From assembly GCA_028534125.1 (NCBI GenBank), contig CM052850.1:25916001-25980000 (forward strand): a stretch of 64,000 nt of DNA, in the 5' to 3' direction. Origin of the DNA: Lama glama. Taxonomy: Eukaryota. The stretch's first letter is position 1. Every line of letters starts with the position of its first letter. A model generated the notes under the pieces. The model ran no database searches, was not told the origin of the DNA, and saw only the letters and a program-made list of their open reading frames with translations. The translations under genes were made by a program, and so were the position numbers. Shown here piece by piece: positions 1 through 64,000 of this stretch.

Positions 1-1249
1 GGCAGTGGTTTGACTCCTGAGGAAATCACAGCATGGCCTTCCCAGCGTGTGAGGACCAGGGTGTCAGGGCTACAGGGACCCCCCAACTACAGACAAGGAG
101 GCTCAGGGCCCAGGGGAGGATGTAGACAGACCCATGATAGCTTCTACAGCCAAGCAGGGGGCATGCCCTGCAGTGTGGGTACCTGGGAGGGCCGTGCGCC
201 CACTGCCCACAGGAAGTCCTCCTCACTCCCCTGTGGGGGCTCCATTTTCAGGGGATGTTCTAGGGGCACCACCCTCACCATCTCCTCGCAAGCACATTGG
301 GCCAAGTGTCCTGGGGCATTCTTGTTTTGGGACAAAGCCAAAGGCCACTAGGGTGGGAGGGAGCCAAGCTAGGCTGCTGCTCCAACACCCACCCCTCCCA
401 TCTGGGGGCCTACATCCTGGCACGCTGCAGGTGCACAGCCAGGACCCGGGCTTCCCACCTGCCCTGCCATCGCCCCCAGAGGCCTGGGCCAGCATGGCGC
501 CCATGTGCCTGTCTCTCCCTCCGTAGGGGAGAGGACCCCGGCCCCTCCTCCTCACCGAGGGGTGCTCTAAGGACCCGGAGAGCAGCCAGAAGGTACTGCA
601 GGGCCTGACGTTGGCAGCAGGTCATCAGCTGGGGTGGGGTCTGTCCGCCTGGCTGGGACGTGGCCCAGTCAGTGTTCTGGCCTGGCCAGTGAGGCTCACC
701 TAACCAGCCAGGACGAGGGTCCCTGCAGTGCCCAGGCGAGGCCTGCACCTCTCGGGGAAGTCTCCTGGCAGCCTCGGTGCCGGACACTGGAGGTGGACGG
801 ACCTGTGGGCAGTTCAGCCTGGGTCCTGTTGGCCAAGGCTGCCCTCTGCAGGCCGCCTTGGGAACAGCCACGCCAGCTGAGATGCAAGGAGTGGGGAGGC
901 CCTTCTAAAGCCAGGCAAGCGGCTACTAGGCCCTCCCTAGCCGCTCTGCAGCCCCTCTCCTGGAAAAGGGCCCTCCTGCTCAGATGGGCACAAGGCAAGC
1001 AGGCCCGAGGAACCACCTAGTTGCCGCAGGGTGCACCATGGAAACCAGCGGGCCACAGCTGCAAACCCAGGTGTGGCCTCTCCCTGGCCCGTCCCCCACG
1101 CCAGCCTTAAAAACCCTTATCTCTAAGATGAGGCAGTGTGGAGGGGTTCCAGAGGGTAGATGGATGGTTGGGTGGGGGGTCTTCGCAGATGAGTGGCAGT
1201 GGTGGCTGGTGCTAGTGGCTGTTCCATCACGGATGCCCTTACACCACAG

Positions 1250-1459
1250 GTGAAGCCCTCTGGTGCAGGGTCACCAAGCCGGTGCCAGCAGGTGGACAGT
1301 TGTGTGTGCGCCTCATGGCTGAGCCCCACGGAGCCCCCAGCCACCCTGTGAAGAAGGAACCCGTGGAGCCCGAGGGCCCGGCCCCCTCCCACACCGACAT
1401 CCAGCTCCTGCCCCAGCAGGCCGGCATGGCGTCCATCCTCGCCACGGCGGTCGTCAACA
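1250..1459 (+). CDS. ZFPM1: ZFPM1 (FOG1) internal coding exon (~exon 6), end of the PR-like region
   Basis: cag| acceptor at 1247-1249 and |gtgagt donor at 1460. Translates EALWCRVTKPVPAGG...PVKKEPVEP...IQLLPQQAGMASILATAVVN, recognisable FOG1 sequence; phase joins the exon at 4381 (A+AA=Lys). Confidence 0.95.
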
Positions 1460-4380
1460 GTGAGTAACCTGCCGTGTCTCCCCCACCTCCGCTCCCGGGG
1501 GGCCAGTACAGCCCAGGCACAGGGCTGCAGGGGGTACCCAGCTCAGGATCTGCAAAGATCTGTCACCACTGGGACCTGAACAGAGATGTGGGGGCCCCAG
1601 GAGGGGCCATATGGTCGGTCTGCACACATTGCCGGGGCAGGATGCAGGGGAAGGCCCAGCACACGGCTGCCCGGTGCCTCCCGGGGAGGGTGGGAAGCAG
1701 GTTTCTCATCTCGATGTCTGACACACGCACCATGGGGGTGCCCAGAGCAGCCCTGCCCTCATCCACTAGACACCAGTGCCACCTCCACCTATGAGGTGTG
1801 AAGCACGGGCCAAGTGCCCCTGGGGCAAAGCCACCAGGGGTGGGGGGTGGACAGCTGGGGTGGGGACTCACTCACAAGGAGCCTCAGCGGGTCTGAGAAT
1901 CAGACAGAACTCGCTTGTTCCCCAAAAATTGTGTAATGTGCATATTCAACCAGGTGGTGAGGCCCTGGGTCCCCGAGGTGCAGAGGCGGGAGCAGGTATG
2001 GCTCCATCCATCACCGTGGGCAGTGGCCAGGGGTACTTCAGTCGGGTGCTCAGGAAAGCCACTGGACAGGACAGCCAGCTGAGATCTGCATGCCAGGTCC
2101 TGCACAGTGGTCACTGTGGCCAGGGCAGACCAGCCAGGGCTGGGACTTCTCAGAGAAATGACCCCACCAAGGGTTTTCAAGCAGCAAAGGGTATGATCCG
2201 GTTTAGTTTTAGTATCACCCAGCTGCTAGGTGGTGACCATAGGGTTGCAAAATTGGAAGAAAAGTGACCTTTTGAAGCAAGTCAAATGTGATGACGGCTT
2301 GAACCAGGTGGGGGCACCAAGGCAGAGGCCAGAGGGGCACTGGAGCCAACAGGGCTCCACTGGGGGGCGGGGGCAGCAGCACGAGGCCCAGGGCTTTGGC
2401 ATAGCTGTGCGAGTGGACACTGGTCCATCCTGTCGCTGGCAGGAAGTCAGGGAGAGCCTGCTCCGACCTTCTGACCCGAGACGCCTGCCAGGCACTAGAG
2501 CGGAGCCCAGGCAGCGACTGGAGACATGTGCTGGGGCTCAGAGTGCAGTCAGAGCCAGGGCAGCTCTGGGCAGGACAAGGCCCCCAGAGAGACGGGACCT
2601 GCAGACACCAGATCCGGGAGCTGAGGGAGGAGTCTGCCATAGCCCAGCTGTGTAGACACCAAGGGCAGAGATGTGACCCCTGGACTGGTCAGCATGGAGG
2701 CTACCATGACCCAAACAGTTGCAGCCGAGATGGAAGGGGGTGGGGACAAGCGCAGACAGAAGGGTGTCTCAGGCCACCTGTGGTGGCTGCCCCCACGCCC
2801 ATCTGGGGGCTGCCGGGAGCCCCGGCCCCAGCAGCCTCACCGGGCCTTAAGTTCCCTCCCCTTTGTCTGAGACTTCGGAGCCACAACATCCCAAGAGCGT
2901 TTCACCTGAGAAGTCCTCGTGGGCTAGACGTCTTGTTGACATTGACCCCTAACCCGCATGGGCCCGCCCCAACTGGTGGCCCAGAAGGGCCTTAAGACCC
3001 TCAAGCTTAGTTAATCAGCTTGATCAGACCCAGGTTAACTCCTGACACACCACCACTCTGGGCCTGAGTTTTCTCCCCGTGAAAGGAGTAAAGGTAACAC
3101 CAACCTCACGGCGTCCGTGCAGGACCCCAGGCCCTAGCCGGTGGTCAGCCTGAGGTCAGCTCAGGGCGGGTGGGACCGTGGCATCTTAAGTTTCAGGCCT
3201 GCAGCTGAGGCTCCGGGCCCCGCCCTGTGCTGCTGGCTGCAGCGCTGACCTCGCAGCTATGAACAGAAACCCCCCACTGGCCCCTGGGATCCAGATCCCA
3301 CCTCAAGGCCCCAGCTGGTAGAGAACAGAGCTGCCTCGAGGCCCTCAAATAAAAGGGAACTTGAAAACCAGAAGTAAACAACACAGTAGGGGAGGTCTGA
3401 GCCAGAAAAACAGCAGGCAGAGGAGCGTGAGGGGTGGCCACCTCACCTGACAGACAGGTACTAGGCTCCGTGAAGGAGGCAGAAGCCGGAGACCTGGCAG
3501 CCCCCCAGTGGAGGAGGACCACCCCTTGAGTAACTGCGGACCAGCGGGATGAGAACCTGCATAAGTTAGAACACAATTAAGGAGTCCCAGGCCCAAGTCC
3601 ACGTCAAGGTCAAGACACAGGGCGAGGCCTCTGCAGGCCCTGGGTTCAGCCCCACGGAGCAGGGGCAGACAACAGAGCATCCTTTAGCCTTCTGCTGAGA
3701 ACCAGAGGGCGAGTGAGCCCCCATCAGAGAAATCCTCACCTCTGGCAATCTGACCCCGCAACCCTAAATCCTGTAAACTGAAAAGTCAGAGGCAGCCTGC
3801 TTGGGCAAATGTGCTCCATTCAGCAAATGTTGACCCTTATCAGTAACACAAGGAGCCATCAGGCGTAAGGGGGCTCAGGGAGGCTCTCCATCCTCTGCCT
3901 GCCCAGAGCCACGTTCACCTCTTATCCTCCTGCCCCAGGACTTGGGGACACGTGCACCTGGCCACCCATACGCCGTTTCGTGTGCACACGCTTGTCTTCT
4001 CCACGGGCAGCCAGCTCCACGCCATCCCTCACATCCACGGCCAGTGCACGTTCACGTGCACACGCTCACCTTGACCCGGTCATAGAGAATCACGACATGG
4101 ACCCCAGCCTCGTTCCCCTGGGCGTCCACTAGTGTGTCCTTCTGTGGGCACCCCACAAAGCCTGTGGGGAGACAGCACGGGGGCCATCCTAGGGGCTGCT
4201 CAGACCCCACCCACCTGTCCCCGTGGCATCCTAGAGAGGGAATGCAGGGCTATCCAGGGATAAGGGAGAAGACACAGCCCTCGTGTTGCAGGGGGCCCAC
4301 TGCCCTGCCCCAGGTCGTAGGCAGCCGCCTCTGCTGCCAGGGTGCCCCCTTCAGGCTATGCCTGCCTCTCGCCCCCACAG

Positions 4381-4614
4381 AAGACGTCTTCCCCTGCAAG
4401 GACTGCGGCATCTGGTACCGGAGCGAGCGGAACTTGCAAGCCCACCTCCTCTACTACTGTGCCAGCCGCCCGGGCTCCGGATCCCCCGCCACAGCCGTCC
4501 CCGACGAGAAGCCCAAGGAGACTTACCCCAACGAGCGCATCTGCCCCTTCCCCCAATGTCGCAAAAGCTGTCCCAGTGCCAGCTCCCTGGAGATCCACAT
4601 GCGTAGCCACAGCG
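4381..4614 (+). CDS. ZFPM1: ZFPM1 coding exon (~exon 7), zinc fingers 1 (CCHC) and 2 (C2H2)
   Basis: cccccacag| acceptor and |gtgagg donor. Encodes DVFPCKDCGIWYRSERNLQAHLLYYCAS...CPFPQCRKSCPSASSLEIHMRSHS. Confidence 0.97.
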
Positions 4615-4889
4615 GTGAGGCCCCACACCCCCACCAAAACCATGTGGGCTCGACACACCTGTCCCGGGGTTGCCCACCAGCCGGGGATGTGCTGGGAGGG
4701 GGTCCTCCCACCTGCCCAGGGCACCTGGCCCATCCACAACCACCTGGACAGCCAGCTTGGGGCTGGGCCCCTGCCAGATCCTGGGAACAAGGGCCAAGGA
4801 GGCTGAGTTTAGGGCCCTCCGCATGGCCTGCCGCGGCCCCCGGCCAGCTGGGCTTGGGACCCACCCCCTCAATGGGCCCTGTGTTCCAG

Positions 4890-4985
4890 GAGAGCGCCCC
4901 TTCGTGTGTCTCATCTGCCTATCTGCCTTCACCACCAAGGCCAACTGTGAGCGGCACCTCAAGGTGCACACAGACACACTGACCG
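4890..4985 (+). CDS. ZFPM1: ZFPM1 coding exon (~exon 8), zinc finger 3
   Basis: ttccag| acceptor and |gtaggt donor. Encodes GERPFVCLICLSAFTTKANCERHLKVHTDTLT. Confidence 0.97.
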
Positions 4986-5070
4986 GTAGGTGGGAGCCAG
5001 GAAGGGGTCAGACAGGGGGCGTCTCTGGGGCCCACCCACCCAGGGTCCTGATACCACAGCCTGCCTGCAG

Positions 5071-5217
5071 GGGTCTGTCACAGCTGTGGCTTCATCTCCA
5101 CCACAAGGGACATCCTCTACAGCCACCTGGTGACCAACCACATGGTCTGCCAGCCGGGCTCTAAGGCTGAGATCTACTCACCAGGGGCCGGGCACCCCAC
5201 TGCCAAGCTCCCCCCAG
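5071..5217 (+). CDS. ZFPM1: ZFPM1 coding exon (~exon 9), zinc finger 4
   Basis: ctgcag| acceptor and |gtgagc donor. Encodes GVCHSCGFISTTRDILYSHLVTNHMVCQPGSKAEIYSPGAGHPTAKLPP. Confidence 0.96.
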
Positions 5218-5416
5218 GTGAGCCCCGGGGGCCCCCTGAGGACCGGGGAGGGGGAGGCAGGCTAGTCCGTGAGAGGGGGTTGGTGTCAGTCTCGGCCTTG
5301 GCAGCCACAGCCTTTGCCCAGCGCAGCAATCCCTTCCTGCCCTCCCCCGCCCTCAGGTCTGGCCCAGGCAGGTCCTGCTCCAGCCCTGAAGTGTGGCCCC
5401 TGGGGTCTTCCTGCAG

Positions 5417-7194
5417 ACAGCCTGGCCGGCTTCCAGCAGCACACGGCATTGCACGGTCCTTTGGCCTCTGCTGACCTGGGCCTAGCTACTGCCCCATCGC
5501 CTGGACTGGACAGGAAGGCGCTGGCCGAGGCCACCAACGGAGAGGCCAGAGCGGCCCCCCAGAACGGGAGCAGCGGCGAGCCCCCCGCGACCCCCAGGAG
5601 CATCAAGGTGGAGGCGGCAGAAGAGCCCGAGGCGGAGCCAGGGCCCCCGGCCCCGTCGCGCACGCCATCGCCGCCCAGCCCCAGCCCGGTGCGCGTCAAG
5701 GCGGAGCTGTCCAGCCCCACACCCGGCTCCAGCCCGGGGCCCGGCGCGCTCTTTCTGCCGCAGTTGCCCGCGGCGCCCCCGGCCTCCGAGATCCTGGCCA
5801 AGATGTCTGAGCTGGTGCACAGCCGGCTGCAGGCGGGCGCGGGGGTGGGCGCTCCGGCTGGCCTCTTCGCGGGGGCTCCCAAGGGCGCCACGTGCTTCGA
5901 GTGCGACATCACCTTCAACAACATCAACAACTTTTACGTGCACAAGCGCCTCTACTGCTCCGGCCGCCGCCCGCCCGACGACGGGCCCCCCGCCCGCAGG
6001 CCCAAGGCGGCCCCCGCCCCGCCGCGCGCGCCCCCAGCCCCGCCGCCTGCCGAGGCCGACGCACCGTGCTCGTCGCCGGGCCCCGGGACGCGCGAGGACG
6101 AGGCCAGGAGCGCGGTCACGCCCGAGGCCGAGGCCGAGGCCTGCGGCCGGGGCAGCGAAGGCAGCCTGAGCCCGGGCAGCGGGGCGGACGAGGACGACGA
6201 CCCCCGCCGGACGCTGTGCGAGGCCTGCAACATCCGATTCAGCCGCCACGAGACCTACACGGTGCATAAGCGCTACTACTGCGCCTCGCGCCACGACCCA
6301 CCGCCGCGCCGGCCGGCACCTGCTGGGACCCCCGGGTCCCCCGCGCCCGCCGCGCCGCCGGTGCGAACGCGCAGGCGCCGCAAGCTCTACGAGCTGCACG
6401 CGGCCGGCCCCGCCCCGTCGCCGGCCGGCCCCGCCCCTCCCGCTGCGCCCGGCCCCTCCTCCACGCCGCCCGGCCCCGCCCCCACGTCGCCCGCGGCGCC
6501 GGCGCCGCGGCCCGGAAGCGGAAGTGGAGGCGGAGGTGGAGGTGGAAGCTGCTCCGATCCTGCCGAAGGCCCCATCGACCTGAGCAAAAAGCCGCGGCGC
6601 CAGACGCCAGCCGCCGCCACCCCGGGCCCCGCGCCGGGCCTGCCGGCCCTGGCCGACTACCACGAGTGCACGGCCTGCCGCGTGAGCTTCCACAGCCTAG
6701 AGGCCTACCTGGCGCACAAGAAGTTCTCGTGCCCCGCCGCCCTGCGCCGCCTGCGCGCCTCCCCCGAGGACCCGCCCGCCGTCGTGTGCCCCTACTGCCC
6801 CCCGAACGGCGTAGTCCGCGGCGACCTCATTGAGCACTTCCGCCTGGCGCACGGCCTGCTGCTGGGCAAGCCCCCGGCCGGCCCCGGCGCCGAGGCCCGG
6901 ACGCCCTCGCCCGCCGCCCAGCGCGACGGCCTCAACGGCCAGGACCTGCGGGAGCCGCCCGCCGGCAGCCCACGGCCCGGCCCGCCGCCGGCCCCGTCCC
7001 CTGAAGCTGTGCCGGCGCCCCCCTCCCACTCGGACAAGGGTGTGCAGACCCCCAGCCAGGGGTCAGCGGCCCCCGTGCCCAACGGCAACCACAGGTACTG
7101 CCGCCTGTGCAACATCAAGTTCAGCAGTCTGTCCACCTTCATCGCCCACAAGAAGTATTATTGCTCCTCGCACGCGGCCGAGCACGTGAAGTGA
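5417..7194 (+). CDS. ZFPM1: ZFPM1 terminal coding exon (~exon 10), zinc fingers 5-9 and CtBP-binding PIDLS motif
   Basis: ctgcag| acceptor at 5416. The frame carries CFEC..HKRLYC, CEAC..HKRYYC, PIDLS (6571-6585), CTAC..HKKFSC, CPYC..HFRLAH and CRLC..HKKYYCSSHAAEHVK, ending at TGA 7192-7194. The exon is very CpG-rich. Confidence 0.98.
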
Positions 7195-7340
7195 GCGCCG
7201 CGCGCGGAGGGTGGAACCTGCGCGCCTGCTCTCTAGGGGCCGCCACGGGCCCGGGCACCCTTGCTCCTGGGAAACGCTCCAAGCACAGGCTTCAGCACAG
7301 GGGCTGCAGGGGGCAGACCCCGCTTGGACCTTTGGCACTT

Positions 7341-7346
7341 AATAAA
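7341..7346 (+). terminator. Polyadenylation signal of ZFPM1
   Basis: AATAAA about 150 nt downstream of the stop codon in otherwise GC-rich sequence. Confidence 0.75.
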
Positions 7347-10300
7347 GAAGTTCAGTTTGATGAGCACAGTGGTGGAGCAGCCTAGTTCTCTAAGCAAAGG
7401 GGCCCTGCAGGGTAGGCGCACGCATGGCCAGCACCACCACCAAGAACACACAGGCCACTGCAGACAGGAGTCAGAAGCCCAACTCCAGGCTGATGGCACT
7501 GCCCTGGGCCCCTTTGGGGGCACAGGAAGAGCAGGCACGGCCCTTCTAGGTCCACTGCTCCCACCACCCCAGGACGCAGCCAGAAGCTCTGGTTTGATCA
7601 CCAGACACCAAAGGGAAGAGCTGGGTCCTAACCAGCCTACAGTTCTCCTGTCTGCGTGGGTCTGGGGCCTCGATGTCACCTGTACAGCCACAGGCCACCA
7701 AGGATTCCGGGAATGGGAGCATCACGGGGGAGGATGCAGCCCTGTGGTTGCCCCAGCTGATGGGGGAAGAAGGGCGAAACAGCAGACAGGCCCCAGGAAA
7801 GAGAGTGGACCAGGGAGGGGCACCAGGGCCCACAGCGACCCCTAGGGCGAGGGGGAGCCTGTCCTAGAGTGGGGGTGGCAGTGGGCACAAGGACTAATGT
7901 CACACACCCCCAGTCTGCCCTGCGGGGGCAGCATAAGTCACGACCAAGCCACAACTTGTGGTCTTGCCACTTGGCAACAAGGTGGCGGTGGGCACCGTCC
8001 AGCCTGGTGTCCCTTAGCTTGAAGTAGCGTCTTTTCCAAATATAATCTTACCTAGAACCTTACTGCAGATTAAAGTGCAATCTGACCGACTTTCTCTGCC
8101 CCCAAATACCAGAGGTGCTTCCTGCCACGTAGCCAGACTCACTCTCCAGCTCAAGGCAAGCTCCCTCCCACCCAGCCCTCAGAGGTGAGGCCAGGGAGCC
8201 TGGGTTTGGACAAGCACAGTCCTCAGGCCCATCTGACACTCCCTTCCGCTGGCCCTAAGTACCAGGCCGTGACCAGGCAGGGCCACCGGACAGGCCAGGG
8301 CCCCAGGGAGCTGAGCTGCCTTCCTGGTAAGGACCGTCCCTGACTCTGCCCTCCTGGGTTGGGACTGGGAGGCTTACGGACCCCTCAGTCCTGCTCCTCG
8401 TTTGCATTGTTCTGCATTAATTTGCGTGGAGAGTTCGAGTTTCCACCCCCGAGTCTGGCCACCAAAGGCCGACATCGCTCTGTTCTCAAAACGTTAAACC
8501 TAAGGCAAAGTGCATGTCCGTCCCTGGCTGCTGGTGAGCACAGATGCTGGAAGGGGAGGCAGGCATCCTGCACACCCCATCCCTGCAAACGCCAGTGGGA
8601 GGCAGTGCTGCACTGAAAAGGGCTTCAGTTTCCATGCCCTTAGTGGGGGAGGAGGGGCTCCACCATCCTGGAGCCCCTTCTGAGAGCGCAGCTCCAGAGC
8701 CTGAGCTGACCCCTGACCCTCTCCTCAGGCCTGAACTGCTGGCCAGGCCGAGCCCTGTGCCAGGGAGGTCCCGGGCCCTGGAACTGGGCTCTGTCCCATC
8801 CCCCGACACCCCCACTGATGCAGGGCAGGCACCTACTGTCCTCGCCCAGTTCAAGGTCCCCTGTGCTGGGCTCGCCCACCCACAGCCCCCAGCATCCCTT
8901 CGCCCTCCTCGGACCCCGTCTCCCACACACCCTGCCGCCTCCTCAAGCCAAGACCTAGCCAGCCCCCTTCGCCCCTGCGTCTTCTCCCTATGTCTGCGCA
9001 GATGTCACCATCAACCATCTGCCCCTGGAGTGGGTGACAGTGCAGCACCCTCACGTATGCACACCTCACCATCAGAAGCAACTTGTGATTTCGCCAGACC
9101 CGTCTCTGCCCACCCGCCGTCCACCGTCTGGCTCCCAGGTCCCCTTGGTTCTCTCTCCACCACCGCTTCCAAACCTGCCAGCACGTCTGGTTGCCTGCGG
9201 GGACGCCTGCCGCTGCTCCCCCGCCCCGGCCGCACCCTGCCAGAGGCCCTGGCTGCTGCCTGGCTGGGTGGCTGGGAGCCCAGGTGGCGCCCCACCCTGC
9301 TGCAGGCCTTCTGGGCTTCTTGCTGCTCCTGTAGGCACCTTGGCACAGTCTGCTCCCCGGCCAGGTGGCCTGTCTGGAGACCTGCCCCAACCCCCCCGTC
9401 CTACCACCTGGCTGTTCCTCCTGTAAGGGCGCTCCCTCCAGGGATCTAGTTTCTCTTACCTCTTGCCCCTCCCCCATGGACCTCGCAGCCTTGACCACTG
9501 CCTCCTGGACACCTGATCCATGGCCTGGCCCCAGGGAGTGGCACGTGGTCACTGACGTCACAAGGGAGTGAGAGGACTAGCAGAGACAACGGGTGACCTC
9601 CTCTCCCCCAAACCCCCTCGTCTACAGCCGCCCCCCTGAAGCCCACCCTGCCCATCTGCTGCCCCCTCCCCCCGCCTTCCTCCATCCCGTTCTCCACTGG
9701 TCTCCTGCCTTTGACTGCCCCCCATGCTGTGCCAGCTGCACCTCTCCGGGGCCAGCTCTGACCAGGTGACACCGTGTCCCAGGTCCTCAGCACACAGGTC
9801 ACACAGTCCATGTTCAAGGCCACCCGCCACCCAACCCCAGAGTCCTGGGTGCAGATCTCCCACAGGTCGTTGCTGCCAGCAGCCCTGCACACCCCTGGGA
9901 ACACCTGGCTCTAGGAAGCGCTGGTGGTCATTCCTGGCACCAGGGGTCAGCAGCAGACCAGGGGACAGGTGCTTCAGGCCGGCCAAGCTGCCCACCCTGT
10001 CTCCTGAGGAGGCAGAAGGGAGGTGGGGCAGGTAGTGGTGGGAGGTGGCGGGATCACAGCTGCAAAGGGAAGGAGTGAGAACACGGAGGAGGGCTATGTG
10101 CTAGTAGGCGGCCTGGCAGAGTTCGGAGGCACGTTGGTCTTCACAGAAGGGGAGGAGCAGCAGAGATAACTGGCCAGCGCAGGAGGGGCCTGACGGTCAG
10201 GCCCCGGGTGCAGGGTGCATGGGAGCAGGCAGTGGCCCCCGGCAGGGCCCTGGCGGGCACCAGGCGGCAATAAGCTCGGTGCCGACCTCCTGCGGGTATC

Positions 10301-12930
10301 CCACAGCTGGCCTTAGGTGCTGGGAATGATGCTTCTGCCGCCACCCTGGAGGTCAGCTTCCACCCTCCCACCACTGTCCTCCAGGGAGGCACAACAGGCT
10401 CAGGGAGGGGCGTGGCTTCCCACCGCTCCAGCCACTGCTAGGAGCATTGCAGCCTGGTGCACAGACAGCCCTGCCCTGCCAGGCACTCAGCCGCTTCAGC
10501 CACCTCGGATCTCTGACCAGGGTTCCCCCCACCCAGGGCCCAGCCTTGCACACAGACCTGCCCTCGCCTGGGGCCCTCCATGGGAGCAGCTTAGAGAAGT
10601 GGACCCAGGGTGTCTGCTCCTGGGCAGCCAAGACTGGCCGCTTTCCCTCTAGGGGACAGCCTCCCCACCACTGTGGTTCTCTGGGATGTGGGTGGTCCCG
10701 GTTGCCAAGAGCACTTTTCCAAGACGGCAGCACCAGCACCACCCGAGCTGGTGAAGGAGCCTGGGAATCTGTGTCGATCAGCTCCCAGCAGATTCTTCCC
10801 TGGCAAGTTTGAGACACACCTGCACAGCAGGTGCTCAGACACTGTTTGAGCCGTTCTAACCTAACAGAGACAGACTTGACACAGGACCTTTGTCAGCTGG
10901 GACGGATCTCAGCCACTGGGAGCCTGGCTGGGACGACGAGACCACGCCTCCCCCCTCAGGATGCGTGCTTCACCACCCGGTGTTCCAGACACTCCACCCC
11001 AACACCATTCTGCCTTCAGCCTTCATCGGATGAGCCCTTGGAAGCCCTGGCCGGCTAAGCCCAGGCCACGCTGTGAGAACAGCAAGGTGGGGGGTGCGTG
11101 CTGTAGCTCCACCACCAACACAGAAGGCACCCCGCGCAGAGCGCTGCCGGCTCCCAACCCTGAAGGGCACACGCTGGGAAAACTGGCCAAGATTTCACAG
11201 GGTCCCATCACGTTAGTTACCCAGGGACTTGCGAGTGGGAGCCACACCCGGTGTCAATCCCACAGAGGCTCCAGGCAGCACCCCCAGGAGGCGGGGGACC
11301 CTTCCTGACGCTGTGCCTCCAGGCTGCTCCCTGCCTGCCTGGATGAGCCCCCATCCCCAGGTGGCCAGATCTCTAGCTGCCTGTCTCAGCCGGGCGGAAA
11401 ACAGGGCGCGGGGCGAGGGCTTGGCAGGAGATCGAGACCCGAAACACACCTGCGGCCCCTGTCCTCTGTCCACAGCTGGGTGTCTCCCGGGTCTGTGACT
11501 TGATGCTGGGCAGAAGGAAAGCTTCTAGCCAGACACACTCGCTTGCACACCCACACGCATGCACCCTGCCTCTCGTGTGCAGACGGTGCACTGACGGTGC
11601 GATCTCACAGGAAGAGCACCCTTACAGGAGTTCCCCGGCGGGGGCTGGGACACATCCCTCTGCTGGTTTCTCTGGGTTCCCTGGATGTCACCTTCCCCGC
11701 GCCCAAGGCCTCTGCAGGGACACCCCCGACAGGCAGGTCTCTGCCACTTAACAATGTGAACGTGCGAGATCCCGGCGTCCCCACAGGCCGCCTGCAGCTG
11801 ACAGAACACCATGTGTCATGGTGAGGTGCAGGCAAAGCTGGACCCGCCACCTCATCAGGTCCTGCTTGAAACCGAGGTGCTCCGAGCTCCCTGGAAATCA
11901 CATGTCAACACTCAGGGTGACACAGGCTGGCTCTGTGAGCCAGCACCGAGAACTCTCAACAAGGATGCCAGGAGGCCATGCAGCACGCAGGTGCCGCCTA
12001 ACTGTGGGTTCACAAGGGTGCCCGTTTGTGCTCAGACAGCATGAGGGCAGCGTGATGGCCCAAAGCTGTCCACGTCCTAAGCCCCAGAACCTGAGCCTGT
12101 TTCTCCCTGGGGCAAAGGAGAATCAAGGTGCTCATCCAGTGATGCTGAGATTGGCCCCGGATCCCAGAGGGACAGGCTCGTGCAGAGAGCAAGACCAGCG
12201 GGCAGGGCAGACTGGCCAGAGTGGCAGAGGACTGAGCCCCGGATTTTGAGAATCCCCCAGCACAGCCGGTGTGCCAGGTCCGGACCTGGACACACCCAGA
12301 CTCAGCCCTCTCTCTGGGGCTTCCCTGAGCGATGTCTCACATCTGCACTGGACAGAGCGCAGCCCCAGGGCACCCTGGGGAGAGCAGCGCGAGCTCGCCT
12401 GGCGGATGTTTGAGAACCGCGGTAAAGGGATTTCACCGGCGCTGCTGCCCGGCCCCCCTCCAGCCACCTCCTGGGGAGATGAAGGCAGCGGCCCCTGCAG
12501 AGGCCGGCAGGGGAGCGGGGGCGGGGGGAGAAGGGGGCACACACCTCCTGTGCTTTTACACCAGCGGCTCTGAGTGTGCACCCCAAGATCCTGTTCTGAC
12601 CGCAGCTGCACGAGAGGCACAAAGGCCAAGGCAAGTGTGACACATGGACCGCAGCACAGCCCCAGGCAGCAGTCCGTGACTCGGCCTCTTCTGTCCGATA
12701 AGTAACACTTGAGAGCCCCTCCCCGGGTCCAGGACCCCTCCTCTCCTCCCTCTGACTGAAGCCGCGACTGGGCAGGAGTCCATTCCAGGTTACCACTGGG
12801 CGGTCGACAGTCGGGGTTCTCTGGGGACACCCTCGTTTTCGCTCTCGCCTCTGTCTGCTGACAGCCTGTGACAGCGCCGGGGACGCCGGGCTCTCCCTGC
12901 CGTCTGGGGTTCTCTCACTGCTCACCTGCG

Positions 12931-14427
12931 ATGGGCAGGCCCCTCCTAAGGCCCCCAGGACACTTCTTTAGGCTGATTCAACACATTCGAGACCTCCACC
13001 TTCAGGAGGTGGTCAAACCCAGACTTCTCGCCTTCCTTGGCAGTACTGCATGGCCACAATATAAACTTGACAATGGCAGCCAATGGCCCAAAAATGGCAC
13101 TTTTGATTTGCACATTCTCAAAGATGTCGACAATTTCCTCCAGTGCCATGGGAAGTGGTCAGGGGCCCCCATCTCCAAGCCTTTTGGTGCCTCCGATCTC
13201 GTCGCTCCCTCTGCCGGTCCTGCTCTCCCCACCAGACCCCCTCCTACGTGAACCCCCTCCTCGGCAGCCCCAGCTCCCCAAAACAAAAGCCGACCCCGAA
13301 AATCCTCTCACCCCCACCAATCCTTCCTCATTCGAATTCAGCTGCAAAGACAAACCCCCTCCTTCTCTCCACAACCCCGACCCTCTCCGCCGAGGCCCCC
13401 CTCCCCCCCCACACATGAGATCTCGCACCCAACCGTCAGCCCGACTCCACAACCCCTCCGTGAGGTGGCCGGCACCGATGGCATCCTCTGAGTCCGTGTC
13501 CCCTTTCCCTCTCCGACCTCTCAACCATTGAAAACGATGCGGGTCGTACTCGGCAGACCCTGTCACCTTCCAGAAAAGAACTGCTGTATCTCACCCGGCC
13601 CTGTGGCCTGGCCTGGCGTGACATTCACTTCCCTCACGTCTCCCGCGAGGACCGGGGCGTATCTGGGTGTCAGCTGAGGGCCATGCTGCCACTCTCCGCC
13701 AGCAATGCCCCAACAATCACCCCGGCGGCGGCAGCGGTCCCCAAGACAGACCCCGACTGAGACTGTCAGGCAGCCTCCCTAGGCCGCCCAGGGCGTGCCC
13801 ATCCCGTTACCTGCCTCCTGACAGGCGTGGGAAAGGCGGCCCTGAGAGCCGTTAATTATGAAAAGGGCGAGGAGATCACCCAAGGTCTGGACGAAAACCC
13901 TGCCCTCTTCCTTCCTCGTCTTGCTGAGGCCACGCAAATTATACCGGCCCCGACCCCGATTCCAGGGAGGGCCGCGCTTACCTTCATCTACATTTCACAT
14001 CCCAGTCCGCCCAGACATCAGGAAAAACCCACAAAAACCAGAAGGCGGTCCGCAAACCCCTCAGCGAGACCTCATAAAAGTGGCCTTCAAGGTCTCCAGC
14101 AGCAGAGAGGAGGAGGGAAAAGCCTTAAAGGGAAAGCGCGGTCAGGCCAAACGCCAGGTGCTGGCGAAGGCCCCACAAGAAGGGGCAGCGTCTTCCCAAA
14201 GACAAAGGACCTGGGGGCCCCCGGCGCCTGCCTCAGGCGCGGCAAAACTGCCCGTCGGGCAAGCGCTGCCCCAGCCCTAGGCCCCCACCAGGGCCCTGCC
14301 CGCCCTGCAAGCAAAAGGGACACTGGAAACTGGACCGTCCTCGGCAGTACCCCTCTGGCCTGAGCACACCCCGATCCCTGTCCACTCTGCCGTGACTCAG
14401 CTCCTCGGCCGGGCCACTGAAGACCGA
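12931..14427 (+). pseudogene. gag: ERV gag remnant (MA, CA/MHR, NC with two knuckles)
   Basis: ATG at 12931, MA-like motif to ~13160, MHR ~13850-13930, knuckles ~14228-14270 and 14297-14338 (CPPCKQKGHWKLDRP). The junction reads GAAGACCGA at 14419-14427 where GAAGACTGA is expected. Multiple frameshifts. Confidence 0.88.
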
Positions 14428-17400
14428 CAAGCCCCGGGGTCCATTGCCCCACCCCCACCCCTCACAATGAGCCGCGGGTAACTCTGACGGTGTCTGGTAA
14501 ACCTGCATCATGCCTGGTGGACACGGGCCACCTATCCTGTTTTACCAGAATCCCAAGGACGTCGCACAGGTCCTCCACCTCTGCTGTGGGCGCTGACGGC
14601 ACTTCTTCACGACCAGGGCAAACCAGCCCTCCTCCGCTCCCTACGCCCAGCCCAGCTCACCCACGCCCTCCTAGTGACCCCGCTTGCCCAGCCTCCACTC
14701 TGGGCTGAGAGGCCCTCCGAACGCTCATGGGGGGCGATCCATCTTTACCCCTCCCACTTTGATCTCCTCTGCTGTCAAGAAACACCCCAACTCAAGCATG
14801 CCTGCTCGGTCTCTCCTTCTTCCTGAGGCGACCCTGGTCACCCGGGGTGCATCACAGCCCGTGGTCACCTCCCACCACACCCCCACCTCGATCTCCCTCC
14901 TAGACCCTCAACCACAGTCTGTCAGACACAGCTCCCTCTGGCCTCCAAGGACTCAGGGCCTAAAGGCATAATCGCTCGTCGTCTGAGAGCCGGGCCCCTT
15001 CGGCCGACAGTCGCTCACAGCACCCCTATTCTCGCCATAAAAGATGAATGGGACCCACCGTTTGGCCCAACCAAGCTATGTCGCCATCCACCCACCGTGC
15101 CTAGTCCCTGTACCTCCTCTCACATGTCCCTCCTCAGGCCACTCGCTTCCCTGTCCTTGACCTCAAGGACGCCTTCTTCACAGTCCCCTGAGTCCCTCCT
15201 CCCCGGAGCCGTTCTCCTTTACCTGTCCCGATCCAGACACCACCCGGTCAGCACAGCTGACCTGGACAGTCCCCGCTTATTTGGCCAAGCCTTAAGCCCT
15301 GGTCTCTCCCTCCCTGATCCGTCCCCTCGCCTTCTCTTACGATACGTGGACCGCTTACTTCTATGCAGTCCCTCAAAGGAACGCTCCATTTCCCATACTA
15401 CCCAACCACTAAACTTCCTCGCCGACCGCAAGTACCGAGTGACCTCCACCAAAGCTCCAGTGTCCCGGCCACAGGTCACTCATCCTGGGCTCGCCATTAC
15501 CCCGTCACTCCAGGCCATTCCCGAAGAACGGAAAGCCCTCATTGACACGTCGCCTCTTCCAAGCTCAAGACCCGAACTCCTCTCCTTCTTCGGCCTGGCC
15601 AGCTACTTCAGAATCTGGACCCCCAGCTTCAGCCTCCTACAGAACCCCTCTCCCAGGCCGCGGAGGGAGAGCCGCAAGAACCCCTGGACCCGACCACACC
15701 CATTTCTGGCCCAATCAAAACACTAAAGCGGGCCCGAACGCATGCACCCACCCGAGGGCCCCCCAGCCCTACAAAGCCTTTTCACCTCCACCTGACTGCC
15801 ACTCAGAGCCTGCCCTGGTGTCCTGGGCCAGACACTCGGAGAGACTCCCTGCGCAGTGGCCTGTCGTCGTGGCCGGATGGTCCCCATGCCCGAAAACCCT
15901 CGGTGCCGCTGCAGCCCTGGCAGCCGAAGCCAGAATGTTCCCTCTTCGCCAGCCCCTCCTTGTGTCCTCCTCACGCAGTTCACAGACCTACGCGGCCATC
16001 GCGCCCTTCTCGACCTCTCTCCCTCTTGCTTACAACAAATACACGCCACGTTCTTCCAGGACCCTCCCTGTCCCTGCAGCACTGTACCCTCTTAACCCCA
16101 CCACCTTGTACCAACTCACTCGGATCCCTTACAACCAGCCACTCACGCCTCAAGGTGCTAGACTCCCCTCCCTGTCTCTTCTCTCACCTCTCTGACCTCC
16201 CCTTCCTGAGGCCCCTACCTGGTTTATCGATGGGAGCTCTTTCCAGGACCTTCGTCCCCAAGCAGGCTATGCCGTCATTACACAGGACACCGTCCTCAAA
16301 GCTAAGCCCCCGGCCCCTCGCCCTACCTCACAGCAAGCTGAACTCATCACACTTACCAGAGCCCTCACGTTACCAAAGGTGAGCAAGGAAATATCCACAC
16401 CCACCCTAAATGTGCGTCCCGTGCCATTCGCACCCACGCCGCCATGTGGCAGGAAGGGGACTCCACACACACGGAACCCCGTCTCTAACGGAAAACTGAC
16501 TCACAGACTCTCAGAGGCAGCCTTCCTTCCAGTGGCCGAAGCTACGCCCCTTTGCAAAGGACGCCCAGCCCCAGAAAACGACGCAGCCTGAGGCAGCGCC
16601 CCTGTAGAGCCAATGCAGAGCGGGCCGCAGGGAGGCCGTCGAGCCCCAGAACACACCCCAACTCCTCCCCGCCTTTCCACCAACCGAGCCCACACACACC
16701 CGCGGTGAGCAACACGCACGTCCAAGTCAGGGCTGCCCTCCAGTTCGGGCATGGTTCGTGCTCATTCCCGAAATCGTGCTCCCCAAATCACAAGGAAGCC
16801 AGATCCTAGGGCAAATCCACTCTCAGCTGCCCTCCGGTCACCCCCCACCAGACAGCAACCCTGCATTTCCTGTCCCCCACTTTAAACCACCTTACCGCGC
16901 GTCGCTCTTGCCTGCACTTGTTCCAGAACACCCCCTGAGGAGCCGCTAGGCCGCCAGCGGCTCCTACACACCAAGCACAAGGACAGCTCCGTGGACAAGG
17001 CCGGTGGCTGGCTTTCACCCACATGCCTCCCGACAAAAGATTGAACTATCTTCTGACCTTAGTTGACTGCTTTGCTGGCTGGACTGAGGCTTTCCCATCC
17101 GCATCAGAAAAGGCCCAGGCTGTTTCTTCAGTCTTGTGACAACACATCGTCCCCCCGACTCGGACTCCCAGCCAGCCCACAGACAGCGGCCCAGCCTTCA
17201 GCTCCCAGATCCCCCAACAGCCCATCAGAGCCCCGGACACCTCCCGGAAGGTCCGTACCCCTCACAGGCCCCAGTCCTCCGGTGGGGGGGGCAATGCCCT
17301 GCTAAAACGGCGTTGAACTGAACTGGCTCTAGAGCTAAAACTCTCCCAGACCCGACTTCTTCCGTTAGCTCTTCTTAGACTCCACATGCTTCCTCAGAAC

Positions 17401-17850
17401 CCACCAACCTGACTCTCTTCGAGCTGTGACACGGGCGTCCTCCTGCCTTACACAGCCGCCCTGCGACTCTGGTCCCCACGCCCTGACGCCGGCCTGCTCT
17501 GCCCCTCAGCCAACACGCCACCCGACAGTGTGCTGGGGAGAGCCTCCCATCGCCCCCCACACGCGAACCCACCAGTCAGCCCTGCCCTCTCCCCGGAGAC
17601 TGGGTACACCTGCGACAGAAGACCCTCCCAGCCTCATAGCGCCCGGCTGGCAGGCACCCCGCCAGGCTGCAGCAACCACCCCCTCCATGGCCAGGCTCGT
17701 GTCCCTTCCACGTTGGGCGCACAACTCACCACCAAAACAGGCCCCTCCTGATCCCAACCCTAAGAACCCCAACAAACCCCCGTGTTCCCACTGCGTCCCC
17801 ACAGGGGCAACCAAACTCCACCTGACCCGGATCCGGGAGGACAGCCCGCC
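14428..17850 (+). pseudogene. pol: ERV pro-pol remnant (PR, RT, RNase H, IN), disrupted
   Basis: DTG at 14520-14528; YVDR in place of YVDD at 15343-15354; RNase H WFIDGSS ~16218-16240; IN core ~16960-17330; IN C-terminal PTGATKLHLTRI ~17800-17835. Many stops and frameshifts. Confidence 0.9.
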
Positions 17851-19219
17851 CTGTGACGGTGGCAGCCTGGAGCCCACCCACTCACAGCTCCTGTCTCCTT
17901 GCCCGTGTCTCCCTCATGACGTCAGTCCTGCTCGTCTGCCCCTGCCCCCCACCCCCACCCCCGCCGAAAGTGTGCTCTCCCCGAAGCCCTCGCCAAGCCG
18001 GGGCTCTGATTTTTAACAGGGCTCAGTCAAGAAAGTGGCAAATCACTTCACTCTGTGTCAGACCGTCAGGGATTTCGTCTTGGGCGGACCCTCAGTTAAA
18101 CAGCAGCAGAACTTCTGGGACCTTCTGGTGCCTGGGGGGAGGGGGCGTGCCAGGCGGGGGCGGGGCGCCTCCGGTCAGAGCCCACTGCCCCCCGCACAGC
18201 CTTGCCCAGTGGGCCATACCCGGCAGAGGAAGCATGAGCGGCCCCCCTCCTCCCGAGGTGGGCAGCCAGCTCTGCCCAACCAGAGCCCCATGCTTGCCGA
18301 GCCCCAGCTGTGCCCCACCACCTCCACTCTTGCCCTCTTAGCCTCCCAGGACTCCCACACACCTGCCGCCCCTCCAAGGCCCTCAACCCAAACTCCCCTC
18401 AAACGTGGGAACCCCTGTGCCCCTCCATCTCCTGCCGTGGAGTGTGGTCCACCTTGGGGTACCCCCCGCACCCCAGGACTAGGGCCCCCGCAAGTCCACT
18501 CTGCCCCCAGACAGGTGAATGCAGCCAGACATGGCCAGCCCCCACTGGGCCAGGGAGCCTGGGTCCTGAGCCCTGAGTGAGGCGTGGGCACCGGGGCCCC
18601 CCCGGGCGGCTGCAGGCCTGGGGCTGGGGCTCCTCCTTTCTGGGGGGGCAGGTGAGGACAGTCCCTGCAGCGATGAGTCGGGACGCAGAAGCTGGGGCCT
18701 CTGGGGGAGCACCCTGGGAGGGGCTGCAGCAGCAGAAGGCGGGCCTGGGGACCACCTCTCTCCACCACCAGCCTTGGGCAAGGTGGGTGGCAGGCTGCAG
18801 GCCAGGAAAGTCCTGCAGCCCGTGGGGCATCTCACCCCAGGGAAGCAGGGGCAGCCGTCCCTCCGGCCTGGACCTGGCTGACAACCACTGCAGGCTGCCG
18901 CGTGCCCGTCCTCCGCAGCCGGGCTCCCAGGAGACGGGAGTCGGGGCCCAAGCTCAGAGGGGAGGCGCTGCCTGGGGCTGACCTGCAGAGAGCCGTCTGC
19001 GGACCTCAGACGCTTGTTACACCGCAACCTCCCCAAACCAGTTCTAGCCCAGGGGACCGGGGTCCCCGAACATCCCAGTTTGTTCCCAGCAAGACAAGCT
19101 GGAGGCACTAAACCCTCCGAGGGCAGGCAGGAGGCAGGACTCCAGCGCCAGGACCTCGCGTAGCTGAGCCCCGGAGCGGGCGGGTTCAGTCCCCTAGACT
19201 CCCCGCCCACTCTCCCCAC

Positions 19220-19560
19220 CCCTTTATTTTAATCGAGGTAAAATAAAGTTCACGTGACAGTTCAGTGGCATTCAGCGTGGTCATGGTGACCTGCAGCCAC
19301 CCCCTTCTCTGCTTCAGCCCCAGGCATCGCCCCTGAGGAAACCCGAACCATCCGTACTCGTACCCCACCTCCCCCAAACCCAACCACCCCTGCAACCTCT
19401 CACCTGCCGCCTCTGGGACTCGCCTGTTCTGGACGTTTCCTGAGTGGAATCCCACCACACGGGCCCTTCGCACCTGGCTTCCTTCACTCAGCGCCTTCCC
19501 GAGGCCTTCCACAGTGTCGCATGGGTCCCGCCCCCACTCCTTCTTAAGGTCCCCGTTCCA
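19220..19560 (-). mobile_element. Old L1 (L1M/L1MB-type) 3' fragment
   Basis: ctttattttaatcgaggtaaaat..cagttcagtggcattcagc..ctgttctggacgtttc..gtggaatc..ctggcttccttcactcagc resembles an antisense L1MB 3' UTR. Confidence 0.6.
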
Positions 19561-22500
19561 CCGTGTGCCCAGGCTGAGCCCGGCTGACCCACCCCCGGCA
19601 GGGCGTCTGCCTGTCCTAGTGGGCTGTGGGCGGAGACAGCTCAGGACCCCAGGGGCAGATGTGAGCCCAGTCAGCCCCCCGCCCCCGCAGTGCGGCCTCT
19701 CCTGCCTCCTGTCCTAGGCCCTAGGATGACGCCCAGGGCAGACCCCTGCCCCAGGGGCAGGAGACGCAGCGGGGTCATCTCCCCAGGAAGCAGTGACCTC
19801 GCAGGGGCCCGTCACGTGCTACCTGGCCGGCAGAGCCCCACCCCGGGGTCAAGCTTCTCCTGCGGCTCAGCCGGCCTGGTGCCCCCACCTGCCCCCAGCT
19901 GGCGACCCTGAGCCTCGGCCTGCAGCCCCCACAGTCTCCCACCCAGGACACTGCTGCTCCTTCGCCTGCCTTGTGTTCTCACTGCACCACCATCCGGGGC
20001 AGATGCACCCGTTCTGCGCTTCTTCTCACTGGCCTGTGCTCCGTCCCCTCAGCCCCCACCCCACTCGCCTGGGGGCCCAGTTAACTCTCCGGACAGCCCA
20101 CACGTGACAGGGCAGGAGTCTGGGGCAAGTGTACCTGTCCCTGGAGGAAGGACATGGAGGACAGTGCCCACAGCATCTTGGCGGGTTCCACAGGATGGAG
20201 CCCGGGTGTGCAGACGGCTCTGTTCCCCCGCCTCATCTCCTCACTGCCCTCCAGGCTTCAGGGACACACACCCGCGATGCTGTGGGCTTTGCACCATCCT
20301 CCCTGCTCCCAGCTCAACAAGACGCTCCTGCTCCCAGCTCTCTCAGATGGGTGGACAGACAACAGCAGCCAGGCCCTGGCAGGCTTAGCGCTCCTGCTCT
20401 TACGCACAGCGCCTCTCCCCGTGCCTGCTGGTCCCATTCCCTCCTCTGCTGGGAGCCCACAACCCCAGGCTCCAGGGCCCCCGCACCAGCAGACTGCACC
20501 CCACCTCCACCACAGGACGGGCTACAGGTCAGGCGGGCACCAGGCCCCCTCCAATGACCACCAGGGTGGGATCCCTCCCCAGGGTGCCAGGTGGCAGCAC
20601 TGCACCTCCCGGACAATTCCTGCTCCATCACCAAATCCCTTCCAAGCCAGGGTCCCGACACGCGCATCAGAACACCTGCAACCCGGCGCCCGGCCAGCCG
20701 CTCCACCTGGTGCCCCCTCCCTTCCACCCTGCAGAGCCAGCGGCTGCCCTGTGGCCTGGGCCGGGAGCCCCATCTCCTGTCACGTGCGGGCGGGAGAGCC
20801 GGAGTGGGCGCCCAGTCCTCACAGAGGGAGATGCAACCCCCGCGAGAGCAGACTGTGGGTTCAGGGGGACAGGAGCCTCCCGGAAACATGAGACCCGGAA
20901 GGGCCAGCCCCAGGCGCCCTGGGTGACGCTCTGAAGCTGCCTGGGGTCAGAGGAAGACAAAGTGCTGTGCCTGCAATGGGAAGGGCAGGCACCTGGTGGT
21001 CTGAGAATGTTCCAGAACCCAGCCTGCCCAGGCCAGCCCCACCCTGTTAAAGGTACCTGTGTCCACACACATTTGCATGTCGTTAAGCAGCCTCCCTGGT
21101 GGAGATGGTTCCCTGGCGTTTTTCTCTACAATTTCTCTAATATGTGACTCCCGGTGCCCTCTGGTCCTCCACAACCAGAGCACGAATGTGAGGGGGCTGA
21201 CAGGGTCAGGGCCAGAGGACCCCAGGGCTGCTGACCCAGTGGTCTCTCCTCCCTGTGCCTGGGTCTCAGGGCTGACCGCTGCCTAGCTCCGCCTGGCACC
21301 GGGGCCCCCGGTCATACCCACTGCCCCGGGCGAGACGGCTCATGCTGGACGGCCCACACCCACCAGCTGCCTGACTGCACACGCGCCACTAGCCCACGAG
21401 TGCTGGAGACCCGTGTGAAGTGTGGTCACTAAGTCAACGCTGAGCCCCGGGGGGACGTCTTAGGGTGTGGGGAGGGGAGAGATGGGGAGAGGAGGGGTTT
21501 GGAGAGGAGAAGGGGGTTGGGAACGGGTGCCACCAGCTGGGGGCGGCCCCCAGGGCTTCCTGGAGAAGGAGGCTCCCAGTGAAGGCCATAGCTATGAGGT
21601 GCGCTGCCCCGGGACCAAGCCCAAATGGCTGGTTATGAGGACGCGATGCCCCAAGATGGCGACCGGCCCCCACAGGCGCCACCCAAGGCCAAGCTGTCTC
21701 CTCAGCTGCACGGCGGCCGCTTCCCCGGAACGGCCAGGGCGGCTTCAGACAACCGCAAAGCGGGCTTCGTGTCTGCACACACAGCTCAAGAACCGCGAAG
21801 AAGGGCTCACCTCCACGGCCGCCCAGCGGTGCGCGCGGAGGCTTCGGGCCGCCCTGGGCCGTCCTCCAAGCGCCAGCGGCTCCGCTCAGCCCCGTGACAG
21901 CTGGGACACTGCCGGGCCGGCCACGCGCCGAGGGCGCCCGACGCACGACACACGCAGGCGAGTCGGGGAGAGCAAGCTCTGCGCCCGGGGCCTGCCCGGC
22001 TGCCTCGGGGAGGAGACAGAAGGCGAGCAACTGAGTGGACCCCGAGAGAGCGCACCTGTAGGCCCCACGGCGGTGGGGGAGGGTCACAGGAAACACGCAG
22101 GCTGCCCTGGGCCCCCCCCCCCGGCCCACAGTGACAGCCAAGCCGCAGACCCAGGGCCGGCGGGGCGTCCTGGCAGGGGCTTCTGCCCTGGGCTTCTGTG
22201 GGGAGGGGAGACAGGTGGCAGGCAGGTGGTCTGCAGGCGACGGGCCGGGCTACGGCTGGGCCTGTTTGGCAATCAGGGGACTCTCAGTCAGCTGAGCAGG
22301 ACTGTTTCTCGGTCTAGCTGGTGTTGGGGGACAAACAGCTCTATTCGCAGCTACTCAACAATGAGACAAAAAACAGGGCCCTGGAGGTCAGCGTCCAGCC
22401 TGGTCACAGGTCACCCAGGGGGATCAGGGGTCTCACAGAGTCCCGAGGAACATAGATGGGGCTTCCTCCACATCATTCAGGGAAGTCTTCGCAGGATGCC

Positions 22501-24143
22501 GTCTCTCAGGGTGTTCGGAAAATAGGAAGTTTGTGGGGCTCCCAATTCCGTTTTCTGGGAGCACAGGCTCAGAGGGGAGCTCCCCAGGGACCCTGGCTGC
22601 TCTGGCATCTCCTAGAGGAGTCCACTGCCCCGGGACCCAGCGCAGAGCCGGGGCACGCGGCTGCTCCTGCCCCCACCGGCCTCCTGCGAGAGAGGGAGGA
22701 AGTGGCGGACACAGCTCAGGAGAAGAGGCACCAGGGTTCACTGCTCACCGCAGACGAGCCAGCACCAGGTGCTGTCCCCTTGGCAGCCACACCCAAGGGC
22801 ATTTACCCTGGGGCCACACACACTCATCAGACAGCCAGGCTGATGGGGAGCTCTGGATGGCGCTGAGCCAACACCAGACACCCGCAGGCGGTCCCCGGGG
22901 CCCCGTGGCTCTGCGCACGCTCTCTGAGCACTGTGGGCCTGCTCCTGGGAAGCACGCACCCTGGCTGCTGCATCACCTCCACGTGGCAGCGACAGCTCCG
23001 ATGGTCAAGCGTCCAGGACGGCTCCACCTCTTAGGCACAGCAGGGGTGTTTCACTCAGGTCGGGGGGATCTCTGGGCCCATGGCAGAGGACCACTGGTGT
23101 GCGTCGTTGCATACGAGCGCGTTCACTTTTAGCCGCTTGGGGTGGGAATCTGGAGCAGACCGCCCAGTCCTTGTTGCTGTAAATGGGGAGCACCGCCTGT
23201 CACAGGCGCTGTCCCAGGTAAGGGGTGGGGGTGCCCAGCCAGGTGGCTGGGATGTCCCCCGCCCAGGTGCCCCCACCCTGCCATTCCCCTAAGCGTGGAG
23301 TTGGTTGTCACGCGTTTGTGTCCCTCCCCAGGGCACTGCTCCCTCTGAGGAGCCCCTGGCCCCTCCAGCTCAAGCACCCAGACCTCTGGGCTTGGCCCAC
23401 CCTGCCTCCCCGCACTGGTAGTTCTGACATGCTCCCCGGGGGTGTCACGTGGGAGCCACTGTCCTGAGAACCAGGACGTAGAGCAAGGGAGGGGCTTCGC
23501 TCTCGAGAAGTAACACAGAAACAGAGGGAGAGGCTGCTGCAGACCAGGTCTGGGGACCCTGGACCACCCAGCAAAGCTCCTGAGAGCAGCACGTAAAATA
23601 AATCGAGGGGCCGAGGGCTCACTCCTGGGTGTCAGAGCAGCAGCGGGGAGCTCTCCAACCCTCAGAAGTTCCCTTTTATCATTTGTTGCGGGTTGGGGGT
23701 AGCGGTGCCCAAATTAACTTCTTTCCGACGGTCATCTATGTTCTGGATAAGGCACAGTAAAACAGTTAACCTCCCTGTTGACGAGATGTTCCTGCGCGCA
23801 CACACACAATGAAAGAAAAGGAAAAGGGACAGTTCAGGCAGCAAAACCGGCAGGGCAATGCAGCCAGAACCCTGGTGGGAGCAGCCTCCCTCCGCCCTGT
23901 CTTCACTGGAGGCGGGGGCTCCCAAGCCCTGCGTGGGTGGTTGGGGGGAGGGGTACCGAGAAATGCCAGGCGGAGACCCGAAGCCTAGCCTGGGCCTTGG
24001 TTTGGTTGGAGAGGTAACCTCAGCGCCAGGAGGCCGTTAAGAAGGGACCAGGCCAGCGTGCGGCGCGGGGCAGAGTCAGCAGCGAACGCTGCCCAGCGTG
24101 GCCGCGGCTGCAAGGCTTGGAGCCGTCAGCAGCGAAGCCAGGG

Positions 24144-24204
24144 CGGGCCCCCTAACGCAAAGGCCTGGCCCGGGCCCCCTAACGCCAAGGCCTGGCCCGG
24201 GCCC
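24144..24204. repeat. 27-bp tandem duplication (about 2.3 copies)
   Basis: cgggccccctaacgc(a/c)aaggcctggcc at 24144-24170 and 24171-24197, then a partial cgggccc. Confidence 0.9.
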
Positions 24205-26069
24205 TCAGCGGCCGCAGGAGACGCTAACGCCCAGGTGCCCACTGCACCCAGCCCCTCTGTCGCCCCGCCTACTCCCTCATTCCCGCCTGCCTCCGCCCCA
24301 CACAGGTGCCCCACTGCGCAGGCCACCTTTGGGCCACCTCTGGACACCAGACTTCCTCCCAAGTGTCCACGGAAAATCTGCTTTAATGAGCATCACAGGA
24401 GCCCAAGGGGAAAATAATCTCAAAGGGCATGCGGATGGGTCAGGGCCCCAAGCCTTTGTCCTGATCGCAGAGGTGCGCCCACAGGGGGACAGGTGACTGC
24501 ACCTGAAGGTCTCTGGGCTCAGGGTCCTCATCGCAAAAGGGGGACAGGTGGAGGTCCCCCCGACCAGGTCATCACTGGGGTAAACGTGAGTCCTGCGTGC
24601 ACTGGGCTTTTCCCGGGCCTGGGGCCCCTAACCGTCAGTAGGGACCACCAGGAGGAGGGTCCAGTGGACAGGCCAGCAGGGCCCCTGGTCACCTTAGGTG
24701 GCCGCTGTCCTGGCACTGTCACGTACAGTGGCCATGCCCACTTACCCATGCACTCTCCCCTCACTGGTGGCTCAGGAGGATTGACAGCCACGTGCACCTA
24801 TGGAGGGCCAAGCATCAGTGCATCCAGCTTGGGCGCCACAGCCAGGCCGGGTCAAGGCACCGCTTTCCCCGACCCGCGTGGGGCTGGACCAGCCAGCACA
24901 CAGCAGGCCGCCTGTTGGGCCCTTGACCCAGGAGCCAGCGCTGCCGGGTCCTGGCTGCCCCCATGAGGCCCTCTGCCCAGGCTCTGCTAGCGCTTGAAGT
25001 CACAGCAGAGGTGACGACTGCTGATCTGGGTCCCAGCCGCCATTTTGAACCCACTTCCACAGGGAGCCTGGTCCCTGGGCAGTGAGGGGAGGAAACGGGC
25101 CTGCAGTTCTGAGAGCCATGGGCACCCCCCAAGCTGGCCCAGAAACACATCTCGCTGCTGGGTGGGGGCACTTTCTGCCACCTGCCCCCTGAATTGTCAG
25201 TGCCTTTGGCTGCAGTGTCCACCCAGATAAGAGATGGAGGTGGAAGCCTGCCCACACCCTGAACTCCCCCGTGGGCCCTGGATGAAGGGGGCACTGGTCA
25301 AAGCCGGCCTCACGGGAGCAGAGCTTGACGCTTGGGGGCGAGGGGCTCAGGAACGGCTTCCTACTTCTGGCTGAGGTGCTGGAAGAAACACAGCACTCTG
25401 CTCTGTTGACGACTGTGACCCAGGCTGAACGCAAAGGGAAGGAGGCAGGAGGCTTAGGTACCGGCTGTCCTTAGCACATGTGCGTGGCCAGTTGGAGAAG
25501 ACCTCCAAGCCAGTGGGGGTGCAGCATGAGGTGTCTCTGGGTGTCGGTGGTTGGAGCTGGGTGCCCTTTCTGTGTGGCACCATCCACCTTAGAAAATGCC
25601 ACATGCCAGCTCTGCCCACAGCCAGACTGACAGGGTGTCACCAGAGACTGGAAGCACATTCCTGTAATACCTGGGAAAAAGTGCTTGAAGTGGTACGTAG
25701 GAGCAGTGGAAGGTCATAATTCTACACCGATGGAGGCTAGGGTACCCCCAGCCTCCCGTTCCTCACCTCCCGCGCTTCTGGAGGCGGGAGCACTACCCTT
25801 ATGGAACCCCCCTGGCCAGGACACCCTCAGGTCCTAGCTCGCGGGGACAGAAGTCCCTGGGGAGCTGGGAGCTAAGAGCCACTGGCAAAGGGGTGTCTGC
25901 CCCTCTCCTGGCCCTGCCAGCCGCCAGCAGACAGGACCCAGCAGGGAGCAGACCAAGGGCGGCAGGAGGAGCCAGGCAGGAGGAGGGCAGCCCTCAGACG
26001 ATGCTGAAACCAGGCCCCTGCTGCTGGGGTGGGCGCCCAGCTGCCTGAGGGCCCGCGACCCCACTCTTG

Positions 26070-28426
26070 CCCATCTGCATCTTCCGGGGGGGGGTCTCTC
26101 AGAACCCACCGTGGCTGGTGGTGGTGAGGCAGGCTGGGCGCCTCCGGGCTCCTCTCCTTGGCACCCGCATGACCGCCCTGGACTTCTGGGACCTGAGGCA
26201 GTAGGTGATGGGGCTGATGGGGCTGATGGGGCTGATGGGGCTGTTGGTGTAGACTCAGGTGCGGCAGAAGAGGAGGACCCAGGGGTCCTGGAGAGGCTGG
26301 GCCCCCAGGGGGCTGAGCGTCCACAGGATGGCAGAGAGCAGCACGACCACCACTCGCACCTCGGTGACCTGTGGGCTGGCGGGGCTGTGGAGCCACTGGT
26401 GCTGGGCCCACCGCATGGCTGGTGGCCAAGCAGATGCCACCAGAGCCACAGCCATGGCTGCTGCCCCAGGACGAGGCTGCTGAGTAAGAGATGAGATCGT
26501 TACTGAGATAATCACACGACTGCTGCGTGTCCACTGGGCGCTGTGCTAAACGTTTCCCGTGCAGAGACCCAGGGCCGGCATTCAAGGCTGTGCTGGTTGA
26601 TACGCTCGTGAAACAGTCCCACCTCCGGTGGTAAATACCCATGCCCTGAGCCTCTTGTGCACCCTGCCCCCCAGGCCTCTCAGGTTCCCAGCGAGCAAAG
26701 ACCGGATGCTGGGAACAGGGCCCTGGGACCCTGATGCCGCAGTGAGGCCCGGGTGGACAGCACCGCTGCTGGCACTCTGGTTGCCTCCCCTGCACCGGCC
26801 TGCCCCCCAGTGTGCTGTTGTCACCTCCACTTGAAGGACGAGAAATCAGGGGCTCAGGGGGAAGGAGCACACAGCACGCACACCATGAACCAGCTTCTCC
26901 TGCAGCCTGCTCGTGCTCACCACTGTCCCAAATGGCCCCACCTGCACCCATTCTGGTGGGGGTTGGGGGGATGTCTGTGAGGGGGACGTCCAGTGCGGGG
27001 GGCGGGTGCTGTGCCTGCACCCACACCTCTCCCACGTCCCCCATCTCTGGCAAACCGGCCCCTCCCATCCCAGGAGACCTCGTACCTGCTTCCTGGGAGA
27101 AGGGAAGCCTCTGGCCCGGGGGCAGCTGCCGGTCACGTCCCCACCAGGCCTGCGGGGCTGCCTCTCCCAGGCTCCTGCCTCCCACCGGGCCTCTCTGCCC
27201 GCATGCTGGCACCTGTGCTGGGGCAAGTGGGCGGGGGGAACCACGGAATAAGATCCTTGCCATGAGCCCGTAGAGGGCGGTGGCCACTAGCAGGGGCGTG
27301 ACAAAGAAGACCGTGAAGTCCAGCAGGTAGATGGGCAGGCAAAGGCCGCGGGACACCGTGTAGCTGCACCACAGGCCCCGGTCCCCGTCCACATCGAGGT
27401 CCACCAAGAAGAACCAGAGCAGGCAGTAGGTGGACGTGGCCCCCTAGACGCCTGCCATGATGCGCTTGGCCTGCGCCAAGGTGCACACGGTATGTGCCCT
27501 CATCCGGTGGCAGATGGCGATGTACCTGCGGGCCACAGGGTCATGTGACCCACCCACCTGCCCATGTGATTGGGCCACGGTGGGGACACTGACCCCGCTC
27601 GGCCAATCAGATTCCCCGCTGGGGACCAAATGTGGCCTCGATGGTTGAACTGGCCCTTTTATAGGGACCTGGAGGGCCATGACCATCTGGGAAGCGAGGT
27701 GGCCATGCTGAGGGAGACTCAGGCTGCAGAACACAAGGAGCCAGTCTTGAGAGGAGAGGGCAGAAGGTGAATCGGAAGAGCAGAGCTTGTCTGCCTCTCG
27801 GGGGTACAGATCAGAGCCAGAAGAGCCCCGAGAGGGTGCCCAGTCCACTGCCCACATTCCGGGCAGGGAAACTGAGCCCAGAGAAGTGCAGGGTGCCTTG
27901 GCATCCAGCAGCAAGTCAGCAGCTGTGGTGAGACGACAACCTGCTTCCTGGTGCCTGCCCCCTCGCCCACCCTGGATGCCAGTTTACTCCAGGGTCCCAC
28001 AGGCTCCCCCCCATAAATGGGGAGCAGCCTCAGTTTACCAAGGATCACGGCCAGGAAGCCCTGGCATGCAGGAGGGGCCGGGAGCGCCGATCTCTCCACG
28101 GTGAACTCCAGGACGGAGCAAGAGGAGGCACTGATGCCCAGGAAGCCAGTGTAGCCACAGACCCACTGCCCAGCCAAGCTGTGGGAGACGATGGGCAGCC
28201 CTGCAGCCACCAGTACGGCAAGGTCAGCCAGGGCCAGGCGAGCCAGGTAGCAGTCGGTGGGTGTGTGTATGTCCTATGTGGTCAGCACCACCAGGACCAC
28301 CACGGCATTGCCCGCAATGCCCACAGCACACACGAGGAGCAACAGGAAGACCGAGGCCACCTTGTACACGACAGGGCTTGGGACAGTGTCCCTGCAAGCC
28401 AGGGGCACCTTGCTGGGTGTTTCCCG
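26070..28426 (-). pseudogene. TRHR2: TRHR2 (thyrotropin-releasing hormone receptor 2) unitary pseudogene; three coding-exon remnants at 28426-28092, 27525-27086 and 26368-~26070
   Basis: Minus-strand translation: [58 protein letters not shown]|[102 protein letters not shown]..SQK. This matches rodent TRH-R2 as recalled, and rodent Trhr2 lies between Zfpm1 and Zc3h18. Stops at 28274-28276, 27444-27446 and 26255-26257. The 3' end is approximate. Confidence 0.93.
26207..26242. repeat. 9-bp tandem repeat (GATGGGGCT)x4 inside TRHR2 exon 3
   Basis: Four perfect copies at 26207, 26216, 26225 and 26234. Confidence 0.95.
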
Positions 28427-29354
28427 GCCTCTTCCTGATTTCTGTGTTGGCTGTGCAGGCACTGGAGGGGGAGGGGCTCCAGGAGGCATCCACTGCCCGC
28501 GGCCGGGCCTCCGTGAACACCGGCCTGCTCTGAGAGCCTGGCCCCGGGGACACGCAGGAACCCGGCACTTGGGACGGGACTGCTCAGTCAGGTTGAGAGA
28601 GGACCAGGAGTGCCCGTTCTGGGCTCTGCTGTAAATAGTGTCTGCGAGTCAGCCACTCTTCAAGCCTCAGTCTCCTGGTGCGTAAACACAGACAACGGTC
28701 GGACCTAAGCCGTGAGCTCGCGGGGAGGCTGAACCCGGAAGAACGCCCGGCGAGCCCTGGCCCAGCTGCCCTTTGTCGTTAGGATGCCGCACAGCATCTC
28801 CAAGCCCAGCTAGCTCAGCTGTGAAACGGGAGAACTGAGGCACCGGCTTCTCGGGGACGTGGCGAGATTCCCACGAAACGGCGGGGCCTGGAAAGTTCTG
28901 GGCCTGGAGGCTGGTTCTGGGCCCATGTCTGCTATTACTGGTAACATTAAGGCTTCAGTCATGCGGGGCCTGTTTCCCCAGCTGCCGGCAGCTGTGTGAA
29001 CTGAGTGAGACGGAAGTGCCCGGGGGCCCCGGGAGCCCCAGGCCTCGGCCCCTACAGGCTCTGCTCCTGATCCGGGAAGAGCCAGCCAGCCTCCCACCTG
29101 TCGTGGTTCCCGCGCGGTCCCACACCACGCACAACCCACCCCTCTGCCCTCTGACCCTGCTGGTGTCACTGGCCAGAAGGACCACATGCCAGCTCCCTCA
29201 GAGCCTGGACTCCCACCTCCGCAGCCACGCCCCCCATCAGCTGCACGGACCCAGGTCCCGAGCAGAGCCGAGGCCCCTGCAGCGCGGCGGAAGCGGCGCC
29301 CCCTGCAGCTCCCACGAGTCAGGGCAGGGCTGGGAGAGAAGCGGTGGCCCCAGG

Positions 29355-29760
29355 ACACAGACCACACACCTGTGCACACACACAACACACACACAATACA
29401 CACAAAACACAACATGCCATAATACACACATAGCACAACTCCCTGTGCACACCAACATGTGGAAACACACCACTCACAAACCCACACCCCCCTCCCTGCA
29501 CAGCACACCCAACACACCCAGCCGTGCACAGACACATGCAGACCCCGACACACAGGTGGGCACCCCACACACACCTGTACCCACACGCAGGGACCCAAAC
29601 GCACACACATAAATGCACATCACAACTCGCCCACACCCCCACAACACGGGTGTCTGCTGTAACCACAGACACGCACCGTCCACACTCACACGCCCAGGTG
29701 CACTAGGATGCAGAACACACCACACACCTGTGCCCACAGCGCCTGCAGGCACTCCCCACA
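29355..29760. repeat. Degenerate (CA)n/CAC-rich low-complexity tract
   Basis: Long run of cacacac, cacaacac and cacacat units. Confidence 0.85.
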
Positions 29761-32404
29761 CTTGGTCCACGTGGCCTGTGGCCCCTCACTCTCCTGAAAA
29801 TGAGCCACCCTCCTGTTTAGCTGGAGGAGACAATTGCCCCAGGGTCCCAGCAGCCGCTGTGAACTCCAATTCCCTCCAAGGGCTCCAATTCCCTTCTGCT
29901 GCTGGAGGCCCATGGCCCGGGGAACAGAACCCAGCAGCCTCCCTACCTGCTGTGCAAGCCCCTTGCAGCAGGGGGGGCGCTCACCCATCCCTGCCCCTTG
30001 GCATCTCTGGGACCCTCCCCTCCCCACCTCCCTCTTCCCTCCTGCCTGCATGCGAGCCTTTCTCCACAAGACGTTCCACCAGGCAGGCAGCTGGGACCAT
30101 TGTCTCCCAGCCCAGCCCCCAGGAGAAACTTGGCAGCACTGAGAACTTACTGGCGAAGCCTCAATGCCTTCTTCCTCCTCCCAGAGGGAGACAGAGAGAG
30201 AGGAAAGGCGATCCCACAGGCAAGGCTCTTGGTCCTGCAGCTGCAAGGCCGCACACGTATGTACATACGTGCCGGGAGCTCGCACACCCAGACACGGGGC
30301 CCCGCAGCTTCTCCCCGCTCCGCCACGCCCCTCCGCCCACACCGCGGGGCCCAGCGCCTGCCGATGCAGCTGCCCCAGCAGGATGCCCCGTGAGAAGAAG
30401 GCCCAGGACCGCAGCACCCCCTGCCTCCCCCAGGCCACGAGTTCGGCAGGCTGGGAAGGACCGGGCTAGCCAGCCGAGCCCTCCGGGCCGGACGGGAGGG
30501 GGCAGAGACCCAGGGCAAAGGTGGGGAGGGTGCGGACCAGTCCCCCTACCCATGAGTGGCCAGGCTGGGATTACCTGGTGGCTGCTGGGTGTCTGGAATC
30601 TGGAAGGGACTCTGGTGTGGGGGCCGCTCCGAGGACACTCCACCGCGATCTGGAGGGGAAGGGACTCCAAGCGCCTCCGCAGCACGTGCCAGCAGGGAGA
30701 CGGGGCTCAGGACGTGTGTGGCGGCTCAAGAGAAGGGGCCCGGGCCTCGAGGCTCCAGGGAGCAGGGCTGCCCCACCCTTCCTGCTGGGGTGGGGCTGCT
30801 GTGTACCCATGAGGGCTAGCCTTTGGGAAGAGACCCTGAAGGGGCCCCTCAGCAGGAATGTCCCCAAATTGTCTCCCCCAAATGGCCAGGGGCCTGGCTC
30901 CTCAGAGGCATTTAAAACGCAGATTCCAGGCCAGGCTGTGTGTCACAGGCATGCACCCCAGGACCCGGGAGGGACCCGTAAGCATGCAGGTTCCTGACCA
31001 CTGAATTGAATATCTAGGAGCAGGCCCTTGAACGCGTGTTGTAGTGGCTTTCTCTCCCAGGAAGGCCAACACCTGCTGTCTTTCTGATTTTTACATTTTT
31101 ATTTTGGAACAGAATACATTCAGAGAAAGGCACACAGAACATGAAGGAAGGTTGGTGAATAAAGTGTGCACGCAGTTACCACCCCCACCCTGGCTGGCTT
31201 CCACTGCTGTGCCATCCGGGAGCCTCTGTAACCAGATCCACACGTGATGGCGTCCTGCTCACTCCACTGAGGTCAGCAGGTGGAGAGTCACCCTGGCCGT
31301 GGGTGCAGTAGCTCACCGTTCCCTCAGCTGTGTGACTCTCCCCTAGAGGACTGGACCGCAGTGTGTCCATGCACTACAGGCTGTCGATGGACTTGGGGGG
31401 GGTCTCAGCTTGGGGGAATCACAGCCACCACTGCTGTGGACACTCCTGTCCAAGAGTCCTGGCTGAGTGCATTTTCATCAGCTTGATCCAGAAAGTAGGA
31501 TTTCCGGGACCTGGCTGGACTCAGGACCACAAAGATGAGTGGAGAAGGGGGAGGACCGGTGGGGAGGGCAAAGGGTGACAGAAGAGACGGCACACTTGGC
31601 AGGCTGTGGTCTCCACTGCCCCCAACAAGCACCCCAGCCCCCACAGGGCTCCCCGGAGCACTGGGAGGGCCTGAGGGGCTCAGCGGTGCCTGGTGGACAG
31701 AGGGTTGCCCTGTCTCTCCCCTTCTGCTGCTGCCACGCCCAGCCCACCTCTGGCTCCTCTCCTGCCTCCTCTAGGATGGCCCTCCCCCAGGAATTCAGCT
31801 CCCAGGACAGCCCCCAACTGCGGTCCTCCTGGCTGGTGCTGAAGCCACCCAGCTGGGACTAGTACCCGTCTTTGATCTCACACTTCCCTCGTCCTCCAGG
31901 CCCTCCTCCTCTCTCAGACAGAAAAGACGGCCAGAGGGGAAAAGGCATCGCTGACCAGCACCTACATAGGGAGTGCCTCCTCCACCTTGAGTTCTCACGT
32001 ACTAACTTGCCTGTGGACAGTCCCCATCGCACAGAGTTTCTTGCGTCCCCACCCCCTGGTGCCCCAGGTGCAGCCAGCCTCCTCCGCCACTTTCGTTCCT
32101 AGTGAGACAGCTCTCTGACGATTTAGCTGTCCACTCAGAGAGGAAAGGACTCGGTGCTGTGTCCCCACAGCAGAAAGTCTAGCCATTAAAACTGACGTCG
32201 TAGGAGCAATCAATCGACACAGAAAGACGTTCGCAGCGCGACGAGCTAACGGCGGGCTCTGACTGGCGGGTAAGTGCTCTTTCTCGTTTGCGAAATGTGT
32301 TCAAGTCTCACAGCAACCGTCCACCAGGAGCTTAGCAAGTGGCCCGCGTGGGGCACAGCCCTCGGCCTCTCGTGGCAGTCACAGCCCTCCCCTCCTGGAG
32401 GCCA

Positions 32405-32520
32405 CTGTTACTGTTGCCAATTTTCAGAACAGAAAGCAGAGTCTCACAGAGGCAAGGAAGCTTCTCAAAGCACACAGCTAGTCAACGACAGAGCTGGGCT
32501 TTGAACCCAGATCCCTCCTT
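32405..32520. mobile_element. MIR SINE fragment
   Basis: ccaattttcagaacagaaagcagagtctcacagagg..cacacagctagtcaacgacagagctgggctttgaacccag resembles the MIR core. Confidence 0.6.
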
Positions 32521-33899
32521 CTACAAAGTAGGTGTCCTCGACCACAGGCTGGACAGCCACTCCTGTCCCTGCAACCGCAGAGTCACCGAGAGGACAGGGA
32601 CACACCCAGATCCTGGGCCACCTTATTTTCTATGTCTGCATTAGTAAATGTGGATTGATTCTGCAGTTAGAAAGTGTGCGGAGATGCCCCACAGAAGGGC
32701 CACCTGCATCACGGGGTCCTTCCCACACTCGGTCCCCAAGGCCGCGAACCCTGCGGCAGGCGGGTGGGGTTCCTAGCGGCTGTCTTGGAGCCTGAGCACC
32801 ACAGGCAACTTGTTTTCCGAGACAGGAAGCTGTTGGTTGCACCTCGGCGTGGCACATGGGCCCCGTGGGCTCTACTGGTGGCCAAGGTGCAGGAGGGTGT
32901 CAGGGTGTGAAAGTGCCGTGTGCAAGCTGTCACCGTGGGAAGAAGTCTCCGGCTGCTGCTAAAGGCTGCGAGGGGGGAGCTGGGCTGCCCTTCGCCCCTT
33001 AGTTCCACATCCATTCACTCATTCATTCACTCACCAGAACCAGCGTGTGGAGGCGCTGCCGAGTGCCAGGGCGGCAAAAACACATGAAGCCCAAAACCTC
33101 CAGTGAGGGGTCCTGGGAGTCCCTCCCCAGCCTCCTGGGGGCCTGCAGACCTCGTCAGACAAGCGGAGGCAGGTGGCCACTGCTCTGCGGGGCGTAAGAG
33201 TGGCCCCGAACGTCTCCAGGGAGGGAAGGAGGCCGGGTGGGATCAGTGCTGGGACCCCTCGGAGGTCGGGATGGAGCCTGGAGGGGACAGGCGTCCCACG
33301 GGGGTCAACACCCCTAACGGTGGAGCCCACCCCTCTGCAGCCTCTCACTGCATCTGGGTAGGGGCTGTGATGTGAGTGGCAGTTTGGATGAAGGGGTGTG
33401 TGTGTGCACGAGCTGGTGCCCTCCCGTGCCCCTCACCACTCGACCGGGAGCAAGTGCAGGGACAGATGGCTTGTGGAAGTCCAGAAGCGTGAGGCCCACC
33501 CGGCCCGGGGCCCCAGAACCCTGGGCTGGCGCGCCCTCTGGTGACAGCCGCAGACAGCAGTGGAGGCTGGTGGGCATTGGGCCGCTTGGAGAGGTGAGTC
33601 CTCTGGTGGATTCGTCCTGCATACTCACTTCCCAAGCGCGGCTTTCAGTCAAAAGCCCTTGTGTCGAGCTCACCTGTGTTAACGACAACCACAAAAGCTG
33701 GGCAAAACCATCAAGACACACACGTTGAAGCACTTGGGGGCCGGCTGGGAAAGCCCTGGGGAAGGCAGGGGACAAAGTGAGCCCCACACCACTCTGGCCT
33801 TGGGGACAGAAGCAGGAGGCACAGCCTTGCTGAGCTGAGGAGACGAGGCTCAACAGCTGGGGCTTAAGGGGAAGTGCCCGCCTGGGGAAGACCGCAGGG

Positions 33900-34060
33900 A
33901 CCAGCAGAAAGCACCGGGGAGCTTAAACAACTCACACTAACTTCTCATGGCTGTGGTGGGTGGGAGTCCGGGGTCAGGGTGCCAGCGTGGCCGGGCTCTG
34001 CTGAGAGCCCCTCCCCCTTCTGTGTCCCACCGGGGCTGGCATCTGGTGTCTCCTCTTTTA
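33900..34060. mobile_element. MaLR (MLT1-type) LTR fragment
   Basis: gcttaaacaac..ttctcatggctgtggtgggtgggagtcc..tcagggtgccagcgtggccgggctctgctgagagccc resembles the MLT1 consensus as recalled. Confidence 0.55.
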
Positions 34061-34769
34061 CAGACGTCGCCCTTTCATAGGGCTGAACAGCATTCTGCTT
34101 CATGCACGGACCACAGTCTGTTGATTCACCGTCTGCTGAAGGACATCCAGGCTGTTTTCACTCCGCGGCTGTTGTCAATAACACTGCTGGAACGTTCCCG
34201 TACAGGGTTTCATTGCTCTGGGGGTGGCATGGCCGGGTCATGGGTTAGCTCTGTCTACGCGCTCATTTCTTCCCTTGCTCATACGGATAACACGGGCAAG
34301 TATGCGGGAGCCCAGTCAACTCCTCTGTGTGCAGACACTTGCCTTAGTGGGCTGGATGGGGCGGGCTGCCCTGAGGAGGGGATCTTCTTTGTGCTCACTG
34401 CGGGCTCTCTGGAGCAGAGAGATGGGGCTCTCAAACCCCTAGGTACCCCCAGGGCCAGCCACAGAATTTGCAGGGTCCAGTGCAAGATGAAAACACGGGC
34501 CCTTGTTCAAAAATGACCAAGAGTTTTAAGGCAAGGAAAGCAAGGTGTTCGACCAAGCCCGGGTCCCTCTAGTGTGGGTCCCTCCTCCAGCAGGGAGATT
34601 CTGAGCCTCTGTGGGACGGTTCTGTGAGGCCGTGAAGGCTTCAAACACGCCCCAAATGCCACAGGACGTCCTTCTGGTCAAGGAAAGGTGACTTTGTGTT
34701 AAGCTGATCACGTTTAGCAAGATGCGGAGTTGTTTATTCCCACAGAAATGGTTTAAAATGTTAAGCTTC

Positions 34770-34891
34770 GGAGTGTAAGACAGGCTCAAGGATGTATTGT
34801 ACGACATGGGGAATATAGCCAATATTTTGTAATAACTAAATGGCAAATAACTTAAAATTGTGTAAAAAATGTTTTTTAAAATTTTAACTCA
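34770..34891 (+). mobile_element. 5'-truncated L1 3' end with A-rich tail and likely target-site duplication
   Basis: ggatgtattgtacgacatggggaatatagccaatattttgtaataact resembles a laurasiatherian L1 3' end. It is flanked by aaaatgttaagctt (34755-34768) and aaaacgctttaagctt (34892-34907) at a TT/AAAA site. Confidence 0.75.
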
Positions 34892-34975
34892 AAAACGCTT
34901 TAAGCTTTGATATTTAAACTCAGTATCTCAAAAATGATTAAGCTTTATGCTGCGCTGGTTATTTTTTAAGAAAGC

Positions 34976-35322
34976 TGTGTAAAATAAATTCAGCTGAGTT
35001 AATCTGAAGATCTAATTAGCTTTATTCAACAATTTATGAACCAGAAAGCATCCCACCTAGCACGTGGAAAGGCCTCTAGGAGCTGTGCAAAGCCGAGGTT
35101 CTCACAGGCGCTAGGAGGGCCATTGTTCAGACAAAGTCACCTTCCCCGGGGGGACAGCAGGCAGGGGCTCTTAGGCAGATCACCTCCTTGGTGCTGACCA
35201 GAAAGTTCCAGGATGATGGGGTTTCAGTTTCCACCCCTGGGAGAGGCTGAAACTTCCATCAGATGAGCTGTTAAGTCTTGGTGGAGTTAGTGACTCCGCT
35301 TTGGGCCTATTGTTTCTTAACA
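34976..35322 (-). mobile_element. Solo LTR (ERV1-type), about 345 bp
   Basis: TG..CA termini (tgtgtaaaat...ttcttaaca); tttatt at 35021-35026 is AATAAA on the minus strand; it interrupts the 112-bp array cleanly. Confidence 0.7.
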
Positions 35323-35619
35323 TTGGCGACAGTTAAAAATGTTTAAGCTCTGACATTTAAACTCAGCATCTCAAAAAAATGATAAGATTTTGTGTTGAAC
35401 TGATTGTATTTGATAAAGTAAGAGCTATTTAGTCGCCCGGAAACAGTCTAAAATGCTTAGGCTTTGAGACTTAAACCTCAGTATCTCGAAAACAGTCAGT
35501 TTGTGTTGAACTGATACGTGGAATAGAGTGAGGAGCTAGCCAATCCCACGGGAACAGTTTAAAATGCTTCATCATTGATCTTTAAGCTCATTTCTCGAAC
35601 AGGATTAACTCTTTGCTGG

Positions 35620-36560
35620 GCGCGCACGCCCCGTGGCGCGGGAGCTCCTCAGGCTCGCCGGAGAGATGAGCTCGGAGCCCCGGGATCGCGGGGTCCCGCC
35701 CGCAGCGCCAGTCGCCTGGCGCGAACCCGCGCTCGCCCGTCACGTGGCCGCGTGGCGCGGGCAGCCCTCCCCGCGGCTCATCGGGCGGTGCGCGCGCTCA
35801 GAGACCCGCCCCCCGGGGGGCGGGGCCGAAGGCGCGCCTACGCCGTGGCGGGCTCGGGCGGGCGCGCGCCGCGGGGGCGGGGCCTCGCGGAGGCGGCAGC
35901 GAGGAGGCCGGAAGGAAGCAGGCGGAGGGCGGGGCGAGTCAAGGAAGCCCGCCGGGCCGCAGGACAACCGTCGCGGCCTGATGACGTCGCACAATGGCCG
36001 GCCCCCGAGGGTAGTGGAGCCCGTTTGTTCCGCCCGCGTCGCGCCTCAAGTCGGAGCCTGTGAGGAGCGGAAGGACCGAGGGACGTCTTCCCCGCACCGC
36101 CCCAACCCCCGCGGAGCCGTGGCCCCCCTCCCCGTCCTCGCGCTGAGGTAAGCGGTGGCGGCGGCTGGGAGGCCGGGTCGGCGGGAGGAGGAGGCCGAGG
36201 CGGCCGAGCGGGGAGCGTGGCGGCGGCGCGGAGCCGAGGCCCCGGAGCCTTGCCGCCTCCGCCTCCGGGGAGCGCTCCAGGCTGCCCACCGGCCGAAGCG
36301 TGGCTCTTGAGCCCCTGGAAGGGGAGGCCGACCCAGGCACGATCCCGCTTCCCGTCCGCGACGACCTGGCCAGGGTCCCTGAAATCTCCTCAGCCCAAGC
36401 GCCCGGCGGCTACCTCCGCGTCCTGCCGTGGGGTTGATTCTCTCAAAGCTGTCATTCCTCTTCCGGGACATTCGCGTAGCGCTCTTTGCCGCCTACAAAG
36501 ACGTGGGGCGGCAGAGGGAGGCGCGTGGATTCGTTCTCCGAGCTGGGGATAGGCTCTTCG
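35620..36560 (+). promoter_or_regulatory. CpG-island promoter of ZC3H18
   Basis: Very dense CpG and no TATA box. E-box GTCACGTGG (35739-35747), several GC boxes (GGGGCGGGG ~35817, ~35874), ETS site CCGGAAG (~35908), CRE-like TGACGTC (35982-35988). Confidence 0.9.
36040..36147 (+). other. ZC3H18: ZC3H18 non-coding exon 1 (start approximate)
   Basis: Strong donor GAG|GTAAGC at 36147/36148 inside the CpG island, upstream of the ATG-bearing exon. The TSS cannot be fixed from sequence alone. Confidence 0.7.
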
Positions 36561-39500
36561 GGAGCTTTGAGCTTTCCTAGCCTCCTGCAACTTGCTCCCT
36601 CGGCTTCCTGGCGGCCACAAGTTGGACGTTGGCTGTGGCCTAAGACGCGCGCCACTCTCCAGAGTGACTTCCTTACCCCTTTGGTTAAGAGCCCAGAGGC
36701 TGCCGGGTCCTTGCTGGGAGAAGATTTCAGGACTTCCAGCCCTGCTCCTGCTAAAACTTAAGTTTTCCTGAATACTTTATGTAACAGCTGAGTTTGCCGG
36801 GTAGAGTGGCTAATCATCTTAAATGAGCTGTTCAGCTCCACCTCTGAAAGAGTAGGTCGGTCTTCAGATCCGTTGGGAAGAATGGGAGAAGAGAGTGTTA
36901 GAAGCATAGCAATGGCTCTCATTGTTTCTATTTTGAGGCTCATCTCTTTCATGTTGCCTGTGGAGCAGTCCTTTCCCAGAGCAGAGGTTGGGATTCTCAG
37001 GGTGAGCCTGGAGCCAGGCTGATTCCCACTTCCCTGGCAGGGAAGTCTCTGCCTGAGGATTTTACAGTCTGAGCACATGTGTGGAGCCCAGCCAGCTCTG
37101 GAAACCAGTCAGATGTGTCTCAGAGGCTGGAACTCTTCTGAGTTTTGGATGGGAAACCATCAAACATTGTAAGAAAGCTCTGTGGAATCAATTCCAGAGA
37201 GCAGAAGTTTTCCCCCTTTTTTACAGGTCATCTTAAGGTGAGTGCTTCCTCCCCAAGGAGTTGTTTGGTGTCAGGCCTGGTCAGTTTGGGGTGCTTTCTG
37301 TCACCAACTTTGACTTCCTCTGGATGTTGTAAATCTATGAAGTTACAAATCCGAATTCTAACCAGATGTACCAGCTCTTGGGCGCTGACGTAGGGACTGC
37401 TCTGTCAGAAGTTGTTACCCTGGAAGGTGATGCTTGTATTTCATTGGTGCTCCTCTGCCAGAACCTCTTTAGAAGTCCTAGGAGGTTTAGGAGGTAAATA
37501 TGTAAGCCATCTGAGGAAGCAAGTCTCACCCCATGTTTGACCAAGAATCATCTCATCTGGCTTGGGAACTCACCCTACTTAGTAGACCAGGCTCTGAACA
37601 GCCTCCTGCAGTTTCTCAAAGTGACCCGCCTCGAGAGGAGGAAGGTTTGCTGCCACTGAGAGTGCCAGGGCAGTGTTCTGCAGGTTCTAAAGGTCACTTG
37701 GAAAGAGAAGTTCCCAAATGTTCTGTACTGTAGCAGTGCCGTGGGAGTCAGGGTGCCTCCCAGAATGCCTGCTGGGAAATGAGACGGCACGCGCTCTGGG
37801 TCTGAGGGTAGGGCGGTCTTCTGAAAGCCAGGCGCTTATTTCACATTTCTTCCTGGTGTGCAGCAGGTGGTTTATCAAGTACTGAGGCTTTGTCATCTGT
37901 TCAGGAGGCATTTACCGGCCGCTGTCTGCCAAACATAGTATGCTTTAGAGACATGATGACGGACATGTGTTAGTTTCTTCTCCAGGCAAGTTCACTATCT
38001 TGTGGATCAAAGGACTAAAGAGTTTTAAACTTGGCCAAGAATGCTGGGTTACAGGGTGATTGTGTGAGAAGAACAAACTGAGTAAAAATCGTGAGCCTGG
38101 GAGCTGGTGAAGACGTGCTCAGAGGACCCCCACATTTTGTTGTGTGCACTTAACAGACCACATGTTTTTCCTGGCACCTGACAGGGAGCATGTACTCAGA
38201 TGTGTGTCAGATTGAATTCACCTCAGAGCAGGATGCTGATGCCCAGAGAGCCAATTAACTTGCCCAGAGTGAGTCCTGGAACAGAAACCATCTCCTGACC
38301 CCCGGTGACACTCCTCTTGTTTGCAGCCAGTGTGACTCAGGTTGCTTCTGATAAGCAGGTAGATTCTCTGACATGTTTCCTCTGTGAGATATTCACCTAT
38401 GCGTGGCCTCAGATTGTAAAATCCCAGGAGGTCCCATAGAGAAAAGAGATGTGACTCCTTTCCTCAGGAAATTGTCAAGGCCTCCTGTAGGTGCCTGTGT
38501 GTTCTGGTGTGCCCGGGACAGCCCATTTTCATGCCTGTTGTGGTTGGTAACAGTGGCCCCTTTCAGTCGCAAACCCGTCCCCGAGTTTAGACAATAAGTT
38601 ATGGATGTGGTAGTTCTGCTACTAAGTGCCAGCCGTTTGCTGAGCTCGCGGAACGCAAGTGAGTCTGAGCCCTTCCACACAGGTACTTCGTGAGGGGCAG
38701 GGGGGCGTCTCTACAGACTTTTGCAAACAGATAGTCATGTACAGTGTGGTGAGTATGGGTATGTAATAGAGTAACGTACAACATGCTAAGGGTAAGAGTT
38801 CTTTATCTGGGGGTGACGGTGGACCTCAAGTTTTAAACTCTCTGAAGTGGAAGATAAATGGTGTACCTCCAGGTTTTTCTTGGGAGAGGAACCATCCCAG
38901 TCATCAGATTCTCAAAGCCACCAATGCTCCCTGAAAGGCTGAGCACCTTTGACAGCGCCAGTCCCCCGCCCCCTTGACGGGAGCAGGTATACTCGGGACT
39001 GTGCGCTCCTCCATCTTCTTTTCTGGTCAATGCTGAAACCTGCCCTTGAGAGCAGGGAAGTTTTCTTGTGCTTGGACTGCTGACATGGTTTCCATCATTC
39101 AAACTGGGGGCACAAACAGGCTCTCAGGGTACTTCTTTTCCATGCACAGTACAGCGGCCTTGGATTTTCATTTGAGTCAGCGTTTCCTGTGGTGTCAGTA
39201 TAGAGGTGTGCACCTTTGGGGGCTTTCTTTTGTTTGATTCATCTTTAGTTTAAGTGCCTAAGGTTCAAACTTCAGACAGGTTTAAAATAAAAAAGTTAGT
39301 GACTGGCATCCCAAGTTCAATTCCCATGTGGTCATCACTCCTTTTTACCAATAGTCTACATAGTTCATACACTTTTCCATCTCTGAAAGTGTGTGGTTTT
39401 GGTTCTGGAAAGGCTGTGGTAGGAAGCTGGATGGCTCAGCACAGACCTTCAGAAGGGAGGAGAGGACAGCAGGCAGACTCTCCTGATTCAGTAGAAGCCC

Positions 39501-41757
39501 CCAGTTTATGTAAGGACTGTGGTCCAGAAAAGAATTTGCAAAGTCAGTTTGGAATTCAGGTCCCATTTTATAGAAACAGTGGCGGTCAGTTGGGGTTGGG
39601 TCCTAGCAGGTAGCAGGAGCCCGTTCACGCGTAGATCCAGCTCTGGGTCTGGGCACACGCTCTGGCAGCAGCTCTGAGATGCAGTCCCGGGACCGCGCCC
39701 AGTGGCCATGTGGCCTAGGTTTCCTTCTCTCTTGGGGGGAACGTCACTTATTTGGAAGGTTGTTGTGACGGAGTGGGTCAGGTGTCTGGCAGAGGACAAG
39801 TCTCTCAGCAGATGTGGGGCCTGTTGACTTCATTGCAGAGGTTGTTTTAGTGACATAGTCTTGCACGTTTAGGTTCTGGGGTTTGTTGGGTGAATTGCTC
39901 CCAGGCACCGCAGGAGAGTTGAACTCAGTCTGATGAGGGGAAAGGGTGTGGGTTTCACAAGTTGAGGGTTACCGATACTTGTGTGCATGTTAATCCCATG
40001 TGAACTGTGTGGAGCACGTGCTGAGCGTGTTACAGGGCTCATCTCATCGAATGGGCGCGAGGACGTAACACGGCTGCTGCTGTCCGCATACTTCAAATGA
40101 AGAAGCTGGGGTCTGGCTAGTTTGCGTCATTCGTCCAAGACCCAAAGGCTGGGAGGCAGGAGAGCTGGGACTCTGGTTCTCGCTCGGGAGCCCCACGCTG
40201 CACTGCCCCTCTGTCCCACAAAGACGCGGCAGCTGCCAGATGGACTGCCTGCTTTGCTGGCCCACAGCTGTGAGCTCACGTATTTGAAGTTAGGCGATCT
40301 TTTTCTTCCACTTCTTACCCTAGAATTTAAATTCCAGTTTGCCAGGAGAGAAAGCGCCTTTTGGTTGGACCTAATCATAACGGTGAAACCCAAGTGCAAA
40401 CCTGTTGGCACCTGGGCCCCAGGAAGGGGCTGTTATCAAGTTACCGGGATCGAGCCTCTGTGCTGTGAGCAGGTGGTGTGCTACGAGTTTTGAGTGTCAG
40501 TTGTGTGGGTTTTAAACTAGTTTAAGGGGACACTTAATTTTTTTTTACCAGTTGATTGACTGAAGAGGTAACTTGGTTTCTGGGGTTTCCTTTAGACTGC
40601 ACACTGAGGATTAAACCTGCCAGGTCCCCAGCAGTGGTGTGATGGGGCTCGGTGCATTTTGGCGTGACCGCCGGGCCACAGGGTCCCAGTTGCCAGCCTA
40701 AGCAACCGGGCAGCAGAAGCCCCTGCCCTTCTGTGAGAGTTCCTGCGTCTGGCGTGACACAGCCCAGGACCCATCTGCACCGGTGCTGCGGTGCCCCGTG
40801 GCCGTCCGTGAGAGTTGAGGCTGTGAACCCTCATTAGCCGGCCCTGTCTCGGTAGTACTCTCCCCTTGCTCATCGCCCTGGGCTGCGGGAGTGACATGTG
40901 TGGTGACAAGGAGGCCAGGAAGCTATGGGGCAGCAAAATACACCTCTTTGGGGCCAAGTTTGTAATGATTCTTTCCAGTAGTCCTACCTCTGCATAGGGT
41001 AATGAGAAAACTGAAAAGCGAATCCTTTTCAAAACTGTCTGCTTTTAAGTGACTTTGAATGGCTTGTAAATGTCTACTACTGCTAACCATTTGGTTTACT
41101 TATAAATGATGGATTTTAAGTGATTTGTCCTAGTGTGTGCTGAATTTAAATAATTTCCATTAACAGCAAAAAAAAATGTAACTGTGGATTCAAATACCAA
41201 CTCTTGGTATGTTCATCTTTAAACACAGGTTCTTTTGAAAGTATAAGTTTAAAAGATATATTTTTAATCTTTATTTATATAAATGTATACAATAACTTTA
41301 TATTATTTATATAGTACACAAACGTGTGTGTTTCCACATCTCACTGAGGCACCGAGTAGTATGAGTGTGGCACTCATTATTTTAAATCAAAAATTTTGAA
41401 GAATCAGGTGAACACTGAATCCTTTACTGTTGTTGTTGCTTCACACTGGTTAGACAGTTACTTGCTACACCTCGCAATGGTGGATGGTAAAAGTTTACTT
41501 ATGGGCAATTTGATTTCAGGCGCACACGCTCCTACCCCACTTCTGCAGCCTGCATTTAAAACTAATGGAACAGCATCCTGTCTTTGCACACTGAGGTGGG
41601 AAGAGCAGAAAACAGTTACTTTGTAATTAAGTCTAGATAGTGAAACTAGAAATGAAACCTAAAATGACAAATTTTTTGTTTGTTTGCTTTTTAAAAAGAA
41701 ACTACTTAAATATGTAAAGTTTTCTGCCAGAGTCCTTTCCCACGGCGTGCCTGTCCT

Positions 41758-41922
41758 GGAACGGTGATTCTCAACTATCCTACCAGAATCACGGTGCACT
41801 GAGGCCTCTGGGCATCCCTTGGCAGCCTCAGTACACAGGTGTGTGGGAGGCCCAGTGTCTGCATTTCTAAAGATCATCCCAAGTGGTTCTGACGTGGCCA
41901 TCAGGGCCATACTTGGAGAAGC
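41758..41922. mobile_element. MER5A-like hAT DNA transposon fragment
   Basis: acggtgattctcaact..cagaatcac..ctgcatttctaaagatcatcccaagtggttctgacgtgg..catacttggagaa. Confidence 0.6.
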
Positions 41923-42381
41923 GTGTTCAGGAACGGGAGACAGCCCGCATCCCGGGAACTCCTGAAGATGGGCCCGGTTTCTCCTTCAGACTCTTCAGAA
42001 CAATGGCCAGGCTCGTGCCTTCAGTGTGACCAGCTCATGCATAATGCAAGTTTTCCTGAATTGCAGAAGTAATTAATTCATTCTAGGGATCCAGAAAGCT
42101 GGCCCTTGCAGTTCACATCTTATTTCTCACTTTCTGTTAGCCGTCGGGCTGCTCTGTGAAAGCGGGCAGGCGGGCCTCTTCCCGGCTGGTCCCGCCTCGT
42201 GGAGGCCTTGTGTGCGGTGACCAGCAGCGGTGGTCTATGCAGTGCGATCTGGAGGAGCTGTGCAGGGCCCAGCAGACTGTGTGTCAGGAGTGAGTGTGGG
42301 GCCAGGGAAACCAGAGCGAGATTTCCCTTCCATTCTGCTAAATGCTGTGACTCTGTGTCTCTGTCTTTTGCAGAAGTGTGA

Positions 42382-43080
<699 letters not shown>

Positions 43081-46000
43081 TAGGCTGGATTGAGAAACTG
43101 CCAGTCGGTAGCTGGCGGGAGTTCCACAGGCCCTCCTCGCTCATCCGTCTGGTCGTATTAAAATTCTGGAGTTTTTTAACAGGCAGTAGTTTTCACCCTT
43201 TGTCTTCACTGTCTCAGAGTAGTACTTGAGTTAGCAGTCAACTAGAACCTCTGTGGGTTTCAGTTCTTGTTATTTTCTTGAGGCTGAAAAACTCCTTCCT
43301 TCCAGTTTCGTCTGTTCTTTTATTCATTTTTTTCTTTGCCCCATGGCCTCTTGTCTGATGCGGGCCCCAGCTTCTATGGAAGTATCCCTAAAAAGGCCCT
43401 CACTGGATAAAATGGGGTTGCGCATCAGAACACCTTGGGTTTTGACCAAGCTGTCACATCCTTAGAACTTACTTACATTCACCTGGCCTTCAGGGTAAGG
43501 AGAAGGTAACTGGTAATGATCATCTTAGATGTGGGTTGTTTGGGTTTTTATGACAGATGATCCTGTTGAAAGAACTTTAATCACCATCGTTTAAGAGGTT
43601 GAGTTTGGGGGGCAGAGCCTGAAGCCCTACTGAGTAAAGCTTGTACTCAAAGGAGGGGAGAGGGAGGCAGAGCAGAGGGAAAGGATCTGGAGTGTTAAGC
43701 ATCCTGGGGGGCGATCCTGGTTGAGAGTCATTGTGGAGAGAGGTGGGCCTGAGGAGTACCCCTCAGGAGGGCCCTGTGTTAAGGAGGGAGAGGTTGCTGT
43801 CCAGGCGCGCAGCTGCAGCTTCACGGGCAGCTCTGTCCTGGAAGGTGAGGCAGTGCCGCACAGCCACGCGTGTGCCTGGTCTTAAAAGACGTGCTTGTCG
43901 GTTCACAGGGACAGAATTTGTGGGGCATGCGTGTGTAGTTAAAGCTTAGGGGTTTAGATACTCTCATAACTTAAGTTTAGGAGGTGGTCTCACGTATTAA
44001 TAGCCTTTGCTTAATATTATCTTATTGAAAGTGGTATTGTCGAGACCTGATCATGCAACTGTCCTCAGGTTTTGCCAGCTCCAGCTCCTTTCCAAGCTCC
44101 CTTTAGAAAGTTAACCCTGGCAGCAGGGTTGCCAGAGGGAAAGAGATGCCGAGAGACTCCAGTGAATCAGTTTGGGTGGAATTTGGGAGTGGAAGGTGAA
44201 GTCACTGGTTGAGGTCACCTGTGAGTTTGATTTTTCAGTTTACGGAGAGAAAAGCCACTAGGAAGGTGAGGGGTCCCGGCAGCGGGGGGCGCCGTGGCCG
44301 GCGGTTCTGGGCGCCGTGTGTCCCGTTAGGAAGGCCCAGCTGCAGATGCTGCTTGCTTCCGCTGCTGAACGCATGGTAGCAGACTTCGCCTCCTCTGCTG
44401 CCAGTGTTCAGTCGCAGGGACCTGAGCCTCGCTGCGCCGTGGCGTTCCTGCCGCGTCCAGCTTTGTTGGTCTCCCCCGGGGCAGCATTGGAGCCCCCTTG
44501 CCCACCGACCCCGCCTGGTTGGCCAGTCGAACGGACTTGTGCCTGCCTGGCACCTCCAGTGAGGCCCCCACAGCCCAACTGGAACAGCTCCACTCAGCTC
44601 TGCGGGCCCCGCGGTGTGCCAGGCTCACTGTGACGCACTGGGGGTGTAACTGTCCCCCATCCTTGGGGACCGGTGGGCCTGCACGGGGCTGGGCACTGTG
44701 AATGGAGACTTTGGCCTTCGCAGGAGCGCACCTGCCTTCCAGGAGCTCCTCTGGGTTATTTTTGCTCTTGCCCGTGCCTGTGACTGCGGGCTCCTCCACA
44801 CCCTGTAATTACTGGCCTCAGTGTCACCTCCTTTCTGTAGGCCTCCTGCCTACCGCCCCTGGCTCTCCTGTTAGATCTGCCTGGGCACCGTTGTGGTGCT
44901 TCCACACACAGTCTGAAGTAACCAGGCCATTAGTGCGTGTGTCTCTGCTGCTTCCCCGCACCTGCTCCTCCAAGAACACGAGTTCCCGAGTCCGGCCCCT
45001 GTGTGGCTGGCTCCCTCCATCCCTAGCACCTGGCACCTTGGAGGCAGTGCTCTGGGGCATGCCAAGTTGAGTGCCATCGAGATGAGGCATGGTGGTGGGC
45101 GGGACGTCTGCACTGGAGAGCCTTCCGAACAGAGGGCAGTCTGGCACTGCGCGTGGGTGACCAGCACCAGCCTGAGCCTGCGTTGGCAGAGCCCGGCGTA
45201 GACACGCGTCAGCTGGCGTCTGAATCACTGCTGCTGGGCCGTCTTCCTGCTCTCTCTGTCCCGGTTCTGGCCCTTCCTTCCCTGTCAGGATCCCGTGTAT
45301 CCACAAGCATACACTTGTATCTTTCTTTCCCAAGATGGAGAGGGAACTAGAGGTGTGTGCTTGGGTCCATGAACAGCCTGCTTCCTTCCAGCAGGCTTTG
45401 GTCTAGTCCCCTTTAGTTCAAGTCCCTGCCAGGTAGCTTCTGGTCCTAGTGGGAAGTACCCATCCCAGAGGGCTTTTTCCCTGTCACCTTCCAGGTATCA
45501 GAGGTGAACTACCTGGATGTTTTTGTGAGGAGGAAATGTGTAGTTTAGTGTATACCTCGAAGATGTACATTCACGGAAGCCTCTGAGCTTCTCCGTGCCC
45601 AGCAGCCCCTCCTGCCTGTCTGCCCATTTCCTGCCCATAGCATCAGGCCCAGAATTGCTGGGAACAGCAAGCTGAGTGGAAGAGTCTAAAAGGCCCTGTG
45701 ATTTATTCTCCTCTTAACTCAGAAGCACTTTTCCTTGTAGGTTAGGGTTAGATTGGGGGTCACTGGGACAGGTGAACTGGTTTGGGAGGGAGTCACCCCC
45801 ACCCTCCTCAACTCTTCTAGTCTGCTGAGAGTTTCCGTGATAATGACATCAATTTGTACAATAAACCCTTGAAATTTTTTTGTCTAAACCACAGTTTATA
45901 ACTCAGGCCTTGAGTTACCTTTATATGTTTTTTGTGTGCTGCCCTCAGAAGCAGATGCCTTTCTGGAAATGCTACTTCCTTGTGCGGTGGGGATGGGATT

Positions 46001-48778
46001 TTGCAAATAGGGTGGTGGGCCAGCTGTTAGCAGCACTGGCTTATTTGTGGAGGGGGCGTCGAGGGGACCTGAGGACCCTGACGCCTGAACCACGGTGAGC
46101 CCTGTCTAATCAGTAGTCGTGCCCATGCAGGATGCCACACTTAGGAGGACTAGAAACGTGTGGTTTTGTTTCTGCTCCCTGCGTGTCTCTCAGAAGAGCG
46201 CCGGAGCCACCACCGTGGCCTTGCGCTGCGCGCGGTCTTCCTCTCTTAGACCAGCGCCTCCGGTTCGTCTCGCCAGAACTACTGCTTCCTTCGGAGGCTG
46301 CTGAGTAGATCGAATGTTCTTCAAGGGTCTTTGATTTGCCTTTACAGACGCCAGCCCCACTGTCTGGTCTCCCCATCCTCTCCTTTGCTCAATTCCTTGG
46401 TTTCTGTTTTTATATCTTACTTGTCATCTGGTGAACAGAACTTCAGCCCCCGAGAGTATGCCATCCCCCAGGAGAGGGTGGAGTACGTTTTGTTCCCTTC
46501 CTTTCATCGGTGACTCTCACACTGTATGCTGGCCTCTCAGAGATGGCAGGACAGTGGCCTGGTCAGAAGTGATAGCTCTGGGTCCACCCACATAAAAGTG
46601 CTTTGAAGCATTTTCCTTGCAGTGGTACTTTGTGTTTTGTCCTGTTCAGAAGCACCTGCTCTTTCTGTGTCTGGATACATAGTATCTTCTGCCAAAGGGC
46701 TTCCCGCACCACTCAGGCTTCCTGGGGACACGTCACTGCACTCACTCCGCTGGATGCCACTCAGATGCTTCCCAGCATCTGTCCCCTTGAGGAAGCCAAG
46801 GAAGCCACTGCCTGCGCCTCCATCAAGGAAGGAGGCCGTGCAGCGCAGCCCCTGAGGGACTAAGTGGTGCCAAGCTGTTGGCTTCGTCCCCCGCAGGACG
46901 GGGACAGCTGCTCCAGACCCCTTTCTAAAGCCGGAACACGTCTGAATTACCAAACCACGTCTGGCTCCAGGGGTTTTGAGTGAGGGATTACAGCCTGTAT
47001 TATTACCCCATTTTGCAGGTGCAGAATCTGGGGTTCAAGGGGATTCTGGTGGGACCTGGTGGTTGTGCCAGGGTGAGCTCTCTCTGCTCCTGTGTACACG
47101 GGGCCCTGCGCCCAAGCTCCACGTGTGGTGGGCTTCAGCCTGGCACAACCCATTGGGTAGACCAAGGCTTGGGGTCGGGGCATCTGCAGTCACACAGGCA
47201 GGATTCAAACTCAGGCCTCCCCACTGCGTGTCTGCTATAAATAAGGACCTTCAAGGTGAACATGCTGGTTCGTGCCCACCCCAGCGGCACGCTGCCAGTG
47301 GGCTGGAGTTCCTCCCAGGCTTGCACACTGTGGCAGGCCTGGCGCTCTCCCCCCAGGCTAGTCGTCAGTGTCCTTGTCGCCTGGCCTTCTGTAGACCCAC
47401 AGGCCTACTTCTGACTGGACCGCTAGGGCCCCTGCTCTCGATCACATCGTCAAGGGTCGCCAGGTCAGAATTCCTACCCATTAATCACACATCTGACCTG
47501 ATGGAACAGCTAAGTGCTGGCAGTCTGGCTTCAGAGATCCCTTTCTTGAGTTATGTTTGCAAGAAACTCTCTAAGATTCCGGTACTCCTTTTATTTGTCA
47601 TCACCTGAAACGCCATCGTGCTAAACACACAGTTAGTTGGCAGGTGAGGACCTTCTACTGCTGGGTGATTTATTGCTTGTTTTGTCTGTTAGGCCTTGGA
47701 GTATCCCAGGGCACCCTCGGCAGCCCCGGTGACCGCTCCCCAGCTCTCTGCTCTTGTGAACATGGAGAGTAACATCCCTGCAGAAACAGCTCTTCACCCC
47801 AATCTGGTGCCCTGCCTGTGCATCCTGACTGCTGACACACAGTCACTCTGTTCCTCATCCCAGGCTAGAATGTGGCCAGGCTGGACTTGAGAAGGTCACG
47901 GCAATGTGGAGAGCTCAGAAGTGTGGACCCCTGTCAGGGAGTGTCCCCAGGCCAGCTGGGACAGAGCGATAGTTCAGACGAGGCGGTGCTGAGGAAGATG
48001 GGGGAGTGGGGTCCGCCCTGCTTGAGATCCCTTTCATCGACTGTACTAGGGTACCTTGGACAGGATGAGAAGGGGCAGTGAGGGGCCCCATCCTGGACAT
48101 ACTGACAGATTTCAGTCAGGTGGCTGGATGCTTGTCTGCTAGGGGCGATCCCAGGGGTGCAGGGTCTCAACTCTGGGGTGCAGATGGCCCTGGGGCAGTG
48201 GGGGCTAGGGGTGGGTTGTGCAGAGCATTTGTCTAAGCTCTCTGCTGCTCTTTGGAATCCCTGGGGAGAGACCCACTCAAGCTTTGGTCTTTAAAGTCTC
48301 CTGCGTCACTCTAGAGCCAGGGTTAGGAACTCTGGACCAAGAACAAGAAGAGAAGGGCCCAGGTCTGAGCTAATGGTGGGCCCACTCACTGGCCTGAGCC
48401 ACCTAACTTTCCTCCTCCCTGCCCCTAGACTTTTAAATTAGAGGGAGGCATCTAATTTAAAGGACATACAATATTTTGTTTTACTGTACAAAATATTGAA
48501 AACCTGAAGGGTAACCATGTCCTGCTCAGAACTGCTAACAGAACTTGTAGGAGTATCCTTTGGTGTGGTGCCTCAGTCTTGGAGGTGAGCTCTGAGACAT
48601 CCCCGTTGTGTGGATGAGGTTTGGGAAATGCACGTGAACTGGTGAGTGGCCAGGACCCGGACCTCGGGAACGCACCCTTTCTGGTTTGGTGAAAGCACGC
48701 TGGTTGGTAGATGCCCCTCCCGCCTCTTCCCTTTGTTAAGACAAGTCTCTCTTCAAGTCACATTGTCCTCTGTTTCAG

Positions 48779-48863
48779 GATGATGACCTGGAAGAGGGTG
48801 AAGTGAAGGACCCCAGTGACAGGAAGGTGAGGCCTCGTCCCACCTGCCGATTCTTCATGAAAG
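48779..48863 (+). CDS. ZC3H18: ZC3H18 exon 3 (first half of the CCCH zinc finger)
   Basis: tgtttcag| acceptor; DDDLEEGEVKDPSDRKVRPRPTCRFFMK-G; |gtaatt donor. Confidence 0.96.
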
Positions 48864-49613
48864 GTAATTGTCTGGGTGAGAGCCTTGGCATGGCCCGTCC
48901 ACGTGGCCTGGCTTCTCCCAGGACGGGTGCTGGTTCAGTCTGGTCGGGCGCCCTGGGGCCTGCTCAGGGCTGTCCTCGGGGCCTATGGTGGTGGCGGCGG
49001 CAGCAGCGGCACGTTGATGTCAGACAGTGGACCCTTTCATAGGCTGCTTTCAGGACTCCGGAGCCGGGCCAGCCCACCTATCTCTTGCTAAGGCTCCTGG
49101 CCCTGCTGCTCAGCGCAGACCTCCTCTTTACTGTAGGCAATGTCAGCTCTTTCTAAACGGTCCTTTTTAGAAGGCCACATGCCCCAAGCTGCCAGTTTTG
49201 ACATTTTCCCACCTCTGTGAGGACAATTCCCTCTTTCCTGCAAGATGTCTCAGAAGCATATCTTTCATCTGGCGTGGATCTCGAAATAGCTGAGGCATGG
49301 CCTTTGAAAGCCAGCCATCCGTCCTGAAAAGTGGACAGAGTGAGTCAAGTAGTTGTGACAGGTGGCACTGTGACAAGGGCTGGTGAGCAGTGGGCATTAA
49401 AGTCCTGGAGACTTGGCGTGGAGACGGCAGCCTGTGTGTCAGGGCCGCTCTGGGCGCAGCGCTGGTGGGCACGTCGCCGTAGCTCCTCCTCACACGCTGG
49501 CAGAAGGCGTTTGCTCTTGCCCGTGGTTCGCCCTGACCCTAGACGACCTACCCGCTGAGCCGGCTCCCCACGCGGCCTAACGTTCACCACAGCTTCCTGT
49601 ACTTCTTTTCCAG

Positions 49614-49682
49614 ACGTTGTGACACCATTGTCCACTGCTCCACCAATACCAAATTCCATACCATTCAGAGGCCAGGTTAAAG
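49614..49682 (+). CDS. ZC3H18: Candidate ZC3H18 alternative cassette exon (69 nt, in frame, phase 1-1)
   Basis: Branch-like cctaac at ~49576, pyrimidine tract cttcctgtacttcttttccag|, open frame (D)VVTPLSTAPPIPNSIPFRGQVK(G), donor AAAG|gtacaa. Confidence 0.6.
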
Positions 49683-50199
49683 GTACAAAATATACGATGT
49701 TCCCTCTCTTTAGTACCTCAAAGCCCCTCTGCTCCAGAGGCCAGACTTCTTTCTTCTGGATCCAGAGTCCTGCTGTGAAGCCGGAAGGAAGGGGGAGGCT
49801 TTGAGGGACAGAGAGTGGTCATGCCAAGGCTCACCGGAGCGCGGCTGCCTGCCCGGGGAGGGCGGGGACGTTGGGCGCTGGAGCCCCATCCTGTGGGTGG
49901 CCCTGGAATGAGCCTGTCCTGAGTGCCAAGATGGCCTGGTGGTGAGGATGCCTGGGAGCTGGGGGCCCTGGGCAGCTCATCCTTGGGGCATGTCCTCTTG
50001 GCTGTGCTATTTCCATGCTGCTGCTTTCTGCCACTGGGGACAGTCTGGCTCATCTGAGTCAGATGTCCACATGGTGGTTTCCCTATGTAGCCAGTGCCCT
50101 GTGCACGCGGGAAGGCCGCAGAGCCAGCCTGAGGACACGACGAGCGCACAGTACGTTCTAGAAAGAAAACTACTGCGGTTCCCTCCAGCAGCAAGAGAG

Positions 50200-50815
50200 T
50201 CACTTTAGGAATACAACGAAGTCTGTTGTGTTTGGTGAGGATGCGGAGAAGGCAGCCGCGCGCCTGCTGCTGGGAGCCAGCAGTGGTGCGGCTGCCTGGG
50301 GCCCGTCCCCTCAGCGTGCCGTGTGCAGCGGCCGCGGACCCAGCGGCCCCTGCCTGGTGGTCGGGAGAGGAGCGGAAGCCTAGGCCTCCCGGAGGCTGGG
50401 GCGCGAGTGTCCGCAGCAGCTGCGGAGTGGGCGCTATCCGGGCATCCCTTCGCTCGTGAGGGGAGAGACAGAGCACGATCCATGTGTGCGGTGGGAGGCC
50501 TGACCCCATGACGTGGAGGAGCCCTGGGGGGCTGTGCCCGTTGAAGGAAGCCCATCTCAAAGGCCCCTGTTGCACGTCCACGTCCGTGAGCGTCCAGGGC
50601 CGGCAGGGCCATGAGACAGAGCAGGTCGTCACTGTCTGCGCTGGAAGGGAAGGGGTAGCCGTTGAGTACGAGGTTTCCTTTTTGGGTGATGGAATGTTCT
50701 GGAATTAGAGGTGATGATTGCACAACTTTGTGAAAGTACTGAAACCCACTAATTGTGCACTTAAGTGGGGGTCTTTTAGGATAGATGAATTATATCTTAA
50801 TTTGAAAATTTTGTT
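50200..50815 (+). mobile_element. L1MB-type 3' fragment, GC-eroded
   Basis: tttggtgaggatgcggagaa..gagtacgaggtttcctttttgggtgatggaatgttctggaattagaggtgatgattgcacaactttgtgaaagtactgaaacccact..tatatcttaat. Confidence 0.75.
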
Positions 50816-51164
50816 TTTAAAAAGTGTTTTAGCTATATTTCTATTACGTGTTATGATCTGCAGATTAACTGTTGCTTTGCCCGAATGGACACAGTGCTGT
50901 TCGTGGCCATTGACTACAAAGTACACTGGGGAGTACAAAGTGGAACATTTTAAAGCACCAGTGCTTTGTTTAGGACGTATTTTCACCTCTCATGTGTTCA
51001 GGTTGAGTCATCAAGACGTGAAGTTCTATCCAAAGAGGCACAAACAGCACTTTCTTAAAGGGGGTGCTACTTGGAGTCTCCGATCTTCCGGCTGTCGGCA
51101 GCGCACTGCCCGTTCTGTGGGCCGGCCTCCTGCGTCTGCTCCTTCCTAGTCTCCCTTTCCCTTT

Positions 51165-51975
51165 CCCCTAATTTTAAAATTGTGGTAAAATACACAATAT
51201 AAAACTTACCATCCTGCCCATTTTAAAATGTCCGGTTCATTGGCGTTGAGCACCTTCATATTGTGGCTCCTGTCACCGCCCACCTGCACAACTCTCCATC
51301 CTGGAAAACTGCAGCTGTCTCCATTAGACGTGGACTCAGCACCCGCCCCCACCATCCTTGGCACCTGCCCTTCTGTTTTCTGTCTTTGTGTCTGACTTCT
51401 CTAGGTGCCTGCTGTAAGTGCAGTCTTGCAGGGTTTGTCCATTTGTGATCGGCTTCTTTCAGTCAGCATGGTGTCCTCAAGTTTCATCCTGCTGTAGCAG
51501 GTGTCAGGATTTCATTTTTAGACCGATAGTACTCCCCGTATGATGGGCCGCTTTCTGCTTACCCGTCACCCGCCGATGGACACAGGGCTTGCTCCTGCCT
51601 GTCAGCTGTCAGGAGTGATGCTCCTGCGAATGTGGGTGCACACGTGTCTGTTCAAGACTCTGCTTTCAAGTCTGCTGAGTACACACCCAAAAGTGGGGTT
51701 GCTGGGTCATGTGGTAGTTGTATTTTTAATGTTTTGAGGAACCCCCCACTGTTGTCCATGGTGGTGCACCATTTGCACCCCACCACCACACCCAGGCTTC
51801 AGGTTCTCCTCCTTGTCAACTCCTGGCGTTTTCTGGTTTTGTCATGGGAAGTGTCGTACTGGGTGTGAGGTGGTGTCGTTTCCCTGTGGTTAGTGGTGCT
51901 GAGCATCTTTCCATGTGCTTTTTGGCCATTTGTGTATCTTCTTGGGAGGGATGGTTTATTGCACATTTTTTAACC
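51165..51975 (-). mobile_element. L1MB-type 3' fragment
   Basis: ttttaaaattgtggtaaaatacacaatataaaacttaccatc..cccaaaagtggggttgctgggtcatgtggtagtt..gagcatctttccatgtgctttttggccatttgtgtatcttcttgg. Confidence 0.8.
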
Positions 51976-52000
51976 CCTGCATTCTCTTTTGTGCTCAGTG

Positions 52001-53060
52001 CAGCAGATCTCAAAGTGTGCTCTGTGGACCCCTTGAGACTCAGGGCCCCTGCGGTCAGAGGTCTCGTTAGACTCAGACCACACTGGTGGCAGAACTCATT
52101 TGGCAGTATCTGTGGTAGAGCAGGAAGAATCACAGGTAGACTTTACCTTGGAGTACAGGTCTTCTTTTAAATAACTTTTTGAGGTCTCATTTACATGCCA
52201 TAAAATTCACTCGTTTTAAGTGTACGATTCGATGATTTTTATTAATTCACCAAGTTGTGCTTCCATCACTTCAACCCAGCTTTAGAATATTTCCGTCACC
52301 TCAGCCAGACCCCTCACCACGTCTTTTGATATTCCATGTGATGAAACTACAAGTGTGCATGGAGCCCCTCTGCTCTCACTGAGGTGCTGGGGCGTCTCAT
52401 GGGAGCCAGGACGCGCCTCGGGGCCAGGTCCCTCCAGGACACGCCCAGGAGACCAGCTGACAGTCTGTGCTGGTGAAGTTCAGGCTCTCAAGTGAAATCA
52501 GAATTTTGGAGACTGTGACAGCTTCGCAGAGTTTGAGGACTTTTCCAAATGACTGTTACATGGTGTTACAAAATCATTCCTGGGGAGAAGGCCATTCCCA
52601 GGCCACGAGGGACCAGTGGACTTCAGTAGAAGAGGCGGAGAAGTTCAGTGGTAGGGCTGCGGCTGACCATGACGAAGCCTCAGACAACACGCCGGCTGCT
52701 GAAAAGGCCGTCCGCCCCACCCTATCCAGCTGTGCCTCTGGGTGAGGCTGGCTTCTCCTCGCCTGCTTCACCACACAGCCCATCACAGCAAATGGAGCAC
52801 AGATGCCAGCTTGAGGGTCCTATTCTCACGTCAAAACTAAAGAGACGTGCAAAAAGGAAGATAATGCCGCTCATCCCTGAGTGTTTTTAAAGTATCTTTT
52901 CCTAAAACACTTATGTTAACAAGTATTGTTAACGTTAGTTACATATGTTATATTTCATGCCCTTAAATGTTCTCAGTTTTAATTTTCACAGTAAGTATCA
53001 AATATAATCGTTACAAAGGCTCTTTGGGGTCCTGAGACCAAAAAGTTATGAGAACTGCTG
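52001..53060. mobile_element. Old hAT/Charlie-type element ends with later insertions inside (including an L1 fragment at ~52165-52320)
   Basis: Terminal inverted repeats cagcagatctca (52001-52012) and tgagaactgctg (53049-53060, reverse complement cagcagttctca); gacccct/ggggtcc subterminal motifs. No clear TSD. Confidence 0.5.
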
Positions 53061-53375
53061 GTTTCAAGTCTTTGTAAAAGAAGCAGCCCAGAAACTGTTT
53101 TCATTATTTCGGCTGCCACAGTGAACACATTCCTTGAAGAAGTTGAACTGCGTCAGGATCCTGCTGGAGATGCCCGCAGTGCCTGCCCGTTGGCCGCAGT
53201 TCTCTGTGAAAGGGGAAAGTGCTTGAGCTCCTTTGCTCTGTCACTCGAGGTTCACTTGTCGTGGTTCGTTGGATTTTATGCCTGTTAGAGTGAGCATTTG
53301 TAGATCTTGGGTTGGTCCTTCATTATTTATTAGATTTGTATATATTCTACTTTCCTTGTAGGAAGTATTTTAAAA

Positions 53376-53494
53376 AAAATTTTGGTGGGGGGATTAGGTT
53401 TACTTATTTTTTTTTTAGAGGAGGTACTGGGGACTGAACCCAGGACCTTGTGTTTGCCAAGCACGCTCTCTACCACTTGAGTTATACCCTCCCC
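53376..53494 (-). mobile_element. tRNA-derived SINE (camelid Vic-1-like)
   Basis: tttagaggaggtactggggactgaacccaggacc..ctaccacttgagttataccctcccc, with pol III A/B boxes on the minus strand. TSD aggaagta(t/c)ttt at 53360 and 53495. Confidence 0.85.
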
Positions 53495-55482
53495 AGGAAG
53501 TACTTTTTAAAACCATGAAGCACTTTAAACTTTATTTTGACAGTCCCTGTATCTGTTACTCTGAGTGATTCAGACTAACAGGAAACAGGACCAAGGAGTA
53601 TTTAAATAAGGAGGGCTTTGTTTAAAACGTTAGTGTGAAGCAAGTGTTTTGCACGGAAAGCAGATATTGTAAAGTTATCTCAGCTGCTGTAGGATGCACT
53701 GGGAGTGCAGCGATGTGCAGCGTGTAAGTGCCTTCAGGCCGGCAGTCAGACCCGCAGGCTCTGGGCGTGTGTCTGGAGCCACCGCGCACCCACGCTCACA
53801 CGTGTGCCCGCAGACACGGGCACTTTCTCTTGTCCTGACGCTTCACTCGGTGAGCGAGGTGGGCTCCTGGGGCTGCAGTGTGGGGTGTGCTTTCCTTTCC
53901 TCTCGCCTCTGTGTTGGGTTCCTTAGTTTCTGCTGAGAGACCCAGGTGAGCTTTCTTTGGACTGTGTGTGTCTCACTGATGGACTTTGGGTTTGTTGCCT
54001 TTGAGCACGCAGGTTCCTTTTTTGTAGGAATATTGTTTAGTGAAAAAAAGCAAGGCTCATCAGAGTGTGTGGTGTAAGCAGGAAGAAGTGGGTCGGGGCC
54101 CTGATGGGCAGGTAGACGGGTCAACCCCTGGCAGGGCGACACTGCGGCTGGTGGGCACTGCAGACGGGAGGCCACCGAGTGCCTCTTAGAGTATTGGGGT
54201 ACTTTTGTTCATGTGTGCTCCTTTTATTAGTTTTATTATGAAATATTTCACATGTAAAATAATACAGCCACACAGACATAAAGAATAATAAAAGAAGCGA
54301 TTTCTGATGTGCCCCCCACTTCCGTTAAGAAACAGAACCTAATCAGTGCCTTTGAAGCCCCATGTGCATGCGGGGAAGAGGCTTGGCCCCCCACCCGCCA
54401 GGCAAGCCGCGCCTCCTCTCCTGCCCTCCCGCCAGGCTCGCATCCGCCCCGTGTAGCGTCCTTACAGAATTGTAAGTCTGTTTATTTGTCTAGCCTCGAT
54501 CACAGTCCACATCAGTTTTGTGTTTGTGAAGTTTCATTTAGAAGCAGAAGACGATGCAGTTTTAAAACGAGTTAATGTATTTTTGCTTCCATTTCCTGGA
54601 GAATTTTTTCCCCAAACAGATGCTTTTTTGAATCACGAAAGTAGCATGTACTGACAGAATCGAGGTGGTAACCGTTTGGGTGTGTCCTTCCAGACTTTTT
54701 TCTACACAGTTAAAAATTCATTTTTTAAAAGGCTGACGGGATTGTACTGTTCTTGCTGCTCTTTTTGCCTGCATTTGTGGGACGCCTGTCCTCGTGTGTA
54801 CAGCCGGCCACACTCCTTCCTGGAGCAGTCTTCCCCCCTAGTGGGAGGTCAGGGTCAGGACAAATGCGCAGGTGGTCCTTAGCACAGCCTGGGGCAGGGG
54901 CCTCCCTCCCTCCTCACTCACCCTCGCACCCACCCGCTCCGCCTCCTCCCCTGCCCGGCCAGCGGGTGGTGAGAGTTCTTCCTCATCGGTGGGCTCACAG
55001 CTGAGGTTTTTGTTTTGTTTTGGAAGTTTTAAATACAAAAAGAACAGAATAGCATTCATTTGTCCACCACCTACATATATATTTTAGATTTTAAAATTAT
55101 AGAAAAGCTGTGGTTTATATTGTTAATACTTTACTGAACCTGCGAGTTTTGTACAATGAGCTTTTGGTATTTTTTTCAACTAGTTTGTTTAAGAGTCAAG
55201 TGGTGAAGTAGCCCATAGTGTTTTGGAATTTGTTATTGAGATGTATTGACTGCACAGTCTTTTTTCTTTAAAACCTCTGGGTCTCCGGGATTTTGAACCC
55301 CCTATATTTCCCAGCCCAGTATATTTCCCAGTATATTTCCCAGCCTCTGACAGATATGTGACCTCTCAGACACTTTTAGTAATTTTAAAAGTTGATCAGT
55401 CATTTTTGCATTCCCAGAGAAGTAATTTTAAGCATACTTTATTTCATATTTAATTCAGAGCAGTATATTATTAAGTTGTTTT

Positions 55483-55618
55483 TTTTAATTTGTTTTGTTT
55501 TGGGGGGTTTAGGGGGCGGTAATTAGGTTTATTTATTTTTAGAGGAGGTACTGGGAATTGAACCCAGGACCTCATGCATGCTAAGCATGCACTCTACCAT
55601 GGAGCTATAGCCTCCCCC
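55483..55618 (-). mobile_element. tRNA-derived SINE (camelid Vic-1-like)
   Basis: Same family as the 53376 copy. TSD ttaagttg(t/g)ttt at 55471 and 55619. Confidence 0.85.
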
Positions 55619-55819
55619 TTAAGTTGGTTTTAATACAAATTTAAACACTCGTAATGTTTAAAAGGTAAGATACAGCGTTTTCCCTAAATACCAAATGATT
55701 ATTTCTCTTTAATTTACACTATACAAACAAATATTCAAGTGGAGTATCATGTTTAAAAGTGAATATATATTAAAAGGTAATTTAAAATTTAACTACATGC
55801 TAACCCAATGAAAAAAAAA

Positions 55820-55924
55820 TTGGGGTGTGTGTGTGGTAATTAGGTTTATTTATTTTTTAGAGGAGGTACCAGGGATTGAACCCAGAACCTCATGCACTCC
55901 ACCACTGAGCTATACCCACCCTCC
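55820..55924 (-). mobile_element. tRNA-derived SINE (Vic-1-like) with an internal deletion
   Basis: ggtaattaggtttatttattttttagaggaggtaccagggattgaacccagaacctcatgcactccaccactgagctataccc; lacks the tgctaagcatgca segment present in the 55483 copy. Confidence 0.8.
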
Positions 55925-56788
55925 GAAAATATTTTTTAAAACTACTTAGATATTGTATGCCGTATTTATTTTTGAACTTGTGTACATATTACCTATTCAA
56001 AAAGTTAAATTTTAAAAACAGTGATTCACTCACATACTAAATTAAAACTAGGCATCCTGCCTTCTGTGCTAAAAAGTCAAGTGGGTTTTTTTTTTTAATA
56101 ATCTTGGTGTTCTGTTGCTGAATAATGCTAAAAGTTGACCTTTTTATCATTTGTTGTAAAGTGTAAACACCCAGTTTATTATAGTCGTCCATGTGTTTTC
56201 TCTCTGGCACATTTTTTGAAGTATTAGAAACACCCTGGCGTGGTTGATAGGGGAAGCGCAGACACTCAGAGCTGGCACAGACCGCTGGCCTCAGGTCCCA
56301 GAGCTTGTCGGTTTCTGTGTCAGCACGAGTGTCTTCTGAGCCAGAACAACGACCCCGTGGGCGCACCTGCAAGCCTCGCCGGGCCATTTGTGTGCTGGGC
56401 AGTGCCCAGAGCTCAGGCCGCCCTGGCTGGCTGGGAGGCTCTCAGATTCTGCTGTTTTTCTGGAGAATGAACTGTGCACATGGTGACTACGGAGCAGGGA
56501 CCCGGCCCCTTTAGGAGGTGCTCCTTGCAGGTCGGCCCAGACCTCGCAGGCCTGCTGCCCTGCGCTCATGGGACGTTGCCGGTCTTTGGGTCCGTCCCCA
56601 CTCAGGCTCACGCACCTTGTAGGGTGGAGAGGGTTCCACCAGCAGCCTGGCACATCCCGAGCCCCCCGCGTGGCTGCTACTCCTGCTCCTGCCCCACAGG
56701 CTGCGGCAGGCAGAGCAGGTGGGCAGCTGACCTGTGTGCTGGAGTGCTTGGGCCGTGGCCCCTTCTGACCTGCCTTTTGTTTCCGTAG

Positions 56789-56937
56789 GGAACTGCACCT
56801 GGGGGATGAACTGCAGGTTTATCCACCCCGGAGTCAACGACAAGGGCAACTACTCCCTCATCACCAAGGCGGAGCCCTTCCCGCCCAACGGCGCCCCGCC
56901 CCTCGGACCGCACCCTCTGATGCCTGCCAGCCCTTGG
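56789..56937 (+). CDS. ZC3H18: ZC3H18 exon 4 (second half of the CCCH finger)
   Basis: ttccgtag| acceptor; (G)NCTWGMNCRFIHPGVNDKGNYSLITKAEPFPPNGAPPLGPHPLMPASPW; |gtgcgt donor. Confidence 0.96.
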
Positions 56938-57261
56938 GTGCGTGAACGCCTCTTTCGTTGCTGGCAGATCACATCTAAGCTCTGTTTGTGAATCTCCAAC
57001 ATGAAGCACATTCATACGCCTTGTGTCTCAGGGACCTCTGTGGCGCCAGGGCCCCAGAGCCACCCCCTCCCCCGGTGCTCGGGTTGTCTCCAGCAGAGGG
57101 CGCCCTGGCCCCGGGGCAGCCGAGTCGGGCAGAGCAAGGCCCGGAGGAGACAGCGGGCAGTGTGGCCGCTGTCGTGTTAGCTGGTGTTCTGCTCCTCTGG
57201 TTCTTCAGAGGTCTGGAAGTTTGCTTGATCCCTTAACTCCTCCCTTCTCGTCCCTTAACAG

Positions 57262-57354
57262 GGTGGGCCGGGAGTCGATGAAGTTTTGCCTCCACCCCCT
57301 CCAGAGCCCCCCACCGAGAGCGCCTGGGAGCGAGGACTCCGGCACGCAAAGGAG
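57262..57354 (+). CDS. ZC3H18: ZC3H18 exon 5
   Basis: ccttaacag| acceptor; GGPGVDEVLPPPPPEPPTESAWERGLRHAKE; |gtaaca donor. Confidence 0.95.
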
Positions 57355-58192
57355 GTAACAGAGCCTGCGCAGACAGGCAGTAGTGGCGGCCCGTGTGCGA
57401 AAGAAGCCTGCCTTTGACCTGGGACGGCAGTCAGAGCTCAGTGAGGCCTCTGGAGTGAGGGCGTGTTTCTGTCACTTCTCTGAAGAAGTAGAGAGCGGAA
57501 AACGACATCTGCCTGTCTCAGAGGCTTGCTGGGCCATGACAGAGCCTCATAGGCTGGGGAGGCCCAGTCAGGAGCCCGGCCTGCTGCCTGCATGTGGCTC
57601 AGCCAGCACTGGGCCGCTCCCTAGAGAGCACACAGTGTTCCCCAGAGTGGCCCGTGCATCTGGCACGCGGTCCTGTCTCCCTAGAGAACACCCCTCGTCC
57701 CACCCCCAGTCCAGGCTGCTTCCCGGTCCTGGGGGTCCAGGCTCACGGCCTCCAGGCCTGCTCTCTCCACCAGGATGACGGGCTAGGGCAGAGCCCCGCC
57801 CGCCCCCGGCCCTGCTTTCCTCTGAGGCTGGCTGGCTCAGGGCCTCTCTTGCGGGACGCGCTCACCGACCTCTCCGCTCTGTCCTCCCAGGGCACGTGTC
57901 TGGAGCCCCTGCTCCGGCACCCGGACTAGTAGTAGGGAGCCCCCGCTCCGCCCCTCTGCCCGAGCGCTGCTGCAGCTGTGCCTGCGAGGACGGCGTGCTC
58001 CCGTCCCCCCGAGAGGCGCGTGGGTCCCGTGTCCGTCCCCGGCACAGAGCTTGGGCTCGCATCAGCCACGCGTGCTCTCCTGCAAGGCCCTCCAGCCACG
58101 CCAGCCCAGGCTTCATGGGTCAAGTCAGGACAGGACTCCCTCTGTGTTCCTAACAGTAACTCGTGTTGGCTTCTTTCTTCTTACAATGGTAG

Positions 58193-58350
58193 GTTTTAAA
58201 AAAAGCAACCATTCGAAAAGAACAGGAACCTGATTTTGAAGAGAAAAGATTTACAGTGACCATTGGCGAAGATGAACGGGAGTTTGACAAAGAAAATGAA
58301 GTTTTCCGAGACTGGAATTACCGCATCACGAGAGATGTCAGAGATACAGC
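58193..58350 (+). CDS. ZC3H18: ZC3H18 exon 6
   Basis: tggtag| acceptor; VLKKATIRKEQEPDFEEKRFTVTIGEDEREFDKENEVFRDWNYRITRDVRDT-A; |gtaagg donor. Confidence 0.95.
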
Positions 58351-61300
58351 GTAAGGAACACTTCGGCCCCCCTCCCCGTTGACAGAGAACGCAGCTGTCC
58401 CCTGCTGTGTGGGCTCGGGCTCTGAGAGCAGCAGCACGTGGCCCCTAGCGTGTAGGGGCCGAGCCCTGTCCCTCTCCCTGCACTGAGAGCGGCATCCCGA
58501 CCCATCTCAGACACTGTGCAGTTGACTTTCCTCCTCGTCTTGCTTCCGTGGAGGACATGTGCCTGGGGTGGGCTTCCACCCATTTGGGTTCCTATCATAT
58601 CTGAGAGTCTTTACAGCTGTTCTTTAACAGCTGGAGCCCCGTAACACAAGGCTCCTCCCCACCCTTCCCCAAGCTCCCCAGGACCCAGGAAAGTTTGTCA
58701 CTGACATCTGGGAGTGTGACAGGTGTGACCCTCCTCATCGTCAATGCCGTCTTCCTCATTTCTTCCAGACATTTTATTGCTGGTCTTTTTAAAACACGGT
58801 TGCAGAAGTTGATGTGGTTGGAGACCTGGGTCAGATCTCGAGGAAATGTGTAGTGTAACCAGTCCAGCTGCCGGGAAGGGGCATTACAGGCCACGTCTCT
58901 CCTGAGCGGCCAGTGTGGTGTGGGCTCTGGTCACCGGCCAGTTTCAGCATCGTCTTAAGTCTTGCAGTGACTCTGTGCACTTGGGTTTGCTACCAGAAAA
59001 CAAAAACCACTGATTTCTGGCTGAAATGACAGTAAAAGGCTCAGGAAGAGGGACACATACATGCCTGTGTTTCCAGATTCAGTTGTGCTGACCCAGACCC
59101 CCAAGGTTGTTTCAAGGCCTTGCATTCCAGGCCACACCCCGCCAGGCGCTCTGCGGGCAGGAAGCTCGGGAGGGCCACACCTGTCGTGGCTCAGGTGGAA
59201 GGATTAGAGGTCAAGGACGTGAGAGCTGAACTCGGATGTTTTCTAATTCTGCATGTGCAGTAGTGCGGCTGCAGTTAGGGCTGCACCTGCCGGTCACTGT
59301 GGGCATTTCGCTTGACTTGAGTCTTGAGGTCTCAGCTTTTTCTCGTGTAAAACTTGAGTGACGGTGCTGCCCCCCCGGGGGGGGTGTCAGTACGCGTCCT
59401 GGGAGCCAGCACATCGGGATGCGGTCTGGGACCTCACTCTCTGACTGTACGGTTACTGTGAGTGGTGAAGGGAGGGGCCTTGGAACCTCAAGTTCCATCC
59501 TTGACACTGTTCTCAGCCTGGCTGGAGTGGGGGCCTTGAGATTGTGCCTGACGGAACTGTCTGCAGCCCAGGTCCACGGCCATCCAGGCGCCGCGCTCCA
59601 GCCCCGGCCCGTGTTCACCCACAGCCTCTCCGCCAGGCAGGGTCCTCCGAGGACCAGACCACCTTAGAGCCAGGTTTTCACTTGTGTTTGGTTGTCTGTT
59701 CAGCATCTGCTGTGTGTTTTGTGATAGGACACGCCTAGCCTGGCAAGTCCAGACCTCTGGGAACAGGACCTGGCATGTGCCTGGCGGGAAAGCTGTTCTG
59801 ACGACCCTCAGGGCAAGGGCTGTGTCAGTCAGGGTCCACTCAGCAGAGACCGCCCGGCTCTTTTAACAGGGAGTGTTTAACCTAAAGACGTGCTTTCTAG
59901 GTGACTGCGGGGGCAGAGAGGCCGCTGCCCCCCAGGGTGAGGGGAGGAAGGCGGTTGGAACCGTCCCTGCGGGAGCTGGGAGAAGGGCTGCGGCTTGGGC
60001 GGCGCAGGAGGGGTGCTGGCACCTCCCAAGAAGGCGATGAGGCTGGGCTTGCAGGGCTGGCAGGGAGGCGCCACGGGGAGACCCCAGCCTCCCCAGCCCT
60101 GCAGTGCTGCTCGGGCTGGCCTCACAGGGACAGCCGGTGGCAGCACGCGCTCTGCAGGGTGTGTGGGAAGGTGGCCAAGGACGCCGGGGCTCCAGGGCCA
60201 TCAGCGTAAGTCTCAGAAGGACCAAGCCTCAGCAGCTCTCGCTTCCTGGGGCCCCGCGCATGGCCTGTTTTGTGCCCAGGCGTCCTTACCCAGTTCAGGC
60301 CCTTCTGCACAGGGGAGGGGCCGCAGTTCTCCAGGTGTGGCCCGTGGGGGCTCGTGAGACACACCCGGCCTGAAGGTCCTGGAGTGGAGGCCAGCTGCTG
60401 CTTTTAACAAGCCCTTGGGAGACTCAGGTGCTGCCCACAAAGTTTGAGAGCCACTGATGTCGCTTGCGGGGCCGTCGCTTCTCCCACTGCCCTCTTGCCT
60501 GACGTTGAGTTCTGAGGGTGGGAGCTCTGAGTGTTGTTGTGGAAGGCCTTGGTGCGGTGGTGCTGGCACCTCGCAGCTGCGCAGGCCGGGGGGAGCCGTG
60601 GGAAAGGGCACTGGTTCGGGAACTCTGCAGGGGGTGTCCTGAGATACTGTGAAGGCTGGGGAAATGGGGCTTGGGCGAATTAAACAGAATTCCTGACAAG
60701 GTCACTTAGTGAAAATAATGCTTTTATAGCCAGACACTGCCTGGTTCCCCTTTTCCACCACCTCAGGCGCTTATTTCAGACTTGTCGATCTTGTAAGGCC
60801 TCTGCGAGGTGCTTCTGGGTGCTGCCAGGGGTCTCCACCTAGGAGACGAGCGTCCTGGGACACTTGGGGTGTCCCCTGCGAGGAGTCTGTCATTGGCGGT
60901 GGCCCTGTCAGGAGCAGCACTTGTCAGTAAATGGGCCGGACTGCGGCCGCGTGCCCGGGGCTAACTGTGTGTGGACGTGCCCTTCCCGTCTGTCCTCTGA
61001 GGAGTGGCTTGCTGCCCGCCTGCCTTTCACGGCAGCGGTTCTCACCTGCTCCCGAGACCCTGGCCCACGGGCTGCCAGGAAGCCAGGCTCGGTTCTGGGG
61101 GCAGTGGCGGGGGGAAATGCTTCAGCCCATCCCCGTTAGCTGTCTCCCGAGATGGAGATACACCCAGAGAGAGAGGCCTTTCACCCCCACGCCCCTCCTT
61201 GAGAGAGCACATGGCTCACCGCCACTGGGGAGAGTGCTTTCTGGGTGCTCTGGGCGGTGAGTGGTACTGGTTCTGCTCTCAAGGGCACGGGGGACATCTG

Positions 61301-61899
61301 CCCAGGGATCGTGTTCCCTCTGAGTGCCGTCTGCGGGGCGTGCAGGCCGTTGGGCATGAAGGGCTGTGTCCCTGGGCAGAGCCCGCGCTGGGCTCGCCAC
61401 TGGGCCCTGGCAGCACAGGAGAGGTTTCCCAGGAAGCAGCCAGCTAAGGCCACGCGCACCATGGCACACGGAGGGCACCTCTGCTTTCCCCACCCGTTCA
61501 CCTGGCGTGAGGGTTGGTCTGGAGCCAGAAATGCTCGAAAGAACCTCCAGTCGTCTGTTGCAGGGAGTGCACTTCCCTGTCCTCCGCTGCTGGGCTCAGA
61601 GCTCCCCCGTGCAGGCCGTCTGGGTGGGTGTGCCAGCTTCTGGCCCTGCGGGAAGATGCACCCTCGGCCCTCCTCAGGGCTGCCCAGCGGTCCTGCCCCA
61701 GACTCCCTGCTGGCCGCCCCCCTGTGCCCACCAGCCTCCCCTGACGTCATGACACCTCGGAAGGTGTCTCTCCCAGCGTTTCCTTGGCTGGCCTTGCATG
61801 TCTTGGGTTTCATGTGAGGATCGGTTGTCTTAGCTGCATGAAGACAGTGTTTTACTGGCTGCCCTAAGTCTGTGAACTAGCACAGGGAGAGCTGGCTTT

Positions 61900-62635
61900 G
61901 GTGACTTCCAGTCGTCCTGTCCGAAGACACCGTCTTGTGTATTCACACGTGCTCTCGTGTCTTTCAAGAGTGTTAAATTTTCCTCAAATAGGTTCTACAC
62001 ATTTCTGGTTGAATGTATTTTGCTGAGTATTTTTTTTCTCTCTACTGGAAGTGAGGTTTTCTCTACCATCCATCTCCTAACCGGTTATCGTCTGTGTGTA
62101 CGAGGGTGTTGGTTGCTGTGTGTTCATTTTTCTCTTTCTGCCGTACTGGGCTCTTCTCACCATTTGACTCGCTTTACCGCGGTGTCTCGGTTTTCCATGT
62201 GTAGCATCATTTAACCTGCAAAATGAGACAATCTCGCGGGTTCCTCTGTCTGGTCACGGCAGTGCCGCAGCACTCTGGTGGGCTGTCTTGGAAGGAGGCA
62301 CCGGGCGACCTGAATGGAGACGCTTCCCCTGTCCGTAGTAAGTGAGGTGCCAGCTTGAGTCCTAAAGTGCATACATGTTCTTTGTCATGTGAAGAAAGTG
62401 CCATTCCTGTTCTCATTGTGAAGGGGTATTGAGCTTTCATCACATCACCCTTAGATGTGGTCCTGTGACTGGCCTCTGTAGGTCTGTGTTGCCATGTAGT
62501 GTGTTCATGAATTTTCTGCTCTTGACTCAGCCTGGCAGTCCTGGGATAAATCCCAATGAGCCATGCTGTGTTATTTTTTAAGGCGTAGTACTTACTCACG
62601 TAGTACTTTTGCATCCATGTTCCTAAGTGACGAGT
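61900..62635 (-). mobile_element. Ancient L1 ORF2-region fragment
   Basis: T-rich tract with motifs typical of antisense L1 (tgggataaatcccaatgagccatg, tttgcatccatgttc..agtga, catcatttaacctgcaaaa). Confidence 0.5.
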
Positions 62636-62660
62636 CTGGCTTCTGCTTGCTCTCTTTCAG

Positions 62661-62778
62661 GCTGGAGCCGTACGCAGACCCCTACTACGACTACGAGATA
62701 GAGCGGCTCTGGCGCAGCGGCCAGTACGAGAACTTCCGGGTGCAGTACTCGGACGCCGAGCCGCACCACAGCTACCGG
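62661..62778 (+). CDS. ZC3H18: ZC3H18 exon 7
   Basis: ctctttcag| acceptor; LEPYADPYYDYEIERLWRSGQYENFRVQYSDAEPHHSYR; |gtacgc donor. Confidence 0.95.
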
Positions 62779-63733
62779 GTACGCGGCCGCGCGGCCGGCG
62801 AGACCACCCTCTCTTGTCTGTGGCCTGTGTGGGCACGTGGACCCATCTCAAGCCCAGACGGACCGGTGTAGGGGGGCTGGTTCTGATCCACGGCTTGCCT
62901 TTGTCGTGACGGGAGCGGAGCCGTCCTTAGAGTGGTCGGTGCTCTAGCTGTCTTTGCACTGGAGCTGCCGATTGGCTTGTTTGACACCATTTGCGGGGCC
63001 TGTGCCCCTCCTTGAGCGCGTGGCTCTTCCAGGCCCCTCGGGAGCACCTTTACGGGGCGGAGCTGCCCTCATGCGCTGCCATAACCTGGCCACTGCCAGC
63101 CAGGCCTGGTGGTCTAATGGAGGACTGTCCTGCGACTGGCAGGTCTGTGCCTCAGCCTGTGAGTCCCTGAGGGTACGCTTTTAGTGTGATGGGGAGGAGC
63201 TGCCCCCGGGGAGAGATGAGTCAGCAGCAGGCTAGTGGGTTTTGTGCTAAGCATAAAGTGACAGTCGTGAGTTTTCAGGACCCAAGGGAGGTGACTGGCT
63301 GGGGCACCCATCAAATCACATGGTGAGCTTATGGCCAGAGGTGGCCCCTGGCTGACCCTCCCATGCCCCCCTCCCCAGCGGAGCAGCCTTCTTGCCGGGG
63401 CAGGGCTGCGGGGCTGGGCTGCGGGGCTCTGGGTGCCTGGTCCCAGTCAGGGCAGCCTTGAAGGTAGCAGGACCTGTGGGGGTGTCCCTACCGCCATGTG
63501 CCCCCTCACCCCCGTGTGCCCAGGTCCCCACCGGCCTTTGTGGAGGCTCGGTCCTGTGCATCCCGCGACAAGAGCCAGGCCAGGGAGGCCTGCCTGGGCA
63601 CGCGGCCTGGGCGTGGTCAGCCTGGAGTCCCTCTGGGTTGGCGTCAGGTCCGTCCCGGTCTCCTCCGCTGGCGCCTCTGCGTTTTCTCCACGCTTCCGGT
63701 CCTAAGTGTGCCCATGTTTGGCTTTTCAACTAG

Positions 63734-64000
63734 GAAAGGGAACGGGAGCGCGAGCGAGAGAACCGGCAGCGCGAGCGGGAGCGCGAGCGGGAGCGAGACC
63801 GGGAGCGGGAGCGGCGGCAGCGGGAGCGCGAGCGCGAGCGCGAGCGCGAGCGGGACAAGGAGCGGCAGCGGAGGAAGGAGGAGTGGGAGCGGGAGCGCGC
63901 CAAGCGGGACGAGAAGGACCGACAGCACCGCGACCGCGACCGGGAGAAGGAGCGCGAGAAGGAGAAGGAGAAGCCCAAGGCCCGCTCCCCGCAGCCGCCC
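63734..64000 (+). CDS. ZC3H18: ZC3H18 exon 8 (RE/RD-rich mixed-charge region), truncated by the window end
   Basis: caactag| acceptor; ERERERERENRQRERERER..KEEWERERAKRDEKDRQHRDRDREKEREKEKEKPKARSPQP. Confidence 0.94.

Follow-up and report, generated by a model that had tools for sequence, protein, structure and literature searches.

The window analyzed here, i.e., the whole stretch of 64,000 nucleotides, belongs to a South American camelid and in all likelihood carries TRHR2, the gene of the second thyrotropin-releasing-hormone (TRH) receptor, as a unitary pseudogene, unprocessed and in single copy, which has kept its original position with ZFPM1 on one side and ZC3H18 on the other. This gene would be unable to make a receptor because of its premature stops, a frameshift in ICL3, losses in TM3 and TM6, an expansion within the NPxxY motif, an intron lacking a GT donor and the loss of ligand-contact residues. 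With TRHR2 dead, TRH signaling in these animals would be left to TRHR1 alone, as in humans.

A three-exon relic at the ancestral locus

The locus comprises the following elements, with the evidence for each in parentheses:

4134..7194, plus strand: last coding exons of ZFPM1 (FOG1), upstream flank (ORFs, protein match, C2H2 fingers)
25994-28489, minus strand: TRHR2 relic, three exon remnants and two introns (translations, tblastn)
28092..28489, minus strand: exon 1 remnant, N-terminus and TM1-TM3, to the E-R of the ERY motif (translation, tblastn)
27526..28091, minus strand: intron 1, 566 nt, at ER|Y, with an intact acceptor AG at 27526-27527 (sequence, tblastn)
27086..27525, minus strand: exon 2 remnant, ICL2, TM4, ECL2, TM5 and ICL3 (translation, tblastn)
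26369..27085, minus strand: intron 2, 717 nt, with donor GT at 27084-27085 and acceptor AG at 26369-26370 both intact (sequence, tblastn)
25994..26368, minus strand: exon 3 remnant, TM6, TM7 and C-terminal tail, with the ancestral stop at 25994-25996 (translation, tblastn, alignment)
42388..43083, plus strand: first coding exon of a gene taken to be ZC3H18, downstream flank (ORF, PDB match)

The first-pass annotation had described three minus-strand exon remnants of a TRH-receptor gene, and tblastn with 66 TRHR-like proteins (E-values down to 1e-39) agrees, with all 66 giving HSPs on all three exon blocks save one that has none on exon 3. Each exon was treated separately in every search rather than as part of a joined spliced model. 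Against the horse protein, exon 1 aligns over 28471-28091 with 61% identity (E 1e-39), exon 2 over 27527-27078 with 53% (E 8e-39), and exon 3 over 26371-25997 with 49% (E 1e-21), the last alignment running to the final residue of both the horse and bat proteins. The remnant had been ended at 26070 in that annotation, which is too early: the tail can be followed to the last residues (...GFSIV) of the proteins of horse, bat and deer, and on to the ancestral stop given above. Intron 2 is placed at RKQ|V, before TM6.

The flanks and introns likewise fit the earlier description of an intron-containing copy at the ancestral locus, with both introns retained and a neighbor on either side. On the upstream side, a ZFPM1 ORF of 641 aa shows, over 96% of its length, 100% identity to the protein of Vicugna pacos, which backs the earlier guess of a camelid. 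On the downstream side, the exon matches residues 84-129 of a zinc finger CCCH domain protein (PDB 9t3x_C) with 53.3 bits; a protein database search with this exon returned no usable match, and it is from its N-terminal sequence that we take the gene to be ZC3H18. Mouse Trhr2 presumably lies between Zfpm1 and Zc3h18. Partial support for a wider linkage comes from the TRHR2-like and ZFPM1 genes lying on equal-sized source sequences in all four species for which both values are available, namely Onychomys, Meriones, Chrysochloris and Pristimantis. Given the retained introns and the position at the parent locus, the relic is not a processed pseudogene (retrocopy).

Identity of the relic as TRHR2

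All 66 proteins matched by an exon 2 query in a protein search are TRH receptors or TRHR-like, and in phmmer the individual stop-free pieces of the exons score higher, with few exceptions, against TRHR2-clade proteins than against the solved human TRHR. The exon 1 piece E1b scores 60.4 bits against the solved human TRHR and 59-79 bits against the 20 full-length proteins among 23 of the TRHR2 clade, with 14.5-31.5 bits for Ovis and two Capra proteins that miss much of TM3. For the exon 2 piece E2b, the human TRHR gives 63.8 bits and the TRHR2 clade 77-95, with Bos at 57.5; for the exon 1 piece E1a, the values are 22.9 and 25-46 bits, with no match for Capra ibex; and for E3a the human TRHR has no match, while the TRHR2 clade gives 7-30 bits, with none for Rangifer and Callorhinchus. 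The part of ICL3 past the frameshift finds its best matches, at 23.5-32.6 bits, in horse, bats, deer and reindeer, with 31-33 bits for the ICL3 of horse, bat and deer, and weaker ones in sheep, ibex and one rodent. This segment and the C-terminal tail resemble only laurasiatherian TRHR2-like proteins, the tail down to its last residues (...FSxV). In tBLASTn with rat TRH-R2, a check proposed in the first-pass annotation, the three coding blocks align at 52%, 69% and 43% identity.

Against the Pfam 7tm_1 model (PF00001), the six stop-free pieces reach 26.4 and 13.4 bits, under its gathering cut-off of 30.5; such sub-threshold scores are expected since the pieces are fragments, and it is the matches to TRHR that assign the relic to its family. 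One match of the pieces to a DUF in Pfam was set aside as a chance hit.

A phylogenetic tree of 46 out of 140 proteins and three exon rows, built from TRHR2-clade proteins only, i.e., without TRHR1 or TRHR3, places all three exons within the eutherian clade that holds rat TRH-R2 (support 100/100). Exons 1 and 2 fall inside the horse and ruminant set (95/93), and the position of exon 3 within Eutheria is not resolved. The end branches of the exons are 0.9, 0.47 and 0.56 long, against a median of 0.12. With the higher scores of nearly all TRHR2-clade proteins, this placement, in a tree of TRHR2-clade proteins, supports the earlier assignment to TRHR2.

A derivation from TRHR1, TRHR3 or another class A receptor is nonetheless worth weighing, as the subtype tree lacks any TRHR1 or TRHR3 sequence, TRHR3 is stated in PMC7587745, from a supplementary figure, to exist in dogs, pigs and cattle, and the sole strong PDB match of the exon 1 and exon 2 pieces is the solved human TRHR (a PDB search with the TM6 piece returned no match). 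Against it, the TRHR2 clade outscores TRHR1 on each piece, bar a few short or broken ruminant predictions, the matches of ICL3 and tail extend to the last residue of TRHR2-like proteins, and the exons group with rat TRH-R2, in whose clade a Bos protein resembling the relic is also found. A TRHR3 origin is further disfavored, if indirectly, because no bird protein occurs among the 66 exon 2 matches or the best 120 of 1116 matches of a horse TRHR2-like query, all 120 of which belong to the TRHR2 clade, and the only TRH receptors ascribed to birds are TRHR1 and TRHR3 (PMC7587745). The ZFPM1 linkage common to TRHR2-like genes in the above four species points the same way. We accordingly regard these other origins as most improbable, and the sequence comparisons support reading the relic as TRHR2 and not TRHR1.

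Disabling lesions

Nine lesions were recorded, viz., four premature stops, one frameshift, three in-frame indels and the missing intron 1 donor, with at least one premature stop in each exon. They are listed here in the order of transcription, preceded by the start position:

28424..28426, minus strand: CGG at the position aligned with the initiator Met of rat TRH-R2 (tblastn, alignment)
28274..28276, minus strand: premature stop 1, TAG, in ICL1 (translation, tblastn, alignment)
28144..28145, minus strand: junction left by the in-frame loss of 24 bp (8 codons) from TM3 (alignment to 7x1t numbering, tblastn)
28090..28091, minus strand: intron 1 donor position, AT instead of GT (sequence)
27444..27446, minus strand: premature stop 2, TAG, at the conserved TM4 Trp (translation, tblastn, alignment)
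27233..27238, minus strand: C-run, site of the +1 frameshift of ICL3 (tblastn match split into two HSPs by a change of frame)
26317..26318, minus strand: approximate point of the in-frame loss of 21 bp (7 codons) from TM6 (tblastn, alignment)
26255..26257, minus strand: premature stop 3, TGA, at the Cys of FCRTC, start of TM7 (translation, tblastn, alignment)
26206..26247, minus strand: 9-bp tandem array, 4.7 copies, 96% matches (repeat detection, tblastn, alignment)
26099..26101, minus strand: premature stop 4, TGA, in the C-terminal tail (translation, tblastn, alignment)

Stops 1 to 3, the two in-frame deletions, the ICL3 frameshift and the dead splice donor had all been claimed from the first inspection of the sequence, and each is present. 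The TGA of stop 4, taken at that time for the terminal stop of the gene, is instead a fourth premature one. At the column of stop 1, 13 proteins can be compared, of which 12 have Arg and that of Muntiacus has Gln. In ICL3, the reading frame switches between 27243 and 27232, where the C-run presents ten nucleotides in place of three codons of the orthologs. The assignment of the intron 1 donor relies on the intron phase, which was deduced from an Arg codon that the alignments imply to be split (AG|G). The tandem array inserts 6 codons (18 bp) within NPxxY, which now reads SPISPISPISPITY; this third in-frame indel had been overlooked in the first reading.

A lost start codon had also been proposed, and the CGG is indeed there, with residue 4 of rat TRH-R2 aligned at 28417; a start of the bat and deer type maps further upstream, where no ATG is found either. 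However, an in-frame ATG is present at 28487-28489 and the predicted horse protein likewise starts upstream, so that the loss of the start is not clear.

The lesions extend to the ligand-binding residues, which were mapped through a structure alignment to human TRHR (7x1t numbering) and the protein alignment. Of the four residues that make up the classical TRH contacts (PMC9485831), three are gone: the TM3 deletion takes out the equivalent of Cys98 and is flanked by Phe and Ser in place of Tyr106 and Asn110, and the TM6 deletion takes out a P-Y-R stretch that includes the equivalent of Tyr282. The equivalent of Arg306 is retained.

Authenticity of the lesions and transcription of the locus

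The lesions could in principle be errors of one assembly, with the gene intact in the animal: this part of the window is GC-rich (0.64), the C-run homopolymer and the short tandem array are error-prone contexts, and the three DNA runs from which contigs were compared (as contigs, not raw reads) are all flagged as possible sources of the assembly. However, single contigs from these runs, which come under three organism labels and from three studies, span 26000-28500 with 0, 0 and 1 differences over 2501 bases, and 14 DNA runs from seven studies under four organism labels each contain at least 0.98 of the sampled words. Moreover, the lesions are nine separate ones, most of which are either base substitutions or indels longer than 18 bp, and a divergent relative shows no indel relative to the window at the site of the TM3 deletion. 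The first-pass annotation had named assembly error as a possible undoing of its reading; since contigs under three organism labels carry identical or near-identical sequence, we consider such an error effectively ruled out, with the reservation that the runs are possible assembly sources.

It is also highly unlikely that the locus is still in use, either through a non-coding or truncated transcript or as a polymorphic pseudogene with intact alleles. RNA-labeled libraries do contain 0.06-0.23 of the words, and one of them yields six short contigs on the stretch. However, these are 95-99% alike to it and thus derive from a relative, have a depth of 3-6, cover intron 1 and show no splice joint, which is what carry-over of DNA or unspliced RNA yields. 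The same words recur in all 14 DNA runs, and any peptide would stop after TM1.

Age and lineage of the loss

Information on timing comes from the relative behind these short contigs, about 4% divergent from the window, whose contig across exon 1 differs by 23 substitutions and no gaps and hence has no indel at the TM3 deletion. Stop 1 is absent from the 20 listed of these 23 differences, and is therefore probably shared by the relative. The contigs of the relative stop short of the frameshift and the exon 3 lesions. Comparison of the two lineages gives 18 differing sites out of 336 in exon 1 and 16 out of 425 in the intron, the exon having changed at least as fast as the intron, and a pN/pS for exon 1 of ~0.77 (12 changes over 243 sites vs 6 over 93), a value based on 18 changes, too few for a statistical test. 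By a crude lesion clock, the four stops and four indels in ~1.2 kb suggest, to an order of magnitude, a neutral divergence of a few per cent to ~7%, which exceeds the distance to the relative, counted per lineage, by a factor of roughly 2-4. Dating by tree branch lengths was dropped, because the model overstates neutral replacement where sites are conserved.

None of the lesions of the window is seen in the aligned predicted proteins of ruminants, horse, bats or rodents, which, with the relative, favors the earlier suggestion of an old loss independent of that in primates. No camelid TRHR2-like protein is found among the 66 matches or the best 120 of 1116, even as alpaca and dromedary proteins are present in the database. 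We infer an ancient, camelid-specific event: inactivation would have struck the stem lineage of camelids once it had parted from the other even-toed ungulates and before the ~4% divergent relative branched off, with neutral drift ever since.

It is rather unlikely, though not negligibly so, that the loss is not specific to camelids and that TRHR2 was already disabled or relaxed in the ancestor of even-toed ungulates, with camelids holding the most decayed copy. The branches leading to camelids plus ruminants are long in the tree (0.087 and 0.15), and several ruminant predictions look damaged: those of Ovis and Capra miss much of TM3 and read HPxxY, at the Arg306 equivalent, Bos and Muntiacus carry His and Ovis and Capra carry Leu, and Bos also has His at the Tyr106 equivalent. 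No pig or whale protein is among the matches listed. On the other hand, the lesions of the window are seen in no ruminant protein, though predictions cannot reveal stops skipped by an annotation pipeline, and the Odocoileus prediction is full-length with ERY, NPxxY and all four contact residues. As a tentative variant, which we rate as less probable than not, TRHR2 may have been lost piecemeal across the order, with relaxation on the stem, disabling in camelids before the Old/New World split, and decay of the bovid copies, some of which lack TRH-contact residues and NPxxY and yet are annotated as proteins. If so, TRH-R2 signaling would have been dispensable early in the order, and the 'TRHR-like' genes of deer, sheep and cattle would either be on their way out or encode receptors that have ceased to bind TRH. 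The condition of these ruminant copies is possibly the more interesting thread.

Comparison with known systems

The camelid-stem loss that we prefer adds a well-preserved and datable case to the patchy mammalian loss of the second TRH receptor. It opens no new question, as independent losses of TRHR2 are already accepted, but it is of use for annotation, where the locus would otherwise be missed or mis-modeled, and bears on the choice of species as models for TRH-R2 pharmacology. No printed description of a camelid TRHR2 pseudogene was found in the literature searched.

The closest functional counterpart is rodent TRH-R2 (rat Q9QWW3; mouse Trhr2), a working Gq-coupled TRH receptor according to PMC7225337 and PMC9485831. 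It is the orthologous gene, with three coding blocks and a place in the same eutherian clade; the camelid copy differs in its four stops, frameshift, three in-frame indels and missing intron 1 donor. Human TRHR (TRHR1; 7x1t/7wkd) shares the receptor family and the TM motifs, but is a paralog at another locus that scores lower on each piece and leaves ICL3 and the tail unmatched. One of two receptors for a single peptide has been lost elsewhere too: NPBWR2 is a pseudogene in rodents, and the other receptor is presumed to take over (PMC2117022), although other genes and other lineages are involved. Nearer at hand, TRHR2 itself is recorded in PMC2117022 and PMC7587745 as lost in primates, chicken, fugu and 'many mammals', with independent losses already inferred. 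As in the primate, chicken and fugu cases, TRHR2 is gone and TRHR1 kept; the camelid event would differ from them in being a separate one within Laurasiatheria, a group in which the predicted protein is still full-length in horse, bats and at least deer. Since the loss of TRHR2 in many mammals is already published, the camelid case is an added lineage.

Structure and lesions of the relic

Three blocks of a TRH-receptor gene are readable on the minus strand of the window (25994-28489):

28092-28489, minus: block 1, N-terminus and TM1-TM3, as far as the Glu-Arg of the ERY motif
27086-27525, minus: block 2, beginning YIAICH, with TM4, TM5 and the third intracellular loop (ICL3)
25994-26368, minus: block 3, beginning VTEV, with TM6, TM7 and the tail

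Introns of 566 nt (first) and 717 nt (second) separate the blocks. The second intron keeps both GT...AG, and the first keeps its AG acceptor and has AT at the donor position 28090-28091, a reading that presupposes a split Arg codon, as protein alignments imply. The ancestral stop lies at 25994-25996, directly after ...GFSIV. The window is free of N runs, with a GC content of 0.594 overall and 0.64 near the locus. Nine lesions interrupt the gene:

Lesions of the relic
28274-28276, minus: TAG at an Arg of ICL1 in orthologues
28144/28145, minus: 24-bp deletion, eight TM3 residues gone, the Cys98 equivalent among them
28090-28091, minus: AT for the intron-1 donor
27444-27446, minus: TAG at the TM4 Trp
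27233-27238, minus: +1 frameshift in a C-run, the other frame reading deer-like (AHLPQ...) downstream
near 26317/26318, minus: 21-bp deletion, TM6 P-Y-R stretch gone, including the Tyr282 equivalent
26255-26257, minus: TGA at the Cys of FCRTC
26206-26247, minus: 9-bp array (4.7 copies, 96% matches), six extra codons within NPxxY
26099-26101, minus: TGA

The stops, ICL3 frameshift, two in-frame deletions and dead donor claimed by the first-pass annotation are all present in the sequence or protein alignments. The lost start that it also proposed stands only in part: CGG does occupy the rat-type start (28424-28426), but an in-frame ATG at 28487-28489 and a horse prediction that also begins upstream keep it off the list of firm lesions. 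After the TM3 deletion, Phe and Ser fall at the Tyr106 and Asn110 positions of TRHR (numbered from the alignment with solved human TRHR). Of the direct TRH contacts described in PMC9485831 (Tyr106, Asn110, Tyr282, Arg306), the relic has lost the equivalents of three and retained Arg306.

An assembly error finds little room in the sequencing data: 14 DNA runs (four organism labels, seven studies) contain 0.98 or more of the words sampled, and three of these runs, each under its own label and from its own study, have single contigs that cover 26000-28500 with 0, 0 and 1 differences, the sole one being 27295 G>A. These spanning sequences are contigs, and each is flagged as a possible source for the assembly; at the contig level the lesions are real, with good support short of raw-read proof.

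Assignment to TRHR2

With the stop-free stretch that follows the TM4 stop as query, a protein search recovered 66 proteins, every one a TRH receptor or TRHR-like. In tblastn against the window all 66 matched the same three blocks, save one of them, P0044, which gave no block-3 HSP. The horse protein matches blocks 1, 2 and 3 at 61%, 53% and 49% identity (E 1e-39, 8e-39 and 1e-21), and rat TRH-R2, one of the queries suggested by the first-pass annotation, likewise matches all three (52%, 69% and 43%). The sole strong match to a solved structure is human TRHR, followed by chemokine or bombesin receptors (E near 0.01); the TM6 piece matches no solved structure.

Bit scores of stop-free exon pieces, same pieces and same program throughout
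E1a (exon 1): human TRHR 22.9; TRHR2 clade 25-46
E1b (exon 1): human TRHR 60.4; TRHR2 clade mostly 59-79
E2b (exon 2): human TRHR 63.8; TRHR2 clade 77-95
E3a (TM6 piece of exon 3): human TRHR none; TRHR2 clade 7-30

TRHR2-clade scores thus exceed those of human TRHR, save for a handful of ruminant predictions that are short or broken. Past the frameshift, ICL3 finds its best matches in horse, bats, deer and reindeer (23.5-32.6 bits), and in horse, bat and deer proteins the tail can be aligned up to the final residues; both matches favour TRHR2.

Of 140 TRHR2-clade proteins the tree took 46, covering each of the 25 mammal species along with 21 other vertebrates and omitting two wombat isoforms and 92 further non-mammals; the exons entered as three separate rows. 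All three rows fall inside the eutherian clade holding rat TRH-R2 (100/100; 23 rows), and those of exons 1 and 2 inside a horse and ruminant set (95/93; 10 rows); the tree does not settle the position of exon 3 within Eutheria. Together with the scores and the ICL3 and tail matches, the placement with rat TRH-R2 supports the earlier identification as TRHR2 rather than TRHR1.

Since the tree is confined to the TRHR2 clade, without TRHR1 or TRHR3 (as are the 120 matches listed of 1116 in the horse TRHR2-like search, all TRHR2-clade), TRHR3 is excluded only indirectly: bird proteins are absent from the 66 matches and from the 120 listed, and birds are reported, in excerpts of PMC7587745 and PMC2117022, to have TRHR1 and TRHR3 without TRHR2. 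On these grounds the relic would not be TRHR3. An excerpt of PMC7587745 also reports TRHR3 from dogs, pigs and cattle. P0066, a TRHR-like protein of a cattle hybrid, falls in the TRHR2 clade beside sheep and goat, and the published statement and this placement may concern different genes. Elsewhere in the tree P0059, an eel 'trhr2', joins crocodile on a long branch, a grouping that is probably artefactual. The 591-aa Silurus protein P0187 scores about double on the exon 1 and 2 pieces, as for a tandem or fused gene model.

Genomic context

The relic is flanked by two recognizable genes:

4134-7194, plus: last exons of ZFPM1, 641-aa ORF
42388-43083, plus: ZC3H18 ORF, matching the ZC3H18 part of PDB 9t3x_C (53 bits)

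The ZFPM1 ORF is 100% identical to that of Vicugna pacos over 96% of its length, and 82-85% identical to those of whales and pig, which marks the animal as a South American camelid. Mouse Trhr2 presumably sits between the same neighbors, Zfpm1 and Zc3h18. In Onychomys, Meriones, Chrysochloris and Pristimantis, the only species with contig size given for both proteins, TRHR2-like and ZFPM1 proteins lie on contigs of equal size in all four cases, in partial support of the linkage.

Between ZFPM1 and the pseudogene, the ORF at 13827-14360 (plus), among neighboring ORFs at 13037-16382 that have no Pfam match, shows a weak Gag_p30 match (20.1 bits, E 4.9e-4; cut-off 27.4); 13037-16382 probably represents the broken remains of an old gamma-retrovirus-like element. 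GC-rich ORFs at 35575-36151 (plus), with Arg/Ala/Gly-rich translations and lying ~6 kb upstream of the exon with the ZC3H18 start codon, are probably its CpG-island promoter and non-coding first exon. Three minus-strand tRNA-model matches in presumed ZC3H18 introns (53419-53491, 55543-55614 and 55861-55919; 35.6, 48.8 and 30.4 bits) are most likely heads of tRNA-derived SINEs, not tRNA genes.

A relative's copy and the age of the loss

X16, a library labelled RNA ('reproductive system metagenome'), holds six short, low-depth contigs 95-99% alike to the locus, a likeness that identifies them as coming from a relative. They take in exon 1 together with much of intron 1, and parts of exon 2, of intron 2 and of the tail (contigs are located at 27999-28500 and 27475-27860). 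With no splice joint among them, they are likely host DNA carry-over or unspliced RNA, and do not speak for expression of the locus. The relative's exon-1 contig (27999-28500 region) differs by 23 substitutions and no gap, so the 24-bp TM3 deletion is common to both; the 20 listed of these 23 differences leave the first stop untouched. The frameshift and exon-3 lesions lie outside the relative's contigs, and the TM4 stop at contig ends. A cluster of four differences in the relative, at 28148-28153, adjoins the deletion junction.

The two lineages have diverged at 18 of 336 sites in exon 1 and at 16 of 425 in the part of the intron that is covered. The exon 1 changes (12 non-synonymous over 243 sites, 6 synonymous over 93; pN/pS ~0.77) fit neutral drift along both lineages, though the numbers are small.

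The aligned predicted proteins of ruminants, horse, bats, rodents and afrotheres show none of the relic's lesions. In the simplest history, TRHR2 would have been inactivated along the camelid stem, between its separation from the remaining even-toed ungulates and the split from the relative. Given that full-length predictions are retained in horse, bats, rodents and at least deer, the camelid loss is independent of that in primates, as the first-pass annotation had thought possible for the human lineage.

Among the aligned ruminant predictions (P0001, P0002, P0005, P0064, P0066), those of Ovis and Capra are missing a large part of TM3 and have HPIIY (HPxxY) in place of NPxxY. At the equivalent of TM7 Arg306, Bos and Muntiacus carry His and both Ovis and Capra carry Leu; Bos also has His at the equivalent of Tyr106. 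The Odocoileus prediction appears intact. The damaged copies may represent dying genes or receptors no longer binding TRH, and by their appearance TRHR2 erosion may be wider among even-toed ungulates.

The literature searched contained no published description of a camelid TRHR2 pseudogene, and the absence of TRH-R2 in humans is already in print (excerpts of PMC7225337 and PMC9485831); hence, the camelid relic is a new instance of a known pattern.
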